Source of the DNA: an uncultured Bacteroidia bacterium
GTDB taxonomy: Bacteria; Bacteroidota; Bacteroidia; Bacteroidales; F082
NCBI GenBank assembly: GCA_902801465.1
Contig: CADCIH010000008.1
Span: 4,772 to 68,771 of the forward strand
Direction: 5' to 3'
Length of the DNA stretch: 64,000 nucleotides
The notes beneath the pieces were generated by a model. It saw only the letters and a list, made by a program, of their open reading frames with translations, made no database searches and was not told the DNA's origin. A program made the position numbers and the translations under genes. Positions 1 to 64,000 of the stretch are shown one piece after another (positions within the stretch are counted from its first letter, which is position 1; each line of letters opens with the position of its first letter).

Positions 1-251
1 GTTTCAACCTCACCGATTTCGCCCACGACTATGCCATCAACCCCTGCGAGTTGCAGTTGGATTGGCTTATTGACGCTTATCATCAGCTGAAGGACAAAGG
101 CTTCTTCAACAATTATTTTGTGAAGCTCTCCGGCGACAGCCAGTTCCAACGCGACATGGAAAACGAAAGAAGCGCAGATGAAATCCGCGCTTCTTGGTCT
201 GATGATATTGAAGAGTTCAAAGAAATCAGAAAAAAATATCTAATCTATTAG
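1..251 (+). CDS. 3' end of a CDS that starts upstream of the window (function not recognised)
   Basis: The frame is open from base 3 (FNLTDFAHDYAINPCELQLDW...) to TAG at 249-251. Codon usage is GC3-rich like the core genes. Confidence 0.4.
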   Translation, partial: FNLTDFAHDYAINPCELQLDWLIDAYHQLKDKGFFNNYFVKLSGDSQFQRDMENERSADEIRASWSDDIEEFKEIRKKYLIY

Positions 252-252
252 A

Positions 253-298
253 ACTTTTATCTTTTATCTCTTATCTCTTAACTTTTATCTCTTAATCT
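253..298. repeat. Heptamer array (CTTTTAT/CTCTTAT/CTCTTAA units) between convergent genes
   Basis: Direct read: cttttat cttttat ctcttat ctcttaa cttttat ctcttaa. It overlaps the stop codon of the aminotransferase gene at 285. Confidence 0.8.
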
Positions 299-1505
299 TC
301 CCCGGATACTCCTTCAGCGCCTCTTCCAGGCACTTGATGGCAGCTTTCAGGTCGTCGATGCAGAGGCAGTAGGTGATACGGGCTTGATGGCGTCCCTTCT
401 CTGGGTCGGCATAGAAGCCTGTGGCAGGAGCCAGCATGACGGTAGCGCCGTTGTAACTGAAGTCGGTGAGCAGCCATTGGCAGAACTTGTCGCTATCGTC
501 GATGGGCAGGTCGATCACAGTATAGAAGGCGCCTTTCGGCATCGGGCAGAAGCAGCCTGGAATCTTGTTGATGCCGTTGACGATGACGTTGCGGCGGGTG
601 ATGTATTCATTGTAGACGCTATCAAAATACTCCTGAGGGGTGTTGACGGCGGCTTCGGCGAAGATCTGGCCAAATGACGGCGGTGACAGACGGGCTTGGG
701 CGAGACGCATCGCGATGGCATAGACCTCGCTGTTACGGGTCACCATGCAACCCACACGAGCGCCGCATGCGCTGTAGCGCTTCGAGACGGAGTCGAACAG
801 GATGGTGTTGCGTTCCAGTCCCTCGAGCTGCATCACGCTGAAGTGTTTGTGGCCGTCGTAGCAGAACTCACGGTACACCTCATCGGCGAAGAGGTACAGG
901 TCGTACTTCTTGACCAGACCCGCGACCTTCAGCAGTTCCTCATGGGTATAGAGATAACCGGTGGGGTTGTTGGGGTTACAGATCATGATGGCCTTGGTGC
1001 GCGGGGTGATGGCCTTTTCAAAGTCCTCAATCGGAGGCAAGGCGAATCCCGTCTTGATGTCGCTGGGGATGGTGACGATCTTGGCGTCGCACAGTTTGGC
1101 GAAGGTGTTATAGTTGGTATAGTAGGGTTCCGGGATGATGATTTCGTCGCCAGGGTTCAGACACACGGTGAAAGCCATCTGAAGGGCCTCGCTGCCGCCG
1201 TTGGTGACCAGCACCTGATTCGGTGTGACATCGATGCCATGACGGTGGTAGTAATTGCAGAGTGCGCGGCGATAGGTCTGGATACCTGCCGAGTGGCTGT
1301 ATTCCAACACACCGTGGCTTTCTGCCATCTTGTTGGCGGTATCGGCCAAAGCCTTCAAGGCACCGCTGGGGGTCTCGATGTCGGGCTGGCCGATGTTCAG
1401 ATGATACACATGGATACCGCGTTCCTTGGCGGCATCAGCAAACGGAACAAGCTTCCGAATCGCTGATTGCGGAAGCTCTAAACCTTTGTTGGAAATCTGT
1501 GGCAT
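285..1505 (-). CDS. PLP-dependent class I/II aminotransferase (aspartate aminotransferase-like)
   Basis: 406 aa. The PLP-lysine motif SVSKRYSACGARVG is present, with an N-terminal LPQSAIRKL...LNIGQPD signature typical of AspC-family enzymes. Confidence 0.85.
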   Translation of the reverse strand: MPQISNKGLELPQSAIRKLVPFADAAKERGIHVYHLNIGQPDIETPSGALKALADTANKMAESHGVLEYSHSAGIQTYRRALCNYYHRHGIDVTPNQVLVTNGGSEALQMAFTVCLNPGDEIIIPEPYYTNYNTFAKLCDAKIVTIPSDIKTGFALPPIEDFEKAITPRTKAIMICNPNNPTGYLYTHEELLKVAGLVKKYDLYLFADEVYREFCYDGHKHFSVMQLEGLERNTILFDSVSKRYSACGARVGCMVTRNSEVYAIAMRLAQARLSPPSFGQIFAEAAVNTPQEYFDSVYNEYITRRNVIVNGINKIPGCFCPMPKGAFYTVIDLPIDDSDKFCQWLLTDFSYNGATVMLAPATGFYADPEKGRHQARITYCLCIDDLKAAIKCLEEALKEYPGKIKR

Positions 1506-1522
1506 AAAGGAATATGATTCAA

Positions 1523-1987
1523 TTAGTTGTTGTTAAGTGGAGAGCCGATGCCCATGTCTTTTTCAGGAAGGGTCTCGTTGACTTGTTCCAGCACTTTGCC
1601 TGAGATGTGGAGAATCACGGTGCCGTTTTCCTTGGCGTTGGAGTTGACGGTGATGGACTTGTCGATCTTACCCACCTTGGTGGAGCGGTAGGTCACCTTG
1701 ATGACGTCGGAATTGCCGGGAAGGATGGGTTCCTTGGGCCATGAAGGCACGGTGCAGCCGCAGGAGGATCTGGGTTTCTGAAGGATGAGGGGCTCGTTAC
1801 CGGTGTTAGTGAAATGGAATTCGCACTCCACGAAGCCTTCGTTAGCGTTATAAGGCACTTCACCGTAGTCGTGCGTCAGTTTTTCGAATTGGATTTCGGG
1901 TCCGTTTTCAGTGGTCTTAACGTCCTGTGCCTTGGCGAGGCCCATGGCCATCACCAGAACACCAATAAACAATACAAGCTTTTTCAT
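1523..1987 (-). CDS. DUF1573 domain-containing secreted protein
   Basis: Signal peptide MKKLVLFIGVLVMAMGLAKA. The motifs HDYGEV...F.FTNTGNEPL...SSCGCTVP are characteristic of DUF1573. Confidence 0.75.
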   Translation of the reverse strand: MKKLVLFIGVLVMAMGLAKAQDVKTTENGPEIQFEKLTHDYGEVPYNANEGFVECEFHFTNTGNEPLILQKPRSSCGCTVPSWPKEPILPGNSDVIKVTYRSTKVGKIDKSITVNSNAKENGTVILHISGKVLEQVNETLPEKDMGIGSPLNNN

Positions 1988-2113
1988 TGTTATTTAAATT
2001 ATAAGATGTGCAAAAGTATAAATATTTCTTTTAATGAGGAACAAAAAATGAAAAAGTTCAAAAACCATACCAAAATTTTTTCCAAAAAGTGTTGCAGGTA
2101 ACAAAAAATGTAG

Positions 2114-2121
2114 TACTTTTG
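2114..2121 (+). promoter_or_regulatory. Bacteroidota -7 promoter box (TACTTTTG) for the tRNA
   Basis: Matches TAnnTTTG 13 nt upstream of the tRNA 5' end. Confidence 0.5.
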
Positions 2122-2134
2122 CCGCTCGAAACAT

Positions 2135-2208
2135 GGCGGGATAGCTCAGTAGGTTAGAGCGTCGGATTCATAACCCGGAGGTCATGAGTTCAATTCTCAT
2201 TCCCGCTA
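2135..2208 (+). tRNA. tRNA-Met(CAT): tRNA with CAT anticodon (Met; Ile2/lysidine not excluded)
   Basis: Hand-folded 74-nt cloverleaf. Acceptor GGCGGGA/TCCCGCT, D arm GCTC-AGTAGGTTA-GAGC, anticodon loop TTCATAA, variable loop AGGTC, T arm ATGAG-TTCAATT-CTCAT, discriminator A. One A31-C39 mismatch. Confidence 0.85.
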
Positions 2209-3835
2209 CTGAATGAGAGCAAGGCGAAAAATCAGTCTTGCTCTCTTTTTTTTCATCATTACAATCGCTTGATTTACAGTGGTTTTTAATAAAAAATGGA
2301 TTGATTTCAGGAGTTAGAACCTCCCTGTTTTCGGGATTGATGAGAATACCCCGTGGAAACACCAATTCCTGCACCCTCTTCTTTGTTTCAAGGTCTTCTA
2401 ACTTCCAATAAATGTGAGCCTTACAAATTGTATCAATCGCATTTTCAACATCTGAAAAAGTGTTAGAACTCTTTTCGACCAAATCCTCCCTTTCCACCTG
2501 TAAACGCATCTTTTCATCGTTTAACTGAGCCGCCCTTGCCTCGTACTTATCTAATGGAAAGTGTTCAAATAAATACTTATCTTCCAAGGCTTTTTCCTTT
2601 GCTTCTATTTCAGCAATTTGCTTGTCTAACGCCTTAATGCACTGCTCAACATTGTTACCGCCACACAAGATTTCTTTCACCATATCCATCATAGGTACTT
2701 TGAAACGCTCATCAAGTGAATAATCGCTGAGCATTTCAGCAAAGACATCATTTAGCCCCTTGTTTCGGGAATGCCCCAATGTGTCTGCATTGAAATTCTT
2801 TGTGCAAGTCTTGCACTTGTAATAACTGATTCCCCTTTTCTTGTTTGTATAACCCACCATAATGTGCCCACACTTGGAACACACGGCAAAATGCGCCAAT
2901 GGGTACTCAGCATTACCTTCGGTGTTGTATGCCCTTGCTTTAAACGGGTCATCCTTGTAGTTCACTTTGAAGAAATCTTCCTCGCTGACAATGGCTTCCC
3001 ACTTACCCTTAACGGGATGGTCAAGCAAACCATTACGATTCACACCCGCATAGAACGGATTAGACCATATATATCCCAAACGGCAAATTGAAATCTTCAT
3101 TCCATACCTATCCTTCAACTCCTTTTGGATTTGAGCATCCGACCAACCCAACACCTTCCATTTCCAAGCCTCTCTTAAGTGTTCACCCTTCTCGTTCAAC
3201 ACTATCTGTTGCGTCCCCCGCAACTTGTCACCATCTATGACACGTTTACCATAGGTGTCATACCCAAACGGGGCTTTCCCAAGCCAATTACCCGCCTCCA
3301 CGAATGACTTCATCCCCGGTAGCGTGCGTTCTAAACGTTCCTTGTTTTCTTTCTCCGCCTCCAACAACTTCTCATATATCCTTATCCTACCTTCTTCGTT
3401 ATCAGTACAGAGACCCGTTGAAGTCTCTAACAGATGAACACCTTTGTTGTAAATCAAGTTATCCACCAATCCTATTGCCCTACCCCCTGTTCGTGAAAAA
3501 CGGGAAATGAACTTGATAGCAATGGCATAGGGCTTAGGCTTCACCTTAGTAGCCGTTTCAATAAGAGCCTTAAACTCTTTACGGGTGAAATCGCCTTTGG
3601 CACTCTCATATTGACCGCCTTTAATATCAATCAACTCATAATTGTGAACCTTCGCAAATTCTCTAATGCTTCTATCCTGCTCTTCTATGCTATAACCCTT
3701 AAGTTGCTGTTTGGAACTAACTCGGGTATAGCCCAAAAGACGCTTTTTCTCAGGCTGTCTAAGTTTCTGCTCAGCCTCTTTCGGCTTCATAAAGCCACTA
3801 AATCTGTCTAAGTTTATCTCTTTCATATTCTTCAA
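2168..3835 (-). CDS. Large serine recombinase (resolvase/invertase N-domain, recombinase domain, zinc ribbon, coiled coil)
   Basis: Catalytic YTRVSSKQQ motif, zinc ribbon CSKCGH...YYKCKTC and a C-terminal coiled coil. The last 13 codons (VAGMRIELMTSGL) are antisense to the tRNA. Alternative starts lie at 3826 and 3790. Confidence 0.85.
   Translation of the reverse strand: MKNMKEINLDRFSGFMKPKEAEQKLRQPEKKRLLGYTRVSSKQQLKGYSIEEQDRSIREFAKVHNYELIDIKGGQYESAKGDFTRKEFKALIETATKVKPKPYAIAIKFISRFSRTGGRAIGLVDNLIYNKGVHLLETSTGLCTDNEEGRIRIYEKLLEAEKENKERLERTLPGMKSFVEAGNWLGKAPFGYDTYGKRVIDGDKLRGTQQIVLNEKGEHLREAWKWKVLGWSDAQIQKELKDRYGMKISICRLGYIWSNPFYAGVNRNGLLDHPVKGKWEAIVSEEDFFKVNYKDDPFKARAYNTEGNAEYPLAHFAVCSKCGHIMVGYTNKKRGISYYKCKTCTKNFNADTLGHSRNKGLNDVFAEMLSDYSLDERFKVPMMDMVKEILCGGNNVEQCIKALDKQIAEIEAKEKALEDKYLFEHFPLDKYEARAAQLNDEKMRLQVEREDLVEKSSNTFSDVENAIDTICKAHIYWKLEDLETKKRVQELVFPRGILINPENREVLTPEINPFFIKNHCKSSDCNDEKKESKTDFSPCSHSVAGMRIELMTSGL
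2215..2253 (+). terminator. Rho-independent terminator of the tRNA
   Basis: Stem gagagcaag (2215-2223) pairs with cttgctctc (2237-2245), followed by T8. Confidence 0.7.
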
Positions 3836-3980
3836 TTTTAATTCTATTCGTCAAATAAGCACCTGAAATGGTGTACATCAGCATCAACGCCTTTTCAAGT
3901 TCTTCATCGGTCATATCGCCGAAACCATCATACTTCCTTAGTCGGTCTTTCGTGAAGACACATTCATCATACGGATTCAT
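3798..3980 (-). CDS. Small hypothetical protein upstream of or overlapping the recombinase start
   Basis: 60-aa ORF only. Its position suggests a possible directionality or accessory factor, but no motif was recognised. Confidence 0.25.
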   Translation of the reverse strand: MNPYDECVFTKDRLRKYDGFGDMTDEELEKALMLMYTISGAYLTNRIKIEEYERDKLRQI

Positions 3981-4340
3981 TCATACGGCATTGATACCCT
4001 TTATTCTTCAAGGTGTTCACACCGCACATTGTTCTACTTTTGTTGAAACTCATTCCTTCAATTTTATTCTAAATTATTATTCGTCAGTATATTGTGAAGC
4101 ATTATCGACATAATGCATCATCTAACTAAGAGCTAATGTACAAAAAAACCCTGAGACAAACAAAAAAATGATGCCAAACCCTTCATTATTTGGTTTTTCC
4201 GTTTTTTGTTTGTATATTAGTAGAAACGACCTGAGATTTAGAATTATCATTTTTCACCTCGATGAGCAAGTAACACAGGTTCTCAGGTCGCCGTGTTATT
4301 CATTGAGGCATATAAGAATAAAGGGTAAAAATTTAGTAAA

Positions 4341-5153
4341 ATGACCCACAAACAACCTGACAAACTATCGTTTGTCGTTTATAATTCATTCTTTGAGGCA
4401 GCGGAAAACTTGAACGGGGACGACTTCAAGAAATGTTTTCTTAACCTCAGGGATTACGCCCTATTCGGCATTGACGAAGATACCGATAATTGGGCAATCA
4501 ACATTATCTTATCAATGGCAAAGCCCTTGGTGGCTTCGGCTCGTAAACGCTATGAGAACTGCGTTGAGAATGGCAATAAAGGTAGAGACTACGGGAAGAA
4601 CGGGGGAAGGCCCAAGAAAACATTAGAAGAAAAACCCCAAGAAAAGCCCCAAACGAACCCCCAAAACCAACCCCTTAATGATAATGCTTATGTAAATAAA
4701 TATGATTATACGAAGGCTAATACTGATAGCAATGCTGAAAATACAAATCATTTACATAATACATTAAACAATCCTTCAGATAATATAGTTGATAGTTTAC
4801 TAATCAACGATGAAGCGGAAACAGAACAACCTTCAAGCCGTAAACCTTCAGAACCTCACTACGAATGTCTAAGGTTTATGTTTAAGAAAGCCCCCAACGA
4901 AATGGATGAAGTGGAGTATTATGAGTTTTGGCTTTGCCAAACATTTTACAAGTTGGTAAGAATGGATGAAGGAGCATTGACCAAGGATGAAAAACTCTTC
5001 TTTCAGGCTGTCAAGTATTACAAATTAGTGTATAAGGTCAATGATGAGAACCAAGCAATCAGGGACATCAACCAAATAAAAAGGAAGGCTAAGTCAATGA
5101 TTGAGGCGTATGAGAATGAAATAAAAGGGAAGTATAATGATGGCTCCAAATAA
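4341..5153 (+). CDS. Hypothetical protein with a DUF6291-like N-terminus and a low-complexity middle
   Basis: The N-terminal FYNSFFEAAENL...ALFGIDED...KRYENCVENGNKGRDYGKNGGRPKK resembles phage or element DUF6291 proteins. This rests on memory only. Confidence 0.4.
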   Translation: MTHKQPDKLSFVVYNSFFEAAENLNGDDFKKCFLNLRDYALFGIDEDTDNWAINIILSMAKPLVASARKRYENCVENGNKGRDYGKNGGRPKKTLEEKPQEKPQTNPQNQPLNDNAYVNKYDYTKANTDSNAENTNHLHNTLNNPSDNIVDSLLINDEAETEQPSSRKPSEPHYECLRFMFKKAPNEMDEVEYYEFWLCQTFYKLVRMDEGALTKDEKLFFQAVKYYKLVYKVNDENQAIRDINQIKRKAKSMIEAYENEIKGKYNDGSK

Positions 5154-5269
5154 AAAAGCCTAATATTTGCATCCACTTTTACGTTCGCAGTAAAGCCTAA
5201 GGAAAGGAAGGCGGCTCATTTGATTGGGTCGCCTCTCTCATTTGGCTTCTACATTAAGCCAAGTTGTGA

Positions 5270-6811
5270 TTAGTATATTTTAATAAGACAAATGTAGTCT
5301 TTTAGGATGGCTATTTGCTCCTCCATATTCTTGTCTGCAATGGATGATTTTGAGGGCAAATCTTCCATTTGTGGCACCATATTGATGGCATTCAAAAGAT
5401 ATAATGATTTAACTGCGTAATTGACATTCTCAACCTTTGTTCCAATGGCTTTTTCATTTAAAGCAGAAGAAGTAATCCCTACAACATTGCCGTTTTTATT
5501 GATTAAAGGCCCTCCGCTATTTCCGGGTTGAATTGGGACTGTGATTTGATACTTTCTAATATCGTCATCAATTCCTGTTTTAGCACTGATTATACCATTC
5601 GTAACTTTATAACTACTTCCCATCACATCGTTGAGCGGGAAACCAATGGTATATACATCGGCACCGATGTTTATATTGGATTCAATAGTGTAGGGTAATT
5701 TATCGAATGGGGTAAACGTTTCATCTTCAATTTTAATTATTGCCACATCATTTGCCGCATCTGTCACAATCACTTCGGCATTATATTGAACAACCTTGTC
5801 ATTTTTCAACATATCAACAGTTATTCTGTTATTTCCTGCTATAACGTGATTGTTAGTTGCGATATATCCATCCCGTGAAATAATGAAACCTGTTCCCGAA
5901 GCAACAACAGTATTAGAAGGTCTCGTGGGAGTTGTTTGGGGAGGGGCTGATTGTATTATTGGATAAAGTTTTATAAATGATATAGTTTTGTCTTTTTCAA
6001 CTTGGCTTAAGTCAATTGATAACACCCCCCTGGATTCGTATGTTGCAAATGTTTCAACAGACTGCTTGTTTCCCATATAAAATCTGGCAGAATAAAGAGA
6101 CATATTTGCCTTTTCAAATACTGCTTTAACTTCTCCAGGCTCCCACGGGTATTGCTCCGTTTCGATAACAATTGCTTTAAATACATCACCGTCTTTAACA
6201 ATTCCAATTTTATAATATCTTGTTCTCTCACCTGTCACAATTTTATAGACCCCTTCGATTTCCGACAAATATGTGCAAGTATCAAGATAATGCTTAATAG
6301 ATTGTTCTGTCCAATCAGTTTTTTCGACCTTTGGATATTTAATTTGCGGCGTTTTTTCCGAATCGAACGTATATGACATTTTTTCCAAATCGCTTAAAGC
6401 ATTTCTTGTGGCATTATTCAGGTCGCCTTGCAAAGTAAGCCCCATTCCTCTCCCACTTAAAACGAGCACCGTTTCTTTCAAGACATTTGTAAGTGTAATT
6501 GTTACATTGTTGTAACACATATCACAATAATCTGCTGAATGTTGGATTGTACAGATAAGGATTGTGAAGAACTCTTTCGATTCATTATCAGGCAATTGGT
6601 TATTATAATTTACAACGATAAACCCTTTTTTTTCAAAACATCTCGAAACCTTATCCGCAATTCCCCATTTATCGACGCTTCCGTCCGTGTAAGTAAGTGG
6701 CGGTAAATACAGATATTTATATCCATCAAGTGTTTGAGAGATACACGATAAAGTAGTTGTGAATATTATTACGATGCCAACAATATACTTTTTTAAATTA
6801 CAATTATTCAT
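5270..6811 (-). CDS. Secreted trypsin-like (S1C/DegP-like) serine protease with a large N-terminal domain
   Basis: Signal or TM segment at the N-terminus. Catalytic triad context GTGFIISRDGYIATNNHVI, NDVAIIKI and QPGNSGGPLINKNGNVVGI. Confidence 0.8.
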   Translation of the reverse strand: MNNCNLKKYIVGIVIIFTTTLSCISQTLDGYKYLYLPPLTYTDGSVDKWGIADKVSRCFEKKGFIVVNYNNQLPDNESKEFFTILICTIQHSADYCDMCYNNVTITLTNVLKETVLVLSGRGMGLTLQGDLNNATRNALSDLEKMSYTFDSEKTPQIKYPKVEKTDWTEQSIKHYLDTCTYLSEIEGVYKIVTGERTRYYKIGIVKDGDVFKAIVIETEQYPWEPGEVKAVFEKANMSLYSARFYMGNKQSVETFATYESRGVLSIDLSQVEKDKTISFIKLYPIIQSAPPQTTPTRPSNTVVASGTGFIISRDGYIATNNHVIAGNNRITVDMLKNDKVVQYNAEVIVTDAANDVAIIKIEDETFTPFDKLPYTIESNINIGADVYTIGFPLNDVMGSSYKVTNGIISAKTGIDDDIRKYQITVPIQPGNSGGPLINKNGNVVGITSSALNEKAIGTKVENVNYAVKSLYLLNAINMVPQMEDLPSKSSIADKNMEEQIAILKDYICLIKIY

Positions 6812-6892
6812 ACTCTTTATTTTTTAAGATGTAGGTGCAAAAATACTAAATTTCTATCAGTTATAATGCTTTGTCTTCGATTCGGAAAAAAA

Positions 6893-7678
6893 TTATGGCT
6901 TAAACTTACGCAATTGAACACATTTATTTGTCCAATGGTTAGTTTTCATAAGAGTTTTGAATTTTTTATACCATTCTATTTGTTCGTCAGTTTTTTCTTT
7001 CTCATAAAACACGGTGATTCCCGTCAATGTGCTCTGAGGATAATATACCCTCATACGTTCTTTGCCATCAACATTTGTAAAAACTCGGTTATCTTGTTTT
7101 TGCTTGTGAAAAATATGTCGCCATTCTTCTTCATCTTCCCATTCTTGCTCAGACTTTATTGTTGCAATTTTAGATATAATATCCTGTTCTCGCTCAATGC
7201 GAGTATATAATGCATTAATACTATGGTCTCCTTGAACGGACTTGAAATCTGAAATATACTGTTGAATCAATTCTTCAAGGTCTTTGTCTGTCAAGTATTG
7301 GCATTTTTCTATATCATCTTGTGTTTTATAATGTCTAAAATCAAATTCTAATCTGACATTTCCGTATTCTCTTAGCATATATTGGTTCACTTTTCCTTCG
7401 CTAAATGAATTGGTAAATATCAGTTCTTCTTTTACGTGGATTTGTTCTAACATTGACCTCATTCCTTCTTCAAGCATAAAAGTCTTGACACTTTCAGCAA
7501 GTTTCTGCCCTAAAACAGTCTCTTTGTCATCATTCTTCTCTTTGCAATTCTTTAACCAAAAACAAATCTCTTTATCAGTTCCAACGCCGCCTGTCAAAAT
7601 GCTCATTGCAAAAGGAGCCTTGGTATAATGAAAAAGTCTTGACGGAATTGGAGGATTAAGGGCAAGAACGAAACTCAT
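6893..7678 (-). CDS. DUF2971-like protein
   Basis: Motifs LFHYTKAPFAMSIL, FTNSFSEG...REYGNVRLEFDF and EWEDEEEWR match the layout recalled for DUF2971. Confidence 0.45.
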   Translation of the reverse strand: MSFVLALNPPIPSRLFHYTKAPFAMSILTGGVGTDKEICFWLKNCKEKNDDKETVLGQKLAESVKTFMLEEGMRSMLEQIHVKEELIFTNSFSEGKVNQYMLREYGNVRLEFDFRHYKTQDDIEKCQYLTDKDLEELIQQYISDFKSVQGDHSINALYTRIEREQDIISKIATIKSEQEWEDEEEWRHIFHKQKQDNRVFTNVDGKERMRVYYPQSTLTGITVFYEKEKTDEQIEWYKKFKTLMKTNHWTNKCVQLRKFKP

Positions 7679-7695
7679 AGTAGTGTTTTTTTAGG

Positions 7696-7965
7696 TTACT
7701 GATTCTTTTTCGACCCAAGATGATTGCCTGATTTGGTTGCTGTTGGTTTCAGGATAATCTCACCTTTGCGGAAAATAAAGCCCGTGGGCGACACAAATTC
7801 TAAGGGCTTCCCTTCCTTGCGTAACTTGCAATAGACATTGTTCAAGTATTGGATAGTTACGCCGATTTCATCCGTTCCATATCGGTCATAAACAGCCGAT
7901 GGAGAACCATAGAACTCAAATCGACCATCTTTTTCTAAATAGATAACGTTTCGTGCCATAAACAT
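7696..7965 (-). CDS. Hypothetical protein
   Basis: 89-aa ORF co-oriented with and closely spaced to the upstream gene. No motif recognised. Confidence 0.35.
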   Translation of the reverse strand: MFMARNVIYLEKDGRFEFYGSPSAVYDRYGTDEIGVTIQYLNNVYCKLRKEGKPLEFVSPTGFIFRKGEIILKPTATKSGNHLGSKKNQ

Positions 7966-8097
7966 TCAGTCTTAAAAAGTCCAAAATTATGAAAAATGCT
8001 ATTTGTATCAAAATAAATCAATTTTTTTTGAAAAAAAGACGCCTAAAATGTTATTTGATACAAATAATATCGTATATTTGCAGAGAAAACAAAGGAA

Positions 8098-8502
8098 ATG
8101 ATAGATAAACAGAGAATTAACAATAAAAACACTACTACAATGAACACTGCAATTTCAACCAACTGTCAAGTAATGAGTAACATCGCCATCGTGAACAATA
8201 TGACCGCTCAGCGTGCAAAGGTCATTGCCGCACGTACCAACAGCATCGACAATGGCATTGTCAAGGCTGCTATGATAAATGAATTGAAGGCTAAAATGGC
8301 TAATGGCATCGCCCATTTTATCTTTGTAAAGAAAAACGGGGAACTGCGAGAGGCTTGGGGTACTACAATGAGCAACATCGCCAAAGCAAAGACTAATGGC
8401 AGAGGTGTTAGCCGTGAAAACTATCACACCACCCCATTTTTCTGCGTGGAAAGTGGAGAATGGAGGTCGTTCAGATGGGAAACTCTTATCAAGGTCTTTT
8501 AA
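8098..8502 (+). CDS. SH3 beta-barrel (DUF2693-like) protein
   Basis: The C-terminal FIFVKKNGELREAWGT...FFCVESGEWRSFRWETLIKVF resembles DUF2693 proteins of Bacteroides elements. A TAnnTTTG box (tatatttg) lies just upstream. Confidence 0.45.
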   Translation: MIDKQRINNKNTTTMNTAISTNCQVMSNIAIVNNMTAQRAKVIAARTNSIDNGIVKAAMINELKAKMANGIAHFIFVKKNGELREAWGTTMSNIAKAKTNGRGVSRENYHTTPFFCVESGEWRSFRWETLIKVF

Positions 8503-8555
8503 TTGAATGTATAACACGGGAGGGGCGTAACAGCCTCTCCCACAACAAATTTAAT

Positions 8556-8897
8556 ATGGAATTAGCGCAATATATACTTGGTATTCTTAGAACAGATTTA
8601 ATGGCTGTTTACTCATGGCGTTTCTGTAAACCTGTCGCCATCAAGAACGGACTAAGATTCCACGTCAATGGCTTCAAACATCAAGGTTGGGTCGAAGTGG
8701 TCTATGATGAGGGTTGGGACTTGTTCACCATCCGTTTAATCAAAGGCGGGAAAATGATTAGGGAAATAGAACAGGTCTATGTGGATATGTTGGTGAACAC
8801 CATCGACAACGCCGTTGAGCGTACCGCCGACTATGCCAAAGATGTTGAGCATTGGTTGGAACAGGTCGGCATAACTTGGTTCAACAAATGGCAATAG
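8556..8897 (+). CDS. Hypothetical protein
   Basis: The ORF is taken from the ATG at 8556 (MELAQYILG...), because the longer ORF-track start overlaps the previous gene. No motif recognised. Confidence 0.4.
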   Translation: MELAQYILGILRTDLMAVYSWRFCKPVAIKNGLRFHVNGFKHQGWVEVVYDEGWDLFTIRLIKGGKMIREIEQVYVDMLVNTIDNAVERTADYAKDVEHWLEQVGITWFNKWQ

Positions 8898-8990
8898 TGA
8901 AACACTTATTGAAAATCAACAAGTTAAATATCAAATAGAGTAAATCGGTTTCAGTTTTATATCAATCAAAATCAAAATCAAACCACTACT

Positions 8991-9575
8991 ATGGCACTCA
9001 AAGGACAATACACCACCGCCGACTACCTCCCTTGGAATGAGGCAATGCAACTCGTTAAGAAACTCTATCGGGATGGTCGTTATAGGGATAGCCTCCTGCT
9101 TGCAACGGGCTTTATGACGGGTCTTAGAATTTCGGATATTCTCAGATTGACCTTCGCTGACATCCTGAACGGAGATATGCTCATCATCAACGAAAAGAAA
9201 ACGAGCAAAAGGCGTGAAATACCGCTGAGCAAAGACTACAAGAAACACGTTGAAGAATGCTTTAAGGCGTTAGGGCTGAGCGATACCTCCAAGCCGATGT
9301 TCCAATCTTACCAAGGTTCGGTCATTACAATCCAAATGGTCAATAAGATTCTTCACGGGTTGAAAGACCGCTACCACCTGAGCATTGAACACTTTACAAG
9401 TCATTCGCTCCGAAAGACCTTTGCCCGCCGAATTTATGACACGGCAAAAGACAGAGAATATGCGCTTATCAAGTTGAGTTCTGTGCTTGGACATAGTAAT
9501 TCCGCCATCACCCGCCGATATTTATCTATCAAGCGTGAAGAGATTTTAAATTGCTATTCGGTGTTGGAATGGTAA
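8991..9575 (+). CDS. Short tyrosine recombinase (catalytic domain only)
   Basis: Motifs MTGLRISDIL (Arg), HSLRKTFA (HxxR) and LGHSNSAITRRYL (His...Tyr). At 194 aa it lacks a recognisable N-terminal core-binding domain. Confidence 0.75.
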   Translation: MALKGQYTTADYLPWNEAMQLVKKLYRDGRYRDSLLLATGFMTGLRISDILRLTFADILNGDMLIINEKKTSKRREIPLSKDYKKHVEECFKALGLSDTSKPMFQSYQGSVITIQMVNKILHGLKDRYHLSIEHFTSHSLRKTFARRIYDTAKDREYALIKLSSVLGHSNSAITRRYLSIKREEILNCYSVLEW

Positions 9576-9580
9576 AACAA

Positions 9581-9610
9581 AAAGGGAGGTTGTTTAGCCT
9601 CCCTTTATTC
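9581..9610. terminator. Bidirectional hairpin terminator between convergent genes
   Basis: aaagggagg (9581-9589) pairs with cctcccttt (9598-9606), flanked by A and T runs. Confidence 0.6.
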
Positions 9611-9629
9611 AAGTATCTTTATGCAAATG

Positions 9630-10022
9630 TTAAGCATTAAATTCATAAGCGGCTTCAACAGCAAGCCTATAGCCACATAAATACTTTAGAGCCTTTGGTA
9701 TCATTTCATCATGTTCATCAAAGTAATAAGCACCATAAGAACATCCTAATGTGTCAATCACGAATTGAAATATAATCCAATACTCAGCGTCTTCCATTAC
9801 CTCCTGTTCATACAATGGCAGAAAGTTGTTTATTGCGTGCTTTGCCACTATTTGCGATTCTTCAATAGAATATTCTGACAAATCCCATTCAAGGGCTTCT
9901 TTTGCCATTTTAATGTCATCTTCTGTGGCAATCTTTAAGGTTGCCTCTTTGAATTGTTTGAAAATCGGGTAATAGCCCAATACCTCTTTTTCCTTGCTCT
10001 CAAATTTAGTTTTCTTTTTCAT
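9630..10022 (-). CDS. Hypothetical protein
   Basis: 130-aa acidic ORF. No motif recognised. Confidence 0.4.
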   Translation of the reverse strand: MKKKTKFESKEKEVLGYYPIFKQFKEATLKIATEDDIKMAKEALEWDLSEYSIEESQIVAKHAINNFLPLYEQEVMEDAEYWIIFQFVIDTLGCSYGAYYFDEHDEMIPKALKYLCGYRLAVEAAYEFNA

Positions 10023-10542
10023 AGGTTTACTATTTGATTATAGGCTGCAAATTTAATCTTTTCTTTCTCATCCCTGATTGGTGGAAAATTCAGGTAAAAT
10101 TTTATCGCTCAACAATGGGGGTATAGGGGGAAATTAGCCCCCCCCTGAATGAAAAAAGTCGGATAACGCCAAAATGAAAATGAAAAAAAAACACCCCCAC
10201 CCCCTACACCCTACTGATAGATGGGGCATTTTACTGCTCTACCTGAGCGGAAAAAATCAAACTAAAATCGAATTATTGAAATCTTTGCAATCAATTGTAT
10301 TTCTTGAAACGTCGAGGTCTTTAGGGCTCATCACAAAACTATGACCAAAATAACAATTAAAACAAAAATAAAAACATGTATAAAAAGCGGATATGATTAG
10401 TATTAAAATTATCAAAATCAACCATTTAAATCAATCATCCTCAAACAATTCAGGATGGCGACTTTTGATAAACTCATAGAAATCCACAATCGCCCGAAAA
10501 GACTTATAAATGTTAGACTTTTGAAGCAATTCCGCTACCAAC

Positions 10543-10572
10543 AAAAAAGACGGCTTAAGGCCGTCTTTTTTT
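10543..10572. terminator. Hairpin terminator downstream of the nucleoside kinase gene
   Basis: aaaaaa-gacggc-ttaag-gccgtc-ttttttt. Confidence 0.6.
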
Positions 10573-10652
10573 AATGCGGAATTCGGAATGCGGAATTCGG
10601 AATTATTACCTCCGGAGGCTAATTCCGAATTCCGCATTCCGAATTCCGCATT
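10573..10652. repeat. 80-bp palindrome built of CGGAATK heptamers
   Basis: Perfect 32-bp arms: aatgcggaattcggaatgcggaattcggaatt at 10573-10604 and its reverse complement at 10621-10652. The 16-nt spacer contains the mini-palindrome cctccggagg. It overlaps the TAA of the adjacent gene. Confidence 0.9.
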
Positions 10653-12297
10653 AAATAAACTCTCTAATCATCGAAGTTTGCGGTATCTCCTTGTCGGGTA
10701 CCGGCGTGAAGTAATGGATGAAGTGAAGGAGTCGATGGGCCTCGGTGTAGGCCGAGCAGTTTTTCGGCACGCTGGTGAGGATGGGTTCGGCATGGTTACG
10801 CATGACGGCGAACTCCAGAAGATACGAGGAGTTGAACATCATGTCGGCATTTTCCTGAAAAGGATAGATCCACTGTTCCTCAGCGGCGATGACGTTGGGC
10901 CACTGTTCGATGGTCTGACGGGCAGTAAATGCACCTTTATTATAGTCACGTACGATACGGCGCAACAGACGGTTGTCGCTGGTCGGGATGATGTTGTGGT
11001 CGTCCAAGGAAGTGCTGGTAAGGGTGTTGATGAAGATACGGAACTTCACCGTGTCATCGATATGGTCGGTGAGTCTCGGATTAAGGGCATGGATGCCTTC
11101 AAGCAGCACCACGGTATTCGCGTCGAGATGGAGTTTCTTGCCGTTGTATTCCTGCCGTCCCGTTACGAAGTTGAACTCCGGTATGTCGACCGTCTCCCCT
11201 GCCAGCAGCTTCTTCAAGTCGTGTTGCAGCTGCTCATGCTTCACTGTCTCGAAGTTGTCGAAGTCATAGTCGCCATTGGGCAGTTTTGGTGTATCCTCAC
11301 GGTTGACGAAATAGTCGTCGGTCGAGAACGACTGCGGTTTCAGTCCGCAGGCCAGCAGCTGGACGCTGAGGCGTTTGCAGAAGGTGGTCTTACCGCTACT
11401 GCTGGGACCCGTGATGAGAACCAGACGCACCCCGTTTTCCTTGTAGCGTTTGTATATTTCCTCCGCAATCTGGACAATCTTCTTTTCCTGAAGGGCTTCC
11501 GACACCTTAATCAACACATTGGCAAGGCCATTGAGACAGGCTTGGTTGACATCTCCCACGTTGTTGAGACCCATGATGATGTTCCACTTCAGGTTCTCGT
11601 TGAACATCTCGAAAGTCTTGGGTTGTGGGAAGAACGGCGCCAGCCGGCTCGGGTCGTGCCTGTCGGGAACCCGCAACAGCAATCCATGATAGTAGCGTTC
11701 CAATCCCCATAACTTAAGATATCCCGCAGAGGGCACCAGTCGGCCGTAATAATAATCGGCCGTGTCGCCCAAAGTGTAGTAGTCCATATAAACCTGGCCA
11801 CTGGTCTCGATGAGTTTAACCTTGTCTTCATAGCCCCTCTCGCGGAAGATGCGCACCGCCTCCTCCGTCTGAACTTCATAACGGTGGAACGGTATGTCTT
11901 TGTTGACAATTTCCTGCATCCTTCGGCGAATAAGCTCAATGTCGTCGTCGGTCACCGCAGAGCCGTCGGCTTTGTGGAAGTTACAGAAATAGCCGTTGGA
12001 GATGGCATTCTCCATGTAGATCTTAGAGCCAGGGAACACGTCGCGAGCGGCCTTGCTCAGCAGAAAACAGAGCGAACGGAAATAGATGCGTGCTCCTGAA
12101 GGGTCGCGGCCATCAACATATTCCACATCACGGTTGTTGTACACCTTGAAACGGAGTCCCTGCGGCACGTTGTTCACACGGGCGGAGACGATTTCATACG
12201 GTTTGTCGAATTCAAATTCAGGGAGCATCTCCTGAAGCGTCGTGCCTTCTGGAAAGCTCTTGGTGGTACCGGTGTTGCGGCAATAGATCTGTAACAT
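10651..12297 (-). CDS. TGS-domain/uridine-kinase-like nucleoside kinase
   Basis: 548 aa. P-loop ITGPSSSGKTTF and a PRK/Udk-like C-terminal half. The N-terminal TGS-like region is typical of Bacteroidales nucleoside kinase annotations. Confidence 0.7.
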   Translation of the reverse strand: MLQIYCRNTGTTKSFPEGTTLQEMLPEFEFDKPYEIVSARVNNVPQGLRFKVYNNRDVEYVDGRDPSGARIYFRSLCFLLSKAARDVFPGSKIYMENAISNGYFCNFHKADGSAVTDDDIELIRRRMQEIVNKDIPFHRYEVQTEEAVRIFRERGYEDKVKLIETSGQVYMDYYTLGDTADYYYGRLVPSAGYLKLWGLERYYHGLLLRVPDRHDPSRLAPFFPQPKTFEMFNENLKWNIIMGLNNVGDVNQACLNGLANVLIKVSEALQEKKIVQIAEEIYKRYKENGVRLVLITGPSSSGKTTFCKRLSVQLLACGLKPQSFSTDDYFVNREDTPKLPNGDYDFDNFETVKHEQLQHDLKKLLAGETVDIPEFNFVTGRQEYNGKKLHLDANTVVLLEGIHALNPRLTDHIDDTVKFRIFINTLTSTSLDDHNIIPTSDNRLLRRIVRDYNKGAFTARQTIEQWPNVIAAEEQWIYPFQENADMMFNSSYLLEFAVMRNHAEPILTSVPKNCSAYTEAHRLLHFIHYFTPVPDKEIPQTSMIREFI

Positions 12298-12402
12298 AAC
12301 TAGGATTCGTTTTTAAACCGCAAAGATAGCACAAATAACTTGCATTTTCAAAAAGTTTTGTATTTTTGTCTATTGAATAAATTTCAAAAATTTAGAATAA
12401 TT

Positions 12403-13260
12403 ATGGTTAAAAAATTACTAAACTTCAAGAAAGTCACCATTCTGGCCGTTGCCTTATTAGCGGTTTCGTTTGGCGCAAAAGCACAATCGTGGTACATCAT
12501 GGGCGAATATATATGGAGTCCACCCAACCCACAAGGCACTTTCAATGAACTCCATTATCAAGCTGAAGATGTGGAGATTAATGGCATGGATTACCACACC
12601 ATCTACGCAGCAGGAGAGCGCAGCCTCCTTGGGGCCTATCGCAAAGAGGACAACCAGGTGTATTACTGCAAATGGAACGGAAGCGACTACGACGAGGAAG
12701 TGCTTCTTTACGACTACGACCTCGAAGAAGGCGATTTCTTCAACGACATGGATGACCATCCGATGCTGGTGACCTCCGTCACGACCATCACCGACTTCAA
12801 CGGTATCGAGCGCAAGAAATACGACTTCATGTTCATCGGCCTTGAAGATGAGACCGAGTATTGGATTGAAGGCGTCGGAAGCAACAAAGGCTTTGTCAAC
12901 CGTGGCGTCTATACCCCCACCAACCAAGGTGCCATTTTCCACTTGCTTTGCTATCATGTAGGCAACGAGCTCATCTACGTCAACCCTGAATACAATGCCT
13001 GCGATATCGACGATATCAATGAAACGCCCGACAACGTCGTCAGCATCTATCCGAATCCGGCGAACAATGTCGTAAGGGTCTTAAGCGAAAGCAACACTCC
13101 CATCCGCAAGATCGAGGTCATCGACCTGCTTGGACGCATCGTGGCAACCGCCAACAACAGCGAATTCATTGACGTTTCAAGTCTTCCCGAAGGTCAATAT
13201 CTCATGAAGGTTTACGGTGAGACGACCATCATGAGGAAACTCACCATCGCAAAACAATAA
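12403..13260 (+). CDS. Secreted protein with a T9SS type A C-terminal sorting domain
   Basis: Start moved to the ATG at 12403 (MVKKLLNFKK, signal peptide), downstream of the tatttttg box at 12361. The C-terminus reads SIYPNPANNVVRV...GQYLMKVYGE...KLTIAKQ. Confidence 0.75.
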   Translation: MVKKLLNFKKVTILAVALLAVSFGAKAQSWYIMGEYIWSPPNPQGTFNELHYQAEDVEINGMDYHTIYAAGERSLLGAYRKEDNQVYYCKWNGSDYDEEVLLYDYDLEEGDFFNDMDDHPMLVTSVTTITDFNGIERKKYDFMFIGLEDETEYWIEGVGSNKGFVNRGVYTPTNQGAIFHLLCYHVGNELIYVNPEYNACDIDDINETPDNVVSIYPNPANNVVRVLSESNTPIRKIEVIDLLGRIVATANNSEFIDVSSLPEGQYLMKVYGETTIMRKLTIAKQ

Positions 13261-13272
13261 AAAAATCCCAAT

Positions 13273-15372
13273 ATGAAAAAAAGCATTCCATTTCTGTTAG
13301 CCATGATCGCTTGCATTCTTGTATCGTGCAACAACCAGAAGCCTGAGACTGAGCCGAAGGGCAAAGCCAAGATCGGTCCCCAGGAACTCAACTTAACGTC
13401 GGACATCATGACCCCCGAGGTCCTTTGGGCCATGGGTCGCATCGGCGAATACAGCCTCTCGCCCGACCACTCGCAGATTGTCTATAATGTGACTTATTAC
13501 AGCGTGGAGGAAAACCGCAGCGGTTCCACCTTATATATTATGAACGCCGACGGGGCAGGCAACCGTGTACTGTCCGACTCCGACAAGAGCGAATACAGTC
13601 CCCAGTGGCGCCCTGACGGCAAGAAGATCGGCTTCCTCAGTCCCAACGACGACGGCGTGATGCAGATCTGGGAGATCAACCCTGACGGCACCGGCCGCGA
13701 ATGCATCTCCAACGAGGCCGACGACATCAACGGATTCCTCTACTCTCCCGACTGCAGCCAAGTGCTCTTCACCAAGGAGGTGAAGCTGAAAGAGACCGTG
13801 GCCGACATCTATCCCGACCTGCCACTCTCCTCTGGCCGCATCAACAACGACTTGATGTACCGCCATTGGGACCAGTGGGTTGACACCTACGGTCACATCT
13901 TCGTAGGCAACATCAGCAGCGGCAAGCTTGAGGCCTCGTTCGACGCCATGGCAGGTGAGCAATGGGAAGCCCCTGTGCGTCCCTTCGGCGGCATGGAACA
14001 GGTGCAATGGCTGCCCGACGGACAAAGCTTCGTCTACTGCTGCCGCAAGAAGGTCGGCAAGGACTATGCCCTCTCCACCAATACCGACATCTACCAGTAT
14101 TTCATCCAGAGTGGTGAATGCAAGAACCTCACCATCGGCATGATGGGCTACGACCTCAACCCCGTCATCTCGCCCGACGGCAAATACATGGCTTGGGAGA
14201 GCATGGAACGTGACGGCTACGAGAGCGACAAGCAACGCCTCTTCGTGATGGACCTCGAGACCGGTGAGATGACCGACTACTCGGCCAAGTTCGACCAGTG
14301 CTGCACAGGCTTCAGCTGGGCCGACGACAGCCGCACGCTCTACTTCATCAGCGACGCCTACGCCACCGACCAGCTCTATTCGTTGAGCCTCGACAACGGC
14401 GAGATCAAGAAACTCACCACGGGCAAGCACAACTACGTCTCGGTGCAGTTCAACGGTGACAAGCTGATCGCCGGTCGCCAGTCAATGAGCCACCCCACCG
14501 AGCTCTTCGCCGTGAGCCCCACCACGGGCGAGTCCGCACAGATCACCCATGTCAACGACAACATCTTCGACCAGCTCACCATGGGCGAGGTTGAAGAACG
14601 TTGGATCAAGACCACCGACGGCAAGCAGATGCTCACTTGGGTCATCTACCCGCCTCATTTCGACCGCAGCAAGAAGTACCCTGCCCTGCTCTACTGCGAA
14701 GGCGGTCCTCAAAGCACCGTGAGCCAGTTCTGGAGCTACCGTTGGAACTTCCAGATGATGGCTGCCAACGACTATATCGTGGTCGCCCCCAACCGTCGCG
14801 GCTTGCCGGGCTTCGGCCAGGAGTGGCTTGAAGAGATCAGCGGCGACTACGGCGGACAGTGCATGAAGGACTATCTGAGCGCTATCGACGAAGTCAGCAA
14901 GGAGCCTTATATCGACGAGAACCGCCTCGGTGCCGTGGGTGCCAGCTTTGGCGGCTTCAGCGTGTATTGGCTTGCCGGCCATCACAACGGACGCTTCAAG
15001 GCCCTCATCGCCCACGACGGCATGTTCAACCTCGACGCACAATACCTCGAGACCGAGGAGATGTGGTTCGTAAACTGGGACCTCGGAGGTCCTTACTGGG
15101 ATTGGAACAACAAGACCGTCCGCAGGACTTACGCCAACTCTCCCCACCTCTTTGTCGACAAATGGACGGCTCCCATCCTGGTCATCCATGGTGGCCTCGA
15201 CTATCGCATCTGCTTCACCCAGGGCATGCAGGCTTACAACGCCGCCATCCTGCGCGGTTTGGACGCCGAGTTCCTCTACTTCCCCGACGAGAACCACTGG
15301 GTGCTGAAGCCCCAGAACGGCGTGCTCTGGCAGAGACGGTTCTACAACTGGCTTGACAAGTATTTGAAATAA
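13273..15372 (+). CDS. S9 family serine peptidase (beta-propeller plus alpha/beta hydrolase)
   Basis: Lipoprotein-type signal. PD40-like propeller repeats in the N-terminal half. Nucleophile elbow GASFGGFS, with later HGGLDYR and DENH. Confidence 0.85.
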   Translation: MKKSIPFLLAMIACILVSCNNQKPETEPKGKAKIGPQELNLTSDIMTPEVLWAMGRIGEYSLSPDHSQIVYNVTYYSVEENRSGSTLYIMNADGAGNRVLSDSDKSEYSPQWRPDGKKIGFLSPNDDGVMQIWEINPDGTGRECISNEADDINGFLYSPDCSQVLFTKEVKLKETVADIYPDLPLSSGRINNDLMYRHWDQWVDTYGHIFVGNISSGKLEASFDAMAGEQWEAPVRPFGGMEQVQWLPDGQSFVYCCRKKVGKDYALSTNTDIYQYFIQSGECKNLTIGMMGYDLNPVISPDGKYMAWESMERDGYESDKQRLFVMDLETGEMTDYSAKFDQCCTGFSWADDSRTLYFISDAYATDQLYSLSLDNGEIKKLTTGKHNYVSVQFNGDKLIAGRQSMSHPTELFAVSPTTGESAQITHVNDNIFDQLTMGEVEERWIKTTDGKQMLTWVIYPPHFDRSKKYPALLYCEGGPQSTVSQFWSYRWNFQMMAANDYIVVAPNRRGLPGFGQEWLEEISGDYGGQCMKDYLSAIDEVSKEPYIDENRLGAVGASFGGFSVYWLAGHHNGRFKALIAHDGMFNLDAQYLETEEMWFVNWDLGGPYWDWNNKTVRRTYANSPHLFVDKWTAPILVIHGGLDYRICFTQGMQAYNAAILRGLDAEFLYFPDENHWVLKPQNGVLWQRRFYNWLDKYLK

Positions 15373-15451
15373 TGCGGAATTCGGAATTCGGAATGCGGAA
15401 TTAACCTCCGGAAGTAATAATTCCGAATTCCGCATTCCTCATTCCGAATTC
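15371..15451. repeat. Second CGGAATK-heptamer palindrome
   Basis: aatgcggaattcggaattcggaatgcggaatt, then a spacer with acctccggaag, then aattccgaattccgcattcctcattccgaatt. It lies between convergent genes and overlaps the TAA at 15370-15372. Confidence 0.85.
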
Positions 15452-15453
15452 AA

Positions 15454-16200
15454 TCATCCCATCCTCTGCCGCACCACCTCAAAACAGACGATGCCTGTTG
15501 CCACGGAGACATTCAATGAATCGATGTCGCCGGGCATGGGAATCATGAGATGCTGGTCGAGGCGTTTGAGGTAGGCGGGACTGATGCCGTCCTCTTCGGA
15601 GCCCATCATCACACAAAGAGGGCCTGTGAGATCCGATTTCCACAGGCTCTCTTTGGCTTTCTCAGTGAAGCCCACCACACGCAAGCCACTGGCCTGGAGG
15701 AAGTCGATGGCATCCTTCATGTTCTCGACACGGCACACATTTATTAATGATAAGGCTCCCGCCGAGGTCTTCATGGCATCACCGTTGATTAAAGCCGAGC
15801 CCTTGGCTGGGATGACGATGGCATCCACGCCGGCGGCGTATGCCGTACGGGCGATGGCGCCAAAGTTGCGCACGTCAGTCACCCGGTCAAGCATCAACAC
15901 GAAAGGATCCCTGCCCTCCTCAAAAACAGCGGGAACGACCTTCTCCAGAGGTTGGTATTCGATCGGGCAGATGAAGGCGATGACACCCTGATGGTTCTTC
16001 CTCGTCAGTCGGTTCATCTTCTCCATCGGCACATACTGCACCGGAATGCCATTGGCACGGCAGTGGTTGGCGATCTCGGTAATCTCAGGCGAACGCACCC
16101 CCGCCTGGATGAACACCTTTTCGATTTCCTTCTGCGAACGGATCAGTTCCAGCACGGGATGCACCCCGAATATCATGTTGTTTTTCTCGCTTGTTTCCAT
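15454..16200 (-). CDS. rlmB: 23S rRNA (Gm2251) 2'-O-methyltransferase, SpoU/TrmH family
   Basis: Start set at METSEKNN (16200), downstream of a tatttttg box. Includes IFGVHPVLELI (the SpoU substrate-binding region), and the motifs MGSEEDGIS and IPMPGDIDSLNVSVATGI. Confidence 0.8.
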   Translation of the reverse strand: METSEKNNMIFGVHPVLELIRSQKEIEKVFIQAGVRSPEITEIANHCRANGIPVQYVPMEKMNRLTRKNHQGVIAFICPIEYQPLEKVVPAVFEEGRDPFVLMLDRVTDVRNFGAIARTAYAAGVDAIVIPAKGSALINGDAMKTSAGALSLINVCRVENMKDAIDFLQASGLRVVGFTEKAKESLWKSDLTGPLCVMMGSEEDGISPAYLKRLDQHLMIPMPGDIDSLNVSVATGIVCFEVVRQRMG

Positions 16201-16285
16201 GGTAAGCAAATTTTCTTGCAAAAATAAAAATAAAACCACTATATTAGCAACGGAAAAACAAGAATCTATCAAAAACTATAATTAA

Positions 16286-17080
16286 TTGATTATGAATAAG
16301 TTAAATATTAGTCGTTTTTTATTGGTTTTGCTGTTTTTCGGCTTTGTGACAATGGGTTTAGCGCAAGTGAACCATGCCACGCCCAAGGCGGGAAATGAAT
16401 TGACCGAAGATTTCATCCAGCAAAACCTGGTATATCCCGAAGCCGACTTCGAGGCTGGCAACAAGGGCAAGGTGGTGGTGGCCTTCCATCTCGACGAGAA
16501 GGGCCATGGCAGCGACTACCGGGTCACGGAGACCTTCAGCGAGGCCGCCAATGCCAATGCTTTGGACATGGTGAGAAGAATTATCTGGAACCCCGCCACC
16601 AAGAACATGCTGGCCGTTGAGAGCGACATGGAATACACCGTGGAATACAGTGCCAAGGCTTACAAACGTTATTGGAAGAAGCACGAGCGTGTGGATATTC
16701 CCCTGACTCTGGAATCGGACACCACCTATCAAGTTTTTGAGACCCGTCAGTTGGAAGAGCTGGCCAAGCCTTATTTTCCCGACGGGAGCAGCATGGCTCA
16801 GTACATCCTCTCGAACCTCAAGTATCCCGAATCCGCCAAGATGTCGGAGGTAAGCGGCACGGTTCGGCTGAACTTCGTGGTGGAGACCAACGGCAACGTG
16901 TCGAACATCACCATCGACAAGTCGGTGGGCGCTGGCTGCGACAACGAGGCCATCCGCCTGTTGCAAGGCACGCACTGGATCCCGGCAGTCAAGAACGGGA
17001 AATACGTCAGAAGCCACAACTATCAGGATATCACGTTTACCATTGGGGCGAGGAACTATCAGGATGGAAACTCGTATTAA
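16286..17080 (+). CDS. TonB C-terminal-domain protein (two TonB_C-like modules)
   Basis: Signal or anchor segment. YPEADFEAGNKGKVVVAFHLDEKG and YPESAKMSEVSGTVRLNFVVETNGNVSNI resemble the TonB_C fold signature. Confidence 0.65.
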   Translation: MIMNKLNISRFLLVLLFFGFVTMGLAQVNHATPKAGNELTEDFIQQNLVYPEADFEAGNKGKVVVAFHLDEKGHGSDYRVTETFSEAANANALDMVRRIIWNPATKNMLAVESDMEYTVEYSAKAYKRYWKKHERVDIPLTLESDTTYQVFETRQLEELAKPYFPDGSSMAQYILSNLKYPESAKMSEVSGTVRLNFVVETNGNVSNITIDKSVGAGCDNEAIRLLQGTHWIPAVKNGKYVRSHNYQDITFTIGARNYQDGNSY

Positions 17081-17108
17081 CGGAAAACGGAGAACGGAAA
17101 ACGGAAAA
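17081..17108. repeat. CGGARAA heptamer array (x4)
   Basis: cggaaaa cggagaa cggaaaa cggaaaa, immediately after the TAA at 17078-17080. Confidence 0.8.
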
Positions 17109-17131
17109 TTATTAATCAATTATTTTATATT

Positions 17132-18097
17132 ATGAAGAAACAATTATTAATGGCACTGGTGCTCCTGATGGGAGTGGCAGCAATGGCACAGGAGGAGGCT
17201 GCGAAAAGCAGCAACTGGACTTTCAAAGGTAATGTCGGACTGAATTTCGCTCAGAGTTCCTACACCAACTGGGCGGCTGGCGGCCAGAACGCCTTGAACT
17301 GGCTCGGGACCTTCAATTACTCCGCCAACTATGCCAAAGGCAACTTCAAGTGGGACAACACTCTAAACACGGCATTAGGTTACAGCTACTTTAACTTCAA
17401 GCAGAAGCCCATCAAGACCGACGACAAGTTGGAAATCACCTCCCTGGCAGGTTTGAAAGCCACGGAGCATCTGAACTACAGTATGGAGTTGGCTTTCCGT
17501 TCGCAGTTCACCAAAGGCTACGACTACAAGGTCGACTCGACGGTTTACACCTCCAAATGGCTCGCCCCCGCCTATATCACCCTCGGTCTTGGTGTTGAAT
17601 GGGTGCCCAACGAGCATTTCTCGGTGAACTTCGCTCCGCTGACAGGCCGTGTCACCATCGTCAACGACTCGATGCTGGCCTCCTACGGTGCTTTCGGCGT
17701 GAATGAGCTCGACAAGACCGACCCAGTGACACACCAACTTATCCATGATAGCGAGAAGACCGTCCGTTACGAATTCGGTGCCCGGCTGGCCGCCAAAATG
17801 AAATACACCCTCTTCACCAATGTTGACTATGAGTCAAAACTCGAGCTCTTCTCCAACTACCTCAATCATCCTCAATATATTGACGTGGACTGGCAGAACC
17901 TCCTCGTGATGAAGGTGAACAGCTGGCTCAACTGCAACATCGGGACTCATCTGATCTATGACTACGACATCAAGTTCCCTGTTATGGACGCTGCCGGCGA
18001 GCCCATGCTCGGACCCGATGGTAACCCACTTATGACTACAGGGTCGAAGATACAGTTCAAGGAAGTGTTGAGCGTGGGATTCCTGATTAATTTATAA
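17132..18097 (+). CDS. DUF3078 outer-membrane beta-barrel protein
   Basis: Signal peptide. WTFKGNVGLNFAQSSYTNWAAGGQNAL is the characteristic DUF3078 opening, and the sequence has an alternating beta-strand pattern. Confidence 0.75.
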   Translation: MKKQLLMALVLLMGVAAMAQEEAAKSSNWTFKGNVGLNFAQSSYTNWAAGGQNALNWLGTFNYSANYAKGNFKWDNTLNTALGYSYFNFKQKPIKTDDKLEITSLAGLKATEHLNYSMELAFRSQFTKGYDYKVDSTVYTSKWLAPAYITLGLGVEWVPNEHFSVNFAPLTGRVTIVNDSMLASYGAFGVNELDKTDPVTHQLIHDSEKTVRYEFGARLAAKMKYTLFTNVDYESKLELFSNYLNHPQYIDVDWQNLLVMKVNSWLNCNIGTHLIYDYDIKFPVMDAAGEPMLGPDGNPLMTTGSKIQFKEVLSVGFLINL

Positions 18098-18105
18098 TTA
18101 AGAAA

Positions 18106-18600
18106 ATGAAGAGAATTGGCGTGTTGTCCGACACCCATGGGACCATCATCCCGCAAGTCTTTGACTTCTTCAAGGATGTGGATGAGATCTGGCATGCCGG
18201 CGACATTGGAAACATTGAGACCGCGGAGCAGCTTGAGGCCTTCAAGCCGCTCCGCGCGGTTCATGGCAACATCGACGACCACATCGTACGCCTTCAATAT
18301 CCTGAAGATTTGTTTTTTCAGGTGGAAGACGTGCATGTGTATATGACCCATATCGGAGGCTATCCCGGTCATTACATGCCCGAAGTGAGACACATCCTCC
18401 AAGAAAAAAGGCCGGAACTCTACGTTTGCGGCCATTCACATATACTAAAGGTCATCTACGACAAACAACTCAACCTGCTCCACGTCAACCCTGGCGCCGC
18501 AGGACAATCGGGCTTCCACAAACAAATCACGATGATACGATTTGCCATCAACGGCAAAGAACTCAAGGAGATGGAGATCTTTGAGAAAGACAGAAGATAA
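18106..18600 (+). CDS. YfcE/MJ0936-type metallophosphoesterase
   Basis: Motifs LSDTHG, HAGDIG, VHGNID and GHSH. Confidence 0.85.
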   Translation: MKRIGVLSDTHGTIIPQVFDFFKDVDEIWHAGDIGNIETAEQLEAFKPLRAVHGNIDDHIVRLQYPEDLFFQVEDVHVYMTHIGGYPGHYMPEVRHILQEKRPELYVCGHSHILKVIYDKQLNLLHVNPGAAGQSGFHKQITMIRFAINGKELKEMEIFEKDRR

Positions 18601-18776
18601 GAGATAAAAGATAAAAGATAAAAGATAAAAGTTAAAAGTTAAGGGTTAAAGGTGAGGAAGATGAATATCAACCTTAACCTTTAACCCTTAATGTTAGTTT
18701 TCCGTTTTACCTCCCGTTCGGTCGGTGAGCCCTTCGGGGTTCCGTTCTCCGTTCTCCGTTTTCCGTTTATCTTATT
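18594..18776. repeat. Composite heptamer element: (AGATAAA)n, GGTTAAAGG palindrome, (TTYTCCG)n
   Basis: Perfect 15-bp arms ttaagggttaaaggt (18639-18653) and acctttaacccttaa (18677-18691) with a 23-nt spacer. It is flanked by heptamer arrays and covers the stop codons of both convergent genes. Confidence 0.9.
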
Positions 18777-19273
18777 CTATCAATGGACTGCACCTTCTTG
18801 ATGTCTTTACGCAGGCCTGAGGAGGCCAAAAGGGTCATCACCAGAGCCACAAGCGGCAGGAAGGCGCCCAATGCTGGCCATTGGAACGAAGGTATCGCGG
18901 CAATCGGGGCACCAGTCTTCATCAGATAATAGACGAAGAAAGTGGCGATGAACACCGCCAAGACAGCCAAGTTGATACGTGATAGCTTGAAGAGCTTCAC
19001 AAACTGCTGCAACTTCACCGCACGGAAAATCGACATGGAAATATAGAAGCTGATGAGGATGACGGCCACAGCCAATATCAATAAGGGCAGCGTATAGATT
19101 GAGCTGAACGGCAACTCCACTCCTTGGGCGAGCGACACGGTGTTGACGCCGTAGACAAACAGTTTGTAATAAGAACCATATTCGTCAAGATAAGCCGCCA
19201 TGGGCATGAAAAACAAAAGCCCCATTACAAGGGCGGAAAGGAAAAACAAGATGGATTGTACTCTTTGTTTCAT
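18767..19273 (-). CDS. DUF4293 membrane protein
   Basis: MKQRVQSILFFLSAL opening and about 5 TM helices. A tatctttg promoter box lies upstream. Confidence 0.65.
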   Translation of the reverse strand: MKQRVQSILFFLSALVMGLLFFMPMAAYLDEYGSYYKLFVYGVNTVSLAQGVELPFSSIYTLPLLILAVAVILISFYISMSIFRAVKLQQFVKLFKLSRINLAVLAVFIATFFVYYLMKTGAPIAAIPSFQWPALGAFLPLVALVMTLLASSGLRKDIKKVQSIDRIR

Positions 19274-19426
19274 GGTTAAACCGTTTTAAATTTGCCTGCA
19301 AAGATAGTAAAATCGCAAAAAAACGAGAAAAAAACTTGACAGGTTAAAGAAATTCACTAATTTTGCCGCATCATTTACTGAAAAGAATCACTTCTTTTTA
19401 TTTCCCCAAAAATTTTAATTCCCTTT

Positions 19427-21307
19427 ATGTACAACATTTATGAACTGAGCGATAAATCTTTTGAAGATTTAAAGATTATTGCCATTGAACTTGGAATCGA
19501 CGACGAAGGTCGCGACAAGCAACAGCTCATCTACGACATCCTCGACCACCAAGTGGAACACCCCGAGTCGGTAAAGAAAAAACCCGCCGACGGCGAGCAA
19601 AAGAAACGCGGACGCAAACCCAAGACCCAAAAGCCCGAGAACACAGAGCCTGCACAAGCCCCATCACAAGCTCCTTCACAACCCGAAGCCAGTGAGCCAA
19701 AGGCCAAGGAGGAAGAGCAACAGCAGCCCAAGAAGAAGCGCAACCGCATCAACAGAAACGAGGAAGGCCCCAAGGCACAAGAAATACCATTCCCGGCCGG
19801 AGAAACGCCCCAGGAACAACCTAAGGACGAGGCCGAACAAGGCAAACGCAGTCGCCGTCCGAGGATAGCCCAGAATGGAGCACCCAAAGACGCACAAGGA
19901 AAGCCCGAGGCCCCGAAAGCCCCTGAAGCGCCTGAAACCAGACAGCCTGAACAAACCAAAGAGCAAAGAGAGCCTCGTGAGCCAAAGGAGCCTCGTGAAC
20001 AGAGAGAACCTCGTGAACAGAGAGAGCCCAAGGGACCGAAAGAGCCCAAAGAGCATAGAGAACAGCGTGAACAGAGAGAACCTCGTGAGCCAAAGGAGCC
20101 TCAGCAACAGAAAGAGCCTCAGCAGCCCAAGGAGCCTCAACAGCCCAAGGACAATGAAAGAAACCGCCGTGACGAGTTCCTGAACGAATTCGACGGTGTG
20201 GTGGAAGCCGAAGGCGTGTTGGAGATTGCTCCCGAGGGATTCGGATTCCTTCGTTCGTCGGACTACAACTACCTTCCCTCCCCTGACGACATCTACGTCT
20301 CCACCTCGCAGATCAAGCTGTTCGGCTTGAAGACCGGCGACACGGTGCAAGGCACCATCCGCCCGCCGAAGAGCCAAGAGAAATACTTCCCCCTGGTGAA
20401 GGTCGACTTCATCAACGGACGTCGTCCCGAAGAGGTGCGCGACCGCATCCCGTTCGACTTCCTGACCCCCTTGTTCCCCAATGAGAAATTCACCATCACC
20501 GGACACCAGGGCGGCACCTTGTCGACCCGTATCATGGACATGTTCGCACCTATCGGCAAGGGACAGCGCGGTTTGATCGTGGCTCAGCCCAAGACCGGTA
20601 AGACCGTCCTATTAAAAGAGGTGGCCAACGCCATCGCCGCCAACCATCCCGAGGTGTACCTGATCATTCTGCTTATCGACGAGCGTCCCGAGGAGGTCAC
20701 CGACATGCAGCGCAGCGTCAACGCCGAGGTCATCGCCTCCACGTTCGATGAGCCCGCCTCAAAGCACGTGCAGATAGCCAACATCGTCTTGGAGAAGGCC
20801 AAGCGCCTCACCGAATGCGGCCACGACGTGGTCATCCTTCTCGACTCCATCACCCGTCTGGCTCGCGCCTACAACACCGTGTCGCCCGCCTCTGGCAAGG
20901 TGCTCACCGGTGGTGTCGAGGCCAACGCCCTCCAGAAGCCGAAACGCTTCTTCGGCGCCGCCCGTAAGATCGAGAACGGCGGATCGCTCACCATCTTGGC
21001 CACTGCCTTGATCGACACTGGATCCAAGATGGACGAGGTCATCTTCGAAGAATTCAAGGGCACCGGCAACATGGAGCTACAACTCGACCGTCGTCTGTCG
21101 AACAAACGTATCTTCCCCGCCATCGACATTGTGGCTTCAGGTACCCGTCGCGACGACCTGTTGGTCGACGAGGTCACCCTTGCCCGTGTGTGGGCGTTAC
21201 GCACCCATTTCGCCGACATGAACCCCGTGGAGGCCATGGAATTCCTGAAAGACAAAGTAGCCAAAACCGTCAGCAACGAAGAGTTCCTGATGAGCCTCGA
21301 CAAATAA
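19427..21307 (+). CDS. rho: Transcription termination factor Rho with a long low-complexity N-terminal insertion
   Basis: CSD-like [14 protein letters not shown], Walker [31 protein letters not shown] and [12 protein letters not shown]. Residues about 45-250 are K/E/P/Q/R-rich repeats. Confidence 0.95.
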
Positions 21308-21310
21308 GCC

Positions 21311-21913
21311 ATGAAGAAAGTACTCGCAATAATGGCCTTCATACTGATCGCCATTCAGCTTCAAGCCCAAGACCTTGACTTGCTGAACCGCATCAAAGCC
21401 ATCAACGGACAGGTCAAGACGTTCGAGGCCTCTTTGACGAACACCTTGATCAAGTCGAAGAAGACCACCTCACAGCAGGGCAAGCTTTATTTCGTTGCTC
21501 CCAATGAATTCGCTGCGACGTTCGATAACGAATACATGATAGTCAACGAAAATAAGATCAACATGGACATGGGCATGTTTGATGGCACCTACCGTCTCAG
21601 AGACGGCGGCATCTTGCAGTCGCTTTCCCATGTCTTTCTATATGGTTTCCAAGGTCGCCTTCAAGATCTTGCCGACGAGAACGGCTATAGCCTTTCCACC
21701 AAGACCGAGAACGGCTATCATATCGTCACCGGCACTATCATCAGGAAGAAGCTGATCGGCATAGGCTATAAGCAGGTGGTTTTCAAGTACCACGCCGACA
21801 GTTTGTTATTGAAAGAGATCGTGTTATGCGACTATAGCGGCAATTTGGACATCTATAGCATCAACAGCGTCAAATATGACGTAGCCGTGGACAAGGAGAA
21901 ATTCCGGTTTTAG
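21311..21913 (+). CDS. LolA-like outer-membrane lipoprotein carrier/sorting protein
   Basis: Signal peptide. The size (200 aa) and the pattern ...TFEASL...GKLYFVAPNEFAATFDN resemble the LolA-like family. Confidence 0.55.
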   Translation: MKKVLAIMAFILIAIQLQAQDLDLLNRIKAINGQVKTFEASLTNTLIKSKKTTSQQGKLYFVAPNEFAATFDNEYMIVNENKINMDMGMFDGTYRLRDGGILQSLSHVFLYGFQGRLQDLADENGYSLSTKTENGYHIVTGTIIRKKLIGIGYKQVVFKYHADSLLLKEIVLCDYSGNLDIYSINSVKYDVAVDKEKFRF

Positions 21914-21928
21914 TTCGGACCAGATTCC

Positions 21929-23281
21929 TTAATAAAGCTGCTTCAAGTCATCGGTGGTAAGACCATTGAAGTCGCCTGAACTCATGAAAGCGCCAACGAC
22001 ATTCTGCCGTTGGCCTTTTTGTAACAGGTCGATGAGTTCCACCTTGTTGTGGACCACCTTCAGGTCGGGACGGCCAAAGCCTTCGACGATGCGGCTGTCG
22101 GGCATCAGCTCCAGCTTCTTTATGGCCACGGCATGCGGGTCGTAGAAAACGATGGCTGTATCCGCCAGCTTCAGGGCATCACGATAATGGTCGATGAACA
22201 CCTCACTGAGGCTGCTATAGGTATGCAGCTCAAACACCGCGATGAGGTGTTTCTCTGGGAATTGTTCACGCAAGGCCTTCACGCTGGCATTCACCTTCGA
22301 GGGGGCATGGGCGAAGTCGCGGAATACCAGATTATCACCGTTCTCGAACAAGAGCTCCAGCCGGCGGGCAGCGCCTTTGAACGAAGCTATGGCATCGTAG
22401 AACTGCTCGTCGGTGACCCCCAGTTGGCGGCACACCAGACGCGCGGCATTAATGTTCTTCATGTTATGGCTGCCAAACACGCCCACTTCTCTCCTACTGC
22501 CATCAGGCAACAGCAAGGTGGTCTTGAGTCCGTCGCTCTCGAAAGGATGCACCCCATAGCCGTATGTCTTGCAACTGGCGCCTTGGGCGATCTTCTCCGC
22601 CTCCACATCCGTCTGGTCGTAGACGAGGCAGCCGCCAGACTCAATGGTGCGGACGAAGATGCGGAACTGCTCCAGGTAGTTGTCGAAGGTCGGGAACACG
22701 TTCACATGGTCCCATCCGATGCCGCTAATGACGGCGATATGCGGATGATAATGATGGAACTTCGGCACGCGGTCGATGGGCGAAGTGAGGTATTCATCCC
22801 CTTCCATCACCATATAACGCGCCGTCTCGCTGAGGCGTACCATCACGTCGAAGCCTTCCAATTGGGCACCCACCATGAAATCCGTCTCGATGCCGACCTT
22901 TTGCAACACATGAAGAATCATCGAGGTAATGGTGGTCTTGCCGTGACTGCCGCCGATGACGATACGTGTCTTGTCCTTGCTCTGCTCATAGAGGTACTCC
23001 GGATAGGAATACACCTTCAGTCCCAGCTCCTGTGCCCTGACCAGCTCGGGGTTGTCGATGCGGGCATGCATGCCCAGGATGACGGCATCGTACGATTTGT
23101 CGAGTTTCTCGGGATACCAGCCCCATTGAGGCGGCAAGATGCCCTCATTGGCGAGGCGTGACTTGGAAGGCTCGAATATCTCATCATCCGAACCTGTGAC
23201 TTCGTAGCCCTTGCGATGCAAGGCGATGGCGAGGTTGTGCATGGCACTGCCTCCTATGGCGATAAAATGTACCTTTTTCAT
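21929..23281 (-). CDS. mpl: UDP-N-acetylmuramate:L-Ala-D-Glu-meso-DAP ligase (murein peptide ligase)
   Basis: Start set at MKKVHFIAIGGSAMHNLA (23281). Mur-ligase P-loop GGSHGKTTITSM, with overall Mpl-like length and N-terminus. Confidence 0.8.
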   Translation of the reverse strand: MKKVHFIAIGGSAMHNLAIALHRKGYEVTGSDDEIFEPSKSRLANEGILPPQWGWYPEKLDKSYDAVILGMHARIDNPELVRAQELGLKVYSYPEYLYEQSKDKTRIVIGGSHGKTTITSMILHVLQKVGIETDFMVGAQLEGFDVMVRLSETARYMVMEGDEYLTSPIDRVPKFHHYHPHIAVISGIGWDHVNVFPTFDNYLEQFRIFVRTIESGGCLVYDQTDVEAEKIAQGASCKTYGYGVHPFESDGLKTTLLLPDGSRREVGVFGSHNMKNINAARLVCRQLGVTDEQFYDAIASFKGAARRLELLFENGDNLVFRDFAHAPSKVNASVKALREQFPEKHLIAVFELHTYSSLSEVFIDHYRDALKLADTAIVFYDPHAVAIKKLELMPDSRIVEGFGRPDLKVVHNKVELIDLLQKGQRQNVVGAFMSSGDFNGLTTDDLKQLY

Positions 23282-23333
23282 AGCGATTTTGTTTGAAGCC
23301 GTAAAGGTAAGCAAATTTGTGTAATTTTGCGGC

Positions 23334-23789
23334 ATGGAAGAAAAAGAAAAACAGTATCAGCTTCTTTTGAAGCAGGCGCAGGCTTTGGTGAAGGACGAGA
23401 CCAACCTGATCGCCAACTTGAGTAACCTCTCCTCTTTGATTCATTTCACCTTTAATTTCTGGTGGACCGGCTTCTATTTCGTTGACGGCCAGCAGTTGGT
23501 GTTGGGGCCCTTCCAAGGACCTCTGGCCTGCACCCGCATCCCTTACGGGAAGGGCGTTTGCGGCACAGCCTGGAAGGAAGGTCGTACCATTGTGGTTCCC
23601 GATGTGGAACAGTTTCCCGGCCATATCGCTTGCAGCAGCGAGTCGCGGAGCGAGATAGTAGTTCCCATCTTTAAGGACGGGAAAGTCTGGGCAGAATTGG
23701 ATATCGACAGCAAGGAGCTCAACACTTTTGATGAGATTGATAAACAGTGGTTGGAGTTATTAATTAAAAATTTAGAATTTATAATTTAG
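23334..23789 (+). CDS. GAF-domain protein (free methionine-R-sulfoxide reductase-like)
   Basis: GFYFVDGQQLVLGPFQGPLACTRIPYGKGVCGTAW...FPGHIACSSESRSEIVVPI matches the YebR/MsrC GAF signature. A taattttg box lies just upstream. Confidence 0.75.
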   Translation: MEEKEKQYQLLLKQAQALVKDETNLIANLSNLSSLIHFTFNFWWTGFYFVDGQQLVLGPFQGPLACTRIPYGKGVCGTAWKEGRTIVVPDVEQFPGHIACSSESRSEIVVPIFKDGKVWAELDIDSKELNTFDEIDKQWLELLIKNLEFII

Positions 23790-23792
23790 AGG

Positions 23793-25097
23793 GTGAAGGG
23801 GCTGAATCATGAGATATTGAAGCTGGCGATTCCGAACATCATCAGCAACATCACCGTTCCTTTGTTGGGGCTGGTTGACATGATGCTGATGGGGCATTTG
23901 GAGTCGGTGGCGTATATTGGCGCCATCGGGTTGGGCGGCACCATCTTCAGCGTGATGTATTCCATCTTCAGCTTCATGCGTGCTGGCACGACGGGCTTCA
24001 CGGCACAGGCATACGGCGGTCAGGACCGGCAGGAGATTTCATACGCTTTCTACCGTTCCATCTGCATCGCTTTCATCGCCACCGTGTTGGTTTTGTCGTT
24101 GCAGCGGCCCATTGAGTGGATTGCCATGCAGCTACTCAACGGCAGTCCCGAGGTCCTTGGATATACTTCCGATTATTTCCGTGTGAGGATTTGGGCGGCG
24201 CCTGCGGTATTGTGTCTCTACACTTTCAACGGTTGGTATATCGGCATGCAGAACACCACCATCCCCATGGTGATTGCCATTTTGATCAATGTGGTCAACA
24301 TCGGGTTAAGCGTGTTGTTTGTCAACGTATTCAAGATGGGTGTGGTTGGCGTGGCTTTGGGCACGGTGATAGCGCAATACACAGGCTTGCTTACTGCCTT
24401 TATCTTCATGCTTGTCAGATACCGCCAGTACCTCGTCCCTGTCAGAAGGGCCATCCTTTTGCAGGCCGACAAGTTGAGGCGGTTTTTCAAGGTGAACACC
24501 GACTTCATGATTCGCAGTATCTTGTTGGTGTTGACCATTGCTTTCTTCACCAACCAGAGTGCCAAGTTAGGCGACGATATCTTGGCGGTGAACATGATTT
24601 TGATGCAGTTCTTTTACATCTTCAGCTATTTTACTGACGGCTTCGCTTACGCCGGCGAGGCCTTGGTGGGGCGTTTCACTGGCGCTCACGACCTGAGCAA
24701 TTTAAAGAAAACCATCAAACACCTTCTCATCTGGGGTGTGGCCTTGAGTGTGCCTTTCACCCTACTCTACTGGGCTTTCCCCGAGGCTTTCATCCGTTTG
24801 GTTTCCGACCAGCCTGGGGTGGCAGAGCAGGCTCGACCTTATTACATCTATATGGTATTGATTCCCGTGATTACCTTTGCCGCTTTCTTATGGGACGGCA
24901 TTTACATTGGTGCCACGGCTGCGAGGGAGATTCGTAACACGATGATCATTGCTTCGTTGCTGGTCTTTCTGCCAGCTTGGTATTTCCTGATGCCCGTTTA
25001 CGGCAATCACGGCTTATGGATTGCCTTTTTGCTCTTCATGGTCGCCCGTGGCGTCAGCATGACGGTGATGGCGAGACGTATTTGGAGGATTCACTAG
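23793..25097 (+). CDS. MATE family efflux transporter
   Basis: 434 aa with about 12 TM helices. The N-terminal LKLAIPNIISNITVPLLGLVD is typical of MATE/DinF-like proteins. GTG start as in the ORF track. Confidence 0.8.
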   Translation: MKGLNHEILKLAIPNIISNITVPLLGLVDMMLMGHLESVAYIGAIGLGGTIFSVMYSIFSFMRAGTTGFTAQAYGGQDRQEISYAFYRSICIAFIATVLVLSLQRPIEWIAMQLLNGSPEVLGYTSDYFRVRIWAAPAVLCLYTFNGWYIGMQNTTIPMVIAILINVVNIGLSVLFVNVFKMGVVGVALGTVIAQYTGLLTAFIFMLVRYRQYLVPVRRAILLQADKLRRFFKVNTDFMIRSILLVLTIAFFTNQSAKLGDDILAVNMILMQFFYIFSYFTDGFAYAGEALVGRFTGAHDLSNLKKTIKHLLIWGVALSVPFTLLYWAFPEAFIRLVSDQPGVAEQARPYYIYMVLIPVITFAAFLWDGIYIGATAAREIRNTMIIASLLVFLPAWYFLMPVYGNHGLWIAFLLFMVARGVSMTVMARRIWRIH

Positions 25098-25351
25098 AGG
25101 TTTTTAGCCATTTCTTTCCCTTTTTCGGTGGCCATTCGGTTGGGGTCGGGTGTGATGCCCACTCTACCCAGGTCGAGGCGGTCGGCGTCGAAGCATGCGT
25201 CGATGGTGGGGTTGCCTGTTCGGTGCGTCGTTGTATGAAGGCGGCAGGCGGTTTGGAGCATCTCGAATTGTTGGTCAAGAATCACAAAAACTTTGGCGAA
25301 GTGGTTTATGTCATTGAGCACGAAAAACCAATAGACCTCATCACAGGACAT
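25094..25351 (-). pseudogene. Possible 3' remnant of a GC-rich host gene truncated at the island junction
   Basis: Only the part from about 25100 to 25285 is GC-rich (…DACFDADRLDLGRVGITPDP…, reminiscent of HD-domain C-termini). The first 25 or so codons lie in AT-rich DNA. Confidence 0.25.
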
Positions 25352-25704
25352 AAAAAAAGTGACATTGAAAACGTCTACTCCTTCCTCCCTTGGGACTGGC
25401 GCGATTTAAATCAATATCACTTTGCAAAAATACGCATTATTTTCGAAAAGTCAAGACTTTTGGAAAGAATTTTATAAAAATATTGTTTGAAATATCATGC
25501 AAGCCAAAAGACAAAGAACCAGACGAGGAAACCTATCCATGCTGCTGCTATGATAGCGATAACCCACATTCCGATTTTGTCGCTTATGGTGGGTTTGGGC
25601 TGATATGACGGTCGATATGGTTGCTCATATACCGGTTCTTGCCAAAAGTCCTCCCATCGAGGCGGATCTTCAGTGATCCAGTACGTCTTCCATACAGTTT
25701 TATT

Positions 25705-27174
25705 TTAGCGGACCTCTTTTATTTCCACATAAGTTTGCGGAAGACCAGATAGTTTTTCCAATAGTTTTAACCTTTGGGTAATGATGCTTATATTATATCC
25801 TTGACTATTGATTTTAAATGACACCAGCCATCTTGATATAGTTTCCATATCGAACAGCTTAAAGCCAACGGTTAGTTTATCATTTTCATACAGGTACACG
25901 ACCTTTTGTTTTTTGTTTCTCAAAAAAGTGCTATATCCCACAAAGTAACACAGCAGGGTAATAGCCATTAGACAATGGAAAAGATTACTTTCTTCAGAAT
26001 TCGAAGACAACTTTTCTGGAGCTAATAATTGCTCCATTGAATCAACAAATTCTTGCAATGACAAATCAAAAGATGCAATCCTCTCGAATTCACTAGACTC
26101 ACATATTTTCAAATATGACAGAAAGAAAAACAGTTGAGGCAGTATTTCGCTATTAAACGGCATCCCACACAACCCTATTCTTGCGGTTGAAAACACCCTT
26201 TCGACCTGACGCAGACTAGGATGATTCTGCTTAACCAGGACCTTCGCCATGGTCAAGAACTCTTCTTTATCAAATTCGGCTTTGGCTTTATTCTGTCCAG
26301 AATAATCTATTCCAATTCGATATTCGTTTCTTAAGAACTCATCAAAACCATAATAATCATACAAGTATTCACAAAACTGATCAGCATTCGGTTCTGGCAA
26401 AAAATACTCAAAGTCTATAAAACGCCTTAAATACTCCTCTGCATCGATTTCATTGCTTCCATAAAAGCCTTTTACCGAGCAAGCTAGTTGTCGTTTGTCA
26501 ACAGCGAGGATGAAAACAATGTTCGGAACATCAAATAGATGCTTGATTCTTTCAAGCACTTTCACTGCAAAAGCAGGATTACAACGGTCCAATTCATCCA
26601 CCATAAAAATTAATGGTTTGCCTTTGTCACATACCTTCGTCATATAATCCTTAAGACTATCCTTAAACGAATGCATTATCTCTGCCCGGTCGTCTTCTTT
26701 TTTCAAAGAATCGTAAATTGTGGCTTCCAATTGCTTTGCTCCTCCTTCAATGGCACCTTTTGCAACCTCACCCAAGGAACCTGTTGCAGCGGTTAAAGCA
26801 CCCATCAACGCGCCCAAACAAACTTTTGCTCCCGTTTTTAACACATCGTCTAGGCCTTCCTCTTTTTGCAGTACCTTCATTCCACGAAGCATCGAAACCA
26901 AAGGCTCGTCGCTAATATCATCCTCCCAGGCGTTGTAGTAAACAACAGGGAAGTCTTGGTTTTTCAAGTGTTGCGACCACATCTTCAGAAAGGCGGTTTT
27001 ACCCGTTCCCCACGATCCGTTTAATGCGATAACTGCTCCACTAACAAATGTTTCCACAATGCCCGTTAATATCTCAGCATAGTCTTTTCTACCCAGCTTG
27101 TCATCTTTAAACGGCTGGGCGGGGTCTTCTATGACAAACTCCTTGGCTTTTGCTTTGATAAATTGTTTTTCCAT
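25705..27174 (-). CDS. KAP family P-loop NTPase
   Basis: Walker A LNGSWGTGKTAF and Walker B FMVDELDRC. Start set at MEKQFIK (27174) so it does not overlap the upstream gene. Confidence 0.8.
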   Translation of the reverse strand: MEKQFIKAKAKEFVIEDPAQPFKDDKLGRKDYAEILTGIVETFVSGAVIALNGSWGTGKTAFLKMWSQHLKNQDFPVVYYNAWEDDISDEPLVSMLRGMKVLQKEEGLDDVLKTGAKVCLGALMGALTAATGSLGEVAKGAIEGGAKQLEATIYDSLKKEDDRAEIMHSFKDSLKDYMTKVCDKGKPLIFMVDELDRCNPAFAVKVLERIKHLFDVPNIVFILAVDKRQLACSVKGFYGSNEIDAEEYLRRFIDFEYFLPEPNADQFCEYLYDYYGFDEFLRNEYRIGIDYSGQNKAKAEFDKEEFLTMAKVLVKQNHPSLRQVERVFSTARIGLCGMPFNSEILPQLFFFLSYLKICESSEFERIASFDLSLQEFVDSMEQLLAPEKLSSNSEESNLFHCLMAITLLCYFVGYSTFLRNKKQKVVYLYENDKLTVGFKLFDMETISRWLVSFKINSQGYNISIITQRLKLLEKLSGLPQTYVEIKEVR

Positions 27175-27193
27175 TTCTCGGGTAGGTGACGGT

Positions 27194-27634
27194 TTAATTA
27201 ATCGGAATAACTCCCCTATTATTTGGCTCCGTACTCCATTGCACCTGCCAACAGCGACCATCAATTTGATCAAGCAACAGGAAGTTATACATGTTTTCGG
27301 TAGGATAAAGAGTAAAACGGCAACAAATCTGATCTTTCGGGGTTAATATCCGAATGTTTAAGTCAAGGGCAGTTTCAAATCGGTATTCATTCCCCTTTAC
27401 ACTGTATTGCACTTGCCATATTTGACCAGTCATCGTGTCCAGTTTCAAAAACGTCCACATGTTTTGTGTCTTGAACAATTGATATCTCGGCTCTCTCAAT
27501 TGGTTCAGATACGCTTCCATGTATTGAAACATTTTGATGTCTCTTTCCGAAAGACCTTCTTGTTGAACTTCTTGCTTGCAACCAGTGATAAACAACAATG
27601 CTGTGAGACTGAATAGTAACAATGTTTTTCTCAT
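27194..27634 (-). CDS. Lipoprotein of unknown function (internal duplicated WQVQ[YW]S motif)
   Basis: Lipobox LLFITGC. Two repeats: GQIWQVQYS and GRCWQVQWS. Confidence 0.55.
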   Translation of the reverse strand: MRKTLLLFSLTALLFITGCKQEVQQEGLSERDIKMFQYMEAYLNQLREPRYQLFKTQNMWTFLKLDTMTGQIWQVQYSVKGNEYRFETALDLNIRILTPKDQICCRFTLYPTENMYNFLLLDQIDGRCWQVQWSTEPNNRGVIPIN

Positions 27635-27666
27635 ACCATTAAATTTATTGGGGGTAACGCCATATA

Positions 27667-28245
27667 TTAAAGGTCATCCATTGCGGAGTCAAGTACCTTT
27701 TCAGAGTTGATTTTGTCATAATATGAGAGCCGCACCATACCAGAACCAAACGAAGAACCTTCAAGCAGCGACAACTCAATATTGCCCAAATCAGTTGAAA
27801 ACACGGTGTACCATTCGTATTCTCCAGAATGCAAGGCCAACATTTTCAAATCATCACTGTCGCCCACGTACCCGGTAAACCTCTCGGAACGCATTTCTGG
27901 TCTGCCATATTTCTTTGTCAACATAGACTTAAGTTGTTCATAATCATTCAGCAGCGAAGACCATGTTTCTCTTTCGGGGAACAAAACGGCAATATGACTG
28001 ACGACATCGCAATTGCTCAAAGTAGACACACCAATAAGACAATCTTTGAAGCCAGCAAAATCACCAGACAAAACAGAAAGACCGTCTTCAGTCCCTTCAA
28101 ATTGAAAACCCGCCTTAATCATCGCGTTGGTATATTGCTTAAGAGTGCCATCAATTGGCACTCCCTTAAACGACAAATGCTCTTCCTGAGCCATCACACT
28201 GCCCATTATAATAAGGCAAACTAAAGTTGTTACTAGTTTTTTCAT
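27667..28245 (-). CDS. Secreted protein of unknown function
   Basis: Signal peptide MKKLVTTLVCLIIMGSVMAQ. 192 aa. Confidence 0.5.
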   Translation of the reverse strand: MKKLVTTLVCLIIMGSVMAQEEHLSFKGVPIDGTLKQYTNAMIKAGFQFEGTEDGLSVLSGDFAGFKDCLIGVSTLSNCDVVSHIAVLFPERETWSSLLNDYEQLKSMLTKKYGRPEMRSERFTGYVGDSDDLKMLALHSGEYEWYTVFSTDLGNIELSLLEGSSFGSGMVRLSYYDKINSEKVLDSAMDDL

Positions 28246-28284
28246 AATTGAATTATTTTATATGAGTATATCCCTATTTTACAA

Positions 28285-31200
28285 TCAGTCTATCTCGTGC
28301 CCATTGCACTCCATATCAGTGATGCACCATCCGGTGGCATAGCAATACATCGTCAGAATGATGCTGTTTGCAGCATCAATCTCTTTTTCCGTCGCCGTCG
28401 GCGATAGATGCGACTCTTCATTGCGCCACTCCTTCATGATTAGCAGCCACTGATAGAGTCGTTGCTTGGCTTCGTCCTGGCTGTATTTCAGTTGCCACAA
28501 CGGTTGAATACCGTGAATCACATTCGCCCAAGTAACATCTTCCCCTGGATTGCGCGGGGGCACTTCCTCATTGTTCATCATGTAATAAAGCTTCCTGAGA
28601 AAAGCTTCGTATTTGGTTGAAAGCAAATTATAGGCAACAAACTTGTCAACAACGCTTGCGCCTTCCTTATACAAACTATTGAAAGCACTATGGAGGAGCA
28701 TCCCTATTCCATCAAGTTTCGGAATGGTCGTGGCATCAATCACATAAAACAAGGCTGCAACAATCTGCTTCATTGGACGCATGTATTGTTTTACACCTAA
28801 CAAAGTGGTATTCGCCAAATCTTCAACCTTGGATTTGATGATGTCGATATCAACCTGTCCGCCCTGCTGTTGCTGGTTTTCAAGCTCCTTAAATCCTTCC
28901 TCCACCGAAGTCTGCTCCACCACGGCGGTCGCCATCGTGATGTCTTCGTTCAGGTAAGCCGCCAACATCTTCTCTCGCTTCTCGGCATCCAAAATGAAAT
29001 CCTTCAGATACATGGCTCCCTTGGCAATCACCATGCGCGACTTGGGTTCTTCGCCTTCCACCTTGGTGATAAACGCCTTGGTCTTCCCGTTGTCGAGGGT
29101 CAGGCGCAAATCGTTAAACCTTCCGAAGTCGTCCAGGTTCTCTTCCGTGGGGTTAGCCAGTATCAGCTGCTCCAATCCACTGATGCTCGCTCCAGTCGCC
29201 TCGGCAAACAACAACGCCTGCTTGTGCAGCTCCTTCAGCTGGTATTCGTTGATGTAGTCCTGGATGGTCTTGCCGGCCTCTGGCCTCAAATCGCCGCTCT
29301 GGATGTCGTGCAGTATCAGGATGGCGGTGCGCTGGTCTTTCTGGGGCAGCGACGCAAAGGTCTTGTGCAGCTCCCTCAGGGCTTCCTTGGTGGGCTCGCT
29401 TCCGGGACCGTCGGTATAGAGTTTCTTGATGAACCTCACAAACTTCGAGTTGATGTACTCGGCATCGATGGTGCCAGTACCTGTCTCGGTTATGTAGGTA
29501 TCCACTGGGTAGTCGAAGTCGTAGTCCGTGGGATCGCCACCTTCGCCGCCTCCAAACAGCTCGCGGTAACGCTGTAGCAGGATGAGGTAGGTGTTCTCGT
29601 CAAACTCCATCTTCACATAAGTAAAAGTATCGTCGTGCCTGAACTCATATTCGGCCTGCTCCCAAGTGAATCCTTGCAGCTTGGCAGCTTCAAGCAAACG
29701 GGTCATACTGCTGAAGTCCTTGGCAAACATGTTCTTGTCTTCCCTGGTGTCAGGCAACCTCTCAAAATTGAACAGCTCGTGCGAGAAGAAGATGTCCCTG
29801 ATGTGCAGGAACTTCCGGTTGATGTTCATCAGGTTGTCTTCAAGCTTGTCCACAAACACACCTAACGGCCTGTCCACATACACCTCCAGGGCATCGTTGA
29901 TGTTCTGCTCCATCGTGTAGGGGAACGTATAGTAATAGATGGTGCCAAACGGTTTGTCGGGACCGAACACACGGTTGGTTCTTGAGAACGATTGAATCAC
30001 GTCCACATAACGCATCACCTTGTCCACATAGAGGGTGTTCACCCATTTCGAGTCGTAGCCGGTCAGCATCTGGGTCACCACAATGAGCAGGTCTATCTGC
30101 TTCGTGTGGTCGTGGTCGATGTCCTTGTAGGGTTTCTTGTGGGCCAGTCGCTTGGCCACGTCTTTCTTGTATTGCAGGTAGTTGGGCAGTCCAAACTGGG
30201 TCTGGTACTTGCTGTTGTAGTCGTCAAGCATCTCCAGTATGGCATCCTCTCGGGCAATGCCCTCGTCGCTGTTGTCGATGTTGTTGTCAAAAACGGCCAC
30301 CACGTTCATCGATGAGTATTGCGTCTTGAACAGCTCATAGTAGGCAATGGCCTCGGGGATGTTCTTCGTGGCCAGTATCGCATGGAACTTCCTGTTTTTG
30401 CTCAGACGTTCAAACTTGCCCATGATGTCGGCAGCTACGGCCTGATGGTGGATGTCCTGCTGGTAGAGCTGCTTGGGTAGGTAGTGCTCCACGCCGTGTT
30501 TGGTCTCACCGTTCTCGGTGTAGGTGTCCACCATCTTCATCTCGTGCATGAACTGGTCATACACCTTCATGGCTTCCTCGTTGTCTTCGATCTCTTCCAG
30601 GCTGTGCACCTTCAGCTGGGCAAAGGCGGCCTTCTCTCTCAGCTCGTCATCGTCGTATGTGTTCACGCGGTACGGGTCAAAGCCCAGCACGTTACCGTCG
30701 GGAATGCCGTTGGCGATGGTGTATTTGTGGAGCATGTCGCCAAAGATGGTGGCTGTGGTGATTTCGTTGTGGGCATTCTCCTCAAACACGGGAGTTCCCG
30801 TAAAGCCGAAGAGCAGTGCCCTCGGGAAGGTGTGCTTGATGGTCATCAGCATCTCGCCGAATACCGACCGGTGGCATTCGTCAATGATGAACACCAGCCG
30901 TTTCTTTCCAATGCGCTCGATGGTCTCGGGGGTGATCAAAGCGCCCGGCACCACGTTCGACATCTTTTGGAGCGAAGTCACAATCAGTCGGTTGTCGGGG
31001 TCGTTGCTTTCCAGCTTGCTCACCAGTATCTGGGTGTTCTGGGTGTCTTGTATGGTATCGTCTTCTCCGGCAAAGCCCCGGTATTCGTCGAGCGACTGTA
31101 TGCCCAGCTCTATCCTGTCCATCAGGAACACCACTTTCTCGGCATCGTTGCTGGTGGCAATGAGCTGTGCCGACTTGAACGAGGTCATCGTCTTGCCCGA

Positions 31201-32118
31201 TCCCGTCGTGTGCCAAATGTAGCCGCCTCTATGCTCATGGTCGTCCCAGTTGGTCTTGTGGGTGATGTCGCATATCTTGCTGGTGGCGTAGTATTGGTAC
31301 GAGCGCAGCACCTTCAGGGTCTGGTCTTTGTCGTCGGCAATGGTGTAGTAGCCTATCAGCTGGTGGGCCATCGGTATGTTGAGCAGCTCGGCCACAACGC
31401 GGTTCCATTCAAAGATCTCGTTGTTGTTGAAATCGGCCCAGTGGAACTGGAACTCTTTCTGGAACCGGTCTTCACTCCCGGGGTTGGCAAAGTAAAGGGT
31501 CTTTTCGGGGGTCATGGCCACAAATATCTGCACCATGCTGAAGATGCCGCTGCTAAACACGCCTTCGTGCATGTAGCGCTTCAGCTGGAACACGGCTTGC
31601 GACACATCCACCCTGCTCCGCTTCAGCTCCACATGGATCACGGGCATACCGTTGATGAGCAACAGCACATCGCCTCTTCTATCACCGGCCAGTGGGTTGC
31701 TGGCCTTGAATCGGGGCTGGCGCACAATCTGGTAGCGGCTTTGCCCCGAGCTGATCTCAGCGGGGTCGAATATCTTCAGATACACTTCCTTGCCGTAGTT
31801 CATCGTGTCGGCAGGGTTGTCGCGCTTGATGCAAACAAACTTGCCATTGATGAACTTGTTCACCTTGTAGGGACTGCCGGCCATGTTCACCTGGTCAACA
31901 ATCTGCTGCATCTCCGTCGGGGTAAGCGGATAGTTGCCCAGCCGCTCGTTCTCGCGGTTCATGTCGTAGATGATGTTGGCCCAGTTGTCAATCAAGTCCT
32001 GCTCCGTCGGGTGGTGCATTATCTCAGTACTCCACCCGTGGTTGGGCAGCAATTCGCACAAGGCGTTCTCAAACTCCAGCTCCTTCTCAAAAGGACGAAT
32101 GTTTAATGTGTTGCTCAT
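28285..32118 (-). CDS. hsdR: Type I restriction enzyme R subunit with a C-terminal HEPN-like extension
   Basis: PD-(D/E)xK region GDVLLLINGMPVIHVELKRS. Helicase motifs HTTGSGKTMTSF, FIIDECHRS and TGTPVF. 1277 aa, with a C-terminal tail containing RNEESH (Rx4H). Confidence 0.9.
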   Translation of the reverse strand: MSNTLNIRPFEKELEFENALCELLPNHGWSTEIMHHPTEQDLIDNWANIIYDMNRENERLGNYPLTPTEMQQIVDQVNMAGSPYKVNKFINGKFVCIKRDNPADTMNYGKEVYLKIFDPAEISSGQSRYQIVRQPRFKASNPLAGDRRGDVLLLINGMPVIHVELKRSRVDVSQAVFQLKRYMHEGVFSSGIFSMVQIFVAMTPEKTLYFANPGSEDRFQKEFQFHWADFNNNEIFEWNRVVAELLNIPMAHQLIGYYTIADDKDQTLKVLRSYQYYATSKICDITHKTNWDDHEHRGGYIWHTTGSGKTMTSFKSAQLIATSNDAEKVVFLMDRIELGIQSLDEYRGFAGEDDTIQDTQNTQILVSKLESNDPDNRLIVTSLQKMSNVVPGALITPETIERIGKKRLVFIIDECHRSVFGEMLMTIKHTFPRALLFGFTGTPVFEENAHNEITTATIFGDMLHKYTIANGIPDGNVLGFDPYRVNTYDDDELREKAAFAQLKVHSLEEIEDNEEAMKVYDQFMHEMKMVDTYTENGETKHGVEHYLPKQLYQQDIHHQAVAADIMGKFERLSKNRKFHAILATKNIPEAIAYYELFKTQYSSMNVVAVFDNNIDNSDEGIAREDAILEMLDDYNSKYQTQFGLPNYLQYKKDVAKRLAHKKPYKDIDHDHTKQIDLLIVVTQMLTGYDSKWVNTLYVDKVMRYVDVIQSFSRTNRVFGPDKPFGTIYYYTFPYTMEQNINDALEVYVDRPLGVFVDKLEDNLMNINRKFLHIRDIFFSHELFNFERLPDTREDKNMFAKDFSSMTRLLEAAKLQGFTWEQAEYEFRHDDTFTYVKMEFDENTYLILLQRYRELFGGGEGGDPTDYDFDYPVDTYITETGTGTIDAEYINSKFVRFIKKLYTDGPGSEPTKEALRELHKTFASLPQKDQRTAILILHDIQSGDLRPEAGKTIQDYINEYQLKELHKQALLFAEATGASISGLEQLILANPTEENLDDFGRFNDLRLTLDNGKTKAFITKVEGEEPKSRMVIAKGAMYLKDFILDAEKREKMLAAYLNEDITMATAVVEQTSVEEGFKELENQQQQGGQVDIDIIKSKVEDLANTTLLGVKQYMRPMKQIVAALFYVIDATTIPKLDGIGMLLHSAFNSLYKEGASVVDKFVAYNLLSTKYEAFLRKLYYMMNNEEVPPRNPGEDVTWANVIHGIQPLWQLKYSQDEAKQRLYQWLLIMKEWRNEESHLSPTATEKEIDAANSIILTMYCYATGWCITDMECNGHEID

Positions 32119-32132
32119 ATTGATTGGTTGTT

Positions 32133-34115
32133 TTATGCTATGAATTGATTAAGGCAAGCCTTCTTCATTTGGTTCAGTTTCTCCAACTGCTGCGTCTCCA
32201 ATGAAATCCGCTTGTCAAGACAGGTAAAGAAAGACGCAATGCGATTACGTTCTTCTTTCTCCTTGGGAATATAGAACTGGCATTTTTCAAGTTCATCCTT
32301 ACTCAGATTTCCAATCGTTCCATTTCCACCTGACACACCAGTTACAAGAAACTCTTTATACCAACTGGCTCCCATGCAAGCATTTAAGAACTCTGCTTCG
32401 TCTGACGACACAAGATACATAAAGCCTCCAGGAACCATTTTATCATTTTCGCACGACACCAGGCAATGTTTGCCAACCAACCTTGGCGACCCATTTGCTG
32501 CTGTCACAAGAATATCTTTGTTTTTTGCCAATGGTATATTAACGCATTGGGCATCGACAAACACGTCCGAAAATGATACAGTGAACGCATCCTCATCTAT
32601 ATTAGATGAACGCAAGACACGAACGCCTCTGTCACAAACATCCTCTGGACTATAAGTAAGTCCTCGCCTAATCGTTGCTATATCACTGAATCTAATCATA
32701 ATCCATTCTCCGTTAAATCCTCTGAATCTGAGGGGGGGGGTAATTGATTGATTATCAGTGAATAACAATCTTAGACAAGATTGCTTCATCTCTTTAAGTC
32801 GCTCTAATTGTTCATGTTGAGCAGAAATCTTCGAATCAAGTTGATTGAAAAACTCCGCTATTAGTTTTTGTTCTGAAGAATCCTTTGGATGACGAATGGG
32901 CATTTGTCCAAAGATTTCATCAGATATAGACAACCTGTCAAATCTTGCACCTGTATTGCCATTGTCAAACATGAATTTATGCCATCTATTTGTTTTGAAA
33001 AAACAACTCAGATAATCTTTGTCAATGCCATCAACTTTGAAAACATAATAGAGTGGCGACATTACACCCGCATAGCCTAATTGGTTTCTATTTATTGGAC
33101 CAACAGGAGCTGCGGTAGAAATACGAGGATTATACACAAAATCATCGTTTTCAACTACATAATACCCTCTAATGTTATCGCCATTGGATATATCATGGTC
33201 AAAAAAGTCTAACTGATTGATAATTCCAAATTCAGCTGAATTAGTCAAAGTTATTCTTACTGCCAAGTCAGTATTCTTCTTCGTCACTTTCTTGCTAATT
33301 TCACTTAGTTTAGTGACAACCCAGTCATCATCAAAACCTTTAAAACGAAGAGCTGGCACACTTTCGTTTTGCAGCGGAAACATCGTTTCTAAACAAGCCG
33401 ATTTGAGTTGTTTCAACTCTTCAAACTGTTTTTGATAAACCGTCACCTGTTCGTCGAGCCTCTGCAAGAAAGATGCGATTTTTCTCTGCTCATCAATATC
33501 CTTCGGAATCATGATATAGCCAGTAAGCGCAGTTTCATCGCTGATATTCATGGTGTTTTTGGCTCCTTTGTTCACCAACGGCCTCATGTAAGCATTCAGC
33601 CGCCATGCAGGATCAAAGTAGTAGTGAATATACTCAGGAGCAACACCCTCTTTGGTGTTATATACAGCATAGAGTACGGACACTATACCGGCTTTGCCTC
33701 TATTCATTTTCACGATGCCGTATGGCTTCGCCCTAAGTGGTGATTTCGTATAAACAATCTGCCCAGGGCGCAAAATCTTATAGCCACTCACTGACTTTCC
33801 TGCATAGCTCCTGCCAAGATGCTCTATCTGATTAACCACGCCGTAGTCATCAGAAACCGACAAAACATCTTCAACGCCAAAAGCGTTGTCGATGTTTTTC
33901 TCATCCGATATTTCAAGGCAGTCGCTAAGCAACTTCTTTTCCCACGCTCCTTCAAATCCTTTGAAGCGCAGTCTTGGGGCACTCTCCCCTTCTTGCGGGA
34001 ACAGCATATGGACACAATCCTCCAAACTGCTGCAGGAGGTCTCTTCAGGCGTGGTCAGCACCAGCTCGTCCACCTGCCCGTCATCGCCTTGTAATATGAT
34101 CTCTTTCTCAGCCAT
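32133..34115 (-). CDS. hsdS: Type I R-M specificity subunit with three TRD-CR modules
   Basis: Three module starts: RLRFKGFEGAW (aa 48), ALRFKGFDDDW (aa 255) and PLRFRGFNGEW (aa 461). Three coiled-coil conserved regions: EQRKIASFLQRLDEQ..., EQKLIAEFFNQLDSK... and ERNRIASFFTCLDKR.... Confidence 0.85.
   Translation of the reverse strand: MAEKEIILQGDDGQVDELVLTTPEETSCSSLEDCVHMLFPQEGESAPRLRFKGFEGAWEKKLLSDCLEISDEKNIDNAFGVEDVLSVSDDYGVVNQIEHLGRSYAGKSVSGYKILRPGQIVYTKSPLRAKPYGIVKMNRGKAGIVSVLYAVYNTKEGVAPEYIHYYFDPAWRLNAYMRPLVNKGAKNTMNISDETALTGYIMIPKDIDEQRKIASFLQRLDEQVTVYQKQFEELKQLKSACLETMFPLQNESVPALRFKGFDDDWVVTKLSEISKKVTKKNTDLAVRITLTNSAEFGIINQLDFFDHDISNGDNIRGYYVVENDDFVYNPRISTAAPVGPINRNQLGYAGVMSPLYYVFKVDGIDKDYLSCFFKTNRWHKFMFDNGNTGARFDRLSISDEIFGQMPIRHPKDSSEQKLIAEFFNQLDSKISAQHEQLERLKEMKQSCLRLLFTDNQSITPPLRFRGFNGEWIMIRFSDIATIRRGLTYSPEDVCDRGVRVLRSSNIDEDAFTVSFSDVFVDAQCVNIPLAKNKDILVTAANGSPRLVGKHCLVSCENDKMVPGGFMYLVSSDEAEFLNACMGASWYKEFLVTGVSGGNGTIGNLSKDELEKCQFYIPKEKEERNRIASFFTCLDKRISLETQQLEKLNQMKKACLNQFIA
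32732..32740. repeat. G9/C9 homopolymer inside hsdS at the CR2/TRD3 junction
   Basis: The plus strand reads a-ggggggggg-t. On the coding strand this is ACC CCC CCC CTC (T-P-P-L, aa 458-461). Confidence 0.95.
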
Positions 34116-34127
34116 ATCTCATCCCCC

Positions 34128-36698
34128 TTATAAGTTCAGCTTACGCAAGCCTTCCAAGGCGTACTCGTCACCATTGAGGTCAGCCACCAAATCAGCCATT
34201 TGTTGCTTGGCCTCAGCCAGCTTCTTATCAAGGTCTTGGTACGAGACAGAATACTTGTGTACGAGTATCGTCACGCGGTTTTCTATCTCCCTAAGCACCT
34301 CGGTCAGTGTCCTATTGACACCTGCCACAACCGGGTCAATCCATTTCTTGTGCAGGAACATTTCCACCTCCTCGTCGGTCAGGTGCTCTATGGCCTCCTT
34401 GGTCTTGTCTATCAATTCGGCCTTGGCCTCTTTGATTTCCTTTTTCACCTTGGTTTGCTCTTCCCATAGCTTCACCAGTCTCACCAGCTTCGCCTTCGTC
34501 TCAGGCTCTATTTCGTCGCCCTTGGCCTTGGCATCCTTCTTTATCTTCGCTTTGTCCAACTTCGGGTCGTCGTCGCCGTCCAGATACTCCTGTGCCTCCT
34601 CTTCCGTGAAGCTGTCCCGCAGCTCGTCAACCTCAGTGTCTATCTCCTCATTTCGCGCTTCCTTCTCGCTTATGGCTTGCAGTTCCGCTTGGAACAAGGT
34701 TTCCTGCACCATCGGGAACGGGATGATACGGCCTTTCAATCCATCGGCCACTTCTATTTCCTCGTCACCCTTTTTCACCAGCTTATAAGCCGTCTCAACC
34801 TTTCTTGCCGCATCCATCCCTTCGGTCTGCAAAGTCTCTATATCGTTGGCAATCGTCGTCCATTCGTTGCTTAAAGCTTGGTAGGCAGCATAGCGGTCTA
34901 CCAATGGAATACCCTTATTTCTCAGGAAAATGTCATCCGCTATTTCATAGCGTTCCTTCATTTCCCTCACAGTGGCCACGTTGGTGATCAACCTACGGTG
35001 TAGTTCCTCGTCAAAGCCTTCAAACGCCTGCTCAAACTGCTGACGCAGCTTGGCAGTGTCGCGGTCGTGGGCAATAACGCTGGCCACGTCATCGGACGTA
35101 ATGGCCGAATAGGGTTTGTCCTCCGCTGGCTGGAACAACTCCACCCGCAACGAGGGCAACGCCTCCCAGTACTCCTTCAATCGGTCTATCTCGCTGTTAG
35201 GGATGCCGCCAAACATGGTAGCATAGATGTCATAAAGCTCAGGAGCCTCCGACGAATCCACATACCGAGGGATATTCAGGTTGTAATTGTTCTGTCTAAT
35301 GATATCACGGCTTACCTTGCGCGAATAGCCTGGCTCGTCGCTGCGCAGGCGCACCGTGTCGGCAATGCGCTTGATATCGCAATCACGCAGCCTGTTGTTC
35401 TTACCATCCTTCACGAAGCCCTTCGAGGCATCGATGATCAGCACATCGTCATTCTGACGGTGCTGCTTCAGTACCATGATGAGCGTAGGAATACCCGTGC
35501 CAAAGAAGATGTTGGCAGGTAAACCGATGATGCAATCAATCTGGTTTTTCTCAATCAGCCTCTTACGGATTTTGCCTTCTCCCTCATCCTCTGGGTCACC
35601 TCTGAACAATACGCCGTGAGGCAACACGATAGTCAGGATGCCGTCTGGCTTCAGGTGGTGTAGCTCATGCAGCAGGAAGGCGTAGTCTGCCTTGCTCTTC
35701 GGTGCAACACCATAGTCCTTGAAGCGGGCATCCAGTTCAGCGTCCGTGGGGTCCCAGTGCTGCGAGTAAGGCGGATTTGATACCACGGCATCCACATACA
35801 GCGGTCGCCCTGCATTGGGGCCAGTCTTTTCGATTGGCCAGTCCTCATCTAATGAGTCGGCGCAGCGCGTGTCGATGTTGCCTGGTCTGATACCACGCAT
35901 CACAAGGTTCATGCGCGTCAGGTTGTAGGTGTTTTCCTTCAGCTCCTGCGCGTAGTATTTCACGCGGTTGCGGTCTTCTATGTGACGGCCAACACTCTTA
36001 CCGATAGTGATGAGCAGCGAACCCGAACCGCTCGTGGGGTCGTAGATTTCAATCTGCTTTTTGTCCTTATGGTGCTCGGCCACGATTTCCGACATCAGCA
36101 TGGCCACCTCATGCGGAGTGTAGAACTCTCCAGCCTTCTTTCCCGCGCTTGCGGCAAAGTTGCTGATAAGATACTCGTACACATAGCCCAGCACGTCATA
36201 GTCCTGTGAGCCGTCCGTGGGAATATCCTTGATGAGCTTGATCAAGTCTTTCAAAGCCTTGGTCTGCGAAGCTGGATTTTCGCCAAGCTTGCTCAATCCG
36301 GCTTGCAGGGTGATGAAGATTTTCTCATACACATGCTTATAGTTGGGGCTAATCATGCGATCAAACGTGTTGAGCGCAACGCTCAGGTCGGCCACGTTGA
36401 ACGTGCTATGAGGCAGCAGCCATGTCGAGAAAAGGTTTTTATATTCGATGAAATAGCCGATGCTGTTTTTGCAGTCCTCAATGGTCACGGCCATATCTTC
36501 GTCGTCATAGTTTTCAACCAGGTCTGGCAAATCCTCTTCCGTCCATCCGCTCTTCTTCAGATGGGCAACCTCGTTATCCGAAAGGAACTTATAGAAGATA
36601 AGGCCAAGAATATAGTCCTTATACTCACTGGCATCAATCTTCGACCTCATCTTATTGGCCGAAGCCCAAATCCTGTTTGCTAGTTGTTGTTTGTTCAT
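34128..36698 (-). CDS. hsdM: Type I R-M N6-adenine DNA methyltransferase subunit (long form)
   Basis: HsdM_N-type N-terminus (LANRIWASANKMRSKIDASEYKDYILGLIFYKFLSD), SAM motif YDPTSGSGSLL and catalytic VVSNPPYS. The C-terminal extension of about 350 aa is coiled-coil-rich. Confidence 0.9.
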   Translation of the reverse strand: MNKQQLANRIWASANKMRSKIDASEYKDYILGLIFYKFLSDNEVAHLKKSGWTEEDLPDLVENYDDEDMAVTIEDCKNSIGYFIEYKNLFSTWLLPHSTFNVADLSVALNTFDRMISPNYKHVYEKIFITLQAGLSKLGENPASQTKALKDLIKLIKDIPTDGSQDYDVLGYVYEYLISNFAASAGKKAGEFYTPHEVAMLMSEIVAEHHKDKKQIEIYDPTSGSGSLLITIGKSVGRHIEDRNRVKYYAQELKENTYNLTRMNLVMRGIRPGNIDTRCADSLDEDWPIEKTGPNAGRPLYVDAVVSNPPYSQHWDPTDAELDARFKDYGVAPKSKADYAFLLHELHHLKPDGILTIVLPHGVLFRGDPEDEGEGKIRKRLIEKNQIDCIIGLPANIFFGTGIPTLIMVLKQHRQNDDVLIIDASKGFVKDGKNNRLRDCDIKRIADTVRLRSDEPGYSRKVSRDIIRQNNYNLNIPRYVDSSEAPELYDIYATMFGGIPNSEIDRLKEYWEALPSLRVELFQPAEDKPYSAITSDDVASVIAHDRDTAKLRQQFEQAFEGFDEELHRRLITNVATVREMKERYEIADDIFLRNKGIPLVDRYAAYQALSNEWTTIANDIETLQTEGMDAARKVETAYKLVKKGDEEIEVADGLKGRIIPFPMVQETLFQAELQAISEKEARNEEIDTEVDELRDSFTEEEAQEYLDGDDDPKLDKAKIKKDAKAKGDEIEPETKAKLVRLVKLWEEQTKVKKEIKEAKAELIDKTKEAIEHLTDEEVEMFLHKKWIDPVVAGVNRTLTEVLREIENRVTILVHKYSVSYQDLDKKLAEAKQQMADLVADLNGDEYALEGLRKLNL

Positions 36699-36724
36699 AA
36701 ATTGTATCTCGTTGTATCTTGTTG

Positions 36725-36732
36725 CAAAAATA
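36725..36732 (-). promoter_or_regulatory. -7 promoter box (TATTTTTG) in front of hsdM
   Basis: Reverse complement of caaaaata. It ends 27 nt upstream of the hsdM ATG, inside the 68-nt gap after the Hsp70-fold gene. Confidence 0.5.
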
Positions 36733-36766
36733 ATCCGTATTGGTTCAACCTTATTGAAGGTATTGT

Positions 36767-38335
36767 TTAATCGTCAGTTATTCCATGTTCATACGTCGTT
36801 GACTCTTCCAACGACACTCCCCTATATGCCTCTTCAACGATGGCAAAAAGCGTCCTGTAGGAAATCAGCGGGATTCTCCTGTCGTCACTTCCGCACAGCG
36901 CCAATCCAAGTGCGGTTGATAACATGGGGATCTTGTTTGACACTTCCAAAGCATCATCTATAGAGTAACTATTCAACAATGCAGAGCCCATATGTATTAC
37001 ATCGGTAAAGCCCATATACGGCTTGCGTAACTCAGGTATCATTGAACCGCCCCCAGTGAAAACGACAGGTCTTTTTGTGACAATATCGGTTGCTTCGCTT
37101 TGTTTGACTCCAATACTTTGTGCATGGTGTTTTATCTTCATCGAAAAGTAATCCATCCTGTTTTCAACCGCTTTGAAGTGTGCGTCTAGCCCATCTTTTT
37201 CAATGGCATTTACGCCATAGGGTATCGATACGTAGTCAAAGATCTTCACTTCATCGCCAAGTGGAGCCACAAAGATACTTATATCCGTAGTACCACCGCC
37301 AATATCCACCACAGCGTTTACTCCCGTTCCAAATCGTTTCTGCATCGCTAATGGATTAAGGTTGGCGTAGGCTTCCGGGAACACAAATATTTGGTTATCC
37401 TCTTTGGCTGTCTCAGTAAACTCTTTGATGCGAGTTACGCTCTTTAGTTCATCAAGGGTAGCCGCCAAAAACAGTTCCTTATCGTGCTCAAAAACATTCT
37501 CAATCAAGTCATACACCGTCAGGATAATCTGGGTCGCCCTCCGCTTGTTTGTATCCCAATTCTTTTGTCCGCTCGATGTGCCCATGCTGACAATAAGGTT
37601 TTGGGTTCCATATTCCGCATCCAAGTCAAAAAACACAAAACACAGATACCAGATTGACACCAACATTGGATCCAAGTCAAACCGCCATTCAAAACCATCC
37701 GAAAACACCATTTGCTTAAAACTTCTGAATGTCGCCGGAATCATTTCTTGTTCCCTATGCTCATATTCCTCCCATATCCGCATCCTGCGTTCATAATCAT
37801 TCCGAAGCCTCTCATTAAACGCATCCACTTCTTGTTTGTCCTGGGCGATATCTTTGTCCCGTTGAATGCATTTTCTTTCATACTCTGCTTTGGCTTCCTC
37901 ATATAGTTCCATCTCTATCTTGCGACGCCATGCTTCTTTCTCAAGCTGTTTTTTGTTCTCAAGTGCTTGTCTCAAATCTGAGAAGGCTGAAATCGTATTC
38001 TTCTTTTTCTTTTGATTGCCATCAGCAGGAGCTTCCGGCCTTTTAGGTTCTGGAAACTGTTTGTATTTGCGATATACCGGCATCTCCGGCCTTTCCGGTG
38101 CTTTGTCTTTTGCTACCGCCACAACCATAGCCGCATCGTCTATATCGACAAAACCATACGAAAGAGTGTTGTCTTTATTAATCTGAACTACTGACGGAAA
38201 AACAAAACCTGGATCGCCGTTCTGGTCCCGAAATCTATGGAACAAATATCTCCTATTCCTTTTGTCCGAACTATCCTCAATACATATCTTGGTATAGTGA
38301 GTTCCAAAATCCAAACCAACTTTTACAGCAGCCAT
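36767..38335 (-). CDS. Hsp70/actin-fold (ASKHA) ATPase with a large charged coiled-coil insertion
   Basis: Phosphate-1 motif VGLDFGTHYTKICI, phosphate-2 motif VVDIGGGTTDISIF and adenosine motif VFTGGGSMIPELRK. An insertion of about 110 aa is K/E/R-rich (aa ~95-205). Confidence 0.75.
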   Translation of the reverse strand: MAAVKVGLDFGTHYTKICIEDSSDKRNRRYLFHRFRDQNGDPGFVFPSVVQINKDNTLSYGFVDIDDAAMVVAVAKDKAPERPEMPVYRKYKQFPEPKRPEAPADGNQKKKKNTISAFSDLRQALENKKQLEKEAWRRKIEMELYEEAKAEYERKCIQRDKDIAQDKQEVDAFNERLRNDYERRMRIWEEYEHREQEMIPATFRSFKQMVFSDGFEWRFDLDPMLVSIWYLCFVFFDLDAEYGTQNLIVSMGTSSGQKNWDTNKRRATQIILTVYDLIENVFEHDKELFLAATLDELKSVTRIKEFTETAKEDNQIFVFPEAYANLNPLAMQKRFGTGVNAVVDIGGGTTDISIFVAPLGDEVKIFDYVSIPYGVNAIEKDGLDAHFKAVENRMDYFSMKIKHHAQSIGVKQSEATDIVTKRPVVFTGGGSMIPELRKPYMGFTDVIHMGSALLNSYSIDDALEVSNKIPMLSTALGLALCGSDDRRIPLISYRTLFAIVEEAYRGVSLEESTTYEHGITDD

Positions 38336-38336
38336 A

Positions 38337-41300
38337 TCAGATTATTTTTATCAAGTTCAACATCATTAGTTTATCGGAAACGGTTGGTTCGCTAACCGAA
38401 TCCAATTCCTGTAACCTCAGCACAAGGTCATCTTTAAGTTTTCTCAGCTGACCCCTACGGGCAGGCAACACTCTTTCAAGGTTTGCCTTCTTTTCCAACA
38501 GAGTCCCCTCGCTCCCATCTTCAAAGAAATCATATGTTGAATCACCCCTTCCTTCGCCAATTAAAATGTCACAAACCCTGATGTTGGTTTCAAACCTTTC
38601 GATGGTCTCCTCTTCATCTTTAATCTGCTTTTTATACCTCGCTTCAATTCCGTTCCGTTGATGCTCAATGTCGTTCCTTTGCTTCCTCGAAACGATTTCC
38701 TTATAATCATTTCTGTAGTCCCTTATCGAATCCGCGAAACAAGACCTCATATCATCTACAGCCTTCTCGTCGGGACGATAGACATCCTTCGAATCCCATG
38801 GCAATCCCGAAGTTTGGACGGATCTGTAAACGGCATCCACAAACTCCTGGTCTGCCACTATGTCCATTCTTCCAACATCATACAAAACGGGATGCACCTC
38901 TTGCGTTTTCCTTGATTGTCCATACCTGAATGATTCCGTGACAACATTATAAATAGCTAAAACGTAATAGCCTTTGTTTATCGCCATCCCTTCTTCAGTA
39001 TTCATATCAGAGCATTTAAGTTGATAGCGAAATACGCCAGCTTCTTTTTCAACCTGTTCTTTAATTTTTTCTTTGGCTACAATCACGAAAGGATGGTAAA
39101 TACTTAGATATGGTATGGCTCGATTGGTTTCGGCTACTTCCTGGCTAAAAGTCACCTTGAACGACGATTTGTCCCGAATGGTATTGACAAAGCCCTTGAT
39201 CATGTCACCATTTTCACCTCGGAGTGTGGTGTAGGTATTCAACAGGTTTACAATTACCTTCGGCTGGCTCTGGGGAACGGAAATTGAAACCAATCCATCT
39301 TTGTTGGCCTCACTTATGGTACACGTAGGAAGTGTCTGCTTGAAAAGCATCCTAACATAGTTCTCAAGTTCCTGTTCTGTGACGTATGCTTTATTGTTGA
39401 TGATGGCATTCAAATGGTCGCGCAAATAGGAGTCGCTGGTGAAAGTGGTTGATAACTCCCTTTCTATTTTTTTCGAATCTTCCATATTGCGTTGCAGCGC
39501 CCTGTCAATTCGCGTCAGCTTTTCTTCCCGTTCCTGCTCCGTTAGTTCTATACGATACAGGTTGCTCTCTAACTCATCGGCTATAGTGGTATTTTCATCT
39601 AGCCTTTGGCTCAAAATAGGTTCCAGGTCACCTATGGTCCTTCTAAATTCTTCTATTCTTTCCTGTAACCTGCTGTGTATCCTTTCCTGAACCGTACCTT
39701 TCACAAGCATGTTATAGATGTGGATAATCTTCGATTGTTGACCGATTCTGTCAATTCTACCGATTCGTTGTTCAACAACCATGGGATTCCATGGCAGGTC
39801 ATAGTTTACAATGGTATCGCAGAATTGCATGTCAAGACCTTCGCCACCAACCTCTGTCGATAGCAAAACCGTAACAGATTTGTCTTTCTTAAACTCGTCC
39901 ACTGCATTGATACGGCTTAACCTGTCGAGCATTTTACCGCTGATAACACGGTAACCGATTTTATTCATGGCAAACCTTGCAGCCAAATAGTTGATCGTAC
40001 TATGGAAATGGGCGAATACTATGACTTTCCCGTTACCCTTAGTCTGGTTCTCATGTATAATCCGCATCAGTGCATCATACTTGGAATCAACCAAGCCTTC
40101 ATAGTTATAGGTATCGCTATCGTTGGCATAAAGACTACTGGCTATCATCTGTTGGTGCGTGGAACTCGCTAGTGGCGACAGACCTTTAAGGTCATCCATA
40201 AACATATCAAACAGCTCTTGTTCGTCCTTGTTCAATTCAACCTTGACGGTTATCGTGTCTCGCTTCGCTTGTGAAAGATCGGTCGTAACGTCCACCTTTC
40301 GTGTTCTTGACATAATGGAACTCAACGGATTGATGTCATACAAATCGCTTTGAATCAAAGTCCTTTGTTTTGGTGTGTCCTCCCCTTTTAGTTTTTCCAT
40401 CAGAGGCTCAAACAGCGGCAATCTCCTTACATAATCATCCTCGTCAATCATATCATCCAACCCCTTCCTTATCTCCTCAAACGAAGCATTCCCGTTAAGG
40501 CTATTAAGCGCCCACACAAAAGGTTCGTTATGCCTTGACTCATCTTCAAAGACGGATTCACTATCATAGCGTTGACTGTTTAGTAGGTTGAGCAGATGAT
40601 AAAGATTCGTCCGTCCAAGCATAATGGGTGTTGCCGTAAGGAACACTGCCGACTGGGCGTGACGCAACAACCGCTCTATGGCGTCATGCTGCTTGGTATT
40701 GGCATTGCGTACCCTATGTGCCTCATCACACACTACCAAGCTGAATTGATATCCCAAGTCCTCTACCTCTTTGACCACGCTCTTTTTCTTTGTATCCCGT
40801 AACGTATCGTATGAAATAATGCCTCGGGCGTTTCCATTATGCGATCTCAATTCTTTCAATAGCTCATCTTTTTTGTCGTATATTTGAAACATCAAGCCAA
40901 ACCTATCCTCAAGTTCCCCTTGCCATTTGTTTCTTAATCCTCCAGGGCAAACCACCAATACATTCTTCAGCTCATTCCTGGCTTTCAACTCAAGCATGAT
41001 ATGGCCGGCCTCAATGGTTTTACCCAAACCCACTTCATCAGCGATAAGCAGCCTCTGAAGGTCCGAGTTTAAGAACTTCATTAATGGGATGTACTGGTAG
41101 GTCTTGAACATCGTCCTCGATGCCTTAATGGACGACAATGTGTTATTGCTCGAGTTCTCAATCTTAAATGTCGTGTTGAACACCTGAAAGTCGTTGTACC
41201 CCTTAAAATCCCCAAGAACACATCGATCGAATAAATCTTTCACTTCGACAAACCGTTCCAGGTCTCTTTCCGTTACATCTCTGATATCCTCTTGACCAAA

Positions 41301-41411
41301 AAAAACACTATATTTTTGATCGCCTCTTACATGAGGCAATACCTTGACAACTGTTCCTCTTTGGTTGGTATTGATGTCGGTTACAACATCACCTATATTA
41401 AACTCGGCCAT
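38337..41411 (-). CDS. SNF2-family helicase, RapA/HepA-like, with an SH3/Tudor-like N-terminus and an uncharacterised C-terminal domain of about 420 aa
   Basis: Motif I ADEVGLGKTIEAG, II LVVCDEAHRVRN, III FLTATPI, and V/VI LLSTEVGGEGLDMQ...NYDLPWNPMVVEQRIGRIDRIGQ. The N-terminus reads FNIGDVVTD...RGTVVKVL. Confidence 0.85.
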   Translation of the reverse strand: MAEFNIGDVVTDINTNQRGTVVKVLPHVRGDQKYSVFFGQEDIRDVTERDLERFVEVKDLFDRCVLGDFKGYNDFQVFNTTFKIENSSNNTLSSIKASRTMFKTYQYIPLMKFLNSDLQRLLIADEVGLGKTIEAGHIMLELKARNELKNVLVVCPGGLRNKWQGELEDRFGLMFQIYDKKDELLKELRSHNGNARGIISYDTLRDTKKKSVVKEVEDLGYQFSLVVCDEAHRVRNANTKQHDAIERLLRHAQSAVFLTATPIMLGRTNLYHLLNLLNSQRYDSESVFEDESRHNEPFVWALNSLNGNASFEEIRKGLDDMIDEDDYVRRLPLFEPLMEKLKGEDTPKQRTLIQSDLYDINPLSSIMSRTRKVDVTTDLSQAKRDTITVKVELNKDEQELFDMFMDDLKGLSPLASSTHQQMIASSLYANDSDTYNYEGLVDSKYDALMRIIHENQTKGNGKVIVFAHFHSTINYLAARFAMNKIGYRVISGKMLDRLSRINAVDEFKKDKSVTVLLSTEVGGEGLDMQFCDTIVNYDLPWNPMVVEQRIGRIDRIGQQSKIIHIYNMLVKGTVQERIHSRLQERIEEFRRTIGDLEPILSQRLDENTTIADELESNLYRIELTEQEREEKLTRIDRALQRNMEDSKKIERELSTTFTSDSYLRDHLNAIINNKAYVTEQELENYVRMLFKQTLPTCTISEANKDGLVSISVPQSQPKVIVNLLNTYTTLRGENGDMIKGFVNTIRDKSSFKVTFSQEVAETNRAIPYLSIYHPFVIVAKEKIKEQVEKEAGVFRYQLKCSDMNTEEGMAINKGYYVLAIYNVVTESFRYGQSRKTQEVHPVLYDVGRMDIVADQEFVDAVYRSVQTSGLPWDSKDVYRPDEKAVDDMRSCFADSIRDYRNDYKEIVSRKQRNDIEHQRNGIEARYKKQIKDEEETIERFETNIRVCDILIGEGRGDSTYDFFEDGSEGTLLEKKANLERVLPARRGQLRKLKDDLVLRLQELDSVSEPTVSDKLMMLNLIKII

Positions 41412-41471
41412 AATCTTTTCAGTTCTTATTCATTTGCAAATAAACAACAAACAGGTTCAGTCATATTAAAC

Positions 41472-42479
41472 CTATTTTCCATACAAATCAAAAGCTTTGG
41501 TTAAACGTTCTTTTATTCTGTCTTGAAGCTCTTGTGGTTCAAGCACCATAATACCTTCACCGTACGACAGCAACTGTTGCTGCAACTCGAAGTTCAAATA
41601 AACCTCAATGGTGATGATGGCACCGCTGTCGTCAACGCTAAGCACATGCTGTGACCCATGGAGAGGTTTGGTCATGATGTAAGGCCATGTTTCGGGCGAT
41701 ACCCACAGCTTTATAAGCCGGGGTTCTTTCCTGGAGTCTTTGGACACACCGATCATTTCATCGAAATAATCAAAGAAATCAACATCAGTAGGACGATATG
41801 GCTCAGAAGAGTCATCGATGGCAACAATGCGGTCGAAAGCATAGTTGGCCATAAAGTCAGCCTCGGCATTCCAGGCAATCAGGAACCAACGCTTGTTGTA
41901 CTGCTTAAGGTAATAGGGATGAACCGTGATGGTCCTTTGTTCGCTATGCCCAAAACCTTTATAGGTCAGGCGAAGAGCCCGCTTGTCAATAATGGCATTG
42001 AAAAGTGGCGTAAAGTGTTCCATTCCCTTCAGATCAAGATTCTCGTCGAATCCCACCACCTCCTCCGTCGGCACCTCATCAATCTTCAGCGATGCGCCCA
42101 ACCTATCGGCAATCTCAGTAATCCAATCGAATTGCGGCATCCCACGAAAACGCTTCAGTAGGCTAAGGGTTTGTATGAGTTGTACCGTTTCATCGGGTTT
42201 CAGCAGCGACCTATAGATGGAAAAATCAGGGTCGGCGTAATGGTAATAAATATTCCTCCCCTCACGGTAATGCTCAACCGCCGCTCCCGGATAAATCCGC
42301 TCAATCTGCTCGATATCGTTGCGGATGGTATTCATTGCAGTGATGGGCTGAAAGTCTCTCCTCTCAAGCTCTCGGTTGCACAATTCGAACATCTCCGCCG
42401 TAGAGTAATCGCGGTTGCGGTCGCTCAAGCAGCGGTCAATGACCTTGATGCGCAAATCGGAACTTTTGGAATTAGGCAT
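41472..42479 (-). CDS. HTH plus WYL-domain transcriptional regulator (BrxR/CapW-like architecture)
   Basis: N-terminal wHTH-like region. WYL region TITVHPYYLKQYNKRWFLIAW. C-terminal extension domain. Confidence 0.8.
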   Translation of the reverse strand: MPNSKSSDLRIKVIDRCLSDRNRDYSTAEMFELCNRELERRDFQPITAMNTIRNDIEQIERIYPGAAVEHYREGRNIYYHYADPDFSIYRSLLKPDETVQLIQTLSLLKRFRGMPQFDWITEIADRLGASLKIDEVPTEEVVGFDENLDLKGMEHFTPLFNAIIDKRALRLTYKGFGHSEQRTITVHPYYLKQYNKRWFLIAWNAEADFMANYAFDRIVAIDDSSEPYRPTDVDFFDYFDEMIGVSKDSRKEPRLIKLWVSPETWPYIMTKPLHGSQHVLSVDDSGAIITIEVYLNFELQQQLLSYGEGIMVLEPQELQDRIKERLTKAFDLYGK

Positions 42480-42538
42480 AGAAGCCTCCTTCCGTGAGGT
42501 AAAAATGGTTCATTTGTATCTAGGCTTTAAACAGCCTT

Positions 42539-42546
42539 CAAAGGTA
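42539..42546 (-). promoter_or_regulatory. -7 promoter box (TACCTTTG) upstream of the WYL gene
   Basis: Reverse complement of caaaggta, about 60 nt upstream of the ATG at 42479. Confidence 0.45.
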
Positions 42547-42709
42547 CAAATAATCCCCCGAAAATCCCACATTTTTTTGAAACCTCGGTTCAGGTGAGGT
42601 TGTTGCTATATTGAAAATGTTATTTATTTTATAACAAATTAATATGTAATAAACAATATCTTTGAAAAGTTTTGATTAACTTTGCAGGTGAAATTATAAT
42701 AATTAAACC

Positions 42710-43111
42710 ATGAAACAGATAGAATCTATAAAAATTGGTCGGTTAAGATTTACCATTGCCAAGAAAATAAATCGAAAGTGCGCCGATATATATTTATCCT
42801 CTAATTATCAGAAGCATATTGAGCGTCGACACAAAAAAGAATTGGAACAAATAGGCCTATCGGCGGTTGACTTCGTTAAAACAGTGGCAAAAGGTTTCAA
42901 CCAAATACGAGAAGGAACAGGCATTTCGATTCTTTTAGTGATTTTTAATGATGATTTGAACTATACTGCTGGAATAGATTTATCGTTATCTGGCGACCAT
43001 TGGGAAGTGAAAACAGCGGAACCCAGAAGAAGAGAGGATATTGAAAAAAGAAAACTCCTATGGGAGAAACAGCACACGTTTTCAGCGAATCGCCGCCGTT
43101 CGCTTCCTTAA
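42710..43111 (+). CDS. Hypothetical protein, possibly a PBECR-type (barnase/EndoU/colicin-like) nuclease fold
   Basis: It lies divergent from the WYL gene, with a taactttg box at about 42678. IYLSSNYQKHIERRHKKELEQIG resembles the H..RH core of PBECR domains. The last dozen or so codons run into GC-rich flanking DNA. Confidence 0.35.
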   Translation: MKQIESIKIGRLRFTIAKKINRKCADIYLSSNYQKHIERRHKKELEQIGLSAVDFVKTVAKGFNQIREGTGISILLVIFNDDLNYTAGIDLSLSGDHWEVKTAEPRRREDIEKRKLLWEKQHTFSANRRRSLP

Positions 43112-43306
43112 ACATCTCAGGCCATTTCGGCGGTCTGCCTGAGATTAGTGCTTGGAGCCATAGGAGTTTTCCAATGCTGCAAAAATACAAAAAAAAACAT
43201 TCACTACAATATTTTCATTAAAAATCAATAAAACAAAGCATGGAATAAAAAAGTTTTATATCTTTGCAGCGTCATTTGGAGGAATTCGCAGAAAGGACGA
43301 CAACCT

Positions 43307-44122
43307 TTATGGCCTTCGGGTCGTTTCGAGCCTCAACTTAAACGCCAAATAATTGCCCTGGTCTTTCTTGGAAGTGTAAACGGCGAACTCGATCGTACTG
43401 AAATGGCTCAGCAACTCGGGAACGACTAACTGGTAAGCCGATGCCACCACATTGGGATCGTTTCGGAACGCGCCGCAGCCAAAAGCACCCAAAATCAGCA
43501 CCTCAGCGCCATTCTGGGCCGCCACAGCCATAATCCTTCGGGCACGCCGCTCGTGGATGGCAAACAACGCCTCAGAGCTAATCTCATACTCAAACAGATT
43601 GGGTGCCGCACAGGTGATCACATCCACAACGAAAGGCTCCGACAACAGGTTGTAATCGTCGTCCTTGATCACCACCACACCAGGGGTGTAGATGATGTCG
43701 TCGTTGTGAAGCGGATTGCGAGCGGCACGGTGCGGCGCATAAAACCGCTCCCACATCGCCTTGTCCTTCAAGCATGGATACAGCGTCGAAACCCTGCAGA
43801 GACACTCCTCCTGGGCCGAAGCGCCCGTTTCGACACCACCGCCAGGCGAGGTGGACGAAGCGAAGTTCAACACCGCCACCTTCTTTCCACGGTAGTTTGC
43901 CGCGGCCTCGAACGAACGGTTATGGGTCACCAGCACCTTGGCAGGCTCCACATAACGAGGCACACCGGCATCGATCTGCTCCCCCTCGGGAACGAATACT
44001 TGTTTGGTGATGCTGTCCTTTACCGCCATCTGCAGCTCCGGATTGCTCTTGACACGCGACATGGTATCCCTAAACACCGATACCAGCTGTTTCTTTCTTT
44101 CAAAATAGGATGAGTAGCTCAT
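43307..44122 (-). CDS. TIGR02452-family macrodomain (microbial PARG-like) protein
   Basis: Motifs VAVLNFASSTSPGGGVETGASAQEECLCR, VITCAAPN and LILGAFGCGAFRNDP. Confidence 0.75.
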   Translation of the reverse strand: MSYSSYFERKKQLVSVFRDTMSRVKSNPELQMAVKDSITKQVFVPEGEQIDAGVPRYVEPAKVLVTHNRSFEAAANYRGKKVAVLNFASSTSPGGGVETGASAQEECLCRVSTLYPCLKDKAMWERFYAPHRAARNPLHNDDIIYTPGVVVIKDDDYNLLSEPFVVDVITCAAPNLFEYEISSEALFAIHERRARRIMAVAAQNGAEVLILGAFGCGAFRNDPNVVASAYQLVVPELLSHFSTIEFAVYTSKKDQGNYLAFKLRLETTRRP

Positions 44123-44194
44123 ATTATTTCTTTTGATTCTATCGCTCTATACACTGACAAAGATAGGAAAAAAATGATAACTTTGCAGCCAATC

Positions 44195-45430
44195 ATGCAC
44201 ATCCTTTCGAAATCGACATACATCAAAGGCCTTCAATGCGAGAAGGCGTTGTACCTCACCAAGAAACATCCTTATCTGCGCGACAGGCTCAGCATCGAAC
44301 AACGGGCCAAGTTCCAACGCGGGACCGACGTGGGCATACTGGCACACCAGTATTTCCCGGGAGGCGTCAACATGGCACCCAACTCGCCTTCGCAGTTTCC
44401 AAAAAAGGTGGTGGAGACCATGCAAAACCTCAACAACCCCGCCGTCAACGTGATGTACGAAGCGGTGTTCCAACACAACGACACCCTCGTGATGGTCGAC
44501 CTGTTGGTGCGCGACGGTGACCAGTGGCGGGCCATCGAGGTGAAGAGCTCGCTCAGACTCAGCCAGACCTACTACAACGATGCGGCCCTGCAATACTACG
44601 TGCTCAACGGCTGCGGCGTACCCCTCTCCGACTTCATGCTGATGCACCTCGACGGCGACTACGTCAAAGAAGGACCCATCGACGTGAAGAGGCTGTTCAA
44701 GTTGGTGTCGGTCATCGACTTCGCCAAGGAGCAGGAGCCCATCATCGCCGCCAACGTGGATCGTCTGAAAAATGTGGTCGCCCTCCCCCACGCCCCTCAA
44801 GTGGCAGTGGGTCCGCACTGCCGTGAGCCATACCCTTGTGATTTCTTCGGCCACTGTTGGAAGAACATCCCGCAGGAAAACCCCGATATCCCTTTCACCA
44901 TCGACTACAAGGCGCTGTTTGCCCAAGCCCCTCAACCCCGACCTCGCAACATCGCTGTTCTGAGCCTCTTGCACCACTACCCCGCCGTTCCCGAACTCGA
45001 CGGCACCCGACCCTACCAGGAGATGCTCCTCGCCTTCGTCCTCAGCGGCGACCAAGAACCCGACGGCCACACCTTTTGGAATTGCATCGACGACCATAGC
45101 CGATGGCACGAAGGACCCGAACTACTTGAAACACTGATGTCAAGGTATGATCTGGTGGTCACTTTCTCTCCTTCTCCGGTCCATGGTTTAAAAATTTTTA
45201 ACCTATACGAAGTACTCCAAAACGCCCAGATGTTTCATCCCCTCCTGAAAAAAGGAATGAGTTTACAACACACCTTCGAGGCAGTGTTTCACGGGGCTAA
45301 ACTCTTTGAACACAGCAGGATAATTGTTGAAGCCCTTGCACAGGATTTGACAAGTTATGAACAAGTGAAAGAAGATTTAATTGCTGAAAACGAAGCGATT
45401 AAGGATATTTATCAACATTTTTTCAAATAA
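44195..45430 (+). CDS. DUF2779 (RecB/Cas4-like PD-(D/E)xK) domain protein
   Basis: LSKSTYIKGLQCEKALYL opening and the Cys cluster CREPYPCDFFGHCW. Start moved to the ATG at 44195 because a taactttg box lies at 44178-44185. Confidence 0.65.
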   Translation: MHILSKSTYIKGLQCEKALYLTKKHPYLRDRLSIEQRAKFQRGTDVGILAHQYFPGGVNMAPNSPSQFPKKVVETMQNLNNPAVNVMYEAVFQHNDTLVMVDLLVRDGDQWRAIEVKSSLRLSQTYYNDAALQYYVLNGCGVPLSDFMLMHLDGDYVKEGPIDVKRLFKLVSVIDFAKEQEPIIAANVDRLKNVVALPHAPQVAVGPHCREPYPCDFFGHCWKNIPQENPDIPFTIDYKALFAQAPQPRPRNIAVLSLLHHYPAVPELDGTRPYQEMLLAFVLSGDQEPDGHTFWNCIDDHSRWHEGPELLETLMSRYDLVVTFSPSPVHGLKIFNLYEVLQNAQMFHPLLKKGMSLQHTFEAVFHGAKLFEHSRIIVEALAQDLTSYEQVKEDLIAENEAIKDIYQHFFK

Positions 45431-45541
45431 ACCCCTGTTCATAACTTCCGACATTTTTCCCCTTTCGGAACAGGGATTATGTTGTACTTTTGTAATGCGA
45501 AAAGCAAACGAGTTTTTCACCTTTTTTACGAGATACATACC

Positions 45542-47104
45542 ATGCCTAACGATACCACTGTCACTAGACCGTTCTCCAATAATATGCAACGGAGAAGCCA
45601 ATCCACTCCCGAACAGCTTTTGGCCAGCCAGGGCCGGATACCACCCCAAGCCGTCGACCTTGAGGAGGTGGTTTTGGGCGCCTTGATGCTTGAGAAGGAA
45701 GCCGTCAACGAGGTGATTGACATCCTCACTCCCGAAGCTTTTTACAAGGAGGCCCACCAAAAGATCTTCAAGGCCATCAAGGACCTGTTCGGCAAGTCGG
45801 AGCCCATCGATATCCTCACCGTCACCAACGAGCTGAAGCAGAACGGCGAGCTGGAGGAAGTAGGTGGTGCCTATTACATCTCGAAGCTCACCAACCGAGT
45901 GGTCTCCGCAGCCAACATCGAGTATCACGCGCGTATCATCATGCAGAAGCATATCCAGCGCGAACTCATCGTGATCTCGTCACAGACCATCAGCAAGGCC
46001 TTTGAGGACACCACCGATGTGTTTGACCTGCTCGACGAGGCTGAGAACAGCCTCTTCCAGGTGAGCGAGAACAACCTGCGCCGCAGCTACAGCTCCATGC
46101 AGGACTTGGTGGGCAAGGCCATCACCGAGATCCAGAACGCCAAGAACAGCGACCAGAAGCTGCGCGGCGTGCCCTCGGGCTACACCGAGCTCGACCGCAT
46201 CACGCAAGGCTGGCAGAAGTCGGACCTCATCATCCTGGCCGCACGTCCCTCGATGGGTAAAACCGCTTTCGCCCTCAACTTGGCGCGCAACGCCGCCGTC
46301 GACTTCCATCGTCCGATAGCCTTCTTCTCCCTTGAGATGTCGTCGGTGCAGCTGGTCACCCGTCTGATCTCCACCGAGACCTCGCTCACTGCCGACAAGC
46401 TCCGTTCGGGCGATCTGGCCGAGCACGAGTGGCAGCAGCTCAACACCAAGGTGACACCCCTCGTCGACGCCCCGATCTATATCGACGACACCCCGCAGCT
46501 CTCCGTGTTCGAGCTCCGCGCCAAATGCCGTCGTCTGAAACAGCAACACGACATCCAAATGGTGTTCATCGACTACCTGCAGCTGATGACCGCCAAGACC
46601 GAACGTGGCGGCAACCGTGAGCAGGAGATCTCTACGATCTCCCGTTCGCTGAAAGCCCTCGCCAAGGAGCTGGAGATCCCCGTCCTGGCGCTGTCACAGC
46701 TGAGCCGTAACGTGGAGACCCGCCCCGGATCGAAGAAGCCCATCCTCTCCGACCTTCGTGAGTCGGGCGCCATCGAGCAAGACGCCGATATGGTGATGTT
46801 CATCTACCGTCCCGAATATTACAAAAACGAACAGGAGAACCCCGACCTGCCGCAAGGCTTCACCGTGATCGACATCGCCAAGCACCGTAACGGCAAGCTG
46901 GGTGAGGTCAACCTGAAGTTCGTGGGCCAGTACGCCCGCTTCGAGGAGTTCGGCCAAGAGCGCCTCGTCTCCGCCGAGGACATCACCCTGGGACCCAACC
47001 CCAACTTCAACAGCACACGCATCGTGAGTTCACGCATGAACGAGGATGAAGACACCTTCGGAGCTCGGCCAGGAGGGATAAGTGATGATTATCAACCATT
47101 TTAA
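45542..47104 (+). CDS. dnaB: Replicative DNA helicase
   Basis: IPPQAVDLEEVVLGALML (DnaB N-domain), Walker A AARPSMGKTAFALN, FIDYLQLM and ALSQLSR. Start set after the tacttttg box at about 45483. Confidence 0.95.
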   Translation: MPNDTTVTRPFSNNMQRRSQSTPEQLLASQGRIPPQAVDLEEVVLGALMLEKEAVNEVIDILTPEAFYKEAHQKIFKAIKDLFGKSEPIDILTVTNELKQNGELEEVGGAYYISKLTNRVVSAANIEYHARIIMQKHIQRELIVISSQTISKAFEDTTDVFDLLDEAENSLFQVSENNLRRSYSSMQDLVGKAITEIQNAKNSDQKLRGVPSGYTELDRITQGWQKSDLIILAARPSMGKTAFALNLARNAAVDFHRPIAFFSLEMSSVQLVTRLISTETSLTADKLRSGDLAEHEWQQLNTKVTPLVDAPIYIDDTPQLSVFELRAKCRRLKQQHDIQMVFIDYLQLMTAKTERGGNREQEISTISRSLKALAKELEIPVLALSQLSRNVETRPGSKKPILSDLRESGAIEQDADMVMFIYRPEYYKNEQENPDLPQGFTVIDIAKHRNGKLGEVNLKFVGQYARFEEFGQERLVSAEDITLGPNPNFNSTRIVSSRMNEDEDTFGARPGGISDDYQPF

Positions 47105-47134
47105 AGATAAAAGATAAGAGATAAAAGATAAAAG
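47103..47134. repeat. AGATAAA-type heptamer array
   Basis: aaagataaaagataagagataaaagataaaag, directly following or overlapping the dnaB TAA (47102-47104). Confidence 0.8.
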
Positions 47135-47216
47135 TTCGGGGTTTCCGAAAAAATTCCTATCTTTGCAGCCCCTAAGATAGGAATTTTATATTTATTTAAT
47201 TGAAATACAATCTTTT

Positions 47217-48155
47217 ATGAAGAAATTAGCTGTTATCGCTTTCGGTGGAAACGCCCTTTTAAGAGGCGGACAGAGAGGAACTTACCGCGAACAGATGGAA
47301 AATGTGACAGAGACCTGCAAGTCGCTGCTCCCCTTCCTGAAAAATGATTACAACCTGGTCATCGGCCACGGCAACGGTCCCCAAGTGGGCAACGTGATGC
47401 TTCAGAACGAGGCTGGCAACCAGGTGTTCAACGTGCCGGACATGCCCATCGACTTCTGCGTCGCCGAGACTCAGGGATTGATTGGCTTCATGATCGAGAT
47501 GGGTCTTGACAAGGTGTTTGCCAAGGAAGGCATGCGCCGCAACGTGGTTACCCTGGTGACCCAGGTCGTTGTCGACAAGGACGACCCGATGTTCCAGAAC
47601 CCCACCAAGCCCGTGGGTCCCTACTACACCAAAGAGCAGGCTGAGAAATACGCTGCCGAGACTGGCGCCGTGTACAAGGAAGACCCGAAAGGTCGCGGCT
47701 GGCGCAAGGTGGTGGCTTCACCCAAGCCCATCGGCATCCAGAACATCGACATCGTCAAGCGTCTCGCCGACGAGGGCAACATCGTGATCACCGTGGGTGG
47801 TGGCGGTATCCCCGTCATCGAGAAGAAAGGCTGCCTCTGTGGCGTCGAAGCCGTCATCGACAAGGACCTCGCTTCGGCCATGACCGCCATCCAGATCCAT
47901 GCCGACGAGTTCTACATCCTCACCGACGTGCCGAAGGTGTTCATCAACTTCCGCAAGGAGAACGAACAAGCCCTGAACACCATCACCGTGGCTGAAGCCA
48001 AGAAACACCTCGCCGACGGTCAGTTCACCGAAGGCAGCATGGCTCCGAAGGTCCGCGCCGCCATCCTCTTCGTGGAGGCTACCGGCCATCAGGCCATCAT
48101 CACCGAGGCCACCAGCCTCACCGACCCCGAATGCGGCACCCGTATCATCCCGTAA
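47217..48155 (+). CDS. arcC: Carbamate kinase
   Basis: AFGGNALL, GHGNGPQVG and C-terminal amino-acid-kinase fold motifs. A tatctttg box lies upstream. Confidence 0.9.
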   Translation: MKKLAVIAFGGNALLRGGQRGTYREQMENVTETCKSLLPFLKNDYNLVIGHGNGPQVGNVMLQNEAGNQVFNVPDMPIDFCVAETQGLIGFMIEMGLDKVFAKEGMRRNVVTLVTQVVVDKDDPMFQNPTKPVGPYYTKEQAEKYAAETGAVYKEDPKGRGWRKVVASPKPIGIQNIDIVKRLADEGNIVITVGGGGIPVIEKKGCLCGVEAVIDKDLASAMTAIQIHADEFYILTDVPKVFINFRKENEQALNTITVAEAKKHLADGQFTEGSMAPKVRAAILFVEATGHQAIITEATSLTDPECGTRIIP

Positions 48156-48168
48156 AACAATGTAAGCC

Positions 48169-48531
48169 ATGAAAAAAGGTTTGTTAATCACCGCCCTGAG
48201 CCTCATGATAGGCCTGGGCTTCACCGCCTGCAACGGCAAAGTCACGCTCACCGGAACCTGGATCGACCCCGGTGATGAAAACAGCGTGTATGGCGACACC
48301 GGCTTCTCCTTGGAGAAAGACGGCACCGCCACCTCCATCAACACCGGTTACGTGGAATACACCTCCTGGGAACACATCGGCGACCAGCTGATCCTCCATG
48401 GAAACTACAACGGCACCAACCCCCACACCTTCGCCGACACCATGTGGATCGACGAACTCACCGAAGACCATCTGGTGCTGAAAGACATGGGAAACTATTC
48501 AGTTACCTACCAGAGGAAAACGGAAAACTAG
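48169..48531 (+). CDS. Small lipoprotein (lipocalin-like domain)
   Basis: Lipobox GLGFTAC. GTWIDPG...SLEKDGTA... resembles lipocalin-like DUF proteins of Bacteroidales. Confidence 0.5.
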   Translation: MKKGLLITALSLMIGLGFTACNGKVTLTGTWIDPGDENSVYGDTGFSLEKDGTATSINTGYVEYTSWEHIGDQLILHGNYNGTNPHTFADTMWIDELTEDHLVLKDMGNYSVTYQRKTEN

Positions 48532-48682
48532 GAAACGGAGAACGGAAAACGGAAAAACGGAGAACTAACTTTAAGGGTTAAAGGTTAAGGCTGATATTCA
48601 TCTTCCCTACCTTTAACCCTTAACTTTTATCTTTTATCTTTTATCTTTTAACTTTTAACTTTTATCTCTTATCTTTTAACTT
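48514..48682. repeat. Composite heptamer element, an inverted copy of the one at 18594-18776
   Basis: (CGGARAA)n, then ttaagggttaaaggt (48571-48585), a 23-nt spacer, acctttaacccttaa (48609-48623), then (CTTTTAT)n. The spacer is about 20/23 identical to the reverse complement of the 18.6-kb copy. Confidence 0.9.
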
Positions 48683-51418
48683 CACTCTCCCAACTTCCCC
48701 TGCCCACAGTATGACCGAGGTGCCAAGGATGATTCGGAGCCAGTCGACGATGGGCAACGGCGTCACCTCGAACATCTCGCCGCCGAAGGTGACGATGAGG
48801 ATCTGGCCGATGAAGATGATGGCCAAGGTCAAGATGAAGCCCTGGGCGGAGCCTTTGGTGAACAGCCCCTTCAAGGCCGACTGACCGGTCATGAAGGCCT
48901 TGGCGTTAAAGATGTTCCAGAACTGCATGAACACGAAGATGGTAAAGAAGACCGTCAGCTCATAAGGGGTGATGCCAGTGGCATGGTCGAACATGAAGTA
49001 ATACCTAAAGAAATCCCCCAGCGAGAACTCCGAAAGCGACTGGAGGTCGACGTGCTTGAAGTATTGGAAGAAGCCGAACAGCACCACCACGAAGGTCAGA
49101 CCCACGCCCATGATGCGATTGAGCATAGGCTTGTTGATGATATAAGCCTTGCGGTTACGGGGCTTCTCGTACATCACGTTCTTGTCGGGTGGCAGTGAGG
49201 CCAAGGCCAGTGCCGCGAGGGTGTCCATGATGAGGTTCACCCACAGCATCTGGGTGACGGTCAGGGGCGACTCGGTGCCCAGGATGGAGCCGATCAGCAC
49301 GATGAGGCATGCTGCCACGTTGATGGTCATCTGGAACAAGATGAAACGCTGGATGTTATGGTACAGCGAGCGCCCCCAGGTGACGGCGCGGGCGATGCTT
49401 TGGAACGAGTTGTCGAGGATGGTGATGTCGCTGGCTTCCTTGGCCACGCTGGTGCCGTCGCCCATCGAGAGGCCTATCTGGGCTGCATTCAAGGCAGGCG
49501 CGTCGTTGGTGCCGTCGCCGGTCACCGCCACCACCTCGCCTTTCTGTTGCAAGAGCTTCACAAGGCGTTCCTTGTCCATGGGCCGTGCCCGTGACATGAT
49601 CTTGATGTCACCCACACGTCCGAGCAGCTCCTCGTCGCTCATGTGGCCGAACTCCTTTCCCGTGATCATGTTTACCTCTTCGGTGTCTTCTTCGGTCCAC
49701 AGACCTATCTGACGACCAATCTCCTTGGCGGTGGCCGAGGTGTCGCCTGTGACGATCTTCACCTTGATGCCGGCTGAGAGACAGTCTTGGATGGCGGCGG
49801 GCACGTCCTCGCGCACCGGATCGGCGATGGCCACGGTACCCAGATAGCAGAGGTCGAAGACAGCAAGTTTCTCACCGTCGAACATGGCTTCAACCTCGTT
49901 CTTTTTAAGATAGCGATAGGCAAAGCCCAGGGTGCGCATTGCCTGGCTCTGGCATTTGAGCAGATGTTGCTCCACTGACTCCAGATGCGATTCCATGGAG
50001 GTCTCCCCTTCTTCCATTCGGATCTTGGAGCAGTGTTTCAGTACTATCTCAGGGGCGCCTTTCACGTAGAGCAGCACGACCTCCAGGTCATCGGTGCCGA
50101 CCACGGTAGCCATGAACTTGTATTTCGTGGAGAAGGGCATCTGCTTGACGATGCGGGTATGGTCGCGGTAGCTGATGTAGTCGATGTTTTGTTTGAAGAG
50201 CCACGACAGCAAGGCGGCTTCGGTGGGGTTGCCCACGGCCTTGGCTTCTTTCTTGTCGGTGAAGTCGAGGAATGCCGTCGAGTTCATGGCGATACCCTCT
50301 TTTATTAATAATGAAGTCTGCGACTCGTCGAGGTGACTGTCGTGCAGTCCGTATATCTTGAACTCGTTCACGCTCATGCGGTTTTGCGTGAGGGTGCCTG
50401 TCTTGTCGGTACAGATCACCGTGGAGGCGCCCATGGTCTCGCAGGCGTGCATCTTACGCACCAGGTTGTTGGTTTCCAGCATGCGGTGCATGCTTAGTGC
50501 GAGGCTGAGGGTGATGCTCATCGGGAGGCCTTCGGGGACGGCGACCACGATCAAGGTGATGGCGATCATGATGGTGTTGAGCACATATCGCAGGAAGTCG
50601 AGCCATTCGAAGGGTGTCCCGTCGCCTGTGACGAAGTACATCAGGACACGGAACCCGATGATGAGTCCCGCGATGATGTAGCTCGCCACTGTAATGGTAT
50701 GACCGAGACGGTCGAGTTGTTCGTTAAGCGGCGTCTTCACCTTATTGTCGATCTGCGCTCCGCTATATACTTTACCCCATTCGGTGGCGTCGCCGACGCG
50801 TTCCGCCACGAAGATGCCGTTGCCGTCGATGACGGTGCAGCCACGGCAGACGTAGTTGGAGGGATAGGTGGCCTCATGGTCGAACTCCTCTTCCCTCACC
50901 GTCTTACGCGCCATCGGCTCGCCTGTCAGGGTTGATTCATTAATCTGCAGTGATATCGCCTCGAACAAGGTGCCGTCGGCAGGGATCTCGTCGCCGGGGT
51001 TGATGAACACCACGTCGCCCACCACCACGTCCTTGCGTTCGATCTGGGTGATGAGTCCGTCGCGGAGCACGGTCACCTTCTCCTCGTCCTTGGCTTGGTT
51101 GAGGATGTCGAATTTTTTGTTGGCGCTGAGTTCAAAGAGGAATCCCACTGTGGTAGCCAGCATGACGGCGATGAAGATTCCGAGAGGTTCCAGCAGCACG
51201 CTCCGGCCTGCCATGCCCATGAAATACTGGTACAGCGACACCGCCACCGACAGGGCCAGGGCGATGAGCAGGATGCGTATGATGGGGTCTTTGAATTTTT
51301 CAAGAAACTGTTTCCAAACCGGCTCCTTCTCAGGAGGTGTGAGGGTGTTGGAACCGTGTTCCGCACGACTTTTTTCAACTTGCTCGGCGGTGAGGCCTTT
51401 CCGATATTCCCTTTCCAT
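48662..51418 (-). CDS. P-type Ca2+-transporting ATPase (type II)
   Basis: Phosphorylation site ICTDKTGTLT, VAVPEGLP, hinge VTGDGTNDAPAL, and about 10 TM helices. Confidence 0.9.
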   Translation of the reverse strand: MEREYRKGLTAEQVEKSRAEHGSNTLTPPEKEPVWKQFLEKFKDPIIRILLIALALSVAVSLYQYFMGMAGRSVLLEPLGIFIAVMLATTVGFLFELSANKKFDILNQAKDEEKVTVLRDGLITQIERKDVVVGDVVFINPGDEIPADGTLFEAISLQINESTLTGEPMARKTVREEEFDHEATYPSNYVCRGCTVIDGNGIFVAERVGDATEWGKVYSGAQIDNKVKTPLNEQLDRLGHTITVASYIIAGLIIGFRVLMYFVTGDGTPFEWLDFLRYVLNTIMIAITLIVVAVPEGLPMSITLSLALSMHRMLETNNLVRKMHACETMGASTVICTDKTGTLTQNRMSVNEFKIYGLHDSHLDESQTSLLIKEGIAMNSTAFLDFTDKKEAKAVGNPTEAALLSWLFKQNIDYISYRDHTRIVKQMPFSTKYKFMATVVGTDDLEVVLLYVKGAPEIVLKHCSKIRMEEGETSMESHLESVEQHLLKCQSQAMRTLGFAYRYLKKNEVEAMFDGEKLAVFDLCYLGTVAIADPVREDVPAAIQDCLSAGIKVKIVTGDTSATAKEIGRQIGLWTEEDTEEVNMITGKEFGHMSDEELLGRVGDIKIMSRARPMDKERLVKLLQQKGEVVAVTGDGTNDAPALNAAQIGLSMGDGTSVAKEASDITILDNSFQSIARAVTWGRSLYHNIQRFILFQMTINVAACLIVLIGSILGTESPLTVTQMLWVNLIMDTLAALALASLPPDKNVMYEKPRNRKAYIINKPMLNRIMGVGLTFVVVLFGFFQYFKHVDLQSLSEFSLGDFFRYYFMFDHATGITPYELTVFFTIFVFMQFWNIFNAKAFMTGQSALKGLFTKGSAQGFILTLAIIFIGQILIVTFGGEMFEVTPLPIVDWLRIILGTSVILWAGEVGRVKLKDKR

Positions 51419-51442
51419 GGTTGCTTGTTTTTATCATTTTTT

Positions 51443-51458
51443 TAACTTTGCAAAATTA
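51443..51458. promoter_or_regulatory. Abutting back-to-back -7 boxes of divergent promoters
   Basis: TAACTTTG (plus strand, 51443-51450) is directly joined to CAAAATTA (TAATTTTG on the minus strand, 51451-51458). Confidence 0.5.
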
Positions 51459-51484
51459 TAAAGACAACCATTACGAGTTCGAGA

Positions 51485-51500
51485 GTTGCAACGTTGCAAC
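51485..51500. promoter_or_regulatory. Perfect 16-nt palindrome GTTGCAACGTTGCAAC in the 5' leader of the TerB-like gene
   Basis: Direct read. Each 8-mer and the whole 16-mer are self-complementary. Confidence 0.5.
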
Positions 51501-51518
51501 CCTATTTTTTCGACTGTT

Positions 51519-52829
51519 ATGACCTTCAAGGAAAACGCTAAAACCGCCATTGCCAAGGTGTTATCCGACCTCATCCAGAGCGACGGCATCGTCAATCAGG
51601 GTGAGATCCGATATCTTCGCGAGGCTTTTGCGTCGATGAGGATCGAGGACAGCCACCTGAAGAAGTCGGTCGGCATGACCCTCGCCGAGGCGGTCACGAT
51701 TCTCAAGGCCTGCGGTCCTGCCGAGAAGCAGGCCATCCGCAAGCATATCGAGCGTCTCTCGGGTGCTGACGGCAACGTGAACCCCAGTGAGACGCTTCTC
51801 ATTGCAGCCTTGACCTTATCCATTGGAGCGGTGAGTGAGGAAGTCCCTTCGTTGAAGGCCGACCTCATCTCCATACCCGGGCTGAGTTTCGACACGCGCG
51901 ACACCGTATTATATGTGGAGTCGGAGGTCGACCGCAAGACCAACCGCTCCATCGTTAAGGAATACGACGGGCTCTGCCAACTCCTCGAGCAGCGAGGCTT
52001 GAAGTTCTTTTACCTTCCTGCCTTCATGAAGTCGTTGAAGGGCAACACACGCACCTTGAAGCAGACCTTGCGTTATCTGGAGCCTTTGCTCTCCGACGAG
52101 CAGATGCAGCTCATCGTACACGACATGAGGCGCATCGACACCCCGATGTTGTCGAAGGAGATCTTTCTCAACTATTTGAATTCGAGAGGTTTCAACTTAG
52201 ACCACCCGTCTTTTTTGTTCAAGATCGAGAACCAGAAGGCCAGTCACTGCCAGGATTTCCTGCTCTTGCATGTCGATGCTGTGAGTCCGTTAAAGACATT
52301 GCAGGAGTTCTTCGCTTACAACGACAAGTTGTTGCTTTTGCCAGAGGCCGAGCCTGTTGAGGACCAGTTGGAATACACCGGCTTGCACAAGATTGTGATC
52401 GACACCATCCTCAAGTACCACAGCGCCGATGGGTTGAGTCGGTTGCTCATCGACGAGAGGGGGCGTTTGTTCTTGCTTGACAGGAACCGTGCTGAGGTCA
52501 AGATGCAGTCGCTGGCACGGGCGTTATACATACTCTATCTCCGCCACGAGGAGGGCATTGCCCTCACTGAGTTGTGCGACCATCGCGACGAGTTGTTAGC
52601 CATTTATTCCACGGTGTCCGACTTCACCAACGCCGAGCGTTTGGCTGGCACCGTCGACAATCTCGTCAATTTTGTGGGGAGCACGATTAATCCTCTGCTG
52701 TCGCGTATCAGGCGGGCTTTCACCGCTTTGTTGGGCGATCAGGCCAAGGACTATCTCATTGAAGGGGATGTCCGTGACCGGAAGAAGATCAACCTGTCAC
52801 GGACTTTGGTGATTGACAACCTGCGTTAA
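51519..52829 (+). CDS. Protein with an N-terminal TerB-like domain
   Basis: Start set at the ATG at 51519 (MTFKENAK), because the ORF-track start is a TTG inside the palindrome. The N-terminal IAKVLSDLIQSDGIVNQGEIRYLRE...LSGADGNVNPSETLLIAAL matches the TerB/DjlA-type helical repeat. The remaining 330 or so aa are unassigned. Confidence 0.55.
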   Translation: MTFKENAKTAIAKVLSDLIQSDGIVNQGEIRYLREAFASMRIEDSHLKKSVGMTLAEAVTILKACGPAEKQAIRKHIERLSGADGNVNPSETLLIAALTLSIGAVSEEVPSLKADLISIPGLSFDTRDTVLYVESEVDRKTNRSIVKEYDGLCQLLEQRGLKFFYLPAFMKSLKGNTRTLKQTLRYLEPLLSDEQMQLIVHDMRRIDTPMLSKEIFLNYLNSRGFNLDHPSFLFKIENQKASHCQDFLLLHVDAVSPLKTLQEFFAYNDKLLLLPEAEPVEDQLEYTGLHKIVIDTILKYHSADGLSRLLIDERGRLFLLDRNRAEVKMQSLARALYILYLRHEEGIALTELCDHRDELLAIYSTVSDFTNAERLAGTVDNLVNFVGSTINPLLSRIRRAFTALLGDQAKDYLIEGDVRDRKKINLSRTLVIDNLR

Positions 52830-53599
52830 GCCTGTTGATTGCCGAGGAGGAAGGTGACGTCGGTGTTCGGTTCGATTTCGACGGCTTCCTTGCCATATTG
52901 CATCACGATCATCTTCTTACCGCCTTTGAGCATCATCTTGCCGTCGGTGATCCACAGTGAGGTAGCCTCACGGAGTCCGACCACCACCATCTGTTGGTTG
53001 ACGGCGAGGTATTCGTTGATACGGTCTTGGCGTGTCTCTCCCCCGTGTTTGATCATCTTGTCGATTTCCGGATGCGGGTCGAGGTAATGCGGGTTGATTT
53101 GGAACGGCACCAGGTTGAGGGTTTTGAACGAGGCCGGTTGCACGATAGGCATGTCGTTGGTGGTGCAGAGTGTCGGGCAGGCCACGTTGCTTCCGGCGCT
53201 CCATCCGATGTAGGGTGTGCCTGCGAGGGCGCGTTCGCGGATGGCGTCCATGAGGCCGTATTTATGCATCTCGGCGACCAGGTGGAAGGTGTTGCCTCCG
53301 CCCACCACGATGAGGTCGGCTTCACGGACGGCTTTCACTTTGTCGTCGTAGTGGTGTACTGAGGTGAAGTTATTGAATCCGAATTTCTCGAAGAACACTT
53401 TCTGGACGCGGGCTTCGTAGGCGTCGTAGCTGTCGGGATAGGCTTTTCCAGCGATGTTGACGCCGGCGAAGGGCACGAAGATGATGCGGCTGTCTTTGTT
53501 AAGGTTGTTTTGCAGGCAGAAGAATTCTATTTGGTTGCATGCCCAGGCGAGGTAGGTTTCCCCGAAGTTGGTGGAGTTGCTGATCAATAAGAGTCTCAT
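52826..53599 (-). CDS. pepE: Dipeptidase E (S51 peptidase)
   Basis: MRLLLISNST, VGGGNTFHL and GWSAGSNV (nucleophile context). Confidence 0.8.
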   Translation of the reverse strand: MRLLLISNSTNFGETYLAWACNQIEFFCLQNNLNKDSRIIFVPFAGVNIAGKAYPDSYDAYEARVQKVFFEKFGFNNFTSVHHYDDKVKAVREADLIVVGGGNTFHLVAEMHKYGLMDAIRERALAGTPYIGWSAGSNVACPTLCTTNDMPIVQPASFKTLNLVPFQINPHYLDPHPEIDKMIKHGGETRQDRINEYLAVNQQMVVVGLREATSLWITDGKMMLKGGKKMIVMQYGKEAVEIEPNTDVTFLLGNQQA

Positions 53600-53611
53600 A
53601 ACAATATTTTT

Positions 53612-54412
53612 TTATTCATTAATCTTGTAATAGGTAGTCGTTTCGGTGTCATCGATACGTTCGATGCGTTTGTTATCGACGTAGGTATAGGTGGTGATGG
53701 TGTTCGGCCAGTCTTCACCGAAGCTCAGTATTTTCTTGGCGAGGCGTCCTTCGGTGTCGTATTCATACGATTCCTTGTAGCTGAATTGGATATCGATGTC
53801 TTCCGGGTCGATCAGGTCGGTGGCGTATGACACTATTTCGACGAGTCGGTATCCTGTCGGGGTAGCTTCATAGCGTTTACGGGTGTATGATGTCATGGGT
53901 ATTTCCGATTCCTCTTCATACTGTTCCATTTGGTCTTCTTCGATGTCTTCCCAGAATATTTCTTCGACAAATTCTTGGGTGAGGGTGTCGTAGCGGCATT
54001 CGTCGTCGAGGAAATAGGTGATTTGTTTGATATAGTAGAAGCTTGGGGCTCCGTCGATGGTTTCGTTGCCTTCGCCTATTCTCACTTTACCGTTGTATTC
54101 AAAGGTAAGTCCATGGTAGTGGTCGGAGCCTGAGTTGATCCATGTCTCGGTAGCTGCCAGGCGGTCATCGAGGTCATAGTAATCAGTGGTGGAGCCTTCG
54201 AGGTTGTCTTCGCTAGGCAGGTCTTCTTTGATGATGTTCCTACCCTCTTCCCATTCTTGGTAGGTCCATTTCGAGATGGTGTCGCCATCTTGGTCGACCT
54301 CATAGAGGGGGCTATCCCAGTCGACGTTCAGTTTGTTTTCTTTAGGATTGTTGTTGCAGGCGGTCAGCATGAGTGCGAAGGCTGCGAGGAAAAGTGGAAA
54401 AGAGTGTTTCAT
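53612..54412 (-). CDS. Lipoprotein of unknown function
   Basis: Start set at MKHSFPLFLAAFALMLTAC (lipobox). A tatctttg box at about 54431-54443 lies within the longer ORF-track extension. Confidence 0.55.
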   Translation of the reverse strand: MKHSFPLFLAAFALMLTACNNNPKENKLNVDWDSPLYEVDQDGDTISKWTYQEWEEGRNIIKEDLPSEDNLEGSTTDYYDLDDRLAATETWINSGSDHYHGLTFEYNGKVRIGEGNETIDGAPSFYYIKQITYFLDDECRYDTLTQEFVEEIFWEDIEEDQMEQYEEESEIPMTSYTRKRYEATPTGYRLVEIVSYATDLIDPEDIDIQFSYKESYEYDTEGRLAKKILSFGEDWPNTITTYTYVDNKRIERIDDTETTTYYKINE

Positions 54413-54470
54413 GGCTTTGCTATTCTTGTTGGAATGCAAAGATATGAAAAAAACGAGAAAAGAAAGAAAA

Positions 54471-54914
54471 TCATGCTGCTGGCATCATGGTTTCGCAGCG
54501 GTCGATAATCTTATTGGCGACTTCGAAGCCTGAATCGCATAGGGCTTTGGTAGGAATTCCGTCGTAATTCATATAGAGGAGGATGGTTTCATAGCCCATG
54601 TTAAGCCAATAAAGCAGTTTTTTGTCGCGTTTTGCTACGGCTTCCTGATAAGCTTCGATATGGACTCTGGTGCGGCGGTCTTCTCTGACGTGAAACACTC
54701 CATCCAGTGCCATAAGGACACCGAGCCACAGGTAGTTTCCGGCGGCGCGGACATATTTTTCATCTTCATATTGGAAACCCTCGTCATCGAGTTTTCCCCG
54801 TTCTTCAAGAATCTCCCGGGCATTGTCAACATACCGTCTAGCCTCTTTGATAGGTTCTCTTTTTTTCATTGGGGTAAGTGGTTTGGTCCGGCTAAGGTAA
54901 GTCTTTTTTTTCAT
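54471..54914 (-). CDS. DUF5618-like protein
   Basis: PIKEARRYVDNAREILEERG...KYVRAAGNYLWLGVLMALDG resembles the DUF5618 family (from memory). A tatctttg box lies at about 54972. Confidence 0.4.
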   Translation of the reverse strand: MKKKTYLSRTKPLTPMKKREPIKEARRYVDNAREILEERGKLDDEGFQYEDEKYVRAAGNYLWLGVLMALDGVFHVREDRRTRVHIEAYQEAVAKRDKKLLYWLNMGYETILLYMNYDGIPTKALCDSGFEVANKIIDRCETMMPAA

Positions 54915-55162
54915 CGTTAGAGTGTTTTCATTGTTTTCGCCGTTTTGAATGGCTGGGGCATGTCCGTGTTTTACAAATTACGCTGCAAAGATATGGAAAT
55001 CTTTTTTAATCCCGCAAGTGTTTTTTGATTTATTTTTAATATTTTATTAAATTTAAATCTATATTACAAATAATGAATTAGTTATAATTCTAATTAATTC
55101 AAATATTCAGAATATTTCAATAATGACATATCCCGAAAAAGGTTGACTTGTACCCTTCCATA

Positions 55163-55309
55163 AAAATCATGCTGCTGGCATCATGGTTTCGCAGCGGTCG
55201 ATAATCTTATTGGCGACTTCGAAACCTGAATCGCATAGAGCTTTGGTAGGAATTCCGTCGTACTTCATATAGAGGTGGATGGTTTCATAGCCCATGTTAA
55301 GCCAATAAA
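55163..55309 (-). pseudogene. Orphan 3' fragment of a second DUF5618-like gene copy
   Basis: About 146 bp are near-identical to 54467-54612 (offset 696 bp, a few mismatches). The 5' part of the gene is absent. Confidence 0.7.
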
Positions 55310-55475
55310 ACATAACCGACTCTCCTTTGCCATTTTCTCATTTTTCGTTTCCAGTATTGCTCCCCAAAGTGTCAACTTTTTCTAGGTTAAGACAGTCTGT
55401 AAAGTTTAAGCCTTGACCGCCAGTTTTGATCTGTCGGTCAAGGCTATAAATTAAGTTATTTCTTCTCAGAAACCC

Positions 55476-56525
55476 TTACTTTAGAATGGCTTCTAAAGCC
55501 TCTTTATTGATGACCTGACATCCACCTAAGGATTCTCCAATAAAAGATTCCTCGGAATAGTGCATATTATCTTTTTTAGTTCCTGCATACACTCCACAAT
55601 CACCTCCAATAGTTGTCTTCCCGTTAGCAGTAAGGTCTTTCAGGGTCCATTCTAGGTTAGGCCAATCAAAGAAAAACTCATATACATTCGATTCCTTGAT
55701 ATTGGCTTGATAGGTATCATTGTGAGCCATCTCGTCAACTCCACCTTCATCGTTATTGACAAGCATCCTCCATTGGAAAGCTGTATTGCCGAAAGGCTGG
55801 ATAAAATGATATTCCCAATAAATAAAATTAGGTTGCATCCATTCAGGATAATTATAATGGATTCTATAGTTAAAAGTGAGATTTTCATCTGAATTGGGGA
55901 CATAAGAACCGTTGTCATTGAAAGTATAAGCATGGTTCAACTTTGTTGAATAAAGATATGAACGTGATACAACGCCTTCCCAATATTTCATATTACTATC
56001 CTTGACAATGACAAGGGCACCAGCAGGCCTCATCTCCACATGATGGGAGGAATGATCGGCATCAACCATGATTTTGGCATTACCAATGCCTACAATCGCT
56101 TCTTCGCCATTAATAACACTCGAAATTTTTTCTATCATTAAGGTAGATAACCTTTCTGTCCCTTTGATAGTCCAGCACAAGTCATTGCCATTTTCTATCA
56201 CATCGGAAATGGCTACAACAGTGTATTCACCATGGCTAAGTTCCAAAGTTGTAATCATATTCTCGTTATAATCTTTAAGCTTTTTGGTGTCAGAAGCTAT
56301 TAAGCCACCATTCCGATCGTAAACCAGCAGGTTAATCCGAAGCTGATTATTTGAAGATAAATCTGTTAAGCTTGATTCATTAAGAACATAAGGAATCCAC
56401 TTATTGATGACCTCATAGGGTGTTACTTCAAAACTCACCTCTCTTGAGATTGAGATATCTTCATTTTTGCATGATGACATTATTAGGGCCATCATTGCCA
56501 AGCACATAACAATATATTTTTTCAT
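55476..56525 (-). CDS. Lipoprotein of unknown function
   Basis: Lipobox ALIMSSC. 349 aa. Confidence 0.55.
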   Translation of the reverse strand: MKKYIVMCLAMMALIMSSCKNEDISISREVSFEVTPYEVINKWIPYVLNESSLTDLSSNNQLRINLLVYDRNGGLIASDTKKLKDYNENMITTLELSHGEYTVVAISDVIENGNDLCWTIKGTERLSTLMIEKISSVINGEEAIVGIGNAKIMVDADHSSHHVEMRPAGALVIVKDSNMKYWEGVVSRSYLYSTKLNHAYTFNDNGSYVPNSDENLTFNYRIHYNYPEWMQPNFIYWEYHFIQPFGNTAFQWRMLVNNDEGGVDEMAHNDTYQANIKESNVYEFFFDWPNLEWTLKDLTANGKTTIGGDCGVYAGTKKDNMHYSEESFIGESLGGCQVINKEALEAILK

Positions 56526-56542
56526 AACATTTTAGTTTTAAG

Positions 56543-57184
56543 TTATTTCACAATATTAAATAAGTAAGCAAACGAGAGCATCATCGAGCTGATTTTGGTG
56601 TCAAAATTACCAGCCAGGGGGCTCATACCTAAGTTATAACGGGCATCAATCATCAATGACGAACTTTCGTTGATACTGGTTTTATAGGCCAATCCAGCGG
56701 TAATCATTACATCGCCTCCTTTGATTACCCCTGTGCCATAAGTGGCTCCTTGATAGTGCAGCTGTGAAGGAGTGGTCCCAACAATCTTCACTGCGGTCAC
56801 GCCGGCTAGCATAGCAACGTTTGGCGTGAAATAGAGCTGAGCCAACATAGGCACTTCAATGCAATTGGTTGTTAAAGTTGCATCATCGAGTTTGACACTA
56901 CGTCCACCATACATGGCTTCAATTTGCACTCCAAGTAAACCAGTTCCGCCACAACTCAGTTCGGAACGACGTCCGAAGTGGGCATGAAAAACACCTCCGA
57001 ATTGATAGCCGAGGCCCATTTGGAAATCAAGGTTTTCGAGTTTGGAATGGCTACCCATGTCCATTCCGAGTCCGACTTTCGGTCCAATCGCAATGCGATA
57101 AGGTCTGTCATCCTCACAATCCTGTGCGAACAGACCGTTGCAGCAAAGAGCTGTCAACAGAAGAAACAATAAATGTTTACGCAT
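56543..57184 (-). CDS. Outer-membrane beta-barrel protein (small porin/OmpW-PorT-like)
   Basis: Signal peptide, alternating hydrophobic beta-strand pattern, and an aromatic-rich C-terminus (SFAYLFNIVK). Confidence 0.6.
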   Translation of the reverse strand: MRKHLLFLLLTALCCNGLFAQDCEDDRPYRIAIGPKVGLGMDMGSHSKLENLDFQMGLGYQFGGVFHAHFGRRSELSCGGTGLLGVQIEAMYGGRSVKLDDATLTTNCIEVPMLAQLYFTPNVAMLAGVTAVKIVGTTPSQLHYQGATYGTGVIKGGDVMITAGLAYKTSINESSSLMIDARYNLGMSPLAGNFDTKISSMMLSFAYLFNIVK

Positions 57185-57220
57185 AAATTTAATGTTTAAA
57201 ATTAATATATTAATAAGTAG

Positions 57221-58774
57221 TTAGATTTTCTTCAAATTAATTTGGGCTTGCTTGCTTCCGCAGTTTTTCCCGTCAACTTTGGCAGAAGCGGTAGCCTGCA
57301 CTTTTTTACTCTCATCCACTTTGACTGTTGTCATTATGGTTTTCGACTTATCAGGTTCAAGTTTTCCGTTAAACGGCGTATTCTTTCCTGCAACATTGAG
57401 CGATGCCGAAACCGATACTTCCTCATCAGAAGTGTTTGTGATTACAACTTTCACTGTTTGGTTATCGTGCTCATCCGCATATTCCGCAGTTACAGTTGGA
57501 GTTCCGATAATCAAACTAATACAGCTAATTTCCATTTCCCATGAATCTTCCCAAAGCAACACAGATTGACCGTCACCAACATAAGTGGCTTTGCCTCTCA
57601 AGGTACAAATACGTTTTTTTTGCTCAAAGATTTGTGGAGCAACTTTGAAACCAAATGCTAGGCCTTCTTTGCAAACTACATAATTGCCATCGCCGCAATC
57701 GAATTCAAGCTTTATTTTATCACTATCAAATACAGAGGGAACGGACAATGAAAATTCAAGTTGCTCCGTATCTTTGGAATAAACATAATAGCGGCATTTG
57801 TTATCTGGCCAGACGGGATCGAAATCTCCTTCAAGCAGTTCGACAACACCATATTTCCCTTCCACCAAAACAATGGACCGAGCGTTACAAATAGATTCGG
57901 CGTTATCAAATTGGGCGGGCGCCACAACGTCACCGGCTGATGTCTTATAGCCCATTTTCCCGTTCTGTTCAAAGGTGGTGTAATTGGCGTCAGCAACAGG
58001 TTCGGCGTTGGCAGGAGGAACTATCAGACCATTTCCATTAGGTCTGAAAGAATAGTCATAAGGATCCACCGACTCCTTGTTTTCCTTTTTCACATCGTTT
58101 TTTACAACATGAAATTTTGTATCAAAAATAACGAACTTGCCACCTCTCACTTTTGCCAAGGCCAATCCTTCAGAGTTGAATGAAGTGGCCCAAACGAATT
58201 TTTCCCCGTTTGGAAGACAATCCATTCCTTTTCCTGTAAAATCATTCGATCTTTTGTATCTCCGTGGATGAGTGGAGTCCTTCGAATTCTCCTCCATTAC
58301 AGCCCATCCTTGGCGCACTGGCATTGTTTCCAAATATGAGCATTCTAAAACGATTTGTCCTGCACTATCCATGTATCCCTGTTTCCCGTTCTCACTTCCT
58401 TGAGCAACGGTGAGGTAGCCTTCGGAGAAATAAGGATATTTTGTGATGTAATAGTCGCCGTTTACATGCTGGAAGTGGTGAGGGGCAACTTCAGAAAGAA
58501 AACCAAGAATCTTTTTTTCTTGCAATACAATGGCAAATCCATCGGAAAACATCGTGATTGCATCGGCATTGATATTGGGGGGAAGAAGTTCCTTTCCATC
58601 CCAGTCGATGAGGTGGATTCCTCCTTGGGAGCCTATACATCTAAAGATATCGGTGCTATAATGCGTGATGCTTTCATAGTTAGGTTGGACCATCCACCTA
58701 ACTGTTTCTGCTTTGAGTGTTGCAACTCCTAATGTTAATGATAAAAGAAGTAAAATCTTTGTTCTCATGATCAT
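57221..58774 (-). CDS. Secreted WG-repeat (KWG-like) protein with a C-terminal beta-sandwich-like region
   Basis: Signal peptide. Repeated motifs of the form F.EG.A.V...GK.G.ID..G..V (e.g. GKQGYMDSAGQIVLE, GKMGYKTSAGDVVAP, GKYGVVE). Confidence 0.6.
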   Translation of the reverse strand: MIMRTKILLLLSLTLGVATLKAETVRWMVQPNYESITHYSTDIFRCIGSQGGIHLIDWDGKELLPPNINADAITMFSDGFAIVLQEKKILGFLSEVAPHHFQHVNGDYYITKYPYFSEGYLTVAQGSENGKQGYMDSAGQIVLECSYLETMPVRQGWAVMEENSKDSTHPRRYKRSNDFTGKGMDCLPNGEKFVWATSFNSEGLALAKVRGGKFVIFDTKFHVVKNDVKKENKESVDPYDYSFRPNGNGLIVPPANAEPVADANYTTFEQNGKMGYKTSAGDVVAPAQFDNAESICNARSIVLVEGKYGVVELLEGDFDPVWPDNKCRYYVYSKDTEQLEFSLSVPSVFDSDKIKLEFDCGDGNYVVCKEGLAFGFKVAPQIFEQKKRICTLRGKATYVGDGQSVLLWEDSWEMEISCISLIIGTPTVTAEYADEHDNQTVKVVITNTSDEEVSVSASLNVAGKNTPFNGKLEPDKSKTIMTTVKVDESKKVQATASAKVDGKNCGSKQAQINLKKI

Positions 58775-58793
58775 ATAATTAAATTATTTTACA

Positions 58794-60734
58794 TTATGGT
58801 TTTACTGGAGTTGAAGATGCGGTAGCCTTGAGTTTTTCTCTCACCGCTTCCGTATAGTCTTTAAACTCGGGATTATCACCAGCGGATTCCCTTACCTTTT
58901 CAAAACACCAACGGGCTTTCCCCCAGTCCTTTTCAGCGCCACGATTATATAAAAAGTCGCACCCCAATTCATAAAACACGGATAGATTGTGGCTATCCTC
59001 GCCATATAACTCGTATGCTTCCATCAGCAAGGCATGCGCTTTGAAATTGTCTGCCTTAAGATTGACATTCTCCCGCATCAGTTTCCACTCATTTTGATAA
59101 AACTCTAGCCCTTTCGTTCCAGCGGCAGAAGAATCAAAATAGATTCGGCTCATTAAGAATATCGCTTCGGGATTACCTGTGTCAGCTAGCGACTGAAGCA
59201 TCAATAAACCTTGACTGGCTTTTTCTTTTTCAAGCAAAAGTATTGTTGCATTTTCCAGATTATTCTCTGCATCCTTTTCTGGCTCAAAAACAGCGCTGTT
59301 ATCATCAAAGAATTGAAAATATGCAAAGGTTCCTCCTCCGATAAGAATCGCAGCAATGCCAACAATAGCAACAAGTCCTTTCCATTTTTTCTTCGAAGTC
59401 TTTGTGGTTTCAGATTTTTCTGTTTCAGCCTTTTTCTTGTTTTTTTCCTCAACTTTACGTCGGGACTCTTCCTCTTTTCGCGCTTTTTCTTCCGCTTTTC
59501 TGCGGGCTACTTCCTCTGCTTTACGGCGCTCCTCTTCTTCCTTTCGGGCTTTTTCCTCCGCTTTTCTACGGGCTACTTCCTCTGCTTTACGTCGCTCCTC
59601 TTCTTCCTTTCGGGCTTTTTCCTCCGCTTTTCTACGGGCTTCTACTTCTTTCCGCGCCCTCTCCTCTGCTTTTCTGCGGGCTTCTTCCTCTGCTTTACGG
59701 CGTGCCTCTTCCTCTGCTTTTCTACGGGCTTCTTCTGCAGCTTTACGGCGGGCTTCTTCCTCCGCTTTACGGCGTGCCTCTTCCTCTGCTTTTTTGCGTG
59801 CTTCTTCAGCAGCTTTACGGCTGGCTTCTTCCTCTGCTTTTCTGCGTGCCTCCTTTGCAGCTCTTTTTTGGGCTAATTCCTCAGCCTTTCGCATTTCATA
59901 TCCTTTGATGCTTTCCACATTTAGAATTTCGCCATCCAATACCGATTGGGCCACCCGAACAAGCAACTTTGCCATTGGCCGATCCCAGGGATTTAGGGAC
60001 ATACACCATTTAATTATAGCCTTCAAGTTATCTGAGTGATTACTTTGCCATTCAGGAATCAATGCTCCATTACGCTGCAACACGCCACCTTGACCAAAAA
60101 ACGGAAGGTCCTTATTGATGAGTTCGTACATAGTTACACCAAGAGCCCAAATATCTGAGGCGTTCACGGCTTCAACATCCTCGCCGAACATTTCGGGAGC
60201 CATATAAGGAATGGATCCGCCCATTGTTTTTGCTTTAGATCCGATTGCAGAATTGTTTCGTAAAGTACTTCGAAACTTTACGCTGATACCAAAGTCAGTA
60301 ATCAAGAAATTACCTTCCTCGTCAATGAGGATATTGTCAGGCTTTATGTCGTGATGAACGATTCCCTGTTGATGCAGGTATTCAAGACCCGAAGCCACAT
60401 CGCGAATGAAACGCCACATGGTCTTTTCGTCGATATTGCCCATAAAGTCAACACACGAACCGGGACAATATGGCATCACCAAATAAGGACGATCGTCGCA
60501 AATATCATAATAGTAGGCATGGAGCAGATGCGGGTGCGACAAGCCAAAGGTAGTCACAAACTCCTCCTTAAACTCTTGAACGCCTCTCGAATCCAAGGCG
60601 ATATACACTTTGACCGCGACATTAATACCCAACTGCCTATCTTGGGCAAGCCAGACCTCGCCATACGACCCCCGACCTTTCATTTCTAAAAGGAAGTACC
60701 GATCGTCGAATAATGTATTCTTTGATAAAACCAT
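58794..60734 (-). CDS. Membrane Hanks-type Ser/Thr kinase: kinase, ER/K helix, TM, Sel1/TPR-like domain
   Basis: GRGSYGEVWLA, VAVKV, HHDIKPDNILI, DFGIS and PYMAPE. About 150 aa of (A/E/R/K) repeats. TM GLVAIVGIAAILIGGGTFAYF. C-terminal Sel1-like repeats. Confidence 0.9.
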   Translation of the reverse strand: MVLSKNTLFDDRYFLLEMKGRGSYGEVWLAQDRQLGINVAVKVYIALDSRGVQEFKEEFVTTFGLSHPHLLHAYYYDICDDRPYLVMPYCPGSCVDFMGNIDEKTMWRFIRDVASGLEYLHQQGIVHHDIKPDNILIDEEGNFLITDFGISVKFRSTLRNNSAIGSKAKTMGGSIPYMAPEMFGEDVEAVNASDIWALGVTMYELINKDLPFFGQGGVLQRNGALIPEWQSNHSDNLKAIIKWCMSLNPWDRPMAKLLVRVAQSVLDGEILNVESIKGYEMRKAEELAQKRAAKEARRKAEEEASRKAAEEARKKAEEEARRKAEEEARRKAAEEARRKAEEEARRKAEEEARRKAEERARKEVEARRKAEEKARKEEEERRKAEEVARRKAEEKARKEEEERRKAEEVARRKAEEKARKEEESRRKVEEKNKKKAETEKSETTKTSKKKWKGLVAIVGIAAILIGGGTFAYFQFFDDNSAVFEPEKDAENNLENATILLLEKEKASQGLLMLQSLADTGNPEAIFLMSRIYFDSSAAGTKGLEFYQNEWKLMRENVNLKADNFKAHALLMEAYELYGEDSHNLSVFYELGCDFLYNRGAEKDWGKARWCFEKVRESAGDNPEFKDYTEAVREKLKATASSTPVKP

Positions 60735-60738
60735 ACCT

Positions 60739-62484
60739 CTATCCTAACTTTTTTTTCATATCTCTTATCTGAGCATCCATTGAGTATTTGTCGATTTTGA
60801 ATCCCTTTTGTATTTCGGCTGGAATTCTGCTCACAATTTGCTCAAACTCCAACTCAATCTCACTTAATTCATTTAGTGTCTTGCATTTCCTTATTCTTTT
60901 GGCAAAATACCCCTTTAACCAATCTACTGTATTCTTTGTATGATCATAGTTTTGTCCGCCGAATCGAATCAAGTACTCTACACACTTCTCTTTGTTAGGA
61001 TCGCGATTGAATTCGCTCATCGCTTCCTGTTCATTATCAGCTGTTAATGCAGTTACAGGGTTATTCTGTTTTTCTTGAAGCTCATTGGGCGCATTATTTT
61101 TCTCTGGTTCAGGCACCGGGGTTAATGTGGAACTAAGGGACAATTGACCTTTTACTTCTGGAACACTGTCGGTTACCTTGTCTGTCGTTCCCTTTTGACT
61201 ATTCTTGTCTTTTGGGTCTAGTGTGCTTTTTAGATTCTTTGAATCGGAACCGCTTTCGTCTTTTTTTTCGAGATCGTTCTCTATTCTTTGTTTATTTATA
61301 AATTCAATACTGTCTTTGACAAATTGTTCAATAAATAATTCAGCCTGACTTTTGTATTGCCCATTTTTAAACTGTCTCAAATAGGAACGATAGCCATTAA
61401 CGTCGTAGCACTGTTCAAAGAAATCACGATCCTTCTGTTCGTTTTTCAAACGACAATAATCTTTTACGAAAAAGCCCCCACCAACTAAGATCAAAAGAGA
61501 AGCTACCATCAGGATGTATTTTAATCTTCTACTTTTCTTACCATTCCCAACTGAGTCATTAGGGAGGTATTCATTTTGTAATTCAACATCACCATCAGGA
61601 GCGGTTTCCCCTCTGATTATCTCACATAAAACAACTGTGACATTGTCGTACCATTCGTTGCGTTGGGCTGCATCGAAAAGAGCGTCACGGCATTCCACCA
61701 TTGATTGACGGTTTTCGCTTATGATATCTTCAATGTTTTCCGTATCAATACGACGACCATCCTTATATGTCTTACGGTCGCGCAAGACTCCACTTAACCC
61801 ATCGCTACAAAGAAGGAAAATGTCATCTTTATAAACCTTGAAATGATTACTTTCTGGTTTCGCTTTTTTGTCAGGATCGCCTAGACTTCGAGTTACGATA
61901 TTTCCATAAGGATGGTCAAAGGCCTGGTCTATGCTTATCTTGCCTTCGTCAACAAGTCCTTGAACGTATGAGTGGTCTTTGGAAACTTGCCGCAAGCCAA
62001 CGCCCGGACGGAACAAATAGGCACGACTATCCCCGCACCATGTTAGGCAAATCTCTCCATCTAGCAACCATGCCAAAATAATGGTGCTACCCATGCCTTC
62101 ATGTTCAGGATTGTTCCGCGAATCAGCTTTTATAGCTGCATCAGCCGCCACTACAACCTCCTCCAAATAACTGATTCGAGATTTGGTGTTATGACAGATG
62201 CTTTCTGTTATTTTGCCAGGAGCGAAATATCTCTCCACTGTTTTGATGGCAATGTCAGATGCGACCTCACCCGCATTCATTCCTCCCATACCGTCAGCAA
62301 CCACCATGAGGCATCCTGTTTTCGAAAGCTCCACCACATCGTCTCCCATAAATGCCCCCTTCTTTTCATCATTGAGAAGACAATCCACAAACATATTGTC
62401 TTCATTACCTTCCAAAGGAGCGTCGGGTTTAAACTTTCCTGCCGCATCTGTACGGGCTGCAAGCCTGAACTGTATTGATTTCAT
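60739..62484 (-). CDS. Membrane-anchored PP2C-family Ser/Thr phosphatase
   Basis: MVVADGMGGMNAGEVAS, LLCSDGLSG and DNVTVVLCEI. TM LKYILMVASLLILVGGGFFV. C-terminal domain of about 240 aa with no recognised function. Confidence 0.9.
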   Translation of the reverse strand: MKSIQFRLAARTDAAGKFKPDAPLEGNEDNMFVDCLLNDEKKGAFMGDDVVELSKTGCLMVVADGMGGMNAGEVASDIAIKTVERYFAPGKITESICHNTKSRISYLEEVVVAADAAIKADSRNNPEHEGMGSTIILAWLLDGEICLTWCGDSRAYLFRPGVGLRQVSKDHSYVQGLVDEGKISIDQAFDHPYGNIVTRSLGDPDKKAKPESNHFKVYKDDIFLLCSDGLSGVLRDRKTYKDGRRIDTENIEDIISENRQSMVECRDALFDAAQRNEWYDNVTVVLCEIIRGETAPDGDVELQNEYLPNDSVGNGKKSRRLKYILMVASLLILVGGGFFVKDYCRLKNEQKDRDFFEQCYDVNGYRSYLRQFKNGQYKSQAELFIEQFVKDSIEFINKQRIENDLEKKDESGSDSKNLKSTLDPKDKNSQKGTTDKVTDSVPEVKGQLSLSSTLTPVPEPEKNNAPNELQEKQNNPVTALTADNEQEAMSEFNRDPNKEKCVEYLIRFGGQNYDHTKNTVDWLKGYFAKRIRKCKTLNELSEIELEFEQIVSRIPAEIQKGFKIDKYSMDAQIRDMKKKLG

Positions 62485-63344
62485 TTTACATTTCCTTTCT
62501 TGCTGTTTTCGACAGGTGTCAATTTTCCGCCAGAAACCACTTTTGGTTTTTTGTCATCATTCTCTTCTTTACCTTTTTCGGGTTTCGTTTCATTTTCGGA
62601 GGTTTTATCCTGAATGATGGAATATAGTTTCCAAGCAGAACTGTCATTATAGGCAAAACTGCATAATTCAAAGGTGACTGTACCGACTAATGTAATATGA
62701 GGCACAATGAAAAAGCCTGCAATGACCTTTTGGGTGTTTTGTGGAGGAAGCACTTCAAATCCTGAGGCTTTCACATCAACTTCTTGTACAAATGACAAAT
62801 AGACATTGTATTCGGTGTCTTTGGTTATTTCACTCTCCGTTGGTTGCATGACCCAAACCATCCAGCCATTCACTTTACCCGTTGTATCTGCCAAATTCAA
62901 GCCTTGGCTTTGGCATGATAATTTGAAACAATTATCGCGCAATTCCTTAAATGAGTTTTCATCTCTTTGTAGCTTTATAAACTCCTTTTCACCATAGGGC
63001 TTTATGGAAGTTTCAAATAAAGTTGGAGTGTATTCCCTATTCTCTTTATACGAATCATAATTGGAATCATAATTCCACGGATGTGTAACTCTATCATCAA
63101 CAATCAAACCATTTTCAATCAAAATACCAAATGAATACATTTTGCCGAATTCGGGTTTGTTGTCCAATCCATAGGCGTTGCCCTTACTGTCTTTAAGCTG
63201 ATAAGACTGTTCTACGAGGACAACCGCTTTGTAGTTGGTCTCTTTAATGAGATTGTCACTGGCAAAAACGCCTAAGAAGTTTTGTGCGTTGAGTACACCT
63301 ATTTCTATTAGGGCAAAAAACAGAAGAAATAATGTCTTTTTCAT
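62481..63344 (-). CDS. Secreted protein of unknown function
   Basis: Signal peptide MKKTLFLLFFALIEIGVLNA. Its stop overlaps the PP2C start (ATGA at 62481-62484). Confidence 0.5.
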   Translation of the reverse strand: MKKTLFLLFFALIEIGVLNAQNFLGVFASDNLIKETNYKAVVLVEQSYQLKDSKGNAYGLDNKPEFGKMYSFGILIENGLIVDDRVTHPWNYDSNYDSYKENREYTPTLFETSIKPYGEKEFIKLQRDENSFKELRDNCFKLSCQSQGLNLADTTGKVNGWMVWVMQPTESEITKDTEYNVYLSFVQEVDVKASGFEVLPPQNTQKVIAGFFIVPHITLVGTVTFELCSFAYNDSSAWKLYSIIQDKTSENETKPEKGKEENDDKKPKVVSGGKLTPVENSKKGNVK

Positions 63345-63376
63345 CTTTATACTATTATTATGATTTGACTTATTGG

Positions 63377-64000
63377 TTATTTATTAATCATTGAAATGGG
63401 AACCACACGATCCTTCCATTTTCCATCTCTTGACCCACTCAAAGCGCCCAGTCTAGTTGCGCCGGAAAGGATACCTACACAAACCGGCTTTCCATCATGA
63501 ACGGTGAAGACAGGTCCTCCTGAATTTCCATGGTCGGTTTCACTGTTGTCAAGTTGAATACAGCCAAAGTCATTCAACCCATTCACAGCCACAGTTGACT
63601 CGACGAACAGCGGATCGACTTTCCCTCTATTGCCTTCACCCATAGGATATCCCAGAATGTTAAGTTTAGTTCCAATAGGCATTTTAGTAGAGTATTCAGG
63701 GTCAATCCGTATGGACCCTTTTTTGTTAGTTTGACACCATGCATAGTCACGATAGTCGGTTATATCAACACGTTCACGAGCAGGAAGGAAAACGCCTCCT
63801 ATCTCAACCGGCTGGGAAGTCTGATAATTGTATTTACCCCAATGGAATGGATTGTCATTTAATGAATACTTCATCTCAAAACTGTCATTTGGCGAAGTAG
63901 CCATAAGCTTAAAGGATATATCGTTGGGAAAAGCATCCATGAGTGCAGTGATTTCTCTCGAGTCAAAATTGACACAATGTTGAGCAGTCACAAAACGCCC
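63377..64000 (-). CDS. Trypsin-like serine protease, 5' end outside the window
   Basis: TAQHC (His motif) and GNSGGPVF (Ser motif). The frame is open to the window edge. Confidence 0.75.
   Translation of the reverse strand, partial: GRFVTAQHCVNFDSREITALMDAFPNDISFKLMATSPNDSFEMKYSLNDNPFHWGKYNYQTSQPVEIGGVFLPARERVDITDYRDYAWCQTNKKGSIRIDPEYSTKMPIGTKLNILGYPMGEGNRGKVDPLFVESTVAVNGLNDFGCIQLDNSETDHGNSGGPVFTVHDGKPVCVGILSGATRLGALSGSRDGKWKDRVVPISMINK

Follow-up and report, generated by a model that had tools for sequence, protein, structure and literature searches.

A nine-gene Bacteroidales operon of Hanks kinases, a membrane PP2C phosphatase and FHA proteins as a candidate trans-envelope phospho-threonine signalling module

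The actinobacterial cluster fhaA-fhaB-pstP-rodA-pbpA-pknA-pknB (Mycobacterium, Corynebacterium) combines several FHA proteins and a membrane PP2C phosphatase with two Hanks kinases, of which one is a receptor kinase that has its sensor outside the cytoplasm. In the H1-T6SS pathway of Pseudomonas aeruginosa (TagQRST-PpkA-PppA-Fha1), an outer-membrane (OM) lipoprotein and periplasmic partners probably feed into a membrane Hanks kinase that has a periplasmic domain, with a PP2C to reset the pathway and an FHA protein as reader. DegS, HtrA-type and MarP-type proteases (Rv3671c of M. tuberculosis) are inner-membrane-tethered, periplasm-facing proteins of trypsin fold with a Ser-His-Asp triad. The TerY-P triad links a vWA protein (TerY), a PP2C and a Ser/Thr kinase in a patchy locus, and has been reported as anti-phage (Gao et al. 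2020). KKP modules, carried by Pf prophages, consist of PfpC (PP2C), PfkA (kinase-CSD) and PfkB (kinase-FHA), and have also been reported in some Bacteroidetes (PMC11341870).

Here we analysed a gene block at the end of a 64,000-nucleotide window (the whole stretch of DNA under study) from an uncultured member of the Bacteroidales. The first-pass annotation had described a seven-gene operon, and 7/7 of its minus-strand open reading frames were confirmed with their domains and short gaps (Table 1). The count of seven was too low, as the operon runs 3.9 kb beyond the window end and comprises nine genes, in the order ZnR-FHA, kinase-FHA, FHA-TM-trypsin, p287, PP2C-TM, kinase-TM-Sel1-like, WG-repeat, OM barrel and lipoprotein. 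Gaps within the window are 17, 36, 19, 4 and -4 nt, with another 32 nt between the protease and p287 genes; the -4 is an overlap of the p287 stop codon with the PP2C start (ATGA). All nine co-directional genes are spaced by -4 to 41 nt, and we infer from this spacing that they form one transcript. Minus-strand intrinsic terminators are not enriched inside the block. A hairpin 24 nt past the lipoprotein stop codon (dG -30.1 kcal/mol, z -5.3, weak U-tract) is the likely transcript end.

Table 1. Features of the operon and its downstream boundary within the window
Feature	Coordinates	Strand	Remark
FHA-TM-trypsin gene, 3' part (207/497 codons)	63377..64000, running off window	-	full gene G000:C8:68148-69641
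p287 (287-aa secreted protein)	62481..63344	-	
membrane PP2C phosphatase	60739..62484	-	
receptor Hanks kinase	58794..60734	-	
WG-repeat protein, secreted	57221..58774	-	
OM barrel, small, OMP_b-brl_2	56543..57184	-	
lipoprotein, 349 aa, last gene of operon	55476..56525	-	
hairpin 3' of lipoprotein gene	55402..55452	-	stable, dG -30.1 kcal/mol
orphan copy of DUF5618 gene 3' end	55163..55312	.	150 nt, 97% to 54467-54616

Domain matches within the window are Pkinase (4e-44), PP2C_2 (1e-12), Stp1-type PP2C (2e-52), WG_beta_rep (2e-15), OMP_b-brl_2 (4e-9) and, for the window part of the protease, Trypsin_2 (1.5e-6). Catalytic motifs are kept in both kinases, the phosphatase and the protease. The proposed topology also held: FHA and catalytic signalling domains are cytoplasmic, and the protease domain, p287 and the tails of the receptor kinase and phosphatase lie outside the inner membrane. 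As had been claimed, the other products seen in the first-pass annotation are exported, with signal peptides on p287, the WG-repeat protein and the barrel and a lipobox (MSSC) on the last gene product. Of the domains in its own genome, the operon has 3/4 FHA domains, 1/2 PP2Cs and 2/7 kinases. It encodes no output gene such as a transcription factor or transporter.

The phosphatase keeps every metal-binding motif in its Stp1-type catalytic domain, which is followed by a TM helix (residues 322-340) and a 241-aa periplasmic tail that carries LTPV at residue 454 and ends in a small helical domain. A TM helix follows the catalytic domain in 80/80 full-length homologues. The receptor kinase is a non-RD Hanks kinase (HHD) with DFG and APE motifs, an ER/K-rich spacer, a single TM helix (453-471) and a 175-aa periplasmic ectodomain. 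In the AF2 model this ectodomain consists of eight helices (pLDDT 88) and resembles Sel1-like/TPR repeats. Its best Foldseek matches are SLR proteins, with weak E-values of 0.02-0.2, and its profile matches consensus TPR proteins at E 1e-3. Pfam Sel1 gave no match to the ectodomain even at E<=5, the only Pfam match being TPR_ELP1 at E 0.17. The Sel1-like repeats named in the first-pass annotation are tentatively supported by the predicted model, at the level of fold only, and Pfam does not back them.

Looking upstream of the window for vWA, FHA or integrase genes, as had been suggested, revealed a second kinase and, counting the full protease, three FHA domains; neither vWA nor integrase genes were found. 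The kinase-FHA protein (458 aa) has a Pkinase domain (8e-38) and a C-terminal FHA domain (2e-9), whereas the ZnR-FHA protein matches FHA only weakly at its C-terminal domain (E 2e-4). The full FHA-TM-trypsin protein (FHA 5e-16, Trypsin_2 8e-9) runs from a cytoplasmic FHA domain through a single TM helix (162-180) and a coiled stalk to a serine protease domain in the periplasm. Among 23 homologues, the triad H298, D375 and S450 is invariant, as are the FHA residues G59, R60, S76, R77, H79, N103 and G104. The protein has more than 2,239 full-length homologues.

These parts invite comparison with the actinobacterial cluster, whose parts list is present here. The operon could be a regulator of envelope growth or division, in which the kinases tune peptidoglycan or outer-membrane biogenesis, like FhaA-FhaB-PstP-RodA-PbpA-PknA-PknB or PrkC/StkP. 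In its favour are the two FHA proteins that share an operon with a membrane PP2C and two Hanks kinases, and the extracytoplasmic sensor domain of the receptor kinase. However, RodA/FtsW, PBP and PASTA are absent from the operon by Pfam, and the PknB_PASTA model NF033483 reaches 176 bits where the cut-off is 450, matching the kinase domain only. The operon adds the FHA-TM-protease, a pseudo-protease and a varying set of accessory envelope genes. Its distribution in its clade is patchy and not universal: about 97-98% of the related genomes searched gave no cassette, a poor match to a housekeeping role in growth. We therefore regard a growth or division regulator as distinctly unlikely.

The protease resembles DegS, HtrA-type and MarP-type enzymes in its tethering, triad and orientation. 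It differs from HtrA/DegS in lacking PDZ; Pfam finds no such domain, and the chain ends with the protease domain. Unlike these enzymes, it carries an FHA domain at its cytoplasmic end, pointing to control from the cytoplasmic side.

The secreted protein p287 carries a signal peptide, a disordered tail with LTPV (residues 275-278) and a Lys-rich C-terminus. In a Foldseek search of its AF2 model (pLDDT 85.8) against the PDB, the top 50/50 matches were trypsin, 3C or HtrA-type proteases of trypsin fold, with Rv3671c and HtrA/Deg proteases among the best. Probabilities were 0.99-1.0, with E-values of 3e-4 and weaker; TM-scores were low (0.3-0.5), so the assignment rests on the consistency of the matches and not on tight superposition. 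It came from the fold search: the p287 profile gave no link to PDB chains, and its comparison with the active protease gave no signal (hhalign probability 0.6%). Across 39 homologues, the positions that catalysis would require show no conserved His, Ser or Cys. On its predicted structure, p287 is a chymotrypsin-fold pseudo-protease that is catalytically dead. The first-pass annotation spoke of protease effectors in the plural. The operon has a single intact protease, which is membrane-anchored.

We found that LTP[IV] recurs in the periplasmic tails of both p287 and the phosphatase. LTP[IVL] is present in 43/66 p287 homologues, and the tails of the 80 full-length PP2C homologues hold 23 sites against 0.63 expected. 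The excess over background is 11-fold for PP2C and 43-fold for p287, and these counts overstate the independent support because the loci share descent. In the p287 model the motif forms a confident strand with low-confidence flanks. LTP in the ZnR-FHA proteins was set aside as a different signal, since there it lies immediately ahead of the FHA domain, in a conserved structural setting, and the protein is cytoplasmic.

The last three genes form an accessory trio. The WG-repeat protein has a beta-rich C-terminal part and is kept in loci L004, L007, L009 and L033. The lipoprotein family has 564 representatives at E<=1e-3, and Pfam, PDB-sequence and profile searches gave it no family name. The Sel1-like ectodomain of the kinase was found only in loci carrying the trio. 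Ectodomain and trio occur together in all five operon versions that have either (our own, L004/L005, L007, L009 and L033) and in no other locus, a co-occurrence drawn from one clade plus L033. The trio also occurs without the cassette, as a stand-alone copy in another family.

As in the H1-T6SS pathway, a membrane Hanks kinase, a PP2C and an FHA protein stand in one locus. The FHA-bearing output differs, being a periplasmic protease here and a secretion apparatus in H1-T6SS. A search of the own genome (97.9% complete) for the T6SS sheath (TssC, PF05943) found no match. KKP likewise links a PP2C to two Hanks kinases, one of them FHA-fused. The cluster could be a kinase/phosphatase toxin-antitoxin module of KKP type with the remaining genes as passengers, since the 458-aa kinase-FHA resembles PfkB, a PP2C is present, and KKP is reported from some Bacteroidetes (PMC11341870). 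But the defining PfkA is absent, with no cold-shock domain in either kinase. Gene order and size are different, one kinase and the PP2C are membrane proteins, the latter with a periplasmic tail, and the surroundings are not those of a prophage. Protease and p287 belong to a six-gene core that has been conserved as a whole. We consider this reading highly improbable.

The first six genes constitute this core cassette. Its order recurs in about 80 loci spread over many families of Bacteroidales, including Muribaculaceae, Prevotella, Paludibacteraceae, Rikenellaceae, Tannerella and others, which bears out the expectation that gene order is conserved beyond close relatives. The cassette carries one or more receptor kinases, is found in at least 200 species, and is present in records of named isolates (Leyella stercorea, Bacteroides sp. 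519). Loci differ greatly in how many receptor kinases they have and in the ectodomains of these kinases, and the accessory genes encode binding-type envelope proteins (BACON, TPR, Sel1, WG). The distribution is patchy: the cassette was found in 6/400 genomes sampled over the whole order and in 5/149 of the genus, where the versions are only 47-52% identical.

The block has a GC content of 0.38-0.43 (about 0.41) against about 0.50 genome-wide. As the first-pass annotation had noted, it begins at a truncated gene copy: an orphan DUF5618 fragment sits at the low-GC boundary. Horizontal acquisition, also proposed there, is plausible given the low GC, the few and divergent carriers in the genus, and different flanks in the closest relative, where an MNT/HepT pair adjoins the cassette. 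No att sites, integrase or prophage context were found at the locus, and across the 80 loci no flanking family (vWA, integrase or regulator) recurs in more than seven. A search for the empty site using DUF5618 and the flanking lipoprotein found none, because DUF5618 is multi-copy in this genus and the lipoprotein has no genus homologue. The window also holds other defence-type genes.

An anti-phage or inter-bacterial conflict system would also suit the patchy distribution and low GC. In such a system, variable ectodomains would sense adsorbing phage or an attack on the envelope, the kinases would set off the response (compare the Stk2, PD-T4-6 and KKP kinases) and the protease would act as effector. 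The divergence between versions, the variable flanks, the defence-type neighbours and MNT/HepT pair, and the diversity of receptor kinases and ectodomains all agree with this reading, and the kinase domains score well with PADLOC mad6 and PD-T4-6. However, PADLOC matched generic domains only (mad6, PD-T4-6 and MkoA for the kinase domain; LmuA and RT-protease for the trypsin domain). It returned no TerY-P or other system. The TerY-P analogy drawn in the first-pass annotation is not supported: Pfam finds no vWA/TerY in the nine operon proteins and their flanks, and none was found in about 80 related loci. Neither a methylase nor a nuclease partner is present. The sole active protease has its catalytic domain in the periplasm and carries no toxic domain on the cytoplasmic side, the accessory genes are of binding type, and integrase or prophage context was not seen. 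Thus, we judge a conflict function rather unlikely.

A structured leader RNA of roughly 190 nt precedes the operon. In its alignment, 93% of cells are paired, compared with 45-50% in slid controls, and compensatory changes occur in 42/55 pairs. It lies upstream of the cassette on the same strand in 14 other loci. In the own genome, copies also precede other envelope operons, and about 13% of sampled genomes of the order contain it. No Rfam family matched. A Bacteroides-type -7 box upstream of the leader suggests that transcription starts there. This RNA is a candidate new cis-regulatory element for envelope operons.

A literature search found no paper describing the cassette, and an eLife 2020 paper on conflict systems mentions FHA in other contexts only. 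Nor does the operon match a characterised envelope-stress regulon, the competing identity named in the first-pass annotation.

Taken together, we think it on balance probable that the operon is a self-contained module for phospho-threonine signalling across the envelope, with proteolysis in the periplasm under its control. The steps that follow are all our reading of domains, catalytic motifs and topology. The receptor kinase would sense a cue in the envelope with its periplasmic Sel1-like domain, which in this lineage probably contacts the co-inherited WG/OM-barrel/lipoprotein trio. It and the cytoplasmic kinase-FHA would phosphorylate threonines of cassette proteins, and the three FHA domains would bind these phospho-threonines and so assemble the components at the membrane. 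Occupation of the protease FHA at the cytoplasmic end would change the state of the periplasmic trypsin-fold domain, a form of inside-out control. p287 and the LTP[IV] motifs of the p287 and PP2C tails are likely docking or cleavage elements, and would couple proteolysis back to the phosphatase, which would reset the system.

A more far-reaching version is that this is an inside-out proteolytic switch of an undescribed kind. Through the FHA domain of a bitopic protease, threonine phosphorylation in the cytoplasm would determine whether LTP[IV]-tagged tails (p287 and the module's own phosphatase) are cleaved or captured in the periplasm, and a new Bacteroidales leader-RNA family would govern this and other envelope operons. 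We put this forward tentatively, as a proposal with a rather small chance of being right.

Signalling by Hanks kinases, PP2C phosphatases and FHA domains is almost unstudied in Bacteroidales, an order that is dominant in the gut microbiota. The named isolates carrying the core cassette may make genetics feasible. If the signalling module is real, a protease linked across the inner membrane to an FHA domain would offer a new outward route for a phosphorylation signal. The variety of sensor ends (Sel1-like, BACON, TPR, WG) points to a chassis that can be reused for differing envelope or surface cues, which may be relevant to colonisation, phage contact or competition.

The seven minus-strand genes of the first-pass annotation (window 55476-64000) were all recovered in the ORF listing at exactly those coordinates, with the claimed gaps of 17, 36, 19, 4 and -4 nt; its list had left out the 32 nt that separate the protease gene from that of p287 (287-aa secreted protein). 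The count of seven, however, did not hold. Reading the contig beyond the window completed the protease gene and added two further co-directional FHA-bearing genes, spaced by 41 and 9 nt, making nine genes. In order, they encode ZnR-FHA, kinase-FHA, FHA-TM-trypsin, p287, PP2C and a receptor kinase (these six are the core cassette), followed by a trio of WG-repeat protein, OM barrel and lipoprotein. The operon thus contains three FHA domains, two kinases and one PP2C. Judging from gene spacing, the nine genes would form one transcription unit. Terminator-like sites within the operon are not enriched (13 seen vs 10.9 expected), and the final stop codon is followed, after 24 nt, by a stable hairpin (dG -30 kcal/mol, z -5.3). 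Upstream, a 450-nt spacer is followed by a divergent PD-(D/E)XK Rpn-like gene and uvrB.

Pfam and NCBIfam searches bore out the proposed domains, namely a Hanks kinase (4e-44), WG repeats, an OMP_b-brl_2 barrel and Trypsin_2. A hydropathy scan agreed with the proposed topology and export, giving a single TM helix in the receptor kinase (453-471) and in PP2C (322-340); p287, the WG protein and the barrel each start with a signal peptide, and the product of the final gene has a lipobox. The PP2C matches an Stp1-type NCBIfam model at 2e-52, under the equivalog cut-off, and keeps its catalytic motifs DGMGG, GDSR, SDG and DN; the receptor kinase keeps VAVK, HHD (non-RD), DFG and APE. The full protease of 497 aa consists of an FHA domain (5e-16), a TM helix (162-180) and Trypsin_2. 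Its triad (H298, D375, S450) and the pThr-pocket residues of its FHA domain do not vary among 23 FHA-TM-trypsin homologues. Kinase-FHA (458 aa) is cytoplasmic and RD-type with a C-terminal FHA domain, and ZnR-FHA (272 aa by ORF call) carries a triple zinc ribbon and a weak C-terminal FHA domain. The latter ORF call begins at a TTG, but the true start is probably an ATG 17 codons downstream, as indicated by the homologues and by the conserved N-terminus MTKRCKNCG. The lipoprotein family has 564 representatives at E<=1e-3 and no Pfam match. The ER/K-rich spacer of the receptor kinase differs in length among relatives: kinases of 646, 649, 552, 556 and 477 aa have the same ends. With the defining CSD kinase absent from the operon, a KKP-type toxin-antitoxin system is hardly credible.

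A p287 word search returned only four close clusters. Scanning a single genome from each species found at least 200 species, and 80 loci were retained. By HMMs from the four clusters, nearly all 80 loci keep a single core order: ZnR-FHA, kinase-FHA, (extra kinase), FHA-TM-trypsin, p287, PP2C, (small FHA) and 1-4 receptor kinases. Downstream accessory genes vary (BACON, TPR, Sel1 and CarboxypepD_reg proteins), and any one flanking family is present in at most 7 of the 80 loci. The closest relative has the same nine genes (p287 identity 75%) in another setting, with MatE at one end and an MNT/HepT pair plus NAGLU at the other. An eleven-gene version, 53-55% identical, adds one kinase and a small FHA protein. 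Full-length homologues of FHA-TM-trypsin itself number more than 2,239.

The prevalence of the cassette is low and patchy: it was found in 6/400 genomes of an even draw of the order and in 5/149 genus genomes, there just 47-52% identical to the source copy. The block is AT-rich, as first described (GC 0.38-0.43 vs a genome mean near 0.50), and the truncated gene copy at its edge is a 150-nt repeat of the DUF5618 3' end (97%). DUF5618 genes and fragments are multi-copy, with 5 matches in the source genome and many genus genomes also carrying them; the edge fragment is therefore not necessarily an insertion scar and may have arisen by recombination between paralogues. Patchy occurrence, low GC, varying flanks and varying sensors would suit the defence or conflict system proposed in the first-pass annotation. 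However, PADLOC gave generic domain matches only, neither a vWA nor a cytoplasmic effector is present, and the orientation of the protease is outward, so we consider this role unlikely. PknB-like growth control, with which the parts list agrees, appears quite improbable, as the operon has no RodA, PBP or PASTA, and a cassette not found in ~97-98% of the related genomes searched fits it poorly. The operon holds 3/4 of the FHA domains, 1/2 of the PP2Cs and 2/7 of the kinases of the source genome. A second Ser/Thr module there comprises a 252-aa PP2C, a 167-aa FHA protein and an 843-aa kinase within 6 kb.

The receptor-kinase ectodomain was modelled as eight helices (pLDDT 88). Its best structural matches are Sel1-like repeat proteins, with weak E-values; its profile matches consensus TPR proteins at 1e-3, and Pfam Sel1 gave no match to it. 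This ectodomain is confined to trio-carrying loci (the source operon and, in relatives, L004/L005, L007, L009 and L033). Furthermore, the trio stands as a separate operon in another family of the order (L144), where its neighbourhood lacks kinase, FHA and PP2C genes. The trio thus looks like a separable outer-envelope module, read or served by the receptor kinase of this lineage. In locus L026 of uncultured Bacteroidales RUG245, the PP2C and one receptor kinase share a periplasmic TM-plus-helical tail domain; both may thus recognise a common periplasmic partner, or the two may pair via this domain.

A signal-peptide-like N-terminus was found in 66/66 p287 homologues examined. The AF2 model of p287 (39-sequence alignment) reached pLDDT 85.8, and its best 50 Foldseek matches in the PDB are all chymotrypsin-fold proteases, including Deg2/Deg9, HtrA1, Rv3671c, 3C/3CL and SplA, with probabilities of 0.99-1.0 and TM-scores of just 0.3-0.5. 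Since the family alignment has no conserved His, Ser or Cys column, p287 is best read as a catalytically dead pseudo-protease. The motif LTP[IVL] occurs in the disordered periplasmic tail of 43/66 homologues, always close to the C-terminus and usually ahead of a Lys-rich end, and at 23 sites in 12,092 residues of PP2C tails (0.63 expected from local background), all beyond the TM helix; these counts are not independent, as the loci are related by descent. It also occurs in the tail of the extra kinase of the eleven-gene version, and its flanking residues are not conserved. The source genome has LTPV at p287 residue 275 and PP2C residue 454. Within the modelled p287 structure, the motif is a strand (~pLDDT 86) with flanking segments of ~50 on either side, which suggests that it docks on the p287 fold.

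The operon is preceded by a structured leader RNA of ~190-270 nt, directly past a Bacteroides -7 box (TATTTTTG); this conserved element is common to the operon of the closest relative. Three other source-genome copies each precede operons of lipoproteins and unknown envelope proteins. One such operon (in L096) codes for a lipoprotein and for a 964-aa protein with a Ppx/GppA (actin-fold) segment; a further product weakly matches tubulin/FtsZ-like GTPases (E 1.5e-3). The alignment of 21 copies gave a rod-like fold. With a covariance model, members were found upstream of the cassette on the same strand in 14 other loci from several families, and in 20/150 genomes of the order (1-4 copies each); 13/61 sampled genus genomes, source included, have the leader, and copy numbers in carrying genomes span 1-5 overall. 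Over 45 members, in an alignment fitted to the covariance model, a fit that favours these figures, 93.2% of cells pair vs 45-50% in slid controls, 42/55 pairs show compensatory changes, and double-change cells number 386 vs 98±8 in shuffles. An Rfam search of the leader gave no match. Its closing stem (AGAAGGCG / CGCUUUCU) leads into a U-tract, and an attenuator is thus a reasonable guess.

Coordinates of the operon features and related loci (G, genome; G000, source genome; C, contig; the window is G000:C8:4772-68771; L002 and L096, stretches of G000; L026 and L144, loci in relatives)
Feature	Location	Strand	Remark
p287 gene	window 62481-63344	-	
PP2C gene	window 60739-62484	-	
Receptor kinase gene	window 58794-60734	-	
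ER/K-rich spacer	window 59417-59882		kinase domain to TM helix
DUF5618 copies	window 54471-54914 and 55163-55312		gene and duplicated fragment at island edge
ZnR-FHA, TTG start of ORF call	L002:13836-13887	-	
Leader RNA	G000:C8:71838-72199 = L002:13838-14199	-	outside window, upstream of operon
Leader RNA copy	C17:10077-10423	+	source genome
Leader RNA copy	C12:23248-23537	-	source genome
Leader RNA copy	C24:10570-10817	+	source genome
Operon after a leader copy	L096:3131-7423 (G000:C17)		
Second Ser/Thr module	G000:C6:120661-126374		
Trio without kinases	L144:3132-6359 (G258:C18)		
PP2C and receptor kinase with shared tail	L026:12540-14465, L026:17695-19419		

From domains, catalytic and pThr-binding residues, topology, gene order and conservation, all seen in the sequence, we infer the steps of a mechanism that we hold to be somewhat probable: trans-envelope phospho-signalling with an FHA-coupled protease, a pseudo-protease/LTP[IV] link and PP2C reset. 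The receptor kinase would sense an envelope cue via its ectodomain and the trio, the kinases would lay down pThr marks, and the three FHA domains would gather the parts. Through its FHA end, the bitopic protease would relay the state of phosphorylation to its periplasmic domain. The LTP[IV] tails, together with p287, may serve as docking or cleavage elements linking proteolysis to the phosphatase, and PP2C would reset the system. For an analogy with T6SS phospho-signalling, a T6SS to act on is missing: no sheath gene was found in the source genome, which is 97.9% complete.

A literature search found no description of the cassette. It belongs to Hanks kinase / PP2C / FHA signalling, with an output that is unusual in being a protease tethered to an FHA domain and partnered by a pseudo-protease. 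Particular to this analysis are the linkage of sensor and trio, the LTP[IV] motif, and the covariation and distribution of the leader RNA family.
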